DNA of 50,521 bases from Rickettsiales bacterium (lineage in GTDB: Bacteria; Pseudomonadota; Alphaproteobacteria; Rickettsiales; UBA1997), in the NCBI GenBank assembly GCA_035470525.1, contig DATIQT010000067.1, positions 1 through 50,521 on the forward strand, in the 5' to 3' direction. Below the pieces are notes generated by a model. That model was not told the origin of the DNA. It searched no databases and saw nothing but the letters and a program-made list of their open reading frames with translations. This document shows, piece by piece, positions 1-50,521 of this stretch (position 1 is its first letter; each line of letters starts with the position of its first letter). Both the position numbers and the translations under genes were made by a program.

Positions 1-146
1 AAAGACTACACCTTCCCCGCGAGGAACGAGCGGTTGGAAACAAGTATTTGAAGTAGAAATTAGAATTTTAAGGAAAATTATTTAAAATTATAATTTGATT
101 TACTATAAGTATTGAAATTGTTCAAATTTTATTTGCAGGAGGTCTA
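1..146. repeat. Repeat module copy A. A GC-rich half-palindrome (1-44) is followed by a conserved 60-bp block (87-146). It is related to 48329-48462.
   Basis: Bases 87-146 (attataatttgatttactataagtattgaaattgttcaaattttatttgcaggaggtcta) match 48402-48462 with about 3 mismatches. The reverse complement of 1-44 (cttgtttccaaccgctcgttcctcgcgggg...) matches 48329-48360. Confidence 0.7.
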
Positions 147-487
147 ATTAATAGCTATATTGTATTTTTTGATAAAGACTTTTACAAGAAATATGATAAG
201 GAAGTTGATTTTCTTTTAGAAAAAACTTATCTTTTGAGTTATGTTTTATGTCCAATAGGTTCTAAACTTCCTGTTATAATACTTCCAAAGACAATATTTT
301 ATTTTATAATTATTCAATATTATACTTAATTAACTATTGGTTGGAATATAATAAATTTACTTACACAAAAAACAATTAGGAAAATAACTTGTGCATCTTA
401 TAATTATAATACAACGCAAGTTGATTGACGACATTGTTTGAAGTGCAAGGTAGAATTTTATGTTTCAACTAATAGTTAATTAAGTAT

Positions 488-1432
488 ATGAATATATTAA
501 ATGATTTTTTAAATAATAAACTTACTCCTTCTCAATTAAAAAAGGAGGTTCTGCAAAATGATTTATCTGCTTTTATTCACAAAACATTTAATACGATAAA
601 TTCTGGTGTGAAATATAATCATAATTGGCATATAGATTTGATTGCTGAATATCTTAAAAGTGTGTTTGATGGAAGTACAAAAAGATTAATAATAAATGTT
701 CCACCACGAAGCCTTAAATCTGTGTGTGTTAGTGTAGCTTTTCCTGCTTGGATTTTGGGAAAAAAGCCAAATTCAAGAATTATTGTAGCGAGTTATTCTG
801 AACTACTAAGTTTGAAACATTCAACGGATTGTAGGTTAGTGGTTTCTTCAAAATGGTTTCAAGATTTGTTTCCAAATTTTCAAATGGCGGAAGGACAAAA
901 TGAAAAGCAAAAATTTGCAACGACGCAGAATGGGTATAGGTTTGCAACATCGGTTGGGGGAAGTTTAACGGGCGAAGGTGGCGATGTTTTGATTGTTGAT
1001 GATCCGCATAATCCACAACAAGTGATGAGCCAAAAATATAGGACTAAAACGTTGGAGTGGTTTAGTAATACTTTTATATCAAGGTTAAATGATAAGAAAA
1101 ATGGCGCGATTATAATTGTTATGCAAAGGTTACATCCGAATGATTTGGTTGGATATTTACTTGAAAAAAGTAATGAATGGACTGTGTTGAATATACCAGC
1201 AATAGCTGAAAAAGATACATATTATTCAATTGGCAATTTTGAAAAATTTAGGTTAAAAGGGGATATTTTACACCCATCAAGAGAAGGATTTAAGGAAATA
1301 GAGCAAATTAAAAAAGATATGGGTTCTTTTATATTCTCTGCACAATACCAACAGAAACCAGTTGTTGAGAAAGGAAATATGATAAAAATTGAATGGATAA
1401 AGAGGTTTAAATTATGCTTATTATATAAATAA
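488..1432 (+). CDS. Phage terminase large subunit, N-terminal ATPase domain only (truncated relic)
   Basis: Walker-A-like INVPPRSLKS and Walker-B LIVDDPH, plus the MQRLHPNDL motif typical of terminase_6/GTA-like TerL. The ORF has only 314 aa and no nuclease domain. Its 3' end runs into the convergent recO. Confidence 0.6.
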   Translation: MNILNDFLNNKLTPSQLKKEVLQNDLSAFIHKTFNTINSGVKYNHNWHIDLIAEYLKSVFDGSTKRLIINVPPRSLKSVCVSVAFPAWILGKKPNSRIIVASYSELLSLKHSTDCRLVVSSKWFQDLFPNFQMAEGQNEKQKFATTQNGYRFATSVGGSLTGEGGDVLIVDDPHNPQQVMSQKYRTKTLEWFSNTFISRLNDKKNGAIIIVMQRLHPNDLVGYLLEKSNEWTVLNIPAIAEKDTYYSIGNFEKFRLKGDILHPSREGFKEIEQIKKDMGSFIFSAQYQQKPVVEKGNMIKIEWIKRFKLCLLYK

Positions 1433-2128
1433 TTTTTCCCTAATAATTATAAATTTTTTGTATTTTTGAGAATTATTATTTTCATCTAGATATTTTTTAA
1501 GAAAAAAACTCATAACTTCAAAACATTGAAATATATCTTTTTGTTCAATTTTTTCTTTCTGGAATAATAAAGGAAAATATAAAAGTTTATCTTTGTAGGG
1601 TTCTCCTTTAATTTTAGAAACAGCTAATCCAGTTTTTGGTGAAATATAGTATAATTCATTCAAATTAACAGCATTATCAAAAATAATTCCGGTTCCAAGT
1701 ATATTTAATAGTATATTTTCAAAATATAAATATTCTTTTAGAATTAATTCCTTTTCTTTATTTTGTATTATATAATTAAAAATAGTATACATTTTATTAT
1801 ATAAGTTCTGCTCCAAATATCTTTCATAAATCAATTCGTTTATTAGAACTGTTATACTTTCTATTAAATTTAAATAAAATTTCTCAGAAATAAAATTTGA
1901 TAAAAATGATTTCACAACTTCGATTTTTATAGTTCCAAGTTGATTTGTACTTTTTGCTGACCATGAAAAATTAACTAAATTACCAATTTGATATTGATTT
2001 ATGTCTTTTTTAGTATGTTTCACATATCCAGAAATTAAACCATTTTCTTTACTTAATACTTTAACTAATAAAGAATTTTCTTCAAATTTCTTAATAAAAA
2101 CAATAAATCCACAATCTTCTATTTTCAT
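1421..2128 (-). CDS. recO: DNA repair protein RecO
   Basis: 235-aa ORF with the N-terminal OB-fold pattern (G.I...K..E.S.LV.VLS...G) and the size typical of RecO. Its start overlaps the stop of the upstream PBP2 gene. Confidence 0.6.
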   Translation of the reverse strand: MKIEDCGFIVFIKKFEENSLLVKVLSKENGLISGYVKHTKKDINQYQIGNLVNFSWSAKSTNQLGTIKIEVVKSFLSNFISEKFYLNLIESITVLINELIYERYLEQNLYNKMYTIFNYIIQNKEKELILKEYLYFENILLNILGTGIIFDNAVNLNELYYISPKTGLAVSKIKGEPYKDKLLYFPLLFQKEKIEQKDIFQCFEVMSFFLKKYLDENNNSQKYKKFIIIREKLFI

Positions 2129-3981
2129 TTTTCAGTTTGTTCAAAACCAATATTATTTTTCTGTGCAAATAATAAAACATCTCTAGCTACTGGTGCTGCA
2201 GCTCCAGAGCCACTATTTCCATGTTCAACAACAACAGAAATAGCATATTTTGGATCTTCATAAGGAGCGAAAGCTACGAATAAAGCATGATGTTTAAATT
2301 TTGTTTCAACTTCTTCATAATTTTCCTCCATTTCTTCTAATTTTTCTTTTGCTATCACTTGTGCTGTTCCAGTTTTACCAGACATTTCAAAACCTTTTTC
2401 TTTGATTCTTGACCAATAAGCAGTACCATCTTTGTCATTTATAACTCCATACATACCTTTTTTAACTGTATTGATAGTTTGTTGACTAACTATTGGCTGA
2501 GATAAAAATACTTCTTTATTCTTATCAGCAGTAGGACTATTAGATATTATAAATGGCTCTACTTTATAACCACCATTAGCAATTCTAGCAACCATAACAA
2601 CTAATTCAAGAGGAGTAACTGTTAAGAACCCCTGCCCTATTGAAACATTAATAGTATCTCCTGTAACCCAAACATCATTAAAAACCTTCCTCTTCCAATC
2701 TTTATTTGGAACATTGCCAACTTTTTTGTTTAATAAGTCTATATCAAAATTTTCACCAATACCAAAATCAATAGCAGTTTTATAAATATTTTCTATACCG
2801 GTAAAAAGACCAACTCTTGAAAAATATATATTACAAGAATATTTAATAGCTTGAACCATATTTATTATTCCATGACCTTCTTTTTTCCAACAATGTAAAG
2901 TTCTACTTTTATTTAAATAAAGTTTTCCTCTACATTCTATTTCTTTATCTTCACTCCAACCATTCTCTAAAGCAGATATAGCGGTTATCAATTTAAATGT
3001 TGAACCTGGTGGGTAAGTAGCGCTAACAGCTTTATTATTTAAAGGTTTAGCAGGATTATTATTTAACTCTTCCCAATACTCGCTAGAAACACCTTCAACA
3101 AATTTATTACCATCAAATGTTGGTGTTGAAACCATAGCTAGAATTTCACCAGTCCTAACATTCATAACTATAACAGCACCTTCAAGACCTTTCATTCTAT
3201 CTTCAACAAACTTTTGTAAATTATAGTCTATAGTTAATTTGATATTTTTCCCCTCAGTACTTGGCTTAACACTTATTTCTCTTATAGGAACAGATAAAGC
3301 ATTAACTTCTAATTTTTTAAAGCCATTCTTACCTGTTATATTACTGTTAAATAATTTCTCCATTCCGCTTCTACCAATTTTATAATCAGGACTAAGTAAA
3401 AGTTCTTTATTTTTTAGTTCTTTCTCATTATCAATTTCTTCTTTTATTGGACTATTAACATAACCAATAACATGAGAAAAAGTTGTTGAATAAGGATAAT
3501 ATCTAATATAACCATTTTCAATAGATATCCCATCTAGCATATATGAATTTGCTTCTATTTTAATCAAATCTTCCCAATCAACATTATCCACAATAGAAAC
3601 AATTGGTTGATCTTTATTTTTATCTAATTTTTTTACAATTTTACTTACTTCATTATCAGACAAACTAAGAATTTCTGATAATTTCTTAATAACATTATTA
3701 TTACTATTTTTACTTTGATAAAACAAAACTCTATAATTTTTTTGATTTTCAGTGAGCTTTATATTATTCCTATCCAAAATATGTCCTCTTAATGGCGGAA
3801 TAACAAAAGTTTTTATTCGGTTATCTTCAGACATACCAACATATTTATCATAACTAATAATTTGAAGATACGTCAGCCTAATAATTAAAACCAAAAACAG
3901 AAAAATCTGTATAGAAAATATTACTATTAATCTTCTATTTGAAATTCTTGTTTTCTCATGTTCTTCATGTATTCCAGTCAT
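2125..3981 (-). CDS. mrdA: Penicillin-binding protein 2 (elongation transpeptidase)
   Basis: N-terminal TM segment. Transpeptidase motifs STFK (PPGSTFKLITA), SCN (KYSCNIYF) and KTGTA are present. Confidence 0.85.
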   Translation of the reverse strand: MTGIHEEHEKTRISNRRLIVIFSIQIFLFLVLIIRLTYLQIISYDKYVGMSEDNRIKTFVIPPLRGHILDRNNIKLTENQKNYRVLFYQSKNSNNNVIKKLSEILSLSDNEVSKIVKKLDKNKDQPIVSIVDNVDWEDLIKIEANSYMLDGISIENGYIRYYPYSTTFSHVIGYVNSPIKEEIDNEKELKNKELLLSPDYKIGRSGMEKLFNSNITGKNGFKKLEVNALSVPIREISVKPSTEGKNIKLTIDYNLQKFVEDRMKGLEGAVIVMNVRTGEILAMVSTPTFDGNKFVEGVSSEYWEELNNNPAKPLNNKAVSATYPPGSTFKLITAISALENGWSEDKEIECRGKLYLNKSRTLHCWKKEGHGIINMVQAIKYSCNIYFSRVGLFTGIENIYKTAIDFGIGENFDIDLLNKKVGNVPNKDWKRKVFNDVWVTGDTINVSIGQGFLTVTPLELVVMVARIANGGYKVEPFIISNSPTADKNKEVFLSQPIVSQQTINTVKKGMYGVINDKDGTAYWSRIKEKGFEMSGKTGTAQVIAKEKLEEMEENYEEVETKFKHHALFVAFAPYEDPKYAISVVVEHGNSGSGAAAPVARDVLLFAQKNNIGFEQTEK

Positions 3982-4100
3982 AATTTAATTAAACAAATTG
4001 TTTAAAATCTCCCTAATATCATTAATAACCGCTATAAATATTTGCAAAAAAAGCGAAAAAACATTATATAATAATTTCAATAATTCTTCCATAAAAACTT

Positions 4101-5201
4101 TTAAATATTAAACCTAAAATGAAATATATCTCCATCTTTAGCAATATATTCTTTTCCTTCTACCCTTAATTTACCAGCATTTTTACAACCTTCCTCACCA
4201 TTATATTTAATATAATCATCATAAGAAATTGTTTCAGCCCTTATAAAACCTTTTTCAAAATCAGTATGAATAACTCCAGCACATTGAGGAGCAAAACTAC
4301 CTTTTTTAACAGTCCAAGCTTTACTTTCCATTTCACCAGCTGTAAAGAAAGTAATCAGTCCTAAGAATTGATAAGCTATTTTTATAATTTTATCAAGACC
4401 AGTTTCTTCTAATCCAAGTGCCTCCAAAAACTCTTTCTTTTCTTCTCTAGTTTCCAAAACAGCTATTTCAGATTCAACCTTAGCAGAAATTATCGTTGAA
4501 ATCCCACCTCTTTTTTTCACATACTCTTCAACATTTTTTGTAAAATTGTTTCCGGTCAAGACATCTTCTTCAGAAACGTTACAAACAAAAAATTCAGGCT
4601 TTGAAGTCAATAATTGTAACATTCTATATTCTTTTTCTTCATCTTTTGTTGGTTTGTAATCGCGTGCAGGTCTTCCATCTCTCAATAATGGCAAGACTTT
4701 TTTAATCAAATTAACCTGCTCTACCAATTCTTTATCGCCACTTTTTGCTTTTTTTTCAAGATTTGGTAACCTTTTTTCAAGACTTTCCAAATCCGACAAA
4801 ACCAATTCAGTTTCAATCAACTCCAAATCTCTAATTGGATCAATAGTATTTTCAACATGCACAATATTTGTATCTTCAAAACATCTAACAACATTAACTA
4901 TACAATCAACCTCTCTTATATGAGATAAAAACTGATTTCCCAATCCTTCACCTTTACTTGCACCTCTAACCAACCCTGCAATATCACAAAACTCAATTTG
5001 TGTTGGAACTATTTGTTTTGAATGAGCTATTTGAGCCAATTTGTTCAATCTTTCATCATTCACACACACCCTACCAATATTTGGTTCAATTGTACAGAAT
5101 GGATAGTTTTGAGCATCTGCTTTCGCAGTTTGAGTTAAAGCATTAAATAATGTTGATTTGCCAACATTTGGTAAGCCTACAATACCACAAGTTAAAGACA
5201 T
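4101..5201 (-). CDS. ychF: Ribosome-binding ATPase YchF
   Basis: P-loop GIVGLPNVGKSTLFNALT, a DIAGLV G3 motif and the C-terminal TGS-like RVEGKEYIAKDGDIFHFRFN. Confidence 0.9.
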   Translation of the reverse strand: MSLTCGIVGLPNVGKSTLFNALTQTAKADAQNYPFCTIEPNIGRVCVNDERLNKLAQIAHSKQIVPTQIEFCDIAGLVRGASKGEGLGNQFLSHIREVDCIVNVVRCFEDTNIVHVENTIDPIRDLELIETELVLSDLESLEKRLPNLEKKAKSGDKELVEQVNLIKKVLPLLRDGRPARDYKPTKDEEKEYRMLQLLTSKPEFFVCNVSEEDVLTGNNFTKNVEEYVKKRGGISTIISAKVESEIAVLETREEKKEFLEALGLEETGLDKIIKIAYQFLGLITFFTAGEMESKAWTVKKGSFAPQCAGVIHTDFEKGFIRAETISYDDYIKYNGEEGCKNAGKLRVEGKEYIAKDGDIFHFRFNI

Positions 5202-5326
5202 TTTTTCCTATAAAATACACTTATCATTTATGGTATAGTATAAAAATAAAAAGTAAATCTATAAATTATATATAAAAATGGTAATAGTATAAATTAATCA
5301 AGAATACATTAAATATTTATTATAAT

Positions 5327-5437
5327 ATTAGACACTGTTATCAAAGGTTTACAGTCGCAATAAAATTTATGACATTCCTTGTATTTCTTCGTATAAGTGA
5401 GTTTAAAAAGATTAAACATTTGATAACAGTGTCTAAT
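5327..5437. repeat. Perfect 19-bp inverted repeat (attagacactgttatcaaa / tttgataacagtgtctaat) flanking an approximately 73-bp spacer
   Basis: Read directly: 5327-5345 is the exact reverse complement of 5419-5437. It lies just downstream of the tmRNA coding piece. Confidence 0.8.
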
Positions 5438-5449
5438 GATTTTAAACAT

Positions 5450-5740
5450 ACTGAATAAGTGGAGGGATTGGTTAAATGGTTCCCTCCTAACCACTGTTTG
5501 TTAGTCAAACTCCTATTGGAGCAACCCCGAAGGGTTAAGCGGCTAAAGCAAACTCTGCATTTTCATCTGCATTTAAGTTTTTGAACTGTTGCGGTCGTAT
5601 CTAACCGAGCAAAATTAATACTTTTTAACGTATGTCAAAGCTGATTCATCCCCATTATTAATCTCTGGTGGAGATGCCGAGTACCGCCCTCGGGTCCATA
5701 TCGTCTATTATGTATAACATTTATTGCTATAGTCATAAAG
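5450..5740 (-). ncRNA. ssrA: Two-piece (circularly permuted) tmRNA. The acceptor piece is upstream and the coding piece downstream. Outer ends are approximate.
   Basis: On the minus strand the T-arm CCGAG-GGCGGTA-CTCGG plus CATCTCCACCA ends at 5666. After a 12-nt spacer, GGGGATGAATCAGCTTTGACA begins at about 5653. GGGGAT pairs with ATCTCC and gives a G3:U70 pair. The tag ORF GCA GAT GAA AAT GCA GAG TTT GCT TTA GCC GCT TAA (5535-5570) encodes ADENAEFALAA. Confidence 0.8.
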
Positions 5741-5920
5741 ACATTCTAATTGTAATATATATTATTTTATTTTTCAAGCTAAATATATTATGATAACATG
5801 GATTGATACGCTTTAAGCCTTAAATGTGTTATTACCTGATAACAACTTATTTTACAATCATAAATTAGTATTCAGATTATCTTAGTAATTAAGAAAAAGT
5901 ATTTAAAATCATAAGAAATT

Positions 5921-5945
5921 AAAATACGCCATCAAAATGATGGCG
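5921..5945 (-). terminator. Rho-independent terminator overlapping the 3' end of tRNA-Asp
   Basis: The minus strand reads CGCCATCATTTTGATGGCG followed by TATTTT. Confidence 0.5.
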
Positions 5946-6017
5946 CGAGTGAAGGGACTTGAACCCTCGGCCTTCTGCGTGACAGGCAGACGCTCTAACC
6001 AGCTGAGCTACACCCGC
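5941..6017 (-). tRNA. tRNA-Asp (anticodon GTC), CCA encoded
   Basis: The minus strand reads GCGGGTGTAGCTCAGCTGGTTAGAGCGTCTGCCTGTCACGCAGAAGGCCGAGGGTTCAAGTCCCTTCACTCGCGCCA. A full cloverleaf was checked by hand. The anticodon loop is CTGTCAC. Confidence 0.93.
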
Positions 6018-6021
6018 TCCA

Positions 6022-6098
6022 TGGTGGGTGCTATAGGATTCGAACCTATGACCCCCTGCTTGTAAGGCAGATGCTCTAACCAACTGAGCTAAGCACCC
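6022..6098 (-). tRNA. tRNA-Val (anticodon TAC), CCA encoded
   Basis: The minus strand reads GGGTGCTTAGCTCAGTTGGTTAGAGCATCTGCCTTACAAGCAGGGGGTCATAGGTTCGAATCCTATAGCACCCACCA. The acceptor, D and T stems all pair. The anticodon loop is CTTACAA. Confidence 0.93.
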
Positions 6099-6191
6099 AT
6101 GATTTTGAATTATAATAACCAATATTTTAATTTGCAAGAAAAAAATAAAAAAATTTGTAATATTACAAATTATTTATGCAACATGTCTATT

Positions 6192-6554
6192 TTAACATAT
6201 TTTTAATTCCTCTTCCTCTGGTAAAATATTGAGTAATATTTTTAATGCTTTTCTGCTCTCAAAAATAGAGCCATCACCAACTTTTAAACCAACCAATATA
6301 CAGCCATGAGTATCTTTTGTATAATTCCCTGCATGTATTAATATATTTGTCCTATTAACCACATTGTTAATAGCAAAACATTCTTTAAATTTTGGACTGT
6401 AATGTTTTCTGATTTTGTAAATCCCTTCTGGTATACAAGAAATATTTGTTTGGTTATCTTTGTAAGGCAATTCTAATGTATAAAATACCTTATCTTCAAA
6501 AACTAATTTTCCAATTGTGAAATTATCATTATAAACTCTTTTTATTGTTAACAT
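6192..6554 (-). CDS. DUF5675-like small protein (phage-associated family)
   Basis: 120 aa. The pattern TIGKL....F.TLE.P...N....SCIPEGIY.....SPKF......NV..R..ILIH.GN...DT.GCILVG recalls DUF5675. Confidence 0.45.
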   Translation of the reverse strand: MLTIKRVYNDNFTIGKLVFEDKVFYTLELPYKDNQTNISCIPEGIYKIRKHYSPKFKECFAINNVVNRTNILIHAGNYTKDTHGCILVGLKVGDGSIFESRKALKILLNILPEEEELKIC

Positions 6555-6619
6555 AACATAAAATTTATTATATTAATATTAACTTTATAATAATATTTAA
6601 TAATGAAAGTATATAAAAT

Positions 6620-6642
6620 GAGGCTTTAGAAACTAAAGCCTC
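6620..6642. terminator. Stem-loop between kdsA and the downstream gene, possibly a bidirectional terminator
   Basis: gaggcttta-gaaac-taaagcctc, flanked by an A-run on the plus strand and by ATTTTAT on the minus-strand read. Confidence 0.45.
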
Positions 6643-6649
6643 AAAAAAA

Positions 6650-7507
6650 TTACATTATAATTTCATAATTTTCATATTCCATAGGATTTTCCTTAGCAAT
6701 TTTATCCAATAAAACTAATCTTGTTAAGATCTTTTCTAGCTTGCTTAAGTAAATCATATTTGCAGCATCTGATGGAGCAACTGGTGGGTTATCATGAACT
6801 TCAGCAAATACACCAGCAACACCAACTGATATTGCTGCAGAAGCAATTACCTGAGCCATATCTCTGTTTCCACCAGTAGTTCTTCCGCCTGGGTGTTGAA
6901 CTGCGTGTGTACAATCAATAGTTACAGGTGTTCCGTGTTGTGCCATTACTGGGAATGCTCTCATATCAACAACTTGAGTTCCATAACCAAAGGCTGTTCC
7001 TCTCTCGCATAGCATTATTTTATCATTTCCGAAAGCTTCGCATTTTTTTACAACACTTTCCATACTCCAAGGAGCCAAACATTGTAATTTTTTAATATGC
7101 ATTGGTTTGCCTTGCTTAGCAATAGCCTCAAGTAAATCAGATTGTCTACATAAAAATGCAGGAACTTGCAATACATCACAAACTTCAGCAACTGGCTTCG
7201 CCTGCTCTGGCAAATGAACGTCCGTAATTACAGGAACACCAATTTTTTTCTTTATTTGTTCAAATACTTTCAATCCTTCTTCTAATCCTAATCCTCTTTT
7301 TGCACTAACACTAGTTCTGTTAGCTTTATCAAAACTTGCTTTAAATACATACGGTATGTGAAGTTTTTCACATATTTTTTTGATACCATCAGCTATAAAC
7401 AATGAATGATCCAAACTTTCAGCTTGACAAGGTCCTGCCATTAAAAAGAATGGTTTATCATTTGAAATTTCAAAATTTGCAATTTTGATAATTTTATTTT
7501 TAGTCAT
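6650..7507 (-). CDS. kdsA: 2-dehydro-3-deoxyphosphooctonate aldolase (KDO-8-P synthase)
   Basis: Highly conserved blocks: AGPCQAES, YVFKASFDKANRTS, VITDVH, QVPAFLCRQSDLL, KK.Q.L.PW and DCTHAVQHPGG. Confidence 0.92.
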   Translation of the reverse strand: MTKNKIIKIANFEISNDKPFFLMAGPCQAESLDHSLFIADGIKKICEKLHIPYVFKASFDKANRTSVSAKRGLGLEEGLKVFEQIKKKIGVPVITDVHLPEQAKPVAEVCDVLQVPAFLCRQSDLLEAIAKQGKPMHIKKLQCLAPWSMESVVKKCEAFGNDKIMLCERGTAFGYGTQVVDMRAFPVMAQHGTPVTIDCTHAVQHPGGRTTGGNRDMAQVIASAAISVGVAGVFAEVHDNPPVAPSDAANMIYLSKLEKILTRLVLLDKIAKENPMEYENYEIIM

Positions 7508-7700
7508 AATTTTTTCAAATTGTTAACATTGGCACTTAGGCTAACAATTTTTTTATAAAAGTCAATTTTATGATTATTGCTTTTGCAATTAATATTATTT
7601 GTTATTCCTATAAATAATAAAATTTAACATTAGATTATAGAACTTGAAATATTAAAAAATATATATAAGAATATTAGTGAAATAAATTTAATATTTGTTA

Positions 7701-8582
7701 ATGGGTTCAAAAGATTATAATAGTTTTCAAAAAATTCTTACAAAATTATATGGTTTTTGGGATAATTTTGGTTGTGTATTAATACCACCATCTCAAACTG
7801 AAATATCATCACCATTGTTTCACCCAACAACTTTCTTTGGAATGATTGAGGATAATAATATTGATACAATGTATTTCCAACCACATGTCGCTTCAAAAGA
7901 ATTTGATAATGATAAATTTGGCATTCAAAATTATACTTTTTTGAAGTTTCAAGTAGTTCTAAAATCAAAAGTATTAAATCCACAACAGTTATTCTTAAAT
8001 AGTTTGGAATATATTGGTTTAAATCTAAAAGATAATGATATAAGATTTATTAATGAGAATTATGAAAATTTTATTTTCAGATTTAACGCTTTCGGTTATA
8101 GAATTTTATTTAATAATGTTTCAATAGCAAAATTACATTATGTTCAAAATATAGGATATCATGATTTTACTTGTGTCCCTACAATAATAACATTTGATTT
8201 AGATAAAATTTTAACAATTTTACAAAACAATAATAATTTATGGGATATATCTTGGAATGGTTCAAAAGAAAAAGATGAAATTTTGTATTCAGATATTATG
8301 TATAAATCAGAACTTGAAAATCATGAATTTATAAAAGACTCAACAACAAATGAAATTATCTTAAAACAATTAATTAACTTTAAAGATATAGCTATCAAAT
8401 TATTAGATAAAAAAATTATAATCCCAGCATATATAAATATTTTAAAAGCAAAGTATTGTTTAGATATTCTGTGTTTGAGGGATTATATTATGTATGATGC
8501 CAAATTGGATTATAGTAAATCTTTGAGAGAATTAGTAGATTTATGTTGCGAGAATTATTTACATGAGGGAACTAATGAGTAA
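7701..8582 (+). CDS. glyQ: Glycine--tRNA ligase alpha subunit homologue. It is colinear with GlyQ but the catalytic motifs are degenerate.
   Basis: FQKILTKLYGFWDNFGC, FHPTTF, YFQP, KFQVV, DIRFI.EN.EN and PAY.NILKA align with E. coli GlyQ at the same spacing. It overlaps glyS. See the findings for the lost motifs. Confidence 0.65.
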   Translation: MGSKDYNSFQKILTKLYGFWDNFGCVLIPPSQTEISSPLFHPTTFFGMIEDNNIDTMYFQPHVASKEFDNDKFGIQNYTFLKFQVVLKSKVLNPQQLFLNSLEYIGLNLKDNDIRFINENYENFIFRFNAFGYRILFNNVSIAKLHYVQNIGYHDFTCVPTIITFDLDKILTILQNNNNLWDISWNGSKEKDEILYSDIMYKSELENHEFIKDSTTNEIILKQLINFKDIAIKLLDKKIIIPAYINILKAKYCLDILCLRDYIMYDAKLDYSKSLRELVDLCCENYLHEGTNE

Positions 8583-10710
8583 TTTATTTATAGAATTATA
8601 TTCAGAGGAAATACCATACTATTTTTTTGATAAAATAAAACCCGATATAAAAAAAATTATTACAGAACATTTTTTAGAATTAGGTTTAATAGAAAAAAAT
8701 AATATAAATTCAATTTCTGTATATACTACACCTTGTAGAATTATAATATATTGCGATAAGCTTTTAACAAATATAAATATTAAATATAGAGAAATTTGTG
8801 GTCCTAAAGTTAAAGCTACTACTGAAGAAAAGAAAGGATTTTTATCAGCATATAATTTAAAGTCTATTGACGAGTTAGTTGAAAAAGATGGAAATTTAGT
8901 TCTAATTCAAGAAAATTTACAAATAAAAGTTAAAGATGTTTTAGAAAAAAATATGGAAAATATATTGTCATCTATTGCTTCTTCATTCCCGCAAAATATC
9001 AGTTGGATAAATTCAATGAATACTAGATGGATTAGTCCATTGAGAAATATTTTGTGTTTATTTGATAATGATATTTTAAAGTTCAATTTTTGTGATTTAA
9101 CAAGTAACAATCACACTTACGGTCATAAAATATTAATTGGCTTAGATAAAAAAGTAAAAATCGAAAGTTTTGATGATTATCAAATAAAAATGAAAGACAA
9201 TTTTGTAATTTTCAACCAAAACGAAAGAGAGAAGATTATAGTAGATAAAATATTAAAAATAGAAGACGAATTGAAATTAAACATATACAACGATGATAAT
9301 TTCACAAAAAATCTAGTAAAAAAAATAGTAGACACAATGGAATATCCAGATGTTTTCTATGTAAAATTCAACAAAGAATTTTTAAAACTACCGGAAATGA
9401 TAATAACAACAGCTATTTGTAATGATTATAATTGCTTTTGTTTAAAAGATAATATTCAAAATACTATTTCTAATAAAATTATATCTTTTACTAACACAAA
9501 AATAAATGAAAATATAGTTAAAGAATTAGAAAGTGCAATCGATAAAAAATTATCTTTAATAAACTCAAAATTAGCAGAATATTTATCAGAAAGCCTTGAA
9601 GTTAAAATAAATAAATTAAAACAATTACCTTATCATAAAGGTTTTGGTTCAGTGTTTAACAAAATGGAGAGATTGACTGAGTTATCAAAATTCATATGTT
9701 TATGGATACCTCATTGTGATTTGCTTAATACTGAAGAAGCTGCTAAATTATGTAAAATAGACTGCACAACAACATTAACAAAAGACAATCCGATATTAAA
9801 AGGTTATTTATCAGCATATTATGCCGAAGTAAATTCTTACCCAAAAGTCCTTTGTGACGGTATTAAACAATACTATGAACCTAGAAATTTAAAAGATCCA
9901 ATACCATCAACAGACATAGGAAAAATTATTTCTTTAGCAGGACGAATTGATAACATAACAAAATTGTTTATTACAAATGAACAATCAACAAGTTCAAAAG
10001 ACCCTTACGGAATAAGAAAAAACATGGCTTCTGTTATCAAAATATTAGCTGAAGGAGAAATTTCGATACCATTCCAAGTTTTAGTACATAAATCAATAAG
10101 TTTATTCAAAACTGGAATTTACAAAAACAATAACGAATCAAAAATCAGTATAAAACAAAAAATAAACAAAATTAAAGAAGATATCACAAATTTATGCAGA
10201 GACAGATTTTTTAGTTTTTTAAAAGATTGTGGATACGATGAAAAAATAATTGCATTAGTATTTGACAAAAAAAACAAACAAAATAAACCAGCTTTAAATG
10301 TTTATAATATATACAAAAAGATTGTCATAGTTGACAATTATGCAAAAGAAAATCCAGAAAAAATGGTTTTAATAAAAAATAGCTATAAAAGAATAAAAAA
10401 TATATTAGCTGATTCAAAAATTGAAAAAAAGATACCTTTATTTACAAAAATAATACGAAAATTATCTAAAAAGACCAGAAATGACCACATACTAATAACA
10501 AAAATCAGTGATTTAAGAATTGATATGAAAAGAGAAATTAAGCTACATAATTATAGTTTATGTTTAGATTTATTGTATGAATTTTCTAATGTTTTAAGCA
10601 GATATTTTGAAACAAATATAATCATGTCAAAAAATATAGCCGAAAAAAATGCTAAATTATATTTGATGTATAAAACTAAAAATATTTACGAAAGTTTATT
10701 ATATTTTTAA
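8575..10710 (+). CDS. glyS: Glycine--tRNA ligase beta subunit homologue (divergent)
   Basis: The N-terminus MSNLFIELYSEEIP matches the canonical ...E.GTEELP. VYTTPCRI matches TPRRL, YGHK matches RGHRF, and KDPYGIRK matches DPFALRR. It has an 8-nt overlap with the glyQ stop. An alternative ATG lies at 8563. Confidence 0.65.
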   Translation: MSNLFIELYSEEIPYYFFDKIKPDIKKIITEHFLELGLIEKNNINSISVYTTPCRIIIYCDKLLTNINIKYREICGPKVKATTEEKKGFLSAYNLKSIDELVEKDGNLVLIQENLQIKVKDVLEKNMENILSSIASSFPQNISWINSMNTRWISPLRNILCLFDNDILKFNFCDLTSNNHTYGHKILIGLDKKVKIESFDDYQIKMKDNFVIFNQNEREKIIVDKILKIEDELKLNIYNDDNFTKNLVKKIVDTMEYPDVFYVKFNKEFLKLPEMIITTAICNDYNCFCLKDNIQNTISNKIISFTNTKINENIVKELESAIDKKLSLINSKLAEYLSESLEVKINKLKQLPYHKGFGSVFNKMERLTELSKFICLWIPHCDLLNTEEAAKLCKIDCTTTLTKDNPILKGYLSAYYAEVNSYPKVLCDGIKQYYEPRNLKDPIPSTDIGKIISLAGRIDNITKLFITNEQSTSSKDPYGIRKNMASVIKILAEGEISIPFQVLVHKSISLFKTGIYKNNNESKISIKQKINKIKEDITNLCRDRFFSFLKDCGYDEKIIALVFDKKNKQNKPALNVYNIYKKIVIVDNYAKENPEKMVLIKNSYKRIKNILADSKIEKKIPLFTKIIRKLSKKTRNDHILITKISDLRIDMKREIKLHNYSLCLDLLYEFSNVLSRYFETNIIMSKNIAEKNAKLYLMYKTKNIYESLLYF

Positions 10711-10717
10711 TAAAAAA

Positions 10718-10993
10718 ATGCAAAACATAAAGAATTACAAATTTATAGAAGAATTAAAATTACTACCTTTTGTGAAGGAAGTTTGGCTTTACGGTTCAAG
10801 AGCAAGAGGCTATAATGAAGAAAAATCAGACATAGACTTAGCAATTATTTGCAATGAGAATTATGATTCGAGCAAAATTACAGAAATAATTGAAAATGCA
10901 GACACTTTATTAGAAATTGATTATATTGATTTTAATAAATTAAAAGATAATAAATTTAAAGAAAGAGTAAGAAAAGAAAAAGTAGTTTTATGA
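10718..10993 (+). CDS. mntA: MntA-type minimal nucleotidyltransferase (type VII antitoxin)
   Basis: NTase motif LYGSRARG...SDIDLAI. The ORF has 91 aa and a 4-nt ATGA overlap with the next ORF. Confidence 0.7.
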   Translation: MQNIKNYKFIEELKLLPFVKEVWLYGSRARGYNEEKSDIDLAIICNENYDSSKITEIIENADTLLEIDYIDFNKLKDNKFKERVRKEKVVL

Positions 10994-11394
10994 ATCAAAA
11001 AATTTTAGACAAATTTAAAAATCTAACTAAAGCTTTTGAAAAATTTTCAGAAATTGTAAGTGCTGAAGTTGAAGATGAAATAATCAAAAGAGATGCTTGC
11101 ATTCAACGATTTGAATTTACAATAGAATTATTTTGGAAATTCTTAAAATTATATATGATTGAAAATGGGGAAAAAGAAATTAATTTTCCAAGAGAAGTAT
11201 TACAAAAAGCTTACAAATACAATTTAATAAACAATGAAGAAATCTGGTTAAACATGTTAACAGATAAAAATAGAACTTCTAACATTTACGATGAAGAAGA
11301 AATTGAAAAAATTTATAGCAATATAAGAAATAACTATTATAATGAGATGAAAGCTTGCTATAATTTGTTAAAAGAAAGAGTAAAAAGTGATTAA
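10990..11394 (+). CDS. hepT: HepT-like / HI0074-family nucleotidyltransferase substrate-binding protein (toxin partner)
   Basis: 134-aa helical protein with the RDA.IQRFEFT.EL.WK.LK pattern typical of the HI0074 family. It is translationally coupled to mntA. Confidence 0.6.
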   Translation: MNQKILDKFKNLTKAFEKFSEIVSAEVEDEIIKRDACIQRFEFTIELFWKFLKLYMIENGEKEINFPREVLQKAYKYNLINNEEIWLNMLTDKNRTSNIYDEEEIEKIYSNIRNNYYNEMKACYNLLKERVKSD

Positions 11395-11470
11395 TAAAGA
11401 AATTAAATTCGTAGTCGTCTGTTAAGTAATTTCAATAAAAATTACCAAATTATTACTTAATATTAAAAAT

Positions 11471-14407
11471 ATGACTAAATTAAATAAAAAATATATCTTC
11501 GCAGAAAGCGAAAAAAAGTGGCAAGAATATTGGCAAGAAGCTAAAATTTTTCAATTCAATTGGAATGACACAAAAAGAGAAAATATCTATTCAATAGATA
11601 CACCACCGCCTCATGTTTCTGGCGCATTGCATATGGGACACATTTTTGGTTATTCTCAAATGGATACAATCGCAAGATTTCAAAGAATGTCAGGCAAAAA
11701 TGTATTTTATCCAGTTGGTTTTGATGACAATGGTCTTCCATCAGAAAGATATGTTGAAAAAAAGCTTAACATAAAAAGCAAATCAATAGACAGACAAGAG
11801 TTCGTTAAAATTTGTGATAAAGAAATTCAAGATGCTGAACAATTTATGAAAGAAGAATTTATAAAAATGAATTATTCATTTGATTTTGATGAAGCATACA
11901 GAACAATATCTCCAACAGCAAGAAAAGTTTCTCAAATGTCATTTATTGATTTATGCAATAAAAATAAAGTTTATAGAAAAGAAGAGCCGATAATTTGGGA
12001 CGTTGTGGATCAGACAGCTTTAGCACAAACAGAAGCTGAAGATGCAGAGAAAGAAAGCCAGATGAATTATTTGAAGTTTGAATTGACTGACGGAAAAACA
12101 AGAGAGCAATTAGAAATAATGACCACCCGTCCAGAACTTCTCCCAGCTTGTGTTGCTATCTTCACTCACCCAGACAACAAAGACAAATACTTAGGCAAGA
12201 AAGCTATTACTCCGTTAGGTGTTGAAGTTCCTATTCTATTTGATGAAACTGTAGACAAAGAAAAAGGAACTGGTGTAATGATGTGTTGTACTTTTGGTGA
12301 CAATGCAGACGTTGAAAAATATAAAAAATATAATCTTCCTTTGAAAATTATAATTAATGAAAAAGGTTGTTTGTATTTTGATAATGTTCCTGAAATTGAT
12401 GAAAAATATAAATCAGAATTGAATGGTTTATTTACGACTAAAGCTAGAGAAAAAATATTGGAAATTCTCAATGAAGAAGGAAAAATCACTAGAGAGCCTG
12501 AAAAAATTATTCATGCAGTAAAAGTTGGTGAAAGGTCAAAAAGCCCTCTTGAAATTCTTGTTAAAAGTCAGTGGAACATTAATGTTCTTGATATAAAAGA
12601 TGAATTACATAAAAAAGCTGATGAAGTGCAATGGCACCCAGAATGGATGAAAGGTAGAATACACAGCTGGATTGATGGTTTAAGTTGGAACTGGACTATT
12701 TCAAGACAAAGATTTTTCGGTGTCCCAGTGCCATGTTGGTATTCTAAAAAAGATGGAAGTGTAATTTTACCATCTATGGAACAATTACCAGTAGACCCTA
12801 CAGTTGATTTACCTAAAGGTTATACTAAAGATGAAGTAATTGGCGAAACTGACGTTTTTGATACTTGGATGACTTCATCTGTAAGTCCACAATTATCAAC
12901 TCAATCAATCACTGAAGAATTGACTTGCGATAAAGAAAGAGCTAAAACTTTAAATTTACCTTTTGATTTGAGAACACAAGGACATGATATTATTAGAACT
13001 TGGGCTTTCTGTACTTTAACAAAAGCTTATTTACATCAAAATATAATTCCTTGGAAAAATATTTTCGTTAATGGTTTCTGCTTGGCTAGCGATGGAACAA
13101 AAATGTCAAAGTCAAAGGGAAATGGTGTTGATCCAGTTAAAACAATAAATGAATTTGGTGCAGATGCTGTTAGATATTGGGCTTTAAGTTCTCAATTAGG
13201 AACAGATACAAACTATTCAATAGATATGATTAAAATGGGACAGAAATTAATCACAAAATTGTTTAATAGTGCGAAGTTTGCGGAAATGATGTTTGATAAT
13301 TTGGATTCTATGACTCCCCCTTCCACCTTGAGGGGAAGGGGTCAGGGGTTAGGGGTAGAACATCTTTACTCCGAAAAAACTCTTGAGCAAGCTAAAAAAT
13401 TAAGACAAGAGTCAAATTTACCAGAAAAAATTTTGTGGGAATTTTTAAGAAATAATCAATTAAATGGATTAAAATTTAAAAGACAACAACCTATTGATAA
13501 ATATATTGTTGATTTCGCTTGTTTAAGTGAAAATGTTATTATTGAGATTGATGGAAAGGTTCATGAGATTTTTAATAAAGAAAAAGATGAATTAAGAGAA
13601 GAAGCTTTAAGAAAACTAGGTTATAGAATAATTAGATTTAAAGCTAATGAAGTAGTTGATGATACTTTTGGAGTATTAGATAAAATTAGTGAGTTTGTAA
13701 ATAAACCCCTAACCCCTACCCCTTCCCCTCAAGGGGGAAGGGGGAGTAATCTCTCAAATGCTCAACAAGACATTTCAAATGGTTTAATTTTTGAAACAAT
13801 TGACAAATGGCTAATTTCAAGAATTTATTCAACAATTACACAAGCTACAAAATCGCTTGAAAATTATGAATACGGAAAAGCACTTGAAGTTATAGACAGT
13901 TTCTTCTGGAATGATTTTTGTGATAACTATTTGGAAATAGTAAAGGTTAGATGTTATGGTGCAAATGGTACAAAATATCAAGGCATTGAACTATCAAAAG
14001 AAGAAAAAGAAAAAATTGATAGAGAGCAACAAAGCGCAATTAGAACAATTTATTATGTATTCAATGCAATATTGAAATTATACTCTCCATTTACACCTGC
14101 AATTTGTGATGAAATATATTCATGTGTATATGAAAATGAGTTTAATCAAACTAAATCAGTTTCTTCAAGAGGAAATTGGGCAAAATCTATAGATTTTGTT
14201 GAAAACAAAGAAATTGATGAAATTGGAAAAGTTATTTTGAATACAATAACAAATGTTAGAAAAGAAAAATCTGAAAAGAATATTTCAATAAAAGAATTAA
14301 TTGATGAAGTTAAAATCGAAAGTCCTTTGAATGAGAAAATTTCAAAAGACATTGGTTTGATTGAAGATTTAAAAAATGTGTGTAATGCTAAAAAAATAAG
14401 GTTTTAA
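11471..14407 (+). CDS. valS: Valine--tRNA ligase carrying an in-frame insertion of about 144 aa
   Basis: HIGH-type motif PPPHVSGALHMGH and KMSKS (TKMSKSKGNG). An anticodon-binding helical domain follows the insert (DKWLISR...FCDNYLE). Confidence 0.88.
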   Translation: MTKLNKKYIFAESEKKWQEYWQEAKIFQFNWNDTKRENIYSIDTPPPHVSGALHMGHIFGYSQMDTIARFQRMSGKNVFYPVGFDDNGLPSERYVEKKLNIKSKSIDRQEFVKICDKEIQDAEQFMKEEFIKMNYSFDFDEAYRTISPTARKVSQMSFIDLCNKNKVYRKEEPIIWDVVDQTALAQTEAEDAEKESQMNYLKFELTDGKTREQLEIMTTRPELLPACVAIFTHPDNKDKYLGKKAITPLGVEVPILFDETVDKEKGTGVMMCCTFGDNADVEKYKKYNLPLKIIINEKGCLYFDNVPEIDEKYKSELNGLFTTKAREKILEILNEEGKITREPEKIIHAVKVGERSKSPLEILVKSQWNINVLDIKDELHKKADEVQWHPEWMKGRIHSWIDGLSWNWTISRQRFFGVPVPCWYSKKDGSVILPSMEQLPVDPTVDLPKGYTKDEVIGETDVFDTWMTSSVSPQLSTQSITEELTCDKERAKTLNLPFDLRTQGHDIIRTWAFCTLTKAYLHQNIIPWKNIFVNGFCLASDGTKMSKSKGNGVDPVKTINEFGADAVRYWALSSQLGTDTNYSIDMIKMGQKLITKLFNSAKFAEMMFDNLDSMTPPSTLRGRGQGLGVEHLYSEKTLEQAKKLRQESNLPEKILWEFLRNNQLNGLKFKRQQPIDKYIVDFACLSENVIIEIDGKVHEIFNKEKDELREEALRKLGYRIIRFKANEVVDDTFGVLDKISEFVNKPLTPTPSPQGGRGSNLSNAQQDISNGLIFETIDKWLISRIYSTITQATKSLENYEYGKALEVIDSFFWNDFCDNYLEIVKVRCYGANGTKYQGIELSKEEKEKIDREQQSAIRTIYYVFNAILKLYSPFTPAICDEIYSCVYENEFNQTKSVSSRGNWAKSIDFVENKEIDEIGKVILNTITNVRKEKSEKNISIKELIDEVKIESPLNEKISKDIGLIEDLKNVCNAKKIRF
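13314..13746 (+). mobile_element. DUF559 (Vsr-like endonuclease) element with 42-43 bp GC-rich terminal inverted repeats, inserted in frame in valS
   Basis: The left TIR is 13314-13356 (ctcccccttccaccttgaggggaaggggtcaggggttaggggt). The right TIR, 13705-13746, is its reverse complement with 1 mismatch and 1 indel. The interior encodes AKKLRQESNLPEKILWEFLR...GLKFKRQQPIDKYIVDFAC...IIEIDG..H....D..R...L...GY.IIRF.ANEV, the DUF559 signature. Confidence 0.8.
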
Positions 14408-14408
14408 T

Positions 14409-15014
14409 ATGGCGAAAGAAATAGAAGCAAAATTTTTTATAGACAATAAAGATGATATTAGAAAAAAACTATCTAATATCGGTCTTGAACTTATTGACGA
14501 AGAACATTTAATGAAAAGAAAATGTTTTCATTGTAATGATAAAAAAGAAGAAAGAATTTATATTAGAGTGAGAGATGAAGGCAAAAGAATTACGATGACT
14601 TATAAGGAAATCAAGGGAAAAGGTATTAACGATATTGAGGAAATTGAAATTGAAGTTAGTAATTTTGAAAATGCTTGTGAACTTATAACTAAAACAAATT
14701 ATTCCCAAGTTGCCTATCAAGAAAACATGAGAGAGATTTGGAAAAATGACGAAGTTGAGATTGTTATTGATACTTGGCCATTTTTACAAAACTATATAGA
14801 AATTGAAGCTGAGAATGAAGAAACAGTAAAAAAATATGCTAAATTATTGAATTTTGATTTTGAAAAAGAAGCATATTTTGGTGCTGTTGGCGTTCTTTAT
14901 GAAAAACAATATTCCATTCCTGAAAAAGTAATAAATGCTCTTCCTTTATTTCTTTTTGATGATAAAGAATTGAAAACAAAGCTGGAAAGTTATAAAGGTT
15001 CTACATTAAATTAA
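14409..15014 (+). CDS. CYTH-domain protein (CyaB-like class IV adenylyl cyclase / triphosphatase fold)
   Basis: N-terminal EIEAKF (ExExK) motif, 201 aa, with an alternating beta pattern typical of CYTH. Confidence 0.55.
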   Translation: MAKEIEAKFFIDNKDDIRKKLSNIGLELIDEEHLMKRKCFHCNDKKEERIYIRVRDEGKRITMTYKEIKGKGINDIEEIEIEVSNFENACELITKTNYSQVAYQENMREIWKNDEVEIVIDTWPFLQNYIEIEAENEETVKKYAKLLNFDFEKEAYFGAVGVLYEKQYSIPEKVINALPLFLFDDKELKTKLESYKGSTLN

Positions 15015-15138
15015 TTTGTAATTTTAATACAACCTATTGTTATAAACTTTAGGTTGTTCTATGCTAGAAAAATCTTAATTAGTTGTTGTTTTTTAATTTT
15101 TATTTTATATACTATACTTACAGTGCGAAATAGAATAT

Positions 15139-16302
15139 ATGCTATCGGGAAGAGATTATAATATTTTAAGACTATTTAGAAGTAAAAATGTTGGCAGTAG
15201 GACTTTTTTTAAACTTTTAAACTTTTTTGGTGATTGTGAAGATGCAATAGAAAACATAAATGTGTTTAATGAAAAATATTTAAAATCAAAAAATCCAATA
15301 ATAATAGCCTCAAAAGAAGAAATAGACAGAGAGATAGTTGCTTGTTCTACAATAGGTGCAAAGATTATTACCTACATGAATAAAGAATATCCGCAATTGT
15401 TAAGAGAAATTAGTGATTTTCCGCCAATTCTAACAACATTAGGAAATTTTGAATTATTAAATAAACCATCTATTGCTATAGTTGGTTCAAGAGGAGCTTC
15501 TTCTAATGGTTGTAATTTTGCAATAAAAATATCAAGAGAACTTGGAGAAAAGGGTTTTGTAATAACATCTGGTTTTGCAAGTGGTATAGATACTGCGGGA
15601 CACACAGGAGCTCTAAGCACAGGAACTATAGCAGTTCTTGGTGGAGGTATTGATAATATTTATCCTCGAGGCAACGAACATCTATATTATGAAATAAAAA
15701 ATAAAGGATTGATAATATCGGAATTTCCTTTTGGTTCAGTCCCTAGAGCAGAAAATTTTCCATCAAGAAATAGAATTGTTTCAGGTTTATCAAGAGCTGT
15801 AATTATAATAGAAGCAGGAATTAGATCCGGCACAATTCACACGGCAAGACAAGCATTGGAGCAAAATAGAGAGTTATTGGTTGTTCCCGGAAATCCATAT
15901 GATGAAAGATCTGAAGGATGTAATAAATTAATAAAAGAAGGCGCAACAGTAATAACATGTTGTGATGATGTTTTGGAAAATTTAAAAAATTTTAAAGAAA
16001 ATATTGTATACCAAAATTCATTATCTTTGAAAGATAATATAAATACTATATTTGATTTAAATAAAATTGAAACAAATAATACTAGAGTTGAAGAAATTGT
16101 TTTTAAAAATGAGAATAATAAACTAGAAGAATACACAATAAAAGAAAAAATATTATCAAAATTAAACAATACACCAATAGAAATTGAATTATTAAGTTTA
16201 GATTTAAATATTGACATAAATATTTTAAATATAAATTTAATAGAACTAGAATTAGATGGCAAAATCCACATAATCAATGGAAAAGTCTTTATCTGTTACT
16301 GA
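15139..16302 (+). CDS. dprA: DNA-processing protein DprA (Smf)
   Basis: Rossmann-like core with IVGSRGASSNG, SGFASGIDTAGH, FPSRNRI.SGLS and VIIIEAG.RSG. Confidence 0.85.
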   Translation: MLSGRDYNILRLFRSKNVGSRTFFKLLNFFGDCEDAIENINVFNEKYLKSKNPIIIASKEEIDREIVACSTIGAKIITYMNKEYPQLLREISDFPPILTTLGNFELLNKPSIAIVGSRGASSNGCNFAIKISRELGEKGFVITSGFASGIDTAGHTGALSTGTIAVLGGGIDNIYPRGNEHLYYEIKNKGLIISEFPFGSVPRAENFPSRNRIVSGLSRAVIIIEAGIRSGTIHTARQALEQNRELLVVPGNPYDERSEGCNKLIKEGATVITCCDDVLENLKNFKENIVYQNSLSLKDNINTIFDLNKIETNNTRVEEIVFKNENNKLEEYTIKEKILSKLNNTPIEIELLSLDLNIDINILNINLIELELDGKIHIINGKVFICY

Positions 16303-16423
16303 AAATATTACTTTTAAAAAATATTAAAAAAAAATTAAAATAGTATATTAAAAAAGCTTGACAACTACAAATTGCCTACTAATATACTTATTAGTTAACA
16401 ACTCAATAGAGAAGTTAACAAGA

Positions 16424-16484
16424 CATTGGGATAGCAATTTTAGTAAATTGCAAATTATATGCCTCCGTATCCCAATGTTTTTTT
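16424..16484 (+). terminator. Plus-strand rho-independent terminator with a compound hairpin
   Basis: cattgggata (16424-16433) pairs with tatcccaatg (16468-16477), followed by TTTTTTT. An inner hairpin gcaatt...aattgc is present. Confidence 0.55.
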
Positions 16485-16496
16485 ATTATAAAACAT

Positions 16497-17195
16497 TTAA
16501 ATAGTTTCGTCTATATTTTTTTTAATATATTTTATTAAATCTTTAGCAGCATTAATCTCTGCCTCTTTCTTGTTACTTGCTTTACCAGTAATGCGAGGTA
16601 AATTAAATAATTCTACTTGAATTTCAAAAATAGGATTACTTTCCAAACCAGTTTGATCTACAACGGTATATATTGGAATATTATATTTGTTTTTTTGAGC
16701 CCATTCTTGCAACCTAGTTTTTGGGTCTTTTTCTATTACTTTTTGTCCTTTGATTATATCAAACCAATATTTTATTATAAATTTTCTTACAACATCTAGT
16801 CCACCATCTAAATATAAAGCTCCAATAATAGCTTCTACAACATTTTCTATTATTTTTGGGTTATGTCTTCCATCTAATTTCTCTTCACCTTTAGTCATAA
16901 AAATATATTTTCCAATATTAATATTTTGACCTATATGAAATAAGGTTTCAGTACAAACTAAATAAGATTCCCTTTTTGATATTTCCCCTTCATCTAAATC
17001 TTTATATTCATTCAATAACAAGTCTAGTATAATAAAAGACAAAATAGAATCACCTAACAACTCAAGTCTTTCATAACTATTACACTTAAGTTGTTTTGAA
17101 TAGCATAAACTTGGGTGGCTTAATGCTGTAATTAATATTTCTTCATTTTTGAATGAATAATCTAAAGCCTCATATAACTTTTTAAAATCAACCAT
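16497..17195 (-). CDS. rnc: Ribonuclease III
   Basis: The signature ERLELLGDS, EA.IGA.YLD and a C-terminal dsRBD (KT.LQEW.Q). Confidence 0.9.
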   Translation of the reverse strand: MVDFKKLYEALDYSFKNEEILITALSHPSLCYSKQLKCNSYERLELLGDSILSFIILDLLLNEYKDLDEGEISKRESYLVCTETLFHIGQNINIGKYIFMTKGEEKLDGRHNPKIIENVVEAIIGALYLDGGLDVVRKFIIKYWFDIIKGQKVIEKDPKTRLQEWAQKNKYNIPIYTVVDQTGLESNPIFEIQVELFNLPRITGKASNKKEAEINAAKDLIKYIKKNIDETI

Positions 17196-17198
17196 ACT

Positions 17199-18017
17199 TT
17201 ATTTTATTTTAGTAAATATTCTTTCAGTTCTTAAAATATGTCCCCATTTCCAAAATTTTAATAAATTGTCATTTACAGAAAAAAATATAATTCTTGCTTT
17301 ACCAACCAAATTTTCCTCAGGTACAAATCCAGTTTCACTAAATCTGCTGTCAATAGAATTATCCCTGTTATCGCCCATAAAAAAATAATAACCTTGAGGA
17401 ACTATAAAAACAGAAGTATTGTCGCCATTACCATTAGTAATTCTGTCAATAACATCAAAACTCTTTCCATTATCAAGTGTTTCTTTATATTCCTTTACAA
17501 TACTTGTTGGTATATTCTTATATTCAAGAGTCTGTTTTATATATTGTTTTTCAACAGCTTTGTCATTAACATACAAAACACCATCTCTCATCTGTACTCT
17601 ATCACCAGGCAATCCTATTAACCTTTTAATATAATTAATTTTTGGATTTTTTGGCAATCTAAATACCAAAATATCTCCTCTTTTCAAATTATCTTTATTA
17701 AAAAATATTCTACCATTAAAAATTGGCAAACCAAATGGGAAAGAATACCTACTATAACCAAAATCATATTTTGATACAAAAATAAAATCACCCTCTTCTA
17801 AATTTGGTTTCATAGAACCTGATGGTATATGAAAAGGTTCATATAAAAAAGATCTAATAATTAAAGCTATAACCAGTGCTATAAATATATTTTTTGCAGT
17901 ATCTAAAATTCCAGCATCTTCCTTTTCACTAATAATTAAACTTTTCAAAAAAACTAATAATTTTTTTGCGAAAATAGTAAATATTGAAAAAAACTTTTTA
18001 AAAATTTTCTCTAACAT
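17199..18017 (-). CDS. lepB: Signal peptidase I
   Basis: Box B IPSGSMKPNL, box D YIKRLIGLPGD and box E GDNRDNSIDSR, with an N-terminal TM segment. Confidence 0.9.
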   Translation of the reverse strand: MLEKIFKKFFSIFTIFAKKLLVFLKSLIISEKEDAGILDTAKNIFIALVIALIIRSFLYEPFHIPSGSMKPNLEEGDFIFVSKYDFGYSRYSFPFGLPIFNGRIFFNKDNLKRGDILVFRLPKNPKINYIKRLIGLPGDRVQMRDGVLYVNDKAVEKQYIKQTLEYKNIPTSIVKEYKETLDNGKSFDVIDRITNGNGDNTSVFIVPQGYYFFMGDNRDNSIDSRFSETGFVPEENLVGKARIIFFSVNDNLLKFWKWGHILRTERIFTKIK

Positions 18018-18079
18018 AATAATTAAATTTGTAACTTAACAGATGATATATTTCCTATTTTAAAAAGCAATTCAATATT

Positions 18080-32416: not shown

Positions 32417-33094
32417 ATGGCAAAAGAACCTAAATTGAAGTTAAAAAGCTGGTATTCAAGTAAATATCAAATAGTTACTTTTCAAAGAAATATACTATTT
32501 TTTATTTCTTTTCTAGCTATTTGCTCTGTTTTGGTTGCTGTTATATTTGTAAAACAAATAATGGGCTCAAAATCTTTAGTACCTTATGTTATAGAGGTAG
32601 AAGAAAAAACAGGTATTCCAACAGTTGTAGAGCAATTAAATCAAAGTAGTTTTACAACGGATTCAGCATTAAAAAGATATTTCTTATATTCTTTTATAAA
32701 GGCGGCAGAAGGTTTTAATTTGGGAACCTTTAAAGATGATTACAAAAAATTAATGTTATTTTCTACATCTTCTGTTTTTAGACAAATACAGAAGAAAATT
32801 AATCCAAAAAATGAGTCAAGTCCATATGCATTGATCGGTAGTAAAGGTATGATTGAAGTAGCTCTTAAGTCAATAAGTTTCCCTACCCCAAATAGTGCTA
32901 TTATTAGATTTAGATTAAAAAATCTTGGATTTGTTAGAGATTTTAAAAACAATAGGGATATGATTGCAGATATTGAATTTAAATTCACGGATATTAAATT
33001 ATCTGTTGAAGAAAGATATATCAACCCAATAGGTTTTCAAGTAACAAAGTATGTAGTTGATCAAGAATTAGTTAGCGGTAGTGAGGAGAAATAA
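32417..33094 (+). CDS. virB8: Type IV secretion system protein VirB8
   Basis: A short cytoplasmic N-terminus, a single TM (ILFFISFLAICSVLVAVIFV) and a periplasmic NTF2-like domain (YVIEVEE.TG...V). It is directly coupled to virB9. The ORF track offers an upstream TTG at 32363. Confidence 0.65.
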   Translation: MAKEPKLKLKSWYSSKYQIVTFQRNILFFISFLAICSVLVAVIFVKQIMGSKSLVPYVIEVEEKTGIPTVVEQLNQSSFTTDSALKRYFLYSFIKAAEGFNLGTFKDDYKKLMLFSTSSVFRQIQKKINPKNESSPYALIGSKGMIEVALKSISFPTPNSAIIRFRLKNLGFVRDFKNNRDMIADIEFKFTDIKLSVEERYINPIGFQVTKYVVDQELVSGSEEK

Positions 33095-33864
33095 TGATAA
33101 AAAATTTTATATTAGTTTTACTTTTTTGTGTTTTTATTAGTTATTCTAATAATGCATTTTCTGAAGAGGAAGTTCCTTTAACAACAGATTCTAGAATAAG
33201 AACTATAGTTTATAATGCAAATGAAGTTTATCAATTAAAATTTCATTATGGTTTTCAATCTTTTATAGAATTTGCACCTGATGAAGATATTGAAATTATT
33301 TCACTTGGAGAAGCTTATCCTTGGAAAATAACACCAATAAATAAAAGAATCTTTATAAGACCAATTCAAGTTGATGTCACAACAAATATGACTGTAATTA
33401 CAACAAAAAGAACTTATCAATTTGAAATAACTGGTTTGCCTTATGATGGAAAAGTTAATGAAGATTTAATATACTCAATAAAATTCTTTTATCCCGATAA
33501 AGAGTTAAAGAAACCCACAATGAATGGTACTAATAGTCAATTTAATACAATTAGTGTAAAAGATGGCTTTGCTCTCACAAATATTGAAAGAGGTGATATT
33601 ATTAATTTTAATTATACAATGACAGGAGATGCAAAAAGTATAGTTCCAGTAAAAGTATTTGATGATGGAAAAATAACATATTTCCAATTTCCAAATAATA
33701 ATTTAATTGTTCCTACTTTTAGTCTTGTAGACATATATGGAAATGAAACTAAATTAAATTATTATGTAGATGGTGATTATATAGCTATAAACACTGTTAG
33801 TATCCAATTTGCTTTAAGGAACGGTAAGGAATTGTTGTGTATATTTAATAACTCAATGATATAA
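33094..33864 (+). CDS. virB9: Type IV secretion system protein VirB9 (CagX/TrbG family)
   Basis: A signal peptide, then DSRIRTIVYNANEVYQL..HYGFQSFIEF...E.I..ISLGE...W.I.P..KRIFI.P......TNMTVIT.KRTYQFE. Confidence 0.7.
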   Translation: MIKNFILVLLFCVFISYSNNAFSEEEVPLTTDSRIRTIVYNANEVYQLKFHYGFQSFIEFAPDEDIEIISLGEAYPWKITPINKRIFIRPIQVDVTTNMTVITTKRTYQFEITGLPYDGKVNEDLIYSIKFFYPDKELKKPTMNGTNSQFNTISVKDGFALTNIERGDIINFNYTMTGDAKSIVPVKVFDDGKITYFQFPNNNLIVPTFSLVDIYGNETKLNYYVDGDYIAINTVSIQFALRNGKELLCIFNNSMI

Positions 33865-34634
33865 TGGCATCTAAAATAATTTCCATAGTAAATCAAAAAG
33901 GTGGTGTAGGTAAAACAACAACAGTTATAAATCTTGCGGCGGTTTTAGTTGCTTTAAAAAAGAAAGTTTTAGTAATAGATTGTGACCCTCAAAGTAATGC
34001 AAGTAGCGGATTTGATTTAAGTTTGGAAGAAAAAGAAAAACACAATGTATATAATTTATTTTCACATAAAGCAAAAGCAAGTGAACTAATTTGTAAAACA
34101 AAAATTCCTCTTTTAGATATAATACCTTGTACTATAGATTTAGCAAGTGCTGAAGTTGATTTAGTTCAAGTAAAAGATAGAGAATTTGAATTAAAAAATA
34201 ATATTCCAGATATTATAGATTTATATGATTTTATTTTAATAGATTGTCCTCCTTCACTTGGATTATTAACTGTTAATGCTTTAGTTGCTTCAACAACAAT
34301 ATTAATACCATTACAATGCGAATTCTTTGCTTTAGAAGGATTATCACATTTACTAGATACCGCTAATAGAATAAAGGAAAATTTTAACCCAAAATTAAAT
34401 ATAAATGGTATTATTTTAACAATGTACGATAGAAGAAATAAACTAACAGAACAAGTAGAACAAGATGTTAGAAATTGTTTAGGAGAGATGGTTTATAAAA
34501 CAATAATACCAAGAAATATCAAATTATCAGAATCGTCTTCTCATGGACTACCAGCAATACTTTACGATCCTAACTGTCAAGGATCACTTGCTTATATGAA
34601 ATTAGCAGAAGAAATTTTAAAAAGAATTATATAA
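33864..34634 (+). CDS. parA: Chromosome-partitioning ATPase ParA/Soj
   Basis: The deviant Walker A NQKGGVGKTTT, DCDPQ.NA and IIDCPPSLG. Its ATG overlaps the virB9 stop (TAATG). Confidence 0.88.
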   Translation: MASKIISIVNQKGGVGKTTTVINLAAVLVALKKKVLVIDCDPQSNASSGFDLSLEEKEKHNVYNLFSHKAKASELICKTKIPLLDIIPCTIDLASAEVDLVQVKDREFELKNNIPDIIDLYDFILIDCPPSLGLLTVNALVASTTILIPLQCEFFALEGLSHLLDTANRIKENFNPKLNINGIILTMYDRRNKLTEQVEQDVRNCLGEMVYKTIIPRNIKLSESSSHGLPAILYDPNCQGSLAYMKLAEEILKRII

Positions 34635-34668
34635 TTTTAATATATTAAGTTTTAATAAAAAATTAAAG

Positions 34669-35763
34669 CTAAAATTGAATTTTTTCTTTTATTATATCTA
34701 CAATTCTAATATCAGCATTTATAACAGACATATTTTTAATATTCTTTGCCATTTCTTCTAATAACTTTTTATTTTGTATTAAATCAAAAAATAATCTTTG
34801 AAAATCTTTTATATTAAAATTCTTTTCTAATACAATTAAAGCAGCTTTATTTTTTGAAAAAAGTTTTGCATTAATTTCTTGGTGATTATTTGACGAATTT
34901 TTTAATGGAATTAAAACAATAGGTTTTCCAGCAATAGCAACTTCATTTAATGTTCCACTACCTGATCTTCCAATAACCAAATGTGCTTTTTCTAACAACT
35001 CATCTATATTTTTAAAAAATGTAGATACAATCGCTTCAACATTAATTTTTTTATAATATTCTTTTACTTGATCTAAATATTCTTCTCTAACTTGATGAAA
35101 TATTTTTATTCTTTTCTGTTCTTCTTTATGAGAGAAATCAAATATTTTAGGTAAATATTCACTAAATATTTCAGCACCAGAACTACCACCAGTAATTAAT
35201 ATATTAAATTTTTCTTCATTAGGATATTTATATTCTATATTACTTAATCTTTGAATTTCTTTTCTAACTGGATTACCTGTAAAAACAATTTTTTCCATAT
35301 CATTAAAACTTACACCGTACAATTCATGATAACTTGTCATAACTTTTTGTGAGTACTTCGCAAAAAATTTATTGATTTTACCTATGTAAACGTTTTGTTC
35401 ATGAAGCATAAAAGGAGTTTTTGTAATTATACAAGATATCAATACAGGTAATGTTGCATAGCTTCCAAAAGCAACAACTAAATCAGGATTTTCCTTTTTA
35501 ATCAAATGTCTTGATTGTAAAACTCCTTTAATTATCTCTTTTATATTAAAAAAAGAATTTAAAGTTTTACCAGTATTTATTATTCTATTATTTATATTAC
35601 CATTTGAATATCTTTCAAAAACTTTATCAGCTATAACACAAACATTGAAATCATTTTTAGTAAGCTCATTTGCCACAGAAAGTGCTGGAAAAATATGGCC
35701 ACCAGAACCACCTGTTGCTAAAAAAATTTTAGGTTTTACTTTTTTCTCTTTCATTTTTCTCAT
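34669..35763 (-). CDS. murG: Undecaprenyldiphospho-muramoylpentapeptide beta-N-acetylglucosaminyltransferase MurG
   Basis: GGSGGHIFPALSVA, GGSSGA and a GRSGSGT..E motif. Confidence 0.85.
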   Translation of the reverse strand: MRKMKEKKVKPKIFLATGGSGGHIFPALSVANELTKNDFNVCVIADKVFERYSNGNINNRIINTGKTLNSFFNIKEIIKGVLQSRHLIKKENPDLVVAFGSYATLPVLISCIITKTPFMLHEQNVYIGKINKFFAKYSQKVMTSYHELYGVSFNDMEKIVFTGNPVRKEIQRLSNIEYKYPNEEKFNILITGGSSGAEIFSEYLPKIFDFSHKEEQKRIKIFHQVREEYLDQVKEYYKKINVEAIVSTFFKNIDELLEKAHLVIGRSGSGTLNEVAIAGKPIVLIPLKNSSNNHQEINAKLFSKNKAALIVLEKNFNIKDFQRLFFDLIQNKKLLEEMAKNIKNMSVINADIRIVDIIKEKIQF

Positions 35764-36119
35764 TCACTCCAAACATTTTCAAGATGTTCTATTTTAAATA
35801 TTCCATATACCAAGACAACATCAATTCTTATGAAGAAATTAGAATATTTTTTATTTTTATTCAAGAACAATTTTGTCGCATTAATAATTCTTTTATATTG
35901 TTTATAACTAACAACTTCACTAATTTCAACATTTTTGTTCTTTCTAGCCTTAACTTCAACAACAACTAAATATTTGTCTTTTGTAAATATTAAATCAATT
36001 TCACCAAGCTTTGTTTTATATCTTCTATTTAAAAATTTATAACCATTAAAGAAAAAAATTAAAATAGTTAAATACTCAGCAAATATACCAAACCAGTAAG
36101 ATCTTTGTTTCTTAGTCAT
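35760..36119 (-). CDS. yraN: YraN-family (UPF0102) endonuclease-like protein
   Basis: 119 aa. GEIDLIF....LVVVEVKAR and the RIDVV pattern. Confidence 0.7.
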   Translation of the reverse strand: MTKKQRSYWFGIFAEYLTILIFFFNGYKFLNRRYKTKLGEIDLIFTKDKYLVVVEVKARKNKNVEISEVVSYKQYKRIINATKLFLNKNKKYSNFFIRIDVVLVYGIFKIEHLENVWSE

Positions 36120-37017
36120 TTTTAATTTTTTTCAAAAAGTCTTCTAACTGCTCTAAAGAACTATAATTTATAATAATTTTACCTTTTTTCTTTTGATTAT
36201 CAAAATCAATTTTAGACTTTAAATGTATTTTATTAAATAAACTAGTTTCTACTTTTGTAAAATACTCTTTATTAATCATAGAAATTTGAGCCTTCTTAAC
36301 CTTTCTTTGTAAATTAATTTTTTCTTGGTTATAATCTCTAACTAATTTTTCAGTTTCCCTAACACTCAAATTAGCATCAATAATAGTATTAGCAATTTCA
36401 ATAGCTCTATCACAATTAATCAATGCCCTAGCATGACCCATATCTATTTTTTTCTGATATAGCAACTCTTTAATCTCTATAGGCAAATCCAACAATCTAA
36501 TAATATTCGCTATATGGCTTCTACTTTTTCCAACAAATTCAGCAACATCTTGTTGAGTATAATTAAATTCTTTCATCAATCTATCATATGCTTCAGCTTC
36601 TTCCATAACGGATAAATCACTTCTTTGAATATTTTCAATAATAGCAAGACTTAATACATCTTTATCATCAAAATCTTTTACAATTACAGGAACAGTATCC
36701 AAACCAGCTAATTTACTAGCTCTAAACCTTCTTTCACCGGCAATGATTTCAAATTTACCTAAATCTTCAGCTAATTTTCTAACGATTATCGGCTGTAAAA
36801 TTCCAAATTCTTTGATAGATATAGATAATTCCTTTAACTCTTCATCGTTAAAAAATTTTCTTGGTTGAAATCTATTTGGGCTCAACAATTCAATTGATAT
36901 TACTTGTATTTTATCAGCTGTTAAATCAATACTCATTAAACCTGAATTCAAGTTTAATTTTTTTTCACCTAACAGCGAACTTAACCCCTTACCTAATTTA
37001 TTTGCATTATTATTCAT
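36112..37017 (-). CDS. parB: Chromosome-partitioning protein ParB/Spo0J
   Basis: PNRFQPRK, ILQPIIVR, IIAGERRFRA and an HTH region (Q.DVAEFVGKSRSHIAN). Confidence 0.88.
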   Translation of the reverse strand: MNNNANKLGKGLSSLLGEKKLNLNSGLMSIDLTADKIQVISIELLSPNRFQPRKFFNDEELKELSISIKEFGILQPIIVRKLAEDLGKFEIIAGERRFRASKLAGLDTVPVIVKDFDDKDVLSLAIIENIQRSDLSVMEEAEAYDRLMKEFNYTQQDVAEFVGKSRSHIANIIRLLDLPIEIKELLYQKKIDMGHARALINCDRAIEIANTIIDANLSVRETEKLVRDYNQEKINLQRKVKKAQISMINKEYFTKVETSLFNKIHLKSKIDFDNQKKKGKIIINYSSLEQLEDFLKKIKND

Positions 37018-37148
37018 TCTTTAACAATATATAAGTATTATTAAGATAATAAAATAAAAATATTATTTTTCAATAGGCCTATTTCATCTATTGAATTTTA
37101 AAAATAAAAAATTATAAAAATAATTCATAAAATCATACAAATAAAATT

Positions 37149-38120
37149 ATGATATTTGATTGTTTCATGTTTTTTAATGAATTAGACCTTCTAGAAATAA
37201 GACTAAATATATTAGATAAAATAGTTGATAAATTTGTTCTAGTTGAACAAACAAAAACACAAAAAGGCGACAAAAAACCATTATATTATGGAGAAAACAA
37301 AGAAAGATTCAAAAAATTTAACGATAAAATTATTCATGTAGTTGTCGATGAATATCCCAATACAGAATTAAGCCAATGGACCTTAGAAAATTGGCAAAGA
37401 AATAATATAAGCAAAGGATTAAAAAATTGTAAAGATTCCGACATTATAATGATTTCCGATTTAGATGAAATACCAAATCCAAAAATTTTAAAAGAAGAAT
37501 CAAAAAAATTAAAATACGGAACAATTACCGCTTTAGATATGATGATGTTTATGTTTTATTTAAACAATTTATCATATAAATACTTTTGGACACACGGAAC
37601 AAAAATTTTATTTTATAAAGATTATAAAAATATTCTAGACAAAGTAAACTTTTCAAAAACTTATGGTATCGATAATAAATTAGAAAAAAAGACCACAGCT
37701 AGCAAAATAAGAATGTATTACGGAAAAAAGCAAAGACATATACAAAATGCCGGTTGGCACTTCACATATATAGGTGGAGTTGACAAAGTCGTTAACAAAC
37801 TTAAATCTATTTGCGAAGGAAACAATGCCACAAAAGAAGAAGCAAACAAACTAATAAACAGCAAAACATTTGGACCAGAATATCCTTTAGCCCCAGTTAA
37901 AATAGATAGCTCTTTCCCAGAATACATAGTATCTAATCAAGAAAAATATAAAGATTACATACTAAAAAACCCACAAAAAATAATAAAAGACTTTCCTATG
38001 ACAAGAATACCAGTAAATAAATTCTTAAAATTATTTATACACACACTATGTGCTTTTATTCCATTTAAAAAATATAGAAAAGAGTTTAGGAGAAAATATA
38101 CACAGGATAAAGTTGTGTAA
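37149..38120 (+). CDS. Glycosyltransferase family 17-like protein
   Basis: MIFDCFMFFNELDLLEIRLN.L...VDKFVLVE and ISDLDEIP are hallmark GT17 N-terminal blocks. Confidence 0.65.
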   Translation: MIFDCFMFFNELDLLEIRLNILDKIVDKFVLVEQTKTQKGDKKPLYYGENKERFKKFNDKIIHVVVDEYPNTELSQWTLENWQRNNISKGLKNCKDSDIIMISDLDEIPNPKILKEESKKLKYGTITALDMMMFMFYLNNLSYKYFWTHGTKILFYKDYKNILDKVNFSKTYGIDNKLEKKTTASKIRMYYGKKQRHIQNAGWHFTYIGGVDKVVNKLKSICEGNNATKEEANKLINSKTFGPEYPLAPVKIDSSFPEYIVSNQEKYKDYILKNPQKIIKDFPMTRIPVNKFLKLFIHTLCAFIPFKKYRKEFRRKYTQDKVV

Positions 38121-38177
38121 TTTTCTCAATTATAGACATTAAACAATAGACCTAGTGCAAAATTATTTATAAAATAC

Positions 38178-39959
38178 TTATGCACTATTCGTTTCATCTC
38201 CAATAACCCCATCTTTCTGCATACTCCACATCTTTTTAAACAATCCACCTCTAATAGATAGAAGTTCATCTTTTGTTCCATCTTCAACAATCTTTCCTTT
38301 ATCAAGAACAACTATTCTATCCATATTGTCTAATGTTGAAAGACGATGTGCTACAGCAATTACAGTTTTATTTTCCATTAAATTTCTTAATGCTATTTGT
38401 ATTTCTTTTTCTGTAATACTGTCTAGTGCAGAAGTAGCTTCATCTAATATAAGTATTGGGGAGTTTTTAAGTATAGCTCTTGCAATAGCTATTCTCTGTC
38501 TTTGTCCTCCACTTAGTTTAACTCCTCTTTCTCCAACTAGAGTATCATATTTATTTTCTAAATCATTTATAAAGTCATAACAACAAGCTTTCTTACTTGC
38601 TTCTATTATTTCCTCATCTGTTGCATTAGGTCGTCCATAAGCTATGTTTTCACGAATTGTTCTGTGAAAGAGGATTGGGTCTTGGGGGATGTAGGAGATG
38701 TTTTGACGAAGGCTTTCTTGAGTAACTTCTGTTTTAATATCTTGATTATCAATTAAAATTCCACCAGAATTTACATCATAAAATCTTAACAATAAACTTA
38801 TTAAACTAGACTTTCCACTTCCAGTATAACCTACTAATCCCATTTTTTGATGAGAACCTATTTTTAAATTAAAATCCTCAAATATTAAAGGCAAATTTTC
38901 TTTATATTTAAAATTAACATCTATAAATTCAATTTCAGCTTTATCCACAATTAGTTTTTTAGCTGTTTTACTATCAACTATTTCTGGATTAATGAAGAGA
39001 GTCTGAACAGCTTGGTTGACTTTGCCATATGAATCTATTGACTTTATTAAACTCATCATTGCAAAATGTAGCCACCAAATCATACTAAGTGACATACTCA
39101 AATTTGTAACCATAGTACCAATCTCAATTTTTTTGTTTAATAAAAGATACAAATTAATAGAAAATACAGTGGCAAGCAAAATAATTCTTAATACTAAATT
39201 TAAAACATCTAAAACGCCATTATAAAATTCAATTTCACTTTTTGATTTTAGTATTTTTAATGTTTGTTTTTTTATATTAGCTTTTTCTGATTTCTGTGTT
39301 GAAAATATTTTAATATTTAATATATTAGCAAAACAATCTATTATTTTACCGGAACATTCATTTTCCTTTTTTGAAGATTCTTCAGATAACTTCTCTATTT
39401 TCATAGATAAAAAATAAAACAAAACACAATATATTATAAATAATGATGAAAATACAGTTCCTAGTAACCAATATATCCCAAGAAATACAAAGCTTACCAT
39501 TATAAATCCCAAAAAATTTGATATTATATCAAAAGACTTTTCTACAATACTTTCGGCTCCATTCGTAATATCATTTATTTTTGAATTCAAACTACCAACA
39601 AAATTTTCACTAAAAAAAGAATTTGATTGTTTCAATGAATGATTAAATACAAAATTTTTTATATCCTCTTTCAATTTGAACATTACCGGAAATTTAATTT
39701 TCCTAACCAAAGGAAATAACATATTTAAAAAATTTATAGTTGTTAAATACAAACAACCATAAAACAAACCGCTTTTTATGTTTATATCTCCTTGATTTAC
39801 TTTATTTATGAAATTTTTAAGTACTGTATTTGCACCAATTAAAAATATTTGGTCACCGATTACAATAATAGAAATTACAGTAAATAAATTCCACTTATAT
39901 TTTTTTACAAACCCCCACAAAAATGGAAGAGTTCTTACCTTACTAATACTATTAGTCAT
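38178..39959 (-). CDS. ABC exporter, full-length half-transporter (TMD + NBD)
   Basis: Six-TM exporter domain. Walker A GYTGSGKSS, signature LSGGQRQR and Walker B ILILDEATSALD. Confidence 0.85.
   Translation of the reverse strand: MTNSISKVRTLPFLWGFVKKYKWNLFTVISIIVIGDQIFLIGANTVLKNFINKVNQGDINIKSGLFYGCLYLTTINFLNMLFPLVRKIKFPVMFKLKEDIKNFVFNHSLKQSNSFFSENFVGSLNSKINDITNGAESIVEKSFDIISNFLGFIMVSFVFLGIYWLLGTVFSSLFIIYCVLFYFLSMKIEKLSEESSKKENECSGKIIDCFANILNIKIFSTQKSEKANIKKQTLKILKSKSEIEFYNGVLDVLNLVLRIILLATVFSINLYLLLNKKIEIGTMVTNLSMSLSMIWWLHFAMMSLIKSIDSYGKVNQAVQTLFINPEIVDSKTAKKLIVDKAEIEFIDVNFKYKENLPLIFEDFNLKIGSHQKMGLVGYTGSGKSSLISLLLRFYDVNSGGILIDNQDIKTEVTQESLRQNISYIPQDPILFHRTIRENIAYGRPNATDEEIIEASKKACCYDFINDLENKYDTLVGERGVKLSGGQRQRIAIARAILKNSPILILDEATSALDSITEKEIQIALRNLMENKTVIAVAHRLSTLDNMDRIVVLDKGKIVEDGTKDELLSIRGGLFKKMWSMQKDGVIGDETNSA
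38192..38722. repeat. Near-identical NBD-coding repeat (partner at 41085-41622)
   Basis: The two segments are colinear, differ mostly at synonymous positions, and share a stretch of about 95 bp that looks identical (tcatatttattttctaaatcatttataaagtcataacaacaagc...ggtcgtcc). Confidence 0.75.
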
Positions 39960-40319
39960 TTTTACCTCTCATACACAAAATCTGTGCTAAAAGCACAAAA
40001 AAATTAAAAATTAAAATTAAACAAACGATGTATTGCCAAACTTCAAATTACCAAATAAGGTATTAGATGAAAACCCAAACCTCTGGCTAGAACGACAGAG
40101 TAAACGGTTTATATTTGAGTAAATACAACTGTAGTTTATAATATTATTTTGAATTAAGCAAGAAAAAATTAATTAAATTAAAATTGACCAAACTTAAGTA
40201 AAAGTTAAGTTTGGTCAATATTTTTGTTAAGCTTTTTATTCATTTATCTTTAAAAGGCAATAAAAACTTGATTTTTTACATTTTTACATACAAAATTTAT
40301 TGTAAACAAATATTCATTT

Positions 40320-40883
40320 ATGGAAAAAGTTTTATATATTATTGGTGGAGCAAATGGTAGCGGAAAAACTACTATTGCAAAAGAATTGCTAAAAAATATA
40401 AAATTAGAATTTGTAAATGCCGATGAAATAGCGAAAGATATAAGTCCACAATCTTTAGAAAAAGCAAGAGTTCAAGCTGGAAAAATTGCTATTAACAAAA
40501 TAAATAAATTAATAGAGCAACAAAAATCATTTTGTATTGAAAGTACTTTGTCGGGAAATTTTTTAGTTAAAATAATAAAAAAAGCAAAAGAATTTAATTA
40601 CAAAATAAAATTAATTTATGTTTTTTTGGAAAGTTATAACGAATGTATAACAAGAGTAAAAACTAGAGTTATAAAGGGTGGACACAATGTGGAAGAAAAT
40701 GAAATTATTAGAAGATATTCAAGAAGCAAAAATAATTTTTGGTTTTTGTATAAAGATATTGTGAATGAGTATGAAGTATATTATAATAATTGTGAATATC
40801 CAGTTTTAGTTTTTAAAACTAATTTAGAAATTTATGAAAATGAATTATTTATAAAATTTAAAAAGGATTTAAAAAATGAATAA
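40320..40883 (+). CDS. Zeta-toxin/COG4185-like P-loop kinase
   Basis: Walker A GGANGSGKTT and a 187-aa size, with an ESTLSG and RV..R...GGH.V pattern typical of the zeta_toxin/AAA_33-like family. Confidence 0.6.
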   Translation: MEKVLYIIGGANGSGKTTIAKELLKNIKLEFVNADEIAKDISPQSLEKARVQAGKIAINKINKLIEQQKSFCIESTLSGNFLVKIIKKAKEFNYKIKLIYVFLESYNECITRVKTRVIKGGHNVEENEIIRRYSRSKNNFWFLYKDIVNEYEVYYNNCEYPVLVFKTNLEIYENELFIKFKKDLKNE

Positions 40884-41067
40884 GTCAAATAAAATAAATA
40901 TTACAAAAATAGTTAATAAAGCTGTATCGAATGCAATAAAAGAAAATGCCGAGATGGGTGTTCCCAGTGTGTTTTTTATAAATAATCAAGAAATTTATAA
41001 AATGCCTGATGGAAAAATCTTGTCAAAAAGTGAATATGAAAAATTAAACCAAAAGGCAATTAATTAA
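40876..41067 (+). CDS. Small 63-aa protein translationally coupled to the zeta-like kinase (possible antitoxin or partner)
   Basis: It has an 8-nt overlap with the upstream ORF. No motif is recognised. Confidence 0.35.
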   Translation: MNKSNKINITKIVNKAVSNAIKENAEMGVPSVFFINNQEIYKMPDGKILSKSEYEKLNQKAIN

Positions 41068-41813
41068 TTTTCTTCAACTTTTGGTTCATCTCCAATAACC
41101 CCATCCTTCTGCATACTCCACATTTTCTTGAATAATCCACCCCTTATATTTAATAGCTCATCTTTAGTTCCATCTTCAACAATCTTTCCTTTATCAAGAA
41201 CGACTATTCTATCCATATTATCTAATGTAGATAATCTGTGAGCTACAGCGATTACAGTTTTATTTTCCATTAAATTCTTCAATGCAATTTGAATTTCTTT
41301 TTCTGTAATACTATCTAATGCCGAAGTAGCTTCATCTAATATAAGTATTGGACTATTTTTAAGTATAGCTCTTGCAATAGCTATTCTCTGTCTTTGTCCA
41401 CCAGATAACTTCACACCCCTCTCCCCTACTAATGTATCATATTTATTTTCTAAATCATTTATAAAGTCATAACAACAAGCTTTCTTACTTGCTTCTATTA
41501 TTTCCTCATCTGTTGCATTAGGTCGTCCGTAGGCTATGTTCTCACGAATAGTTCTGTGGAAGAGGATTGGATCTTGAGGGATGTAGGAGATGTTTTGACG
41601 AAGGCTTTCTTGACTTACATCTCTTATATCTTGTCCATCAATTTCAATTGCACCATTACCATCTTTTATATCAAAAAATCTCATTAATAAATTAATCAAT
41701 GTAGATTTTCCACTACCGGAATATCCAACCAAACCAACTTTTGTTCTTGGCTCAATCTCCAAATTGAAATCATCAAAAACCTTCTTTTCAATTTTTATTT
41801 CTTCATTTTGCAT
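41064..41813 (-). CDS. Stand-alone ABC nucleotide-binding domain (detached from the upstream TMD ORF)
   Basis: Walker A GYSGSGKST, LSGGQRQR and ILILDEATSALD. The C-terminal roughly 175 aa are nearly identical to those of the ABC protein at 38178-39959. Confidence 0.8.
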   Translation of the reverse strand: MQNEEIKIEKKVFDDFNLEIEPRTKVGLVGYSGSGKSTLINLLMRFFDIKDGNGAIEIDGQDIRDVSQESLRQNISYIPQDPILFHRTIRENIAYGRPNATDEEIIEASKKACCYDFINDLENKYDTLVGERGVKLSGGQRQRIAIARAILKNSPILILDEATSALDSITEKEIQIALKNLMENKTVIAVAHRLSTLDNMDRIVVLDKGKIVEDGTKDELLNIRGGLFKKMWSMQKDGVIGDEPKVEEN

Positions 41814-41822
41814 TATCGCTCC

Positions 41823-42356
41823 TTATTTATTAATAATATGTAATTTTTCTAGTAAATCGTATAGTTCAAAAAACTTTTCCTTATAATCCTTAAAAAATAA
41901 ATATCTCTTGATATTTTTTTCAGATTGGTCATCAAATTTATTTTTCATATTACTAGCACTTTCTACCAACTCTGGATTATCTTTTCTATGTGAACTTATC
42001 CAATCACAAGCCATTTCGCAAATATCTTCATTACTCAACGGAATATTATTATTAATATGATATTCAACATGATGTGAATTAGAAACATAATGTCTGTCAA
42101 CTATTTTTTCCGCTTCTTCCAGTCTTTCTTTAGTTGTTTGATCTTGTAAATAAAAACAATCCACAATCGCTTCTATAAATTCCTCATAAAATTTATCCGT
42201 ATCATGAGAAACAGCTCTTTTAAGCAAGTTATATTTATCAACCTTAAATGATAATTCATCTAAGTGTTTTGTTATTGTAAATAATAAATTCGCAACATCA
42301 TGACTATGTCGTAATGTTCGCTCAATGTAGTGATTTAATTTTTCTTCTCTTAACAT
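41823..42356 (-). CDS. DUF5662-like HD-motif protein (phage-associated family), inserted between the TMD and NBD ORFs
   Basis: RHSHDV, SHDTDKF, RHYVSNSHHVEYH and EDICEMACDW.SSHRK resemble the DUF5662 pattern (H.HD.SK ... HH..N.HH.E. ... EM.CDW). Confidence 0.45.
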   Translation of the reverse strand: MLREEKLNHYIERTLRHSHDVANLLFTITKHLDELSFKVDKYNLLKRAVSHDTDKFYEEFIEAIVDCFYLQDQTTKERLEEAEKIVDRHYVSNSHHVEYHINNNIPLSNEDICEMACDWISSHRKDNPELVESASNMKNKFDDQSEKNIKRYLFFKDYKEKFFELYDLLEKLHIINK

Positions 42357-42387
42357 TTAACTCCTATTATTAAATTATTTAAATTTC

Positions 42388-42467
42388 GCTTGGATTCCAG
42401 CTTTCGCTGGAATGACAATTGCTGAACTGAATGGAGCTGTCACTTCCGCGAAAGCTGGAATCCAAGC
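42388..42467. repeat. RPE-like 80-bp palindromic element (ggattccagctttcgctggaatgac family)
   Basis: gcttggattccagctttcgctggaatgaca ... tgtcacttccgcgaaagctggaatccaagc. Each arm is itself a hairpin. Confidence 0.8.
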
Positions 42468-42529
42468 TATGTTGCAGTTTAAAACCAAATTATCATATTT
42501 TTCTTGAATTTTATCTCTATTAATCATTT

Positions 42530-50521: not shown

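Follow-up and report, generated by a model that had tools for sequence, protein, structure and literature searches.

A glyQ-glyS operon of uncultured Rickettsiales-type bacteria: probably a catalytically dead, functionally replaced glycyl-tRNA synthetase retained as a tRNA(Gly)-binding complex

The DNA analysed here (the window) is a stretch of 50,521 nucleotides from a Rickettsiales bacterium, and on its forward strand, to which all coordinates below refer, lies a two-gene operon automatically annotated as 'glycine--tRNA ligase subunit alpha/beta'. The first gene, glyQ (7701..8582), encodes 293 amino acids from the ATG at 7701, with an alternative TTG start at 7695; the second, glyS (8563..10710), encodes 715 amino acids from the ATG at 8563, although the ATG at 8575, which gives the 711 amino acids of the database gene call and overlaps the glyQ stop codon (8580-8582) by 8 nt, is the likelier start. 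GlyQ aligns over its full length to Pfam PF02091 (173 bits against a gathering threshold of 27; profile positions 1-275 of 278) and falls far below the equivalog cut-offs (168.2 versus 369 for NF006827; 153.9 versus 361 for TIGR00388). GlyS exceeds the TIGR00211 cut-off (361.4 versus 300, residues 7-712), scores 326 bits against PF02092 and contains all five beta-subunit domains, the match to DALR_1 being weak. A promoter and terminator scan of the AT-rich window was uninformative (36 hits versus 37.6 expected), and there is no tRNA-Gly gene in the window or in any related locus retrieved.

An earlier note, made from the sequence alone, had described glyQ as full-length and colinear with E. 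coli GlyQ. Alignment with HMMER to solved GlyQ structures and with MAFFT gave the same register as had been set by eye, and the four peptide stretches quoted at that time are all present in the translation. Counted from the ATG at 7701, residue numbers in the window GlyQ equal E. coli numbers across the catalytic core (L39, A64, Y121, I162 and K169). The AF2 model of the protein has a pLDDT of 85.7, with its lowest confidence in the motif-2 loop, and in Foldseek it reaches TM-scores of 0.88-0.91 to 3RF1, 1J5W, 5F5W and 7EIV at 23-28% identity; by this model, the fold of a GlyRS alpha subunit is intact.

The catalytic site within that fold is not conserved, as the earlier note had also recognised. 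A set of 21 sites that contact ATP, Mg, glycine or tRNA shows no variation in canonical GlyQ (20-21 sequences); in the window 16 of these are replaced, and only E34, Q84, E122 and Y147/Q149 (A. aeolicus Y141/Q143) are kept. In the degenerate class II motif 2 (YFQPHVASKEFDNDKFGIQNYTFLKFQVV; 7872..7958), R63 has become V, R64 A, D67 E, R76 Q and Q82 K, with Q84 retained (E. coli numbering); the amino-acid loop and central strands (INENYENFIFRFNAFGYRILFNNVSIAKLHYVQNI; 8049..8153) show W121 to Y, T125 to I, E134 to R, E141 to S and Q150 to N; and in motif 3 (TIITFDLDKILTILQ; 8181..8225) E162 is replaced by I and R169 by K. The alignments further place an L39 codon (7815..7817) at the invariant glycine-binding T39, where EVGAGT reads EISSPL. 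The glycine pocket (T39, Q82, Q84, W121, E162) is thus L39, K82, Q84, Y121 and I162, four of five residues being lost, and the Mg ligands (D67, E134, E141) are E67, R134 and S141, a conservative change at the aspartate and a replacement of both glutamates.

These residues have been assigned functions in canonical enzymes. T39 (T33) has a glycine-binding role, E134 and E141 are Mg ligands, W121 makes a cation-pi contact to glycine (PMC4938167, PMC8464048), and E162 is the sole glycine ligand common to all GlyRS types (PMC4938167). In E. coli, R64A reduces glycine activation ~985-fold and abolishes aminoacylation, while R76A, D67A and R169A reduce activation ~47-, ~109- and ~123-fold, respectively (PMC8464048). 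The two ATP-binding arginines, R64 and R169, are arginine in all 20-21 canonical sequences, and they are A64 and K169 in the window; among the window's relatives the equivalent of R64 is A, L, Y or G and that of R169 is K or N.

The earlier note had considered GlyS aberrant "to a lesser extent", an assessment that is too mild, for the protein is not much less divergent than GlyQ, and its nearest canonical relatives are only 27% identical. In its B3 domain, the segment ELESAIDKKLSLINSK (9523..9570) stands in place of GNEkVvRpRLxDAxFF, which covers the ATP site (R326) in E. coli, where R326A lowers activation ~15-fold (PMC8464048). Across the clade R324 is replaced by N or D, D329 by F, Y or L, and F332 by S, L or N, so that D329 and F332 are lost throughout; R159, on which aminoacylation depends in E. 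coli, is replaced by S or A.

The residues with which the beta subunit reads tRNA are largely retained. Loop H18-19 and the start of helix H19 in the HD domain (SSKDPYGIRK; 9991..10020), an element that reads acceptor-stem pairs 1-4 (PMC9908026), keep D476 in 23/24 clade sequences, P477 in 21/24 and R481 in 24/24, with a uniform change of R482 to K (24/24). The anticodon-binding-domain motif KRIKN (10390..10401) is likewise kept, its R610 and N613 corresponding to E. coli R585, which reads C36, and N588, which contacts A37 (PMC9908026); the clade holds R585 in 24/24 and N588 in 16/24 sequences, and F652 of the C35 pocket (10606-10608) is kept in 19/24. W150, R367 and Y434 (each 24/24) and K394 (23/24) are further retained, and the HD-domain cavity residues K364, R367, K394, Y434 and D459 are still conserved. 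On the alpha subunit, the tRNA-docking residues are R277 in 24/24 sequences, K or R at R269, and D for N256 in 24/24. These conserved residues suggest that the complex may still bind tRNA-Gly without charging it.

The old active site also has features of its own. The clade carries specific conserved motifs in and around it (QTEISSPLFHP, FLKFQV, ENFIFR, YDLDKIL and LKAKYCLD), and conserved new basic residues, K82, R127 and K169 in window numbering, line the former pocket (Q82 to K in 22/24 sequences; R169 to K in 21/24). Judged from the sequences, these residues could support some other chemistry, and one could envision the remodelled complex as a new enzyme in which a pocket with K82, R127, K169, D255 and a hydrophobic floor carries out another reaction on tRNA-Gly or another acceptor, such as deacylation or editing, the transfer of an acyl group other than glycyl, or the activation of a substrate without an amino group, with GlyS still delivering the tRNA. 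The retained tRNA-docking residues would fit such a role. However, the positions needed for the nucleotide phosphate and Mg (the equivalents of R64, E134, E141 and E162) vary within the clade; those of E134, E141 and E162 have entropies above 2 bits, with 8, 6 and 6 states, respectively. As a set, moreover, the former functional sites are not more conserved than the remaining core (0.98 versus 1.16 bits per site; p = 0.43), model confidence is lowest in the motif-2 loop, and no partner gene is conserved beside the operon in the related loci compared. We thus regard a new enzyme as unlikely. A retooled ligand pocket had been our main reading on the strength of the clade-specific motifs; it was dropped after the per-site table and the entropy test, by which the former ATP, Mg and glycine positions appear to drift freely within the clade.

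Could the divergence simply reflect AT bias or generally fast evolution? The earlier note had regarded the neighbouring genes as conventional, and this is borne out: KdsA (376 versus 242), ValS (937 versus 738), PyrG (820 versus 308) and GatB (732 versus 628) all pass their cut-offs, and KdsA is 95% identical where GlyQ is 71%. These values rule out both causes; with the neighbouring housekeeping genes above their cut-offs, the divergence is particular to glyQS and much greater than chance would give. Other synthetase oddities were seen in the same clade, namely an IleRS in two pieces and a ValRS with an insertion.

Intact copies of this aberrant pair occur in at least 10 related loci, which derive from "Rickettsiales bacterium" MAGs and from metagenomes. 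Together they form a monophyletic clade (100/100), set off by a branch of ~5 substitutions per site, and 1.84 billion representative proteins yielded no intermediates between the canonical and aberrant forms; the phylogeny thus indicates a single origin. All glyQ (11/11) and glyS (10/10) ORFs examined are intact, at ~0.9 and 2.1 kb, in lineages whose synonymous sites are saturated. By the NG86 method, the values of which are approximate with dS near saturation, dN/dS is 0.12-0.25 for glyQ and 0.11-0.17 for glyS, as compared to 0.045 for kdsA and 0.05-0.07 for alpha2-type glyRS. At ~0.1-0.25, these estimates indicate that both genes are under purifying selection.

Such values bear directly on one half of the earlier suggestion that the pair is a functionally replaced relic. 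Under that hypothesis the operon would be without function and slowly decaying, not yet disrupted or deleted since the arrival of an alpha2-type GlyRS. The GlyQ and GlyS proteins do change at 3-6 times the rate of KdsA or the alpha2 GlyRS when the same pairs of genomes are compared, the catalytic sites drift, and none of the RNA-seq runs searched for the window stretch contains it, all of which would be expected of a relic. However, not one of the 21 ORFs is disrupted, dN/dS is well below the ~1 of a decaying gene, the start-stop overlap of the two genes is conserved among relatives, and the clade motifs and tRNA-recognition residues are invariant or nearly so in 24 sequences whose identity reaches down to 42%. 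Small, AT-rich genomes like these, moreover, normally lose useless DNA. A relic is therefore improbable; it is the "replaced" half of the suggestion that stood.

That half depends on a second GlyRS. In the closest relative, locus L011, a gene for an alpha2-type GlyRS is found 137 nt upstream of the aberrant glyQ, encoded on the other strand. Its product scores 590 bits against NF003211 (cut-off 312) and has all class II motifs, among them an intact motif 2 (FRNEITPK...FRVREFEQME) and an intact motif 3 (EPSAGLDRG). Two relatives, MAGs GCA_028688645.1 and GCA_944391025.1, contain both an alpha2 GlyRS and the aberrant operon; physical linkage is seen in L011, co-occurrence in the two MAGs rests on binning, and the deepest subclade (L008-L010) lies outside this set of three. 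A tblastn search with an approximate T. thermophilus alpha2 GlyRS query gave no match in the window or in the first ten loci. In the window's source metagenome (run X1, which contains the window at 100%), a single contig bears a clade-type alpha2 glyRS without indels across the gene, at a depth of 13.2 as compared to 11.5 for the glyQS contig. By this matching depth and by its presence in relatives, an alpha2 GlyRS can be provisionally assigned to the window's organism as well, and a conventional single-gene enzyme of this type very probably does the actual work of glycylation in the clade. Three more distant alpha2 GlyRS proteins (P0080, P0069 and P0081) come from assemblies outside the glyQS set.

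The earlier note had offered as its other possibility that the pair is an extreme outlier enzyme, that is, a GlyRS whose re-invented catalytic residues still activate glycine and charge tRNA-Gly, whether as the sole GlyRS or a redundant one. Intact, colinear genes under purifying selection would be in keeping with this, as would the retention of E34, Q84, Y147 and Q149 and the lysine at the motif-3 arginine. However, in E. coli R64A by itself is enough to abolish aminoacylation, and the window carries its equivalent naturally; gone as well are the two Mg glutamates, all but one of the five glycine ligands and the R326 motif of GlyS, at positions that vary within the clade; and a far slower-evolving, conventional alpha2 GlyRS is linked to the operon or co-occurs with it. 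The sequence evidence thus argues against glycine activation and tRNA-Gly charging by this pair, and an active outlier is improbable.

We therefore favor, with a probability of about 0.7, the reading that the pair is an (alpha-beta)2 GlyRS which has lost catalysis, been replaced in its function and been retained as a tRNA(Gly)-binding complex. Glycylation of tRNA-Gly would have passed to a conventional alpha2-type GlyRS in the ancestor of this clade, which consists of uncultured Rickettsiales-type bacteria, after which one prolonged burst of change would have stripped the old heterotetramer of its ligands for ATP, Mg and glycine. The old pair was not deleted; its genes are intact, presumably translationally coupled, and under purifying selection. 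Its beta subunit keeps the residues that read the anticodon (C35 and C36) and acceptor stem of tRNA-Gly, its alpha subunit keeps conservative versions of those that hold the CCA end, and the complex may still assemble as an alpha2 dimer with two beta arms. An intact pair with dN/dS of ~0.1-0.25 and retained tRNA-recognition residues points to selection for something other than glycylation, and with the catalytic residues gone and an alpha2 GlyRS very probably at work, what was once the synthetase now looks like a new "pseudo-synthetase" that binds tRNA. It might act, for example, as a sensor, chaperone or sequestering factor for tRNA(Gly), or alternatively through some second function that resides in the conserved HD cavity of the beta subunit.

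Compared with the bacterial (alpha-beta)2 orphan GlyRS (E. coli 7EIV/7YSE; A. aeolicus 5F5W), the pair shares the two-gene operon, the subunit lengths, the alpha fold (TM-score ~0.9), the five-domain beta subunit, the beta residues for C35, C36 and acceptor-stem pairs 1-4, and the HD cavity. It differs in that the arginines of motifs 2 and 3, the two Mg glutamates, all but one of the five glycine-pocket residues and the R326 motif of GlyS are missing, and in a GlyQ score that is less than half the NCBIfam equivalog cut-off. Whereas canonical GlyQ is among the slowest-evolving proteins, the rate of evolution of the aberrant pair is several times that of other housekeeping genes. The alpha2 GlyRS genes of L011 and of the relatives' MAGs, by contrast, are standard members of the bacterial alpha2 type (NF003211/PRK04173; T. 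thermophilus type), which is absent from the window and is the presumed working enzyme.

With a synthetase fold, lost catalytic residues and purifying selection, the pair resembles the synthetase-derived pseudoenzymes. HisZ, a HisRS paralogue that serves as the regulatory subunit of ATP phosphoribosyltransferase, retains the class II fold without adenylation and has a non-translational role beside the true synthetase (PMC9437257). Unlike the pair described here, HisZ is the product of a duplication, no longer has an anticodon-binding domain and acts together with HisG; in the aberrant GlyQS it is the original orthologue that would have degenerated, after displacement by a GlyRS of non-homologous type, with all tRNA-binding domains kept and no evident partner enzyme. 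The HisRS-like domain of Gcn2 and SLIMP are inactive synthetase derivatives in which nucleic-acid or tRNA binding has been kept for sensing or regulation. Both differ from GlyQS in being eukaryotic and built from other synthetase families, and sensing by GlyQS is pure inference. SLIMP, the SerRS-like insect mitochondrial protein, is mentioned in PMC9437257 and PMC10817482.

As far as literature searches reach, no catalytically dead derivative of an (alpha-beta)2 GlyRS has been described. The pair documents a synthetase displacement, of an alpha2beta2 enzyme by an alpha2 enzyme, in which both partners are still present, and the annotated name of the two genes is probably wrong as a statement of function. 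A 2021 structural study took the architecture of the orphan GlyRS and its conserved HD-domain cavity as hints of cryptic extra functions (PMC8464048). In this clade, evolution appears to have taken away the chemistry of aminoacylation and, over a long period, to have kept the complex, its tRNA-reading residues and the HD cavity under selection. This opens a direct route to whatever other work the complex performs. We suggest, tentatively and at somewhat less than even odds, that the dead GlyQS is a dedicated tRNA(Gly)-binding factor with a role independent of aminoacylation, either as a sensor or buffer of uncharged tRNA-Gly or through a second, cryptic role that has long been suspected for the beta subunit of the orphan GlyRS. 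If so, the clade would represent a natural separation-of-function mutant of the (alpha-beta)2 GlyRS.

The glyQ ORF of the window (7695/7701-8582, + strand) matches the GlyRS alpha-subunit family PF02091 end to end (173 bits), and the overlapping glyS ORF (8563/8575-10710, + strand) matches the beta-subunit family PF02092 (326 bits), in a window that is AT-rich (GC 23-33%). An earlier by-eye reading held that this glyQ is full-length and colinear with that of E. coli yet has lost its catalytic motifs. Its register agrees exactly with HMMER alignments to solved GlyQ structures and with a MAFFT alignment to E. coli GlyQ (residue numbers from the ATG at 7701 equal E. coli numbers throughout the catalytic core), and the loss itself is confirmed by these alignments, by a score of 168 bits against an NCBI equivalog cut-off of 369, and by the replacement of 16 of 21 functional sites. 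In the AlphaFold2 model (pLDDT 85.7), only the motif-2 loop is poorly defined; superposing the model on experimental GlyQ structures that are 23-28% identical in sequence gives TM-scores of 0.88-0.91. In GlyS, the B3 motif GNEkVvRpRLxDAxFF, which carries R326 and folds over the ATP site, can no longer be recognised; the protein scores 361 bits against an equivalog cut-off of 300. The housekeeping neighbors are conventional, as had been stated, with KdsA (376; cut-off 242), ValS (937; 738), PyrG (820; 308), and GatB (732; 628) all above their equivalog cut-offs, as is the N-terminal IleS piece (868; 621).

Functional residues were compiled from the A. aeolicus GlyQ-adenylate structure, the E. 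coli holoenzyme and mutagenesis, and the E. coli tRNA complex (PMC4938167, PMC8464048, PMC9908026), and 21 alpha-subunit sites of 24 aberrant clade members were compared with those of 20-21 canonical GlyQs, which are invariant at all 21. In the window, the 16 replacements (counting A. aeolicus R57, although it is E. coli R63) comprise the dimer salt bridge (R63V), the motif-2 and motif-3 arginines (R64A, R169K), the Mg ligands (D67E, E134R, E141S), the gamma-phosphate contact (R76Q), the glycine pocket (T39L, Q82K, E162I, and W121Y, which also contacts A76), the CCA-end contact at C75 (T125I), a tRNA contact (Q150N), and, in A. aeolicus numbering, A31S and T140H. E34, Q84, E122, and Y147/Q149 (A. 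aeolicus Y141/Q143) are retained; T158 is T in the window and S or L in most clade members. The single E. coli mutation R64A reduces glycine activation ~985-fold and abolishes aminoacylation, and R169A, D67A, and R76A cost ~123-, ~109-, and ~47-fold in activation (PMC8464048). The former catalytic sites also drift: their mean entropy within the clade is 0.98 bits vs 1.16 bits for the rest of the core (p=0.43), and the equivalents of E134, E141, and E162 are among the most variable positions (>2 bits), as expected of a protein that has ceased to bind nucleotide, Mg, and glycine. With the R64A-equivalent present, the Mg and glycine ligands lost, and these sites drifting, the earlier suggestion of an extreme outlier enzyme, still active as a GlyRS, is less likely; so is the idea that the altered pocket has become a new kind of enzyme.

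Unlike the catalytic sites, the tRNA-contact residues are mostly kept across the clade (n=24). In the beta subunit, R585, which reads C36, is present in 24/24, F652 of the C35 pocket in 19/24, and N588 in 16/24; the acceptor-stem loop retains D476 (23/24), P477 (21/24), and R481 (24/24), with R482 uniformly K (24/24); W150 is invariant (24/24), as are R367 and Y434 of the HD cavity (24/24 each), accompanied there by K394 (23/24), D459 (22/24), and K364 (20/24). In the alpha subunit, R277 is kept in 24/24, R269 is K or R, N256 is D in 24/24, and Q150 is N in 22/24. One tRNA-binding residue of the beta subunit, R159, is lost. Neither the window nor the relatives' loci examined contain a tRNA-Gly gene. 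From these sequences we infer that GlyQ and GlyS would still assemble and bind tRNA-Gly.

Reading frames are intact in 11/11 glyQ (292-297 aa) and 10/10 glyS (711-726 aa) genes, and the overlap of glyQ stop and glyS start is conserved. NG86 dN/dS ratios, approximate because dS is near saturation, are 0.12-0.25 for glyQ and 0.11-0.17 for glyS, as compared to 0.045 for kdsA and 0.05-0.07 for alpha2 glyRS, the conventional single-gene synthetase. For one genome pair, glyQ has a dN of 0.166 and kdsA one of 0.026. Protein identity is 95% for KdsA where it is 71% for GlyQ, and 84-91% for alpha2 GlyRS where it is 55-70% for GlyQ. The glyQ-glyS pair is thus clearly under constraint, though several times more weakly than genuine housekeeping genes, reversing what is usual for GlyQ.

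In the closest relative (L011; its GlyQ shares 73% identity with that of the window), a 454-aa gene lies on the same contig, 137 nt upstream of the aberrant glyQ and read from the other strand. Domains tRNA-synt_2b and HGTP_anticodon are both present in its product, which reaches 590 bits in the alpha2 GlyRS equivalog model (cut-off 312) and retains motifs 2 and 3; orthologues at 85-93% identity are common. Co-occurrence in two MAGs rests on binning, the alpha2 gene and glyQ lying on contigs 9 and 3 of GCA_028688645.1, and the alpha2 gene and glyQS on contigs 69 and 53 of GCA_944391025.1. We also took the one public run in which the window occurs at 100%, a soil metagenome, and aligned its contigs to a JGI locus with a clade-type alpha2 GlyRS gene; a single 2.9-kb contig spans the whole gene at ~88% DNA identity with zero indels inside it, at depth 13.2, as compared to 11.5 for the window's glyQS contig. 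This makes a good, though indirect, case for an alpha2 GlyRS in the window's organism too. The earlier alternative of a relic that had been functionally replaced is thus half sustained: replacement fits the alpha2 GlyRS adjoining the operon in L011 and co-occurring in two MAGs, but a functionless relic is less likely given intact ORFs and dN/dS of 0.11-0.25. In L011 (8499-10000) alpha2 glyRS and the glyQ-glyS operon diverge from the common AT-rich 137-nt spacer, and common regulation of working enzyme and pseudo-enzyme is conceivable there; the arrangement is absent from the window, where kdsA lies upstream of glyQ.

Among 5.8 billion proteins searched, 17 GlyQ orthologues at 52-73% identity are followed by a gap down to canonical GlyQs at 29%, and GlyS shows the same gap (43-76%, next 27%). 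When one genome per GTDB species was screened, 8 species had an aberrant GlyQ, with identities as low as 42%; seven of them are MAGs that bear the label "Rickettsiales bacterium" and the eighth is labelled "uncultured Rhizobiaceae bacterium". Against 1.84 billion 50%-identity representatives, the clade profile found only two full-length clusters of aberrant type (484 and 327 bits) and no intermediates, the next match (172 bits) being canonical. In an ML tree the aberrant clade is monophyletic (100/100) and separated from canonical GlyQs by a branch of ~5 substitutions per site. Source labels are mixed: record titles (L004, CAZBNS010000001.1; L008, CAKVGI010000008.1) include an "uncultured Rhizobiaceae bacterium" MAG and a "Nepal_MoBio" sample, and the window is from a soil metagenome.

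The window's valS (11471-14407) has an in-frame insert of ~140 aa at 13314-13746, with DUF559/Vsr-like sequence (…LRQESNLPEKILWEFLRNN…RFKANEV…) flanked by Gly/Pro-rich stretches, and the ValS HMM match falls into two parts; the window's 800-aa IleS ORF (29185-31590, - strand) matches only positions 3-790 of 861 in TIGR00392; with the aberrant GlyQS, this is an unusual concentration of synthetase oddities in the clade. Between glyS and valS (10718-11394, + strand) lie nucleotidyltransferase (91 aa) and HEPN-like (134 aa) ORFs overlapping by 4 nt; in the relative L012, valS directly follows glyS, so these two ORFs appear to have been inserted locally. A small ORF (6192-6554, - strand) belongs with 120-127-aa ORFs, Peptidase_M15_4-like in relatives, that recur near glyQ in several loci (upstream in L003 and L012) within an otherwise reshuffled neighborhood. 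Ankyrin-repeat proteins are encoded near GlyRS genes in L011 (3785-5287) and downstream of alpha2 glyRS in two more distant loci (L077, L081), where a DUF5662 gene always follows alpha2 glyRS; the ankyrin-repeat genes suggest a lifestyle associated with eukaryotes.

Among known systems, the nearest parallels are synthetase-derived pseudoenzymes such as HisZ, the Gcn2 domain that resembles HisRS, and SLIMP. A 2022 review of synthetase paralogues has no GlyQS-derived entry (PMC9437257), and our literature searches found no published description of a catalytically dead GlyQS derivative. Loss of the catalytic residues and retention of both genes under selection are shown. The best-supported reading of the whole is that an alpha2 GlyRS took over from the (alpha-beta)2 enzyme in the clade ancestor, that the old enzyme lost its chemistry in one burst, and that purifying selection has maintained the glyQ-glyS complex since then, the most likely reason being that it can still bind tRNA-Gly.

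Follow-up and report, generated by a model that had tools for sequence, protein, structure and literature searches.

A Rickettsiales bacterium carries, within its valine--tRNA ligase gene (valS, encoding ValRS), an in-frame insert that encodes a complete DUF559 nuclease domain between inverted repeats, each of which contains a hairpin. The insert is probably a selfish mobile element, a recent arrival in valS that the host tolerates because its design allows read-through. A nuclease-encoding selfish element thus apparently persists in an essential aminoacyl-tRNA synthetase without splicing, and it could do so because the element's own ends encode flexible linkers.

An In-Frame Element in valS

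The window, i.e., the whole stretch of DNA that we analyzed, is a 50.5-kb contig from a metagenome-assembled genome (MAG). Features of the element and its host gene are collected in Table 1. The host gene is identified by its Pfam matches (tRNA-synt_1, E 2e-83; Anticodon_1, E 2e-29) and by an identical protein, P0037, from a Rickettsiales bacterium MAG, which is annotated as valine--tRNA ligase. As the original prediction stated, the valS frame runs straight through the insert without interruption. Specifically, the host frame of the insert contains no stop codon, the other two forward frames contain 16-25, and the reverse frames contain 6-13. In a 27% GC genome, the probability that the 115 interior codons remain open by chance is 4e-5. 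The insert had been placed at 13314-13746. The location stands and the extent does not: those bounds delimit 433 nt, which is not a multiple of 3. The in-frame unit extends one base further in each direction, and its 435 nt divide by 3, as was anticipated. The predicted placement downstream of KMSKS and upstream of the anticodon-binding helices is correct. The insertion point maps between residues 599 and 606 of the Thermus thermophilus ValRS structure 1GAX; this site, designated site C, lies in the third ValRS loop and is an interdomain linker of ~6 residues in 1GAX.

The proposal that the element ends in inverted repeats, each harboring a hairpin, is borne out by 45-nt repeats that are 84% complementary and that contain perfect stems of 8 and 10 bp. 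The DNA fold of the left hairpin is -9.5 kcal/mol, and it gains one more pair inside the 8-bp stem. The right hairpin doubles as a direct repeat of the left one (28 nt, 75%) at a spacing of 402 nt, which equals 134 codons. Across the 50.5-kb window, these two are the only GC-rich perfect hairpins with a stem of at least 8 bp, and a hairpin scan combined with frame analysis reveals no second copy of the element on the contig. With one mismatch or fewer, GGGGAAGGGG occurs six times in the window versus 0.32 expected, and five of the six occurrences lie inside the insert. The four G4 tracts of the left end fit a putative G-quadruplex motif and are mirrored by a C-rich run at 13706-13728. The peptide TPSPQPSPGGRGS, encoded at the right end, also terminates the free-standing DUF559 proteins P0015, P0022, and P0036. 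Finally, the insert had been described as far more GC-rich than its host. That description holds for the two ~45-nt ends (GC ~0.62) and fails for the interior (0.25, versus 0.27 for the contig).

Table 1. Features of the valS element, in window coordinates
Feature	Position	Strand	Details
valS (valine--tRNA ligase) ORF	11471-14407	+	978 aa, open through the insert; from the ORF list
Whole element, in-frame insert	13313-13747	+	435 nt, 145 codons; TPPSTLRGRGQGLGV...NKPLTPTPSPQGGRGS
Left terminal inverted repeat	13310-13354	+	I1, 45 nt; codes (M)TPPSTLRGRGQGLG, a Pro/Gly-rich linker
Left terminal hairpin	13317-13341	+	CCCCTTCC-ACCTTGAG-GGAAGGGG; 8-bp perfect outer stem, 9-nt unpaired stretch
Four G4 tracts, coding strand	13332-13355	+	GGGGAAGGGGTCAGGGGTTAGGGG; read from sequence
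DUF559/Vsr-like PD-(D/E)XK endonuclease domain	13379-13699	+	ValRS aa 637-743
Right terminal inverted repeat	13706-13750	+	I1; codes PLTPTPSPQGGRGS(N)
Right terminal hairpin	13719-13743	+	CCCCTTCCCC-TCAAG-GGGGAAGGGG; 10-bp perfect stem, fold -13.8 kcal/mol
Empty site C, L002-type allele			...GATAATTTAAAT / AGCAATACA... (slash, insertion point)

A Nuclease Domain Apparently Read as Part of ValRS

The complete DUF559/Vsr-like domain that had been recognized by eye is recovered by profile search: PF04480 matches with E 5e-35 and 120 bits (cut-off 20.6) over profile positions 3-108 of 109. The conserved acidic/His core, VDF ... E-x-D-G-x-x-H, is kept. Near-invariant family residues are present at D681, F682, E692, D694, G695, H698, D706, and R709 (ValRS numbering), and the sole departure among such residues is N649, where the family majority (87%) is Thr. 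Pfam detects only DUF559 and MTES_1575 inside the insert; it detects no known transposase (DDE, HUH, or Ser/Tyr recombinase) in the element. In an AlphaFold2 (AF2) model of whole ValRS, the host parts on either side of the insert have pLDDT >90. The insert received low confidence there, its alignment rows being mostly gapped, and we therefore modeled it separately. Modeled alone, the DUF559 core reaches pLDDT ~90, and the repeat-encoded ends are low-confidence coil. The insert domain matches PDB 3HRL with E 1.6e-16. Foldseek likewise retrieves 3HRL (TM 0.86), followed by I-Bth0305I (3R3P; TM 0.74-0.77, E 8e-5) and Vsr (1CW0; TM 0.50). By modeled fold, the closest characterized enzyme is the homing endonuclease I-Bth0305I.

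The domain lacks its own start codon and ribosome-binding site. Judging from its sequence, the insert is apparently translated as part of ValRS, in which it would remain as an embedded, unspliced domain. The claim that intein junction residues are missing is upheld: there is no Hint domain, the junctions lack His-Asn (the insert starts Thr-Pro and ends Gly-Arg-Gly-Ser), and the C-terminal junction reads ...GGRG/SNL. Intron and ribozyme models are also unmatched. Specifically, Rfam returns nothing above threshold, the best score being atoC at 22.7 bits versus a gathering cut-off of 50 (E 0.2). DUF559 genes are enriched among predicted inversion targets (PMC9881135). We reject programmed inversion via the inverted repeats in this case, since every frame of the segment, once inverted, contains 6-13 stops, which would truncate an essential enzyme.

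Empty and Filled Sites among Relatives

Relatives had been expected to reveal an empty site, and they do. Site C is empty in the related valS genes of L001, L002, and L003. Listed from closest to most distant relative, the ValRS proteins of these three are 94%, 88%, and 74% identical to that of the window, with host dS values of 0.41, 0.62, and 1.9. Presence of the element at site C is thus polymorphic among relatives. The search for further copies of the repeat, also suggested at the outset, locates them in relatives at another valS site. Specifically, near-identical ends occur at that other site in L002 and L001. The element of L002, the closest relative, lies in a different valS loop and carries other cargo; its left end is identical to the window's (40/40) and its right end is 95% identical. 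A third relative possesses a solo hairpin in the valS region where the L002 element sits. The L002 cargo has no Pfam match and no relationship to the insert that P0040 carries in the same loop. The idea that this cargo is a degenerate DUF559 is rejected on the grounds that none of its frames yields an HMM signal and that DNA similarity is confined to the repeats.

Across lineages, DUF559 elements occupy at least three different ValRS loops (site A follows residue 207 and site B residue 335 of insert-free ValRS; site C is the window's), two of which, other than the window's, hold DUF559 elements in other Rickettsiales-like valS genes. Because DUF559 sits in different ValRS loops in other lineages, the predicted non-ancestral origin fits: from these comparisons, the segment is evidently not an ancestral ValRS domain. 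GNAT domains also fill these loops, and short, hairpin-only in-frame inserts or solo hairpins occur in ValRS proteins P0039, P0106, P0116, P0131, and P0135. At filled/empty pairs, we recognize neither a target-site duplication nor a shared target motif, and all sites are in variable loops. Related elements occupy at least three ValRS loops as well as unrelated genes, and they thus share no single conserved target site. We also considered valS as a preferred target. DUF559 occurs in 0/120 IleRS relatives versus 15/120 ValRS matches, a count inflated by a query ValRS that itself contained DUF559; among the 78 ValRS proteins at least 56% identical, only 3 carry DUF559, so no valS preference is established.

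Host valS codons have dN/dS of 0.08-0.11 versus relatives, and the DUF559 domain of the window has 0.15 versus the L003 copy. In the lineage with an element at site B, dN/dS is 0.06-0.14 for DUF559 and 0.11-0.15 for ValRS itself. The repeat codons of that lineage show dS of 0.08-0.43, compared with ~1, and dN/dS of ~1. The site B repeats are thus conserved at synonymous sites, which argues that they are constrained as nucleic acid. At site B, DUF559 has been kept at a fixed position while the hosts diverged to dS ~1. Such long vertical retention under strong purifying selection counts against a purely parasitic, fixed homing gene.

Elements outside valS

Our search of the DUF559 family yielded 20,672 cluster representatives at E <= 1e-3. 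Of the nearest 150, 45 form part of a larger protein, in most cases Type I HsdS, and these 45 are flanked by hairpin-type peptides. Many of the HsdS insertions lie between the two target-recognition domains. In-frame elements of like architecture exist in an HsdS gene (L150), where the 29-nt repeat is perfect, and in a TIM-barrel gene (L024), and similar hairpin ends bound the free-standing DUF559 genes L110 and L149. Terminal inverted repeats are present in L002, L003, L024, L025, L110, L149, and L150. Interior GC follows host GC, from 0.25 to 0.64, and the ends hold at 0.56-0.71. In L123, the repeat tails point outward, showing that the arrangement is not uniform across elements.

Hairpins of this type are common, and most have no DUF559. 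A scan for the 21-mer hairpin TTCCMCCTTGAGGGGAAGGGG in a genome collection that excludes the window's own MAG returned 20 loci, which are mostly members of a separate Clostridia repeat family that shares the hairpin; DUF559 adjoins the hairpin only in Brevundimonas L008. In metagenomes, 2/126 matches to GGGGAAGGGGN{1,3}GGGGTTAGGGGT adjoin DUF559, a figure that is not a true ratio, as the pattern is of low complexity and many matches are tandem G-rich arrays.

A Model for the Element and Its Alternatives

We propose that the element consists of a hairpin and G-tract repeat, a DUF559 ORF without its own start or stop, and a mirror-image repeat. Given a single open frame from end to end and a length that is a multiple of three, the ribosome would translate valS straight across. 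The C-run/G-run repeats would encode flexible linkers rich in Pro, Gly, Ser, and Arg, and the nuclease would fold separately, hung from the short linker that joins the stem-contact fold to the anticodon-binding bundle, leaving ValRS functional. DUF559 would be the homing or mobility enzyme of the element. The notion is that the ValRS-borne nuclease recognizes the hairpin ends or the empty target and nicks or cuts DNA, whereupon the element could be copied to new sites or alleles by a homing-like or transposition-like route. The element may subsequently be lost when its two terminal hairpins recombine or slip, and since the hairpins are direct repeats 134 codons apart, loss would leave an in-frame solo hairpin. 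Several observations count against this model, among them the L002 element that has the same ends and no nuclease, the majority of hairpins being DUF559-less, the outward-facing repeat tails of L123, the failure to find a target-site duplication or common target motif, and the single copy on the 50.5-kb contig. We also raise, tentatively, the possibility that DUF559 and hairpin repeats constitute a bacteria-wide, unrecognized class of mobile elements. The Vsr-like nuclease would be the sole enzyme and would act on the hairpin ends, the elements would be ORF-adapted, unspliced domains ("inteins without splicing"), and their deletion derivatives would be in-frame palindromic inserts resembling Rickettsia palindromic elements (RPEs).

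The hairpin repeats could instead be the primary mobile or recombinogenic unit, akin to MITEs or REPs, with DUF559 homing into them or traveling as the passenger of another enzyme. If DUF559 homes into them, the "inverted repeats" would be the two halves of its palindromic target. This order of events, which we regard as rather unlikely, draws support from hairpins vastly outnumbering DUF559 genes, from the identical ends around non-DUF559 cargo in L002, from GNAT domains in the same ValRS loops, and from the reversed ends in L123. The solo hairpins and hairpin-only in-frame inserts in ValRS also speak for it, but they could equally be deletion derivatives, owing to the direct-repeat property of the hairpins. 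Moreover, DUF559 and hairpin ends co-occur across distant hosts and GC contents, and there is no other candidate mobility gene within or beside the elements.

Removal of the segment before ValRS matures, whether as an intein or intron, through RNase III excision, or through ribosomal bypassing, strikes us as very improbable. The transcript could form a panhandle, as the repeats can pair in a ~45-bp stem (RNA fold -151.5 kcal/mol versus -94.8 +/- 5.7 for shuffles, z -10). We know of no mRNA religation after RNase III cleavage in bacteria, however, and Hint domain, intein junction residues, and Rfam families at threshold are absent, while 145 codons are open in a 27% GC genome and purifying selection acts at the codon level. 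An assembly chimera or artifact is scarcely credible: the source is a MAG and a single contig encodes the exact protein, yet the junctions are in frame, the interior GC is host-like, and analogous insertions exist in many independent assemblies (NCBI, ENA, JGI, and Logan). Domestication carries somewhat more weight and is still improbable. In this scenario, DUF559 would now have a host function, such as that of a Vsr-like nuclease acting on T:G mismatches and produced together with ValRS, and the repeats would be relics, linkers, or regulators. The maintained dN/dS at a fixed site in diverging hosts and the conserved catalytic residues are consistent with a host function, as is the cellular DNA-damage phenotype of the Caulobacter DUF559 protein VsrA (PMC12907096). 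Set against these points, the window's lineage gained its insert recently and the closest relatives lack it, different lineages have different insertion loops, the repeats are conserved at synonymous sites rather than as peptide, and the same element appears in unrelated proteins and intergenic sites. We thus favor a mobile element that recently entered valS.

A mobile DUF559 element would supply a testable hypothesis for a very large family of unknown function and, if true, would assign it a biological role. In-frame palindromic elements might gain a candidate enzyme as well, which, if true, would be a candidate mobilizer of RPE-like inserts. The HsdS insertions hint that specificity genes of restriction-modification systems may be remodeled by elements of this kind. 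Annotation pipelines miss the element, reporting only "valine--tRNA ligase" or "endonuclease domain-containing protein." Our literature search, with most subscription-journal papers outside its reach, turned up no paper describing inverted-repeat DUF559 elements or DUF559 inserted in frame.

Comparison with Known Systems

Caulobacter VsrA and Neisseria NGO0050 (PDB 3HRL) share the Pfam family and fold of the valS insert. They are described as free-standing, repair-type nucleases, and the literature searched reports no flanking repeats or in-frame location for them. VsrA is the only DUF559 protein that we know to have been studied genetically, and its interpretation as a mismatch-repair nuclease (PMC12907096) counts against a mobility enzyme. 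Vsr-like (EDxHD) I-Bth0305I and the "fractured gene" homing endonucleases are selfish nuclease genes in conserved, often essential, genes (PMC2677866; PDB 3R3P). I-Bth0305I and the valS element have the PD-(D/E)XK Vsr-like fold in common. Enzymes of the I-Bth0305I type are housed by group I introns or sit between the halves of split inteins, and they are made as separate translation products. In contrast, the valS element has no intron, intein, or start codon of its own and lacks the extra DNA-binding region of I-Bth0305I, possesses inverted-repeat hairpins, and stays in the host protein.

Inteins with homing endonucleases resemble the valS element in lying in frame in essential genes, in obtaining their nuclease via host translation, and in occurring sporadically among close relatives. 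Unlike inteins, the valS element lacks a Hint splicing domain as well as nucleophiles at its junctions, and thus protein splicing is not expected. The nuclease families also differ, PD-(D/E)XK in the valS element and LAGLIDADG or HNH in inteins. REP/RAYT (REPIN) and IS200/IS605 systems likewise place a small, single-domain enzyme gene between inverted hairpin repeats that are also found alone. Those enzymes are HUH Y1 transposases, which act through covalent intermediates. Pfam finds no HUH Y1 transposase in the valS element, and its PD-(D/E)XK nuclease is unable, alone, to rejoin DNA. Furthermore, REPs are extragenic, whereas DUF559 elements are often in frame within genes.

The original prediction likened the insert to RPEs, an apt parallel, here with an enzyme gene inside: the element is an in-frame palindromic insertion in a Rickettsiales protein gene. 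RPEs, reportedly described by Ogata et al. in 2000, are said to be translated as surface peptides that are tolerated in essential proteins, to span ~100-150 bp, and to encode no enzyme. We know of no RPE mobility enzyme since RPEs were described. The likeness is one of architecture, to which the valS element adds GC-rich C-run/G-run hairpin ends and a complete nuclease domain.

An in-frame nuclease element in valS

The valine--tRNA ligase (ValRS) encoded in the window matches, at 100%, a public valine--tRNA ligase protein from a Rickettsiales bacterium MAG. Its gene carries an element that begins with TPPSTLRGRGQGLGV, ends with NKPLTPTPSPQGGRGS, and is bounded by terminal inverted repeats. Each repeat forms a hairpin, the left with a perfect outer stem of 8 bp and the right with a perfect stem of 10 bp (single-strand DNA fold energies -9.5 and -13.8 kcal/mol, respectively). 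These are the only GC-rich perfect hairpins in the 50.5-kb window, where the GGGGAAGGGG motif occurs 6 times versus 0.32 expected (at most 1 mismatch). The interior encodes a full DUF559 domain (Pfam PF04480, E 5e-35), the single DUF559 copy in the window, with all near-invariant residues present bar one, the VDF...E-x-D-G-x-x-H core included. The original prediction had the insert GC-rich relative to its host; this description fits the two ends (0.62 GC) but not the interior (0.25 GC), which is AT-rich like the host (contig GC 27%). On its coding strand, the left repeat carries four G4 tracts, which fit a putative G-quadruplex motif in DNA and mRNA; the right repeat mirrors them on the opposite strand.

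Features of the window, related loci, and ValRS insertion sites (sites numbered by the insert-free ValRS P0042, 836 aa)
Feature	Location	Strand	Description
valS	11471-14407	+	ORF, 978 aa
Insert	13313-13747	+	435 nt, valS codons 615-759
Terminal inverted repeats	13310-13354 vs 13706-13750		45 nt, 84% complementary
G4 tracts	13332-13355	+	Left repeat
Nucleotidyltransferase gene pair	10718-11394		Between glyS and valS
Double hairpin	29135-29178		Downstream of ileS
Element in valS of L002, closest relative	L002:3623-4015		393 nt, in frame
Solo repeat of L110, a free-standing DUF559 locus	L110:630-700		Third repeat copy
ValRS site A	After residue 207		DUF559: P0041, P0045, P0130, P0131, P0135, P0137, P0154
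ValRS site B	After residue 335		DUF559: P0115-P0117, P0120-P0122, P0124
ValRS site C	After residue 615		DUF559: window; GNAT domain: P0062

We compared the window valS DNA with three related genes, L002, L001, and L003, whose ValRS proteins share 94%, 88%, and 74% identity with that of the window (host dS 0.41, 0.62, and 1.9). As anticipated for an insertion, the window site is empty in 3/3: the window reads ...GATAATTTGGATTCTATG(element)AATCTC..., and L002 reads ...GATAATTTAAAT joined to AGCAATACA.... On this sequence comparison, the segment is a recent insertion. The host part of valS evolves under normal purifying selection (dN/dS 0.08-0.11). L002 carries its own element in a different loop, with ends 40/40 (100%) and 95% identical to the window repeats. 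There is no DUF559 trace in its interior, and its cargo, an AT-rich 104-aa segment unrelated to the window's, has no Pfam match. The L002 element looks like a cargo replacement or a non-autonomous relative. In the same valS region, L001 has one single hairpin, and L003 has a DUF559 element with related ends, its nuclease 64% identical in amino acids to that of the window (dN/dS 0.15).

Two neighboring features deserve mention. The gene pair between glyS and valS encodes a nucleotidyltransferase and an NTase-substrate-binding protein (MNT/HEPN-type); because glyS and valS are directly adjacent in L001, the pair represents a further presence/absence polymorphism. A GC-rich double hairpin, TTTCCCCTCCTTGAGGGGAAATGTCCGAAGGACAAAGGGGAGC, follows closely after the stop codon of ileS, and its first half resembles the element's terminal hairpin. 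This may be either a terminator or a solo hairpin that has degenerated.

Loops of ValRS that host inserts

Alignment of 28 ValRS proteins from a homology search places inserts at three loops. Site A holds GNAT domains or unknown segments in other ValRS proteins, and short hairpin-type peptides occur on their own at other positions. GNAT acetyltransferase domains lie in, or are fused to, ValRS at DUF559-hosting loops in P0053, P0108, and P0045 (site A) and in P0062; in P0045, the GNAT domain is arranged in tandem with a DUF559 element. GNAT domains are likewise inserted in or fused to IleRS of this Rickettsiales-like clade (P0319, P0321, P0322, P0324, P0391, P0392, P0395, P0397, and P0398).

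Residues 5-599 and 606-662 of the 1GAX structure align to window ValRS residues 6-614 and 777-833, thus placing the element in a linker of ~6 residues that leads from the stem-contact fold to the anticodon-binding bundle. AlphaFold models the host parts on both sides with pLDDT >90. Modelled alone (33 homologues), the insert has a DUF559 core (insert residues 21-130, pLDDT ~90) flanked by repeat-encoded ends of low-confidence coil. The C-runs and G-runs translate as Pro, Gly, Ser, Arg, and Leu, and, as read from the sequence, stops are absent from two of three frames whichever way the run is oriented. The window DUF559 sequence lacks its own start codon and ribosome-binding site; the nuclease can therefore be made only as part of ValRS. 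Structurally, the closest match overall is 3HRL, an uncharacterised Neisseria protein (TM 0.86); among characterised structures it is I-Bth0305I, a Vsr-like homing endonuclease (TM 0.74-0.77). Foldseek also matches the DUF559 model to several large-subunit proteins of the mitoribosome in Toxoplasma and Tetrahymena (9i05, 6z1p, and 9g6k; probability 0.92-1.0, query TM 0.45-0.55), which suggests that DUF559-like domains may have been recruited into mitoribosomes.

Selection, alternative readings, and a possible mechanism

Across the site-B group, DUF559 identity (61-78%) drops in step with host identity (68-87%), which argues for long vertical co-descent. Codon alignments of four site-B genes (six pairs) give dN/dS of 0.11-0.15 for host ValRS (dS 0.94-1.29), 0.06-0.14 for DUF559 (dS 0.96-2.25), and 0.66-2.2 for the repeat codons (dS 0.08-0.43), the last estimated from ~28 codons each with six of six pairs in agreement. 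Thus, the nuclease protein is conserved as tightly as the synthetase, and in the repeats it is the nucleic acid that is conserved, not the peptide.

Could the segment be removed, or be something other than coding sequence? An intein is rejected: the junctions lack intein residues, as the original prediction had noted, and Pfam finds no Hint domain. The insert matches no known RNA family. A transcript panhandle closed by the two repeats is predicted (z -10); nonetheless, given the open frame across the interior (chance probability 4e-5) and codon-level selection, read-through is the economical reading. An inversion switch fails because the inverted segment would bring 6-13 stops into valS, and artefact is unlikely since many independent assemblies carry analogous inserts.

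We propose that the element is copied by a nuclease-initiated, repeat-dependent process and lost through recombination between its terminal hairpins. Being near-palindromes, these hairpins are also direct repeats (28 nt, 75%, spaced by 402 nt, or 134 codons), and such loss would leave in-frame solo hairpins, as in L001, P0106, and P0116. Several observations fit this proposal poorly: no target duplication was recognisable at the insertion sites compared, such hairpins greatly outnumber DUF559 genes, the repeat tails of locus L123 are oriented the opposite way, and cargo appears to have been replaced in L002. In addition, purifying selection maintained over the long term at a fixed site calls for either repeated homing within populations or some benefit to the host.

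DUF559 elements outside ValRS

HMMER, run in full against 1.84 billion cluster representatives, yields 20,672 DUF559 matches. Among the best 150, 45 are embedded (at least 60 host residues on each side), 27 are terminal fusions, and 78 are free-standing, in a ranking that may favour copies with flanks like the query's repeat peptides and in which some "embedded" copies from high-GC genomes could be over-extended ORFs. The embedded copies checked are mostly in Type I HsdS, between the two target-recognition domains; other hosts are Eco57I/MmeI-type methylases and one TIM-barrel protein. Their flanking peptides are hairpin-type (e.g., SPLEGES..., TPPLRGSRQ..., and ...TPPQGGSD). The same DNA-level architecture is found at an HsdS locus (L150, 29-nt perfect repeat CCCATCACTCCCCCCTTGAGGGGGAGTCG), the TIM-barrel locus (L024), and a site-B valS (L025). 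The free-standing loci L110 and L149 read hairpin and G-rich tail, ATG, DUF559, C-rich tail and hairpin. In Brevundimonas (L008), a DUF559 gene followed by two hairpins is wedged between two genes, which we take from ORF translations to be astD and astB. Interior GC tracks the host (0.25-0.64), and the ends stay steady at 0.56-0.71.

Further arrangements were observed. The solo repeat in L110 directly precedes the ATG of another gene, and its inner part, GAACGGAGG, lies at the position expected for a ribosome-binding site; in L149, the G-rich tail is likewise upstream of the DUF559 start codon. In P0176-P0180, a single ORF has a nucleotidyltransferase domain at its N terminus and target-recognition domains of HsdS, with a DUF559 embedded. 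P0157 (377 aa), P0159, P0160, and P0162 are built from DUF559 domains in tandem, two or three per protein; repeats one and two of P0157 lack the E-x-D-G motif. The exact 21-nt hairpin TTCCCCCTTGAGGGGAAGGGG is shared by a different, abundant repeat family of rumen and gut Firmicutes (L004-L007, L011, L019, L020, L022, and L023, from Clostridia MAG RGIG3436; also L009, L012, L015, L016, and L018), in which GACCGC...GGTGGATGAGG comes after it, and no DUF559 lies near these loci.

Relation to known systems

Full-text literature searches, with limited coverage of subscription journals, turned up no account of DUF559 elements with inverted repeats at their ends, nor of DUF559 inserted in frame; given that coverage, a prior description may exist. 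In a PD-(D/E)XK survey, DUF559 appears solely alongside Vsr (PMC3424549); an inversion survey reports, without comment, DUF559 enrichment among inverted-repeat-associated genes (PMC9881135); and work on Caulobacter VsrA regards that protein as a repair nuclease (PMC12907096). The element is kin to two known kinds, palindromic elements that insert in frame and homing endonucleases of the Vsr-like type, and a real chance exists that it represents a new mobile-element class.
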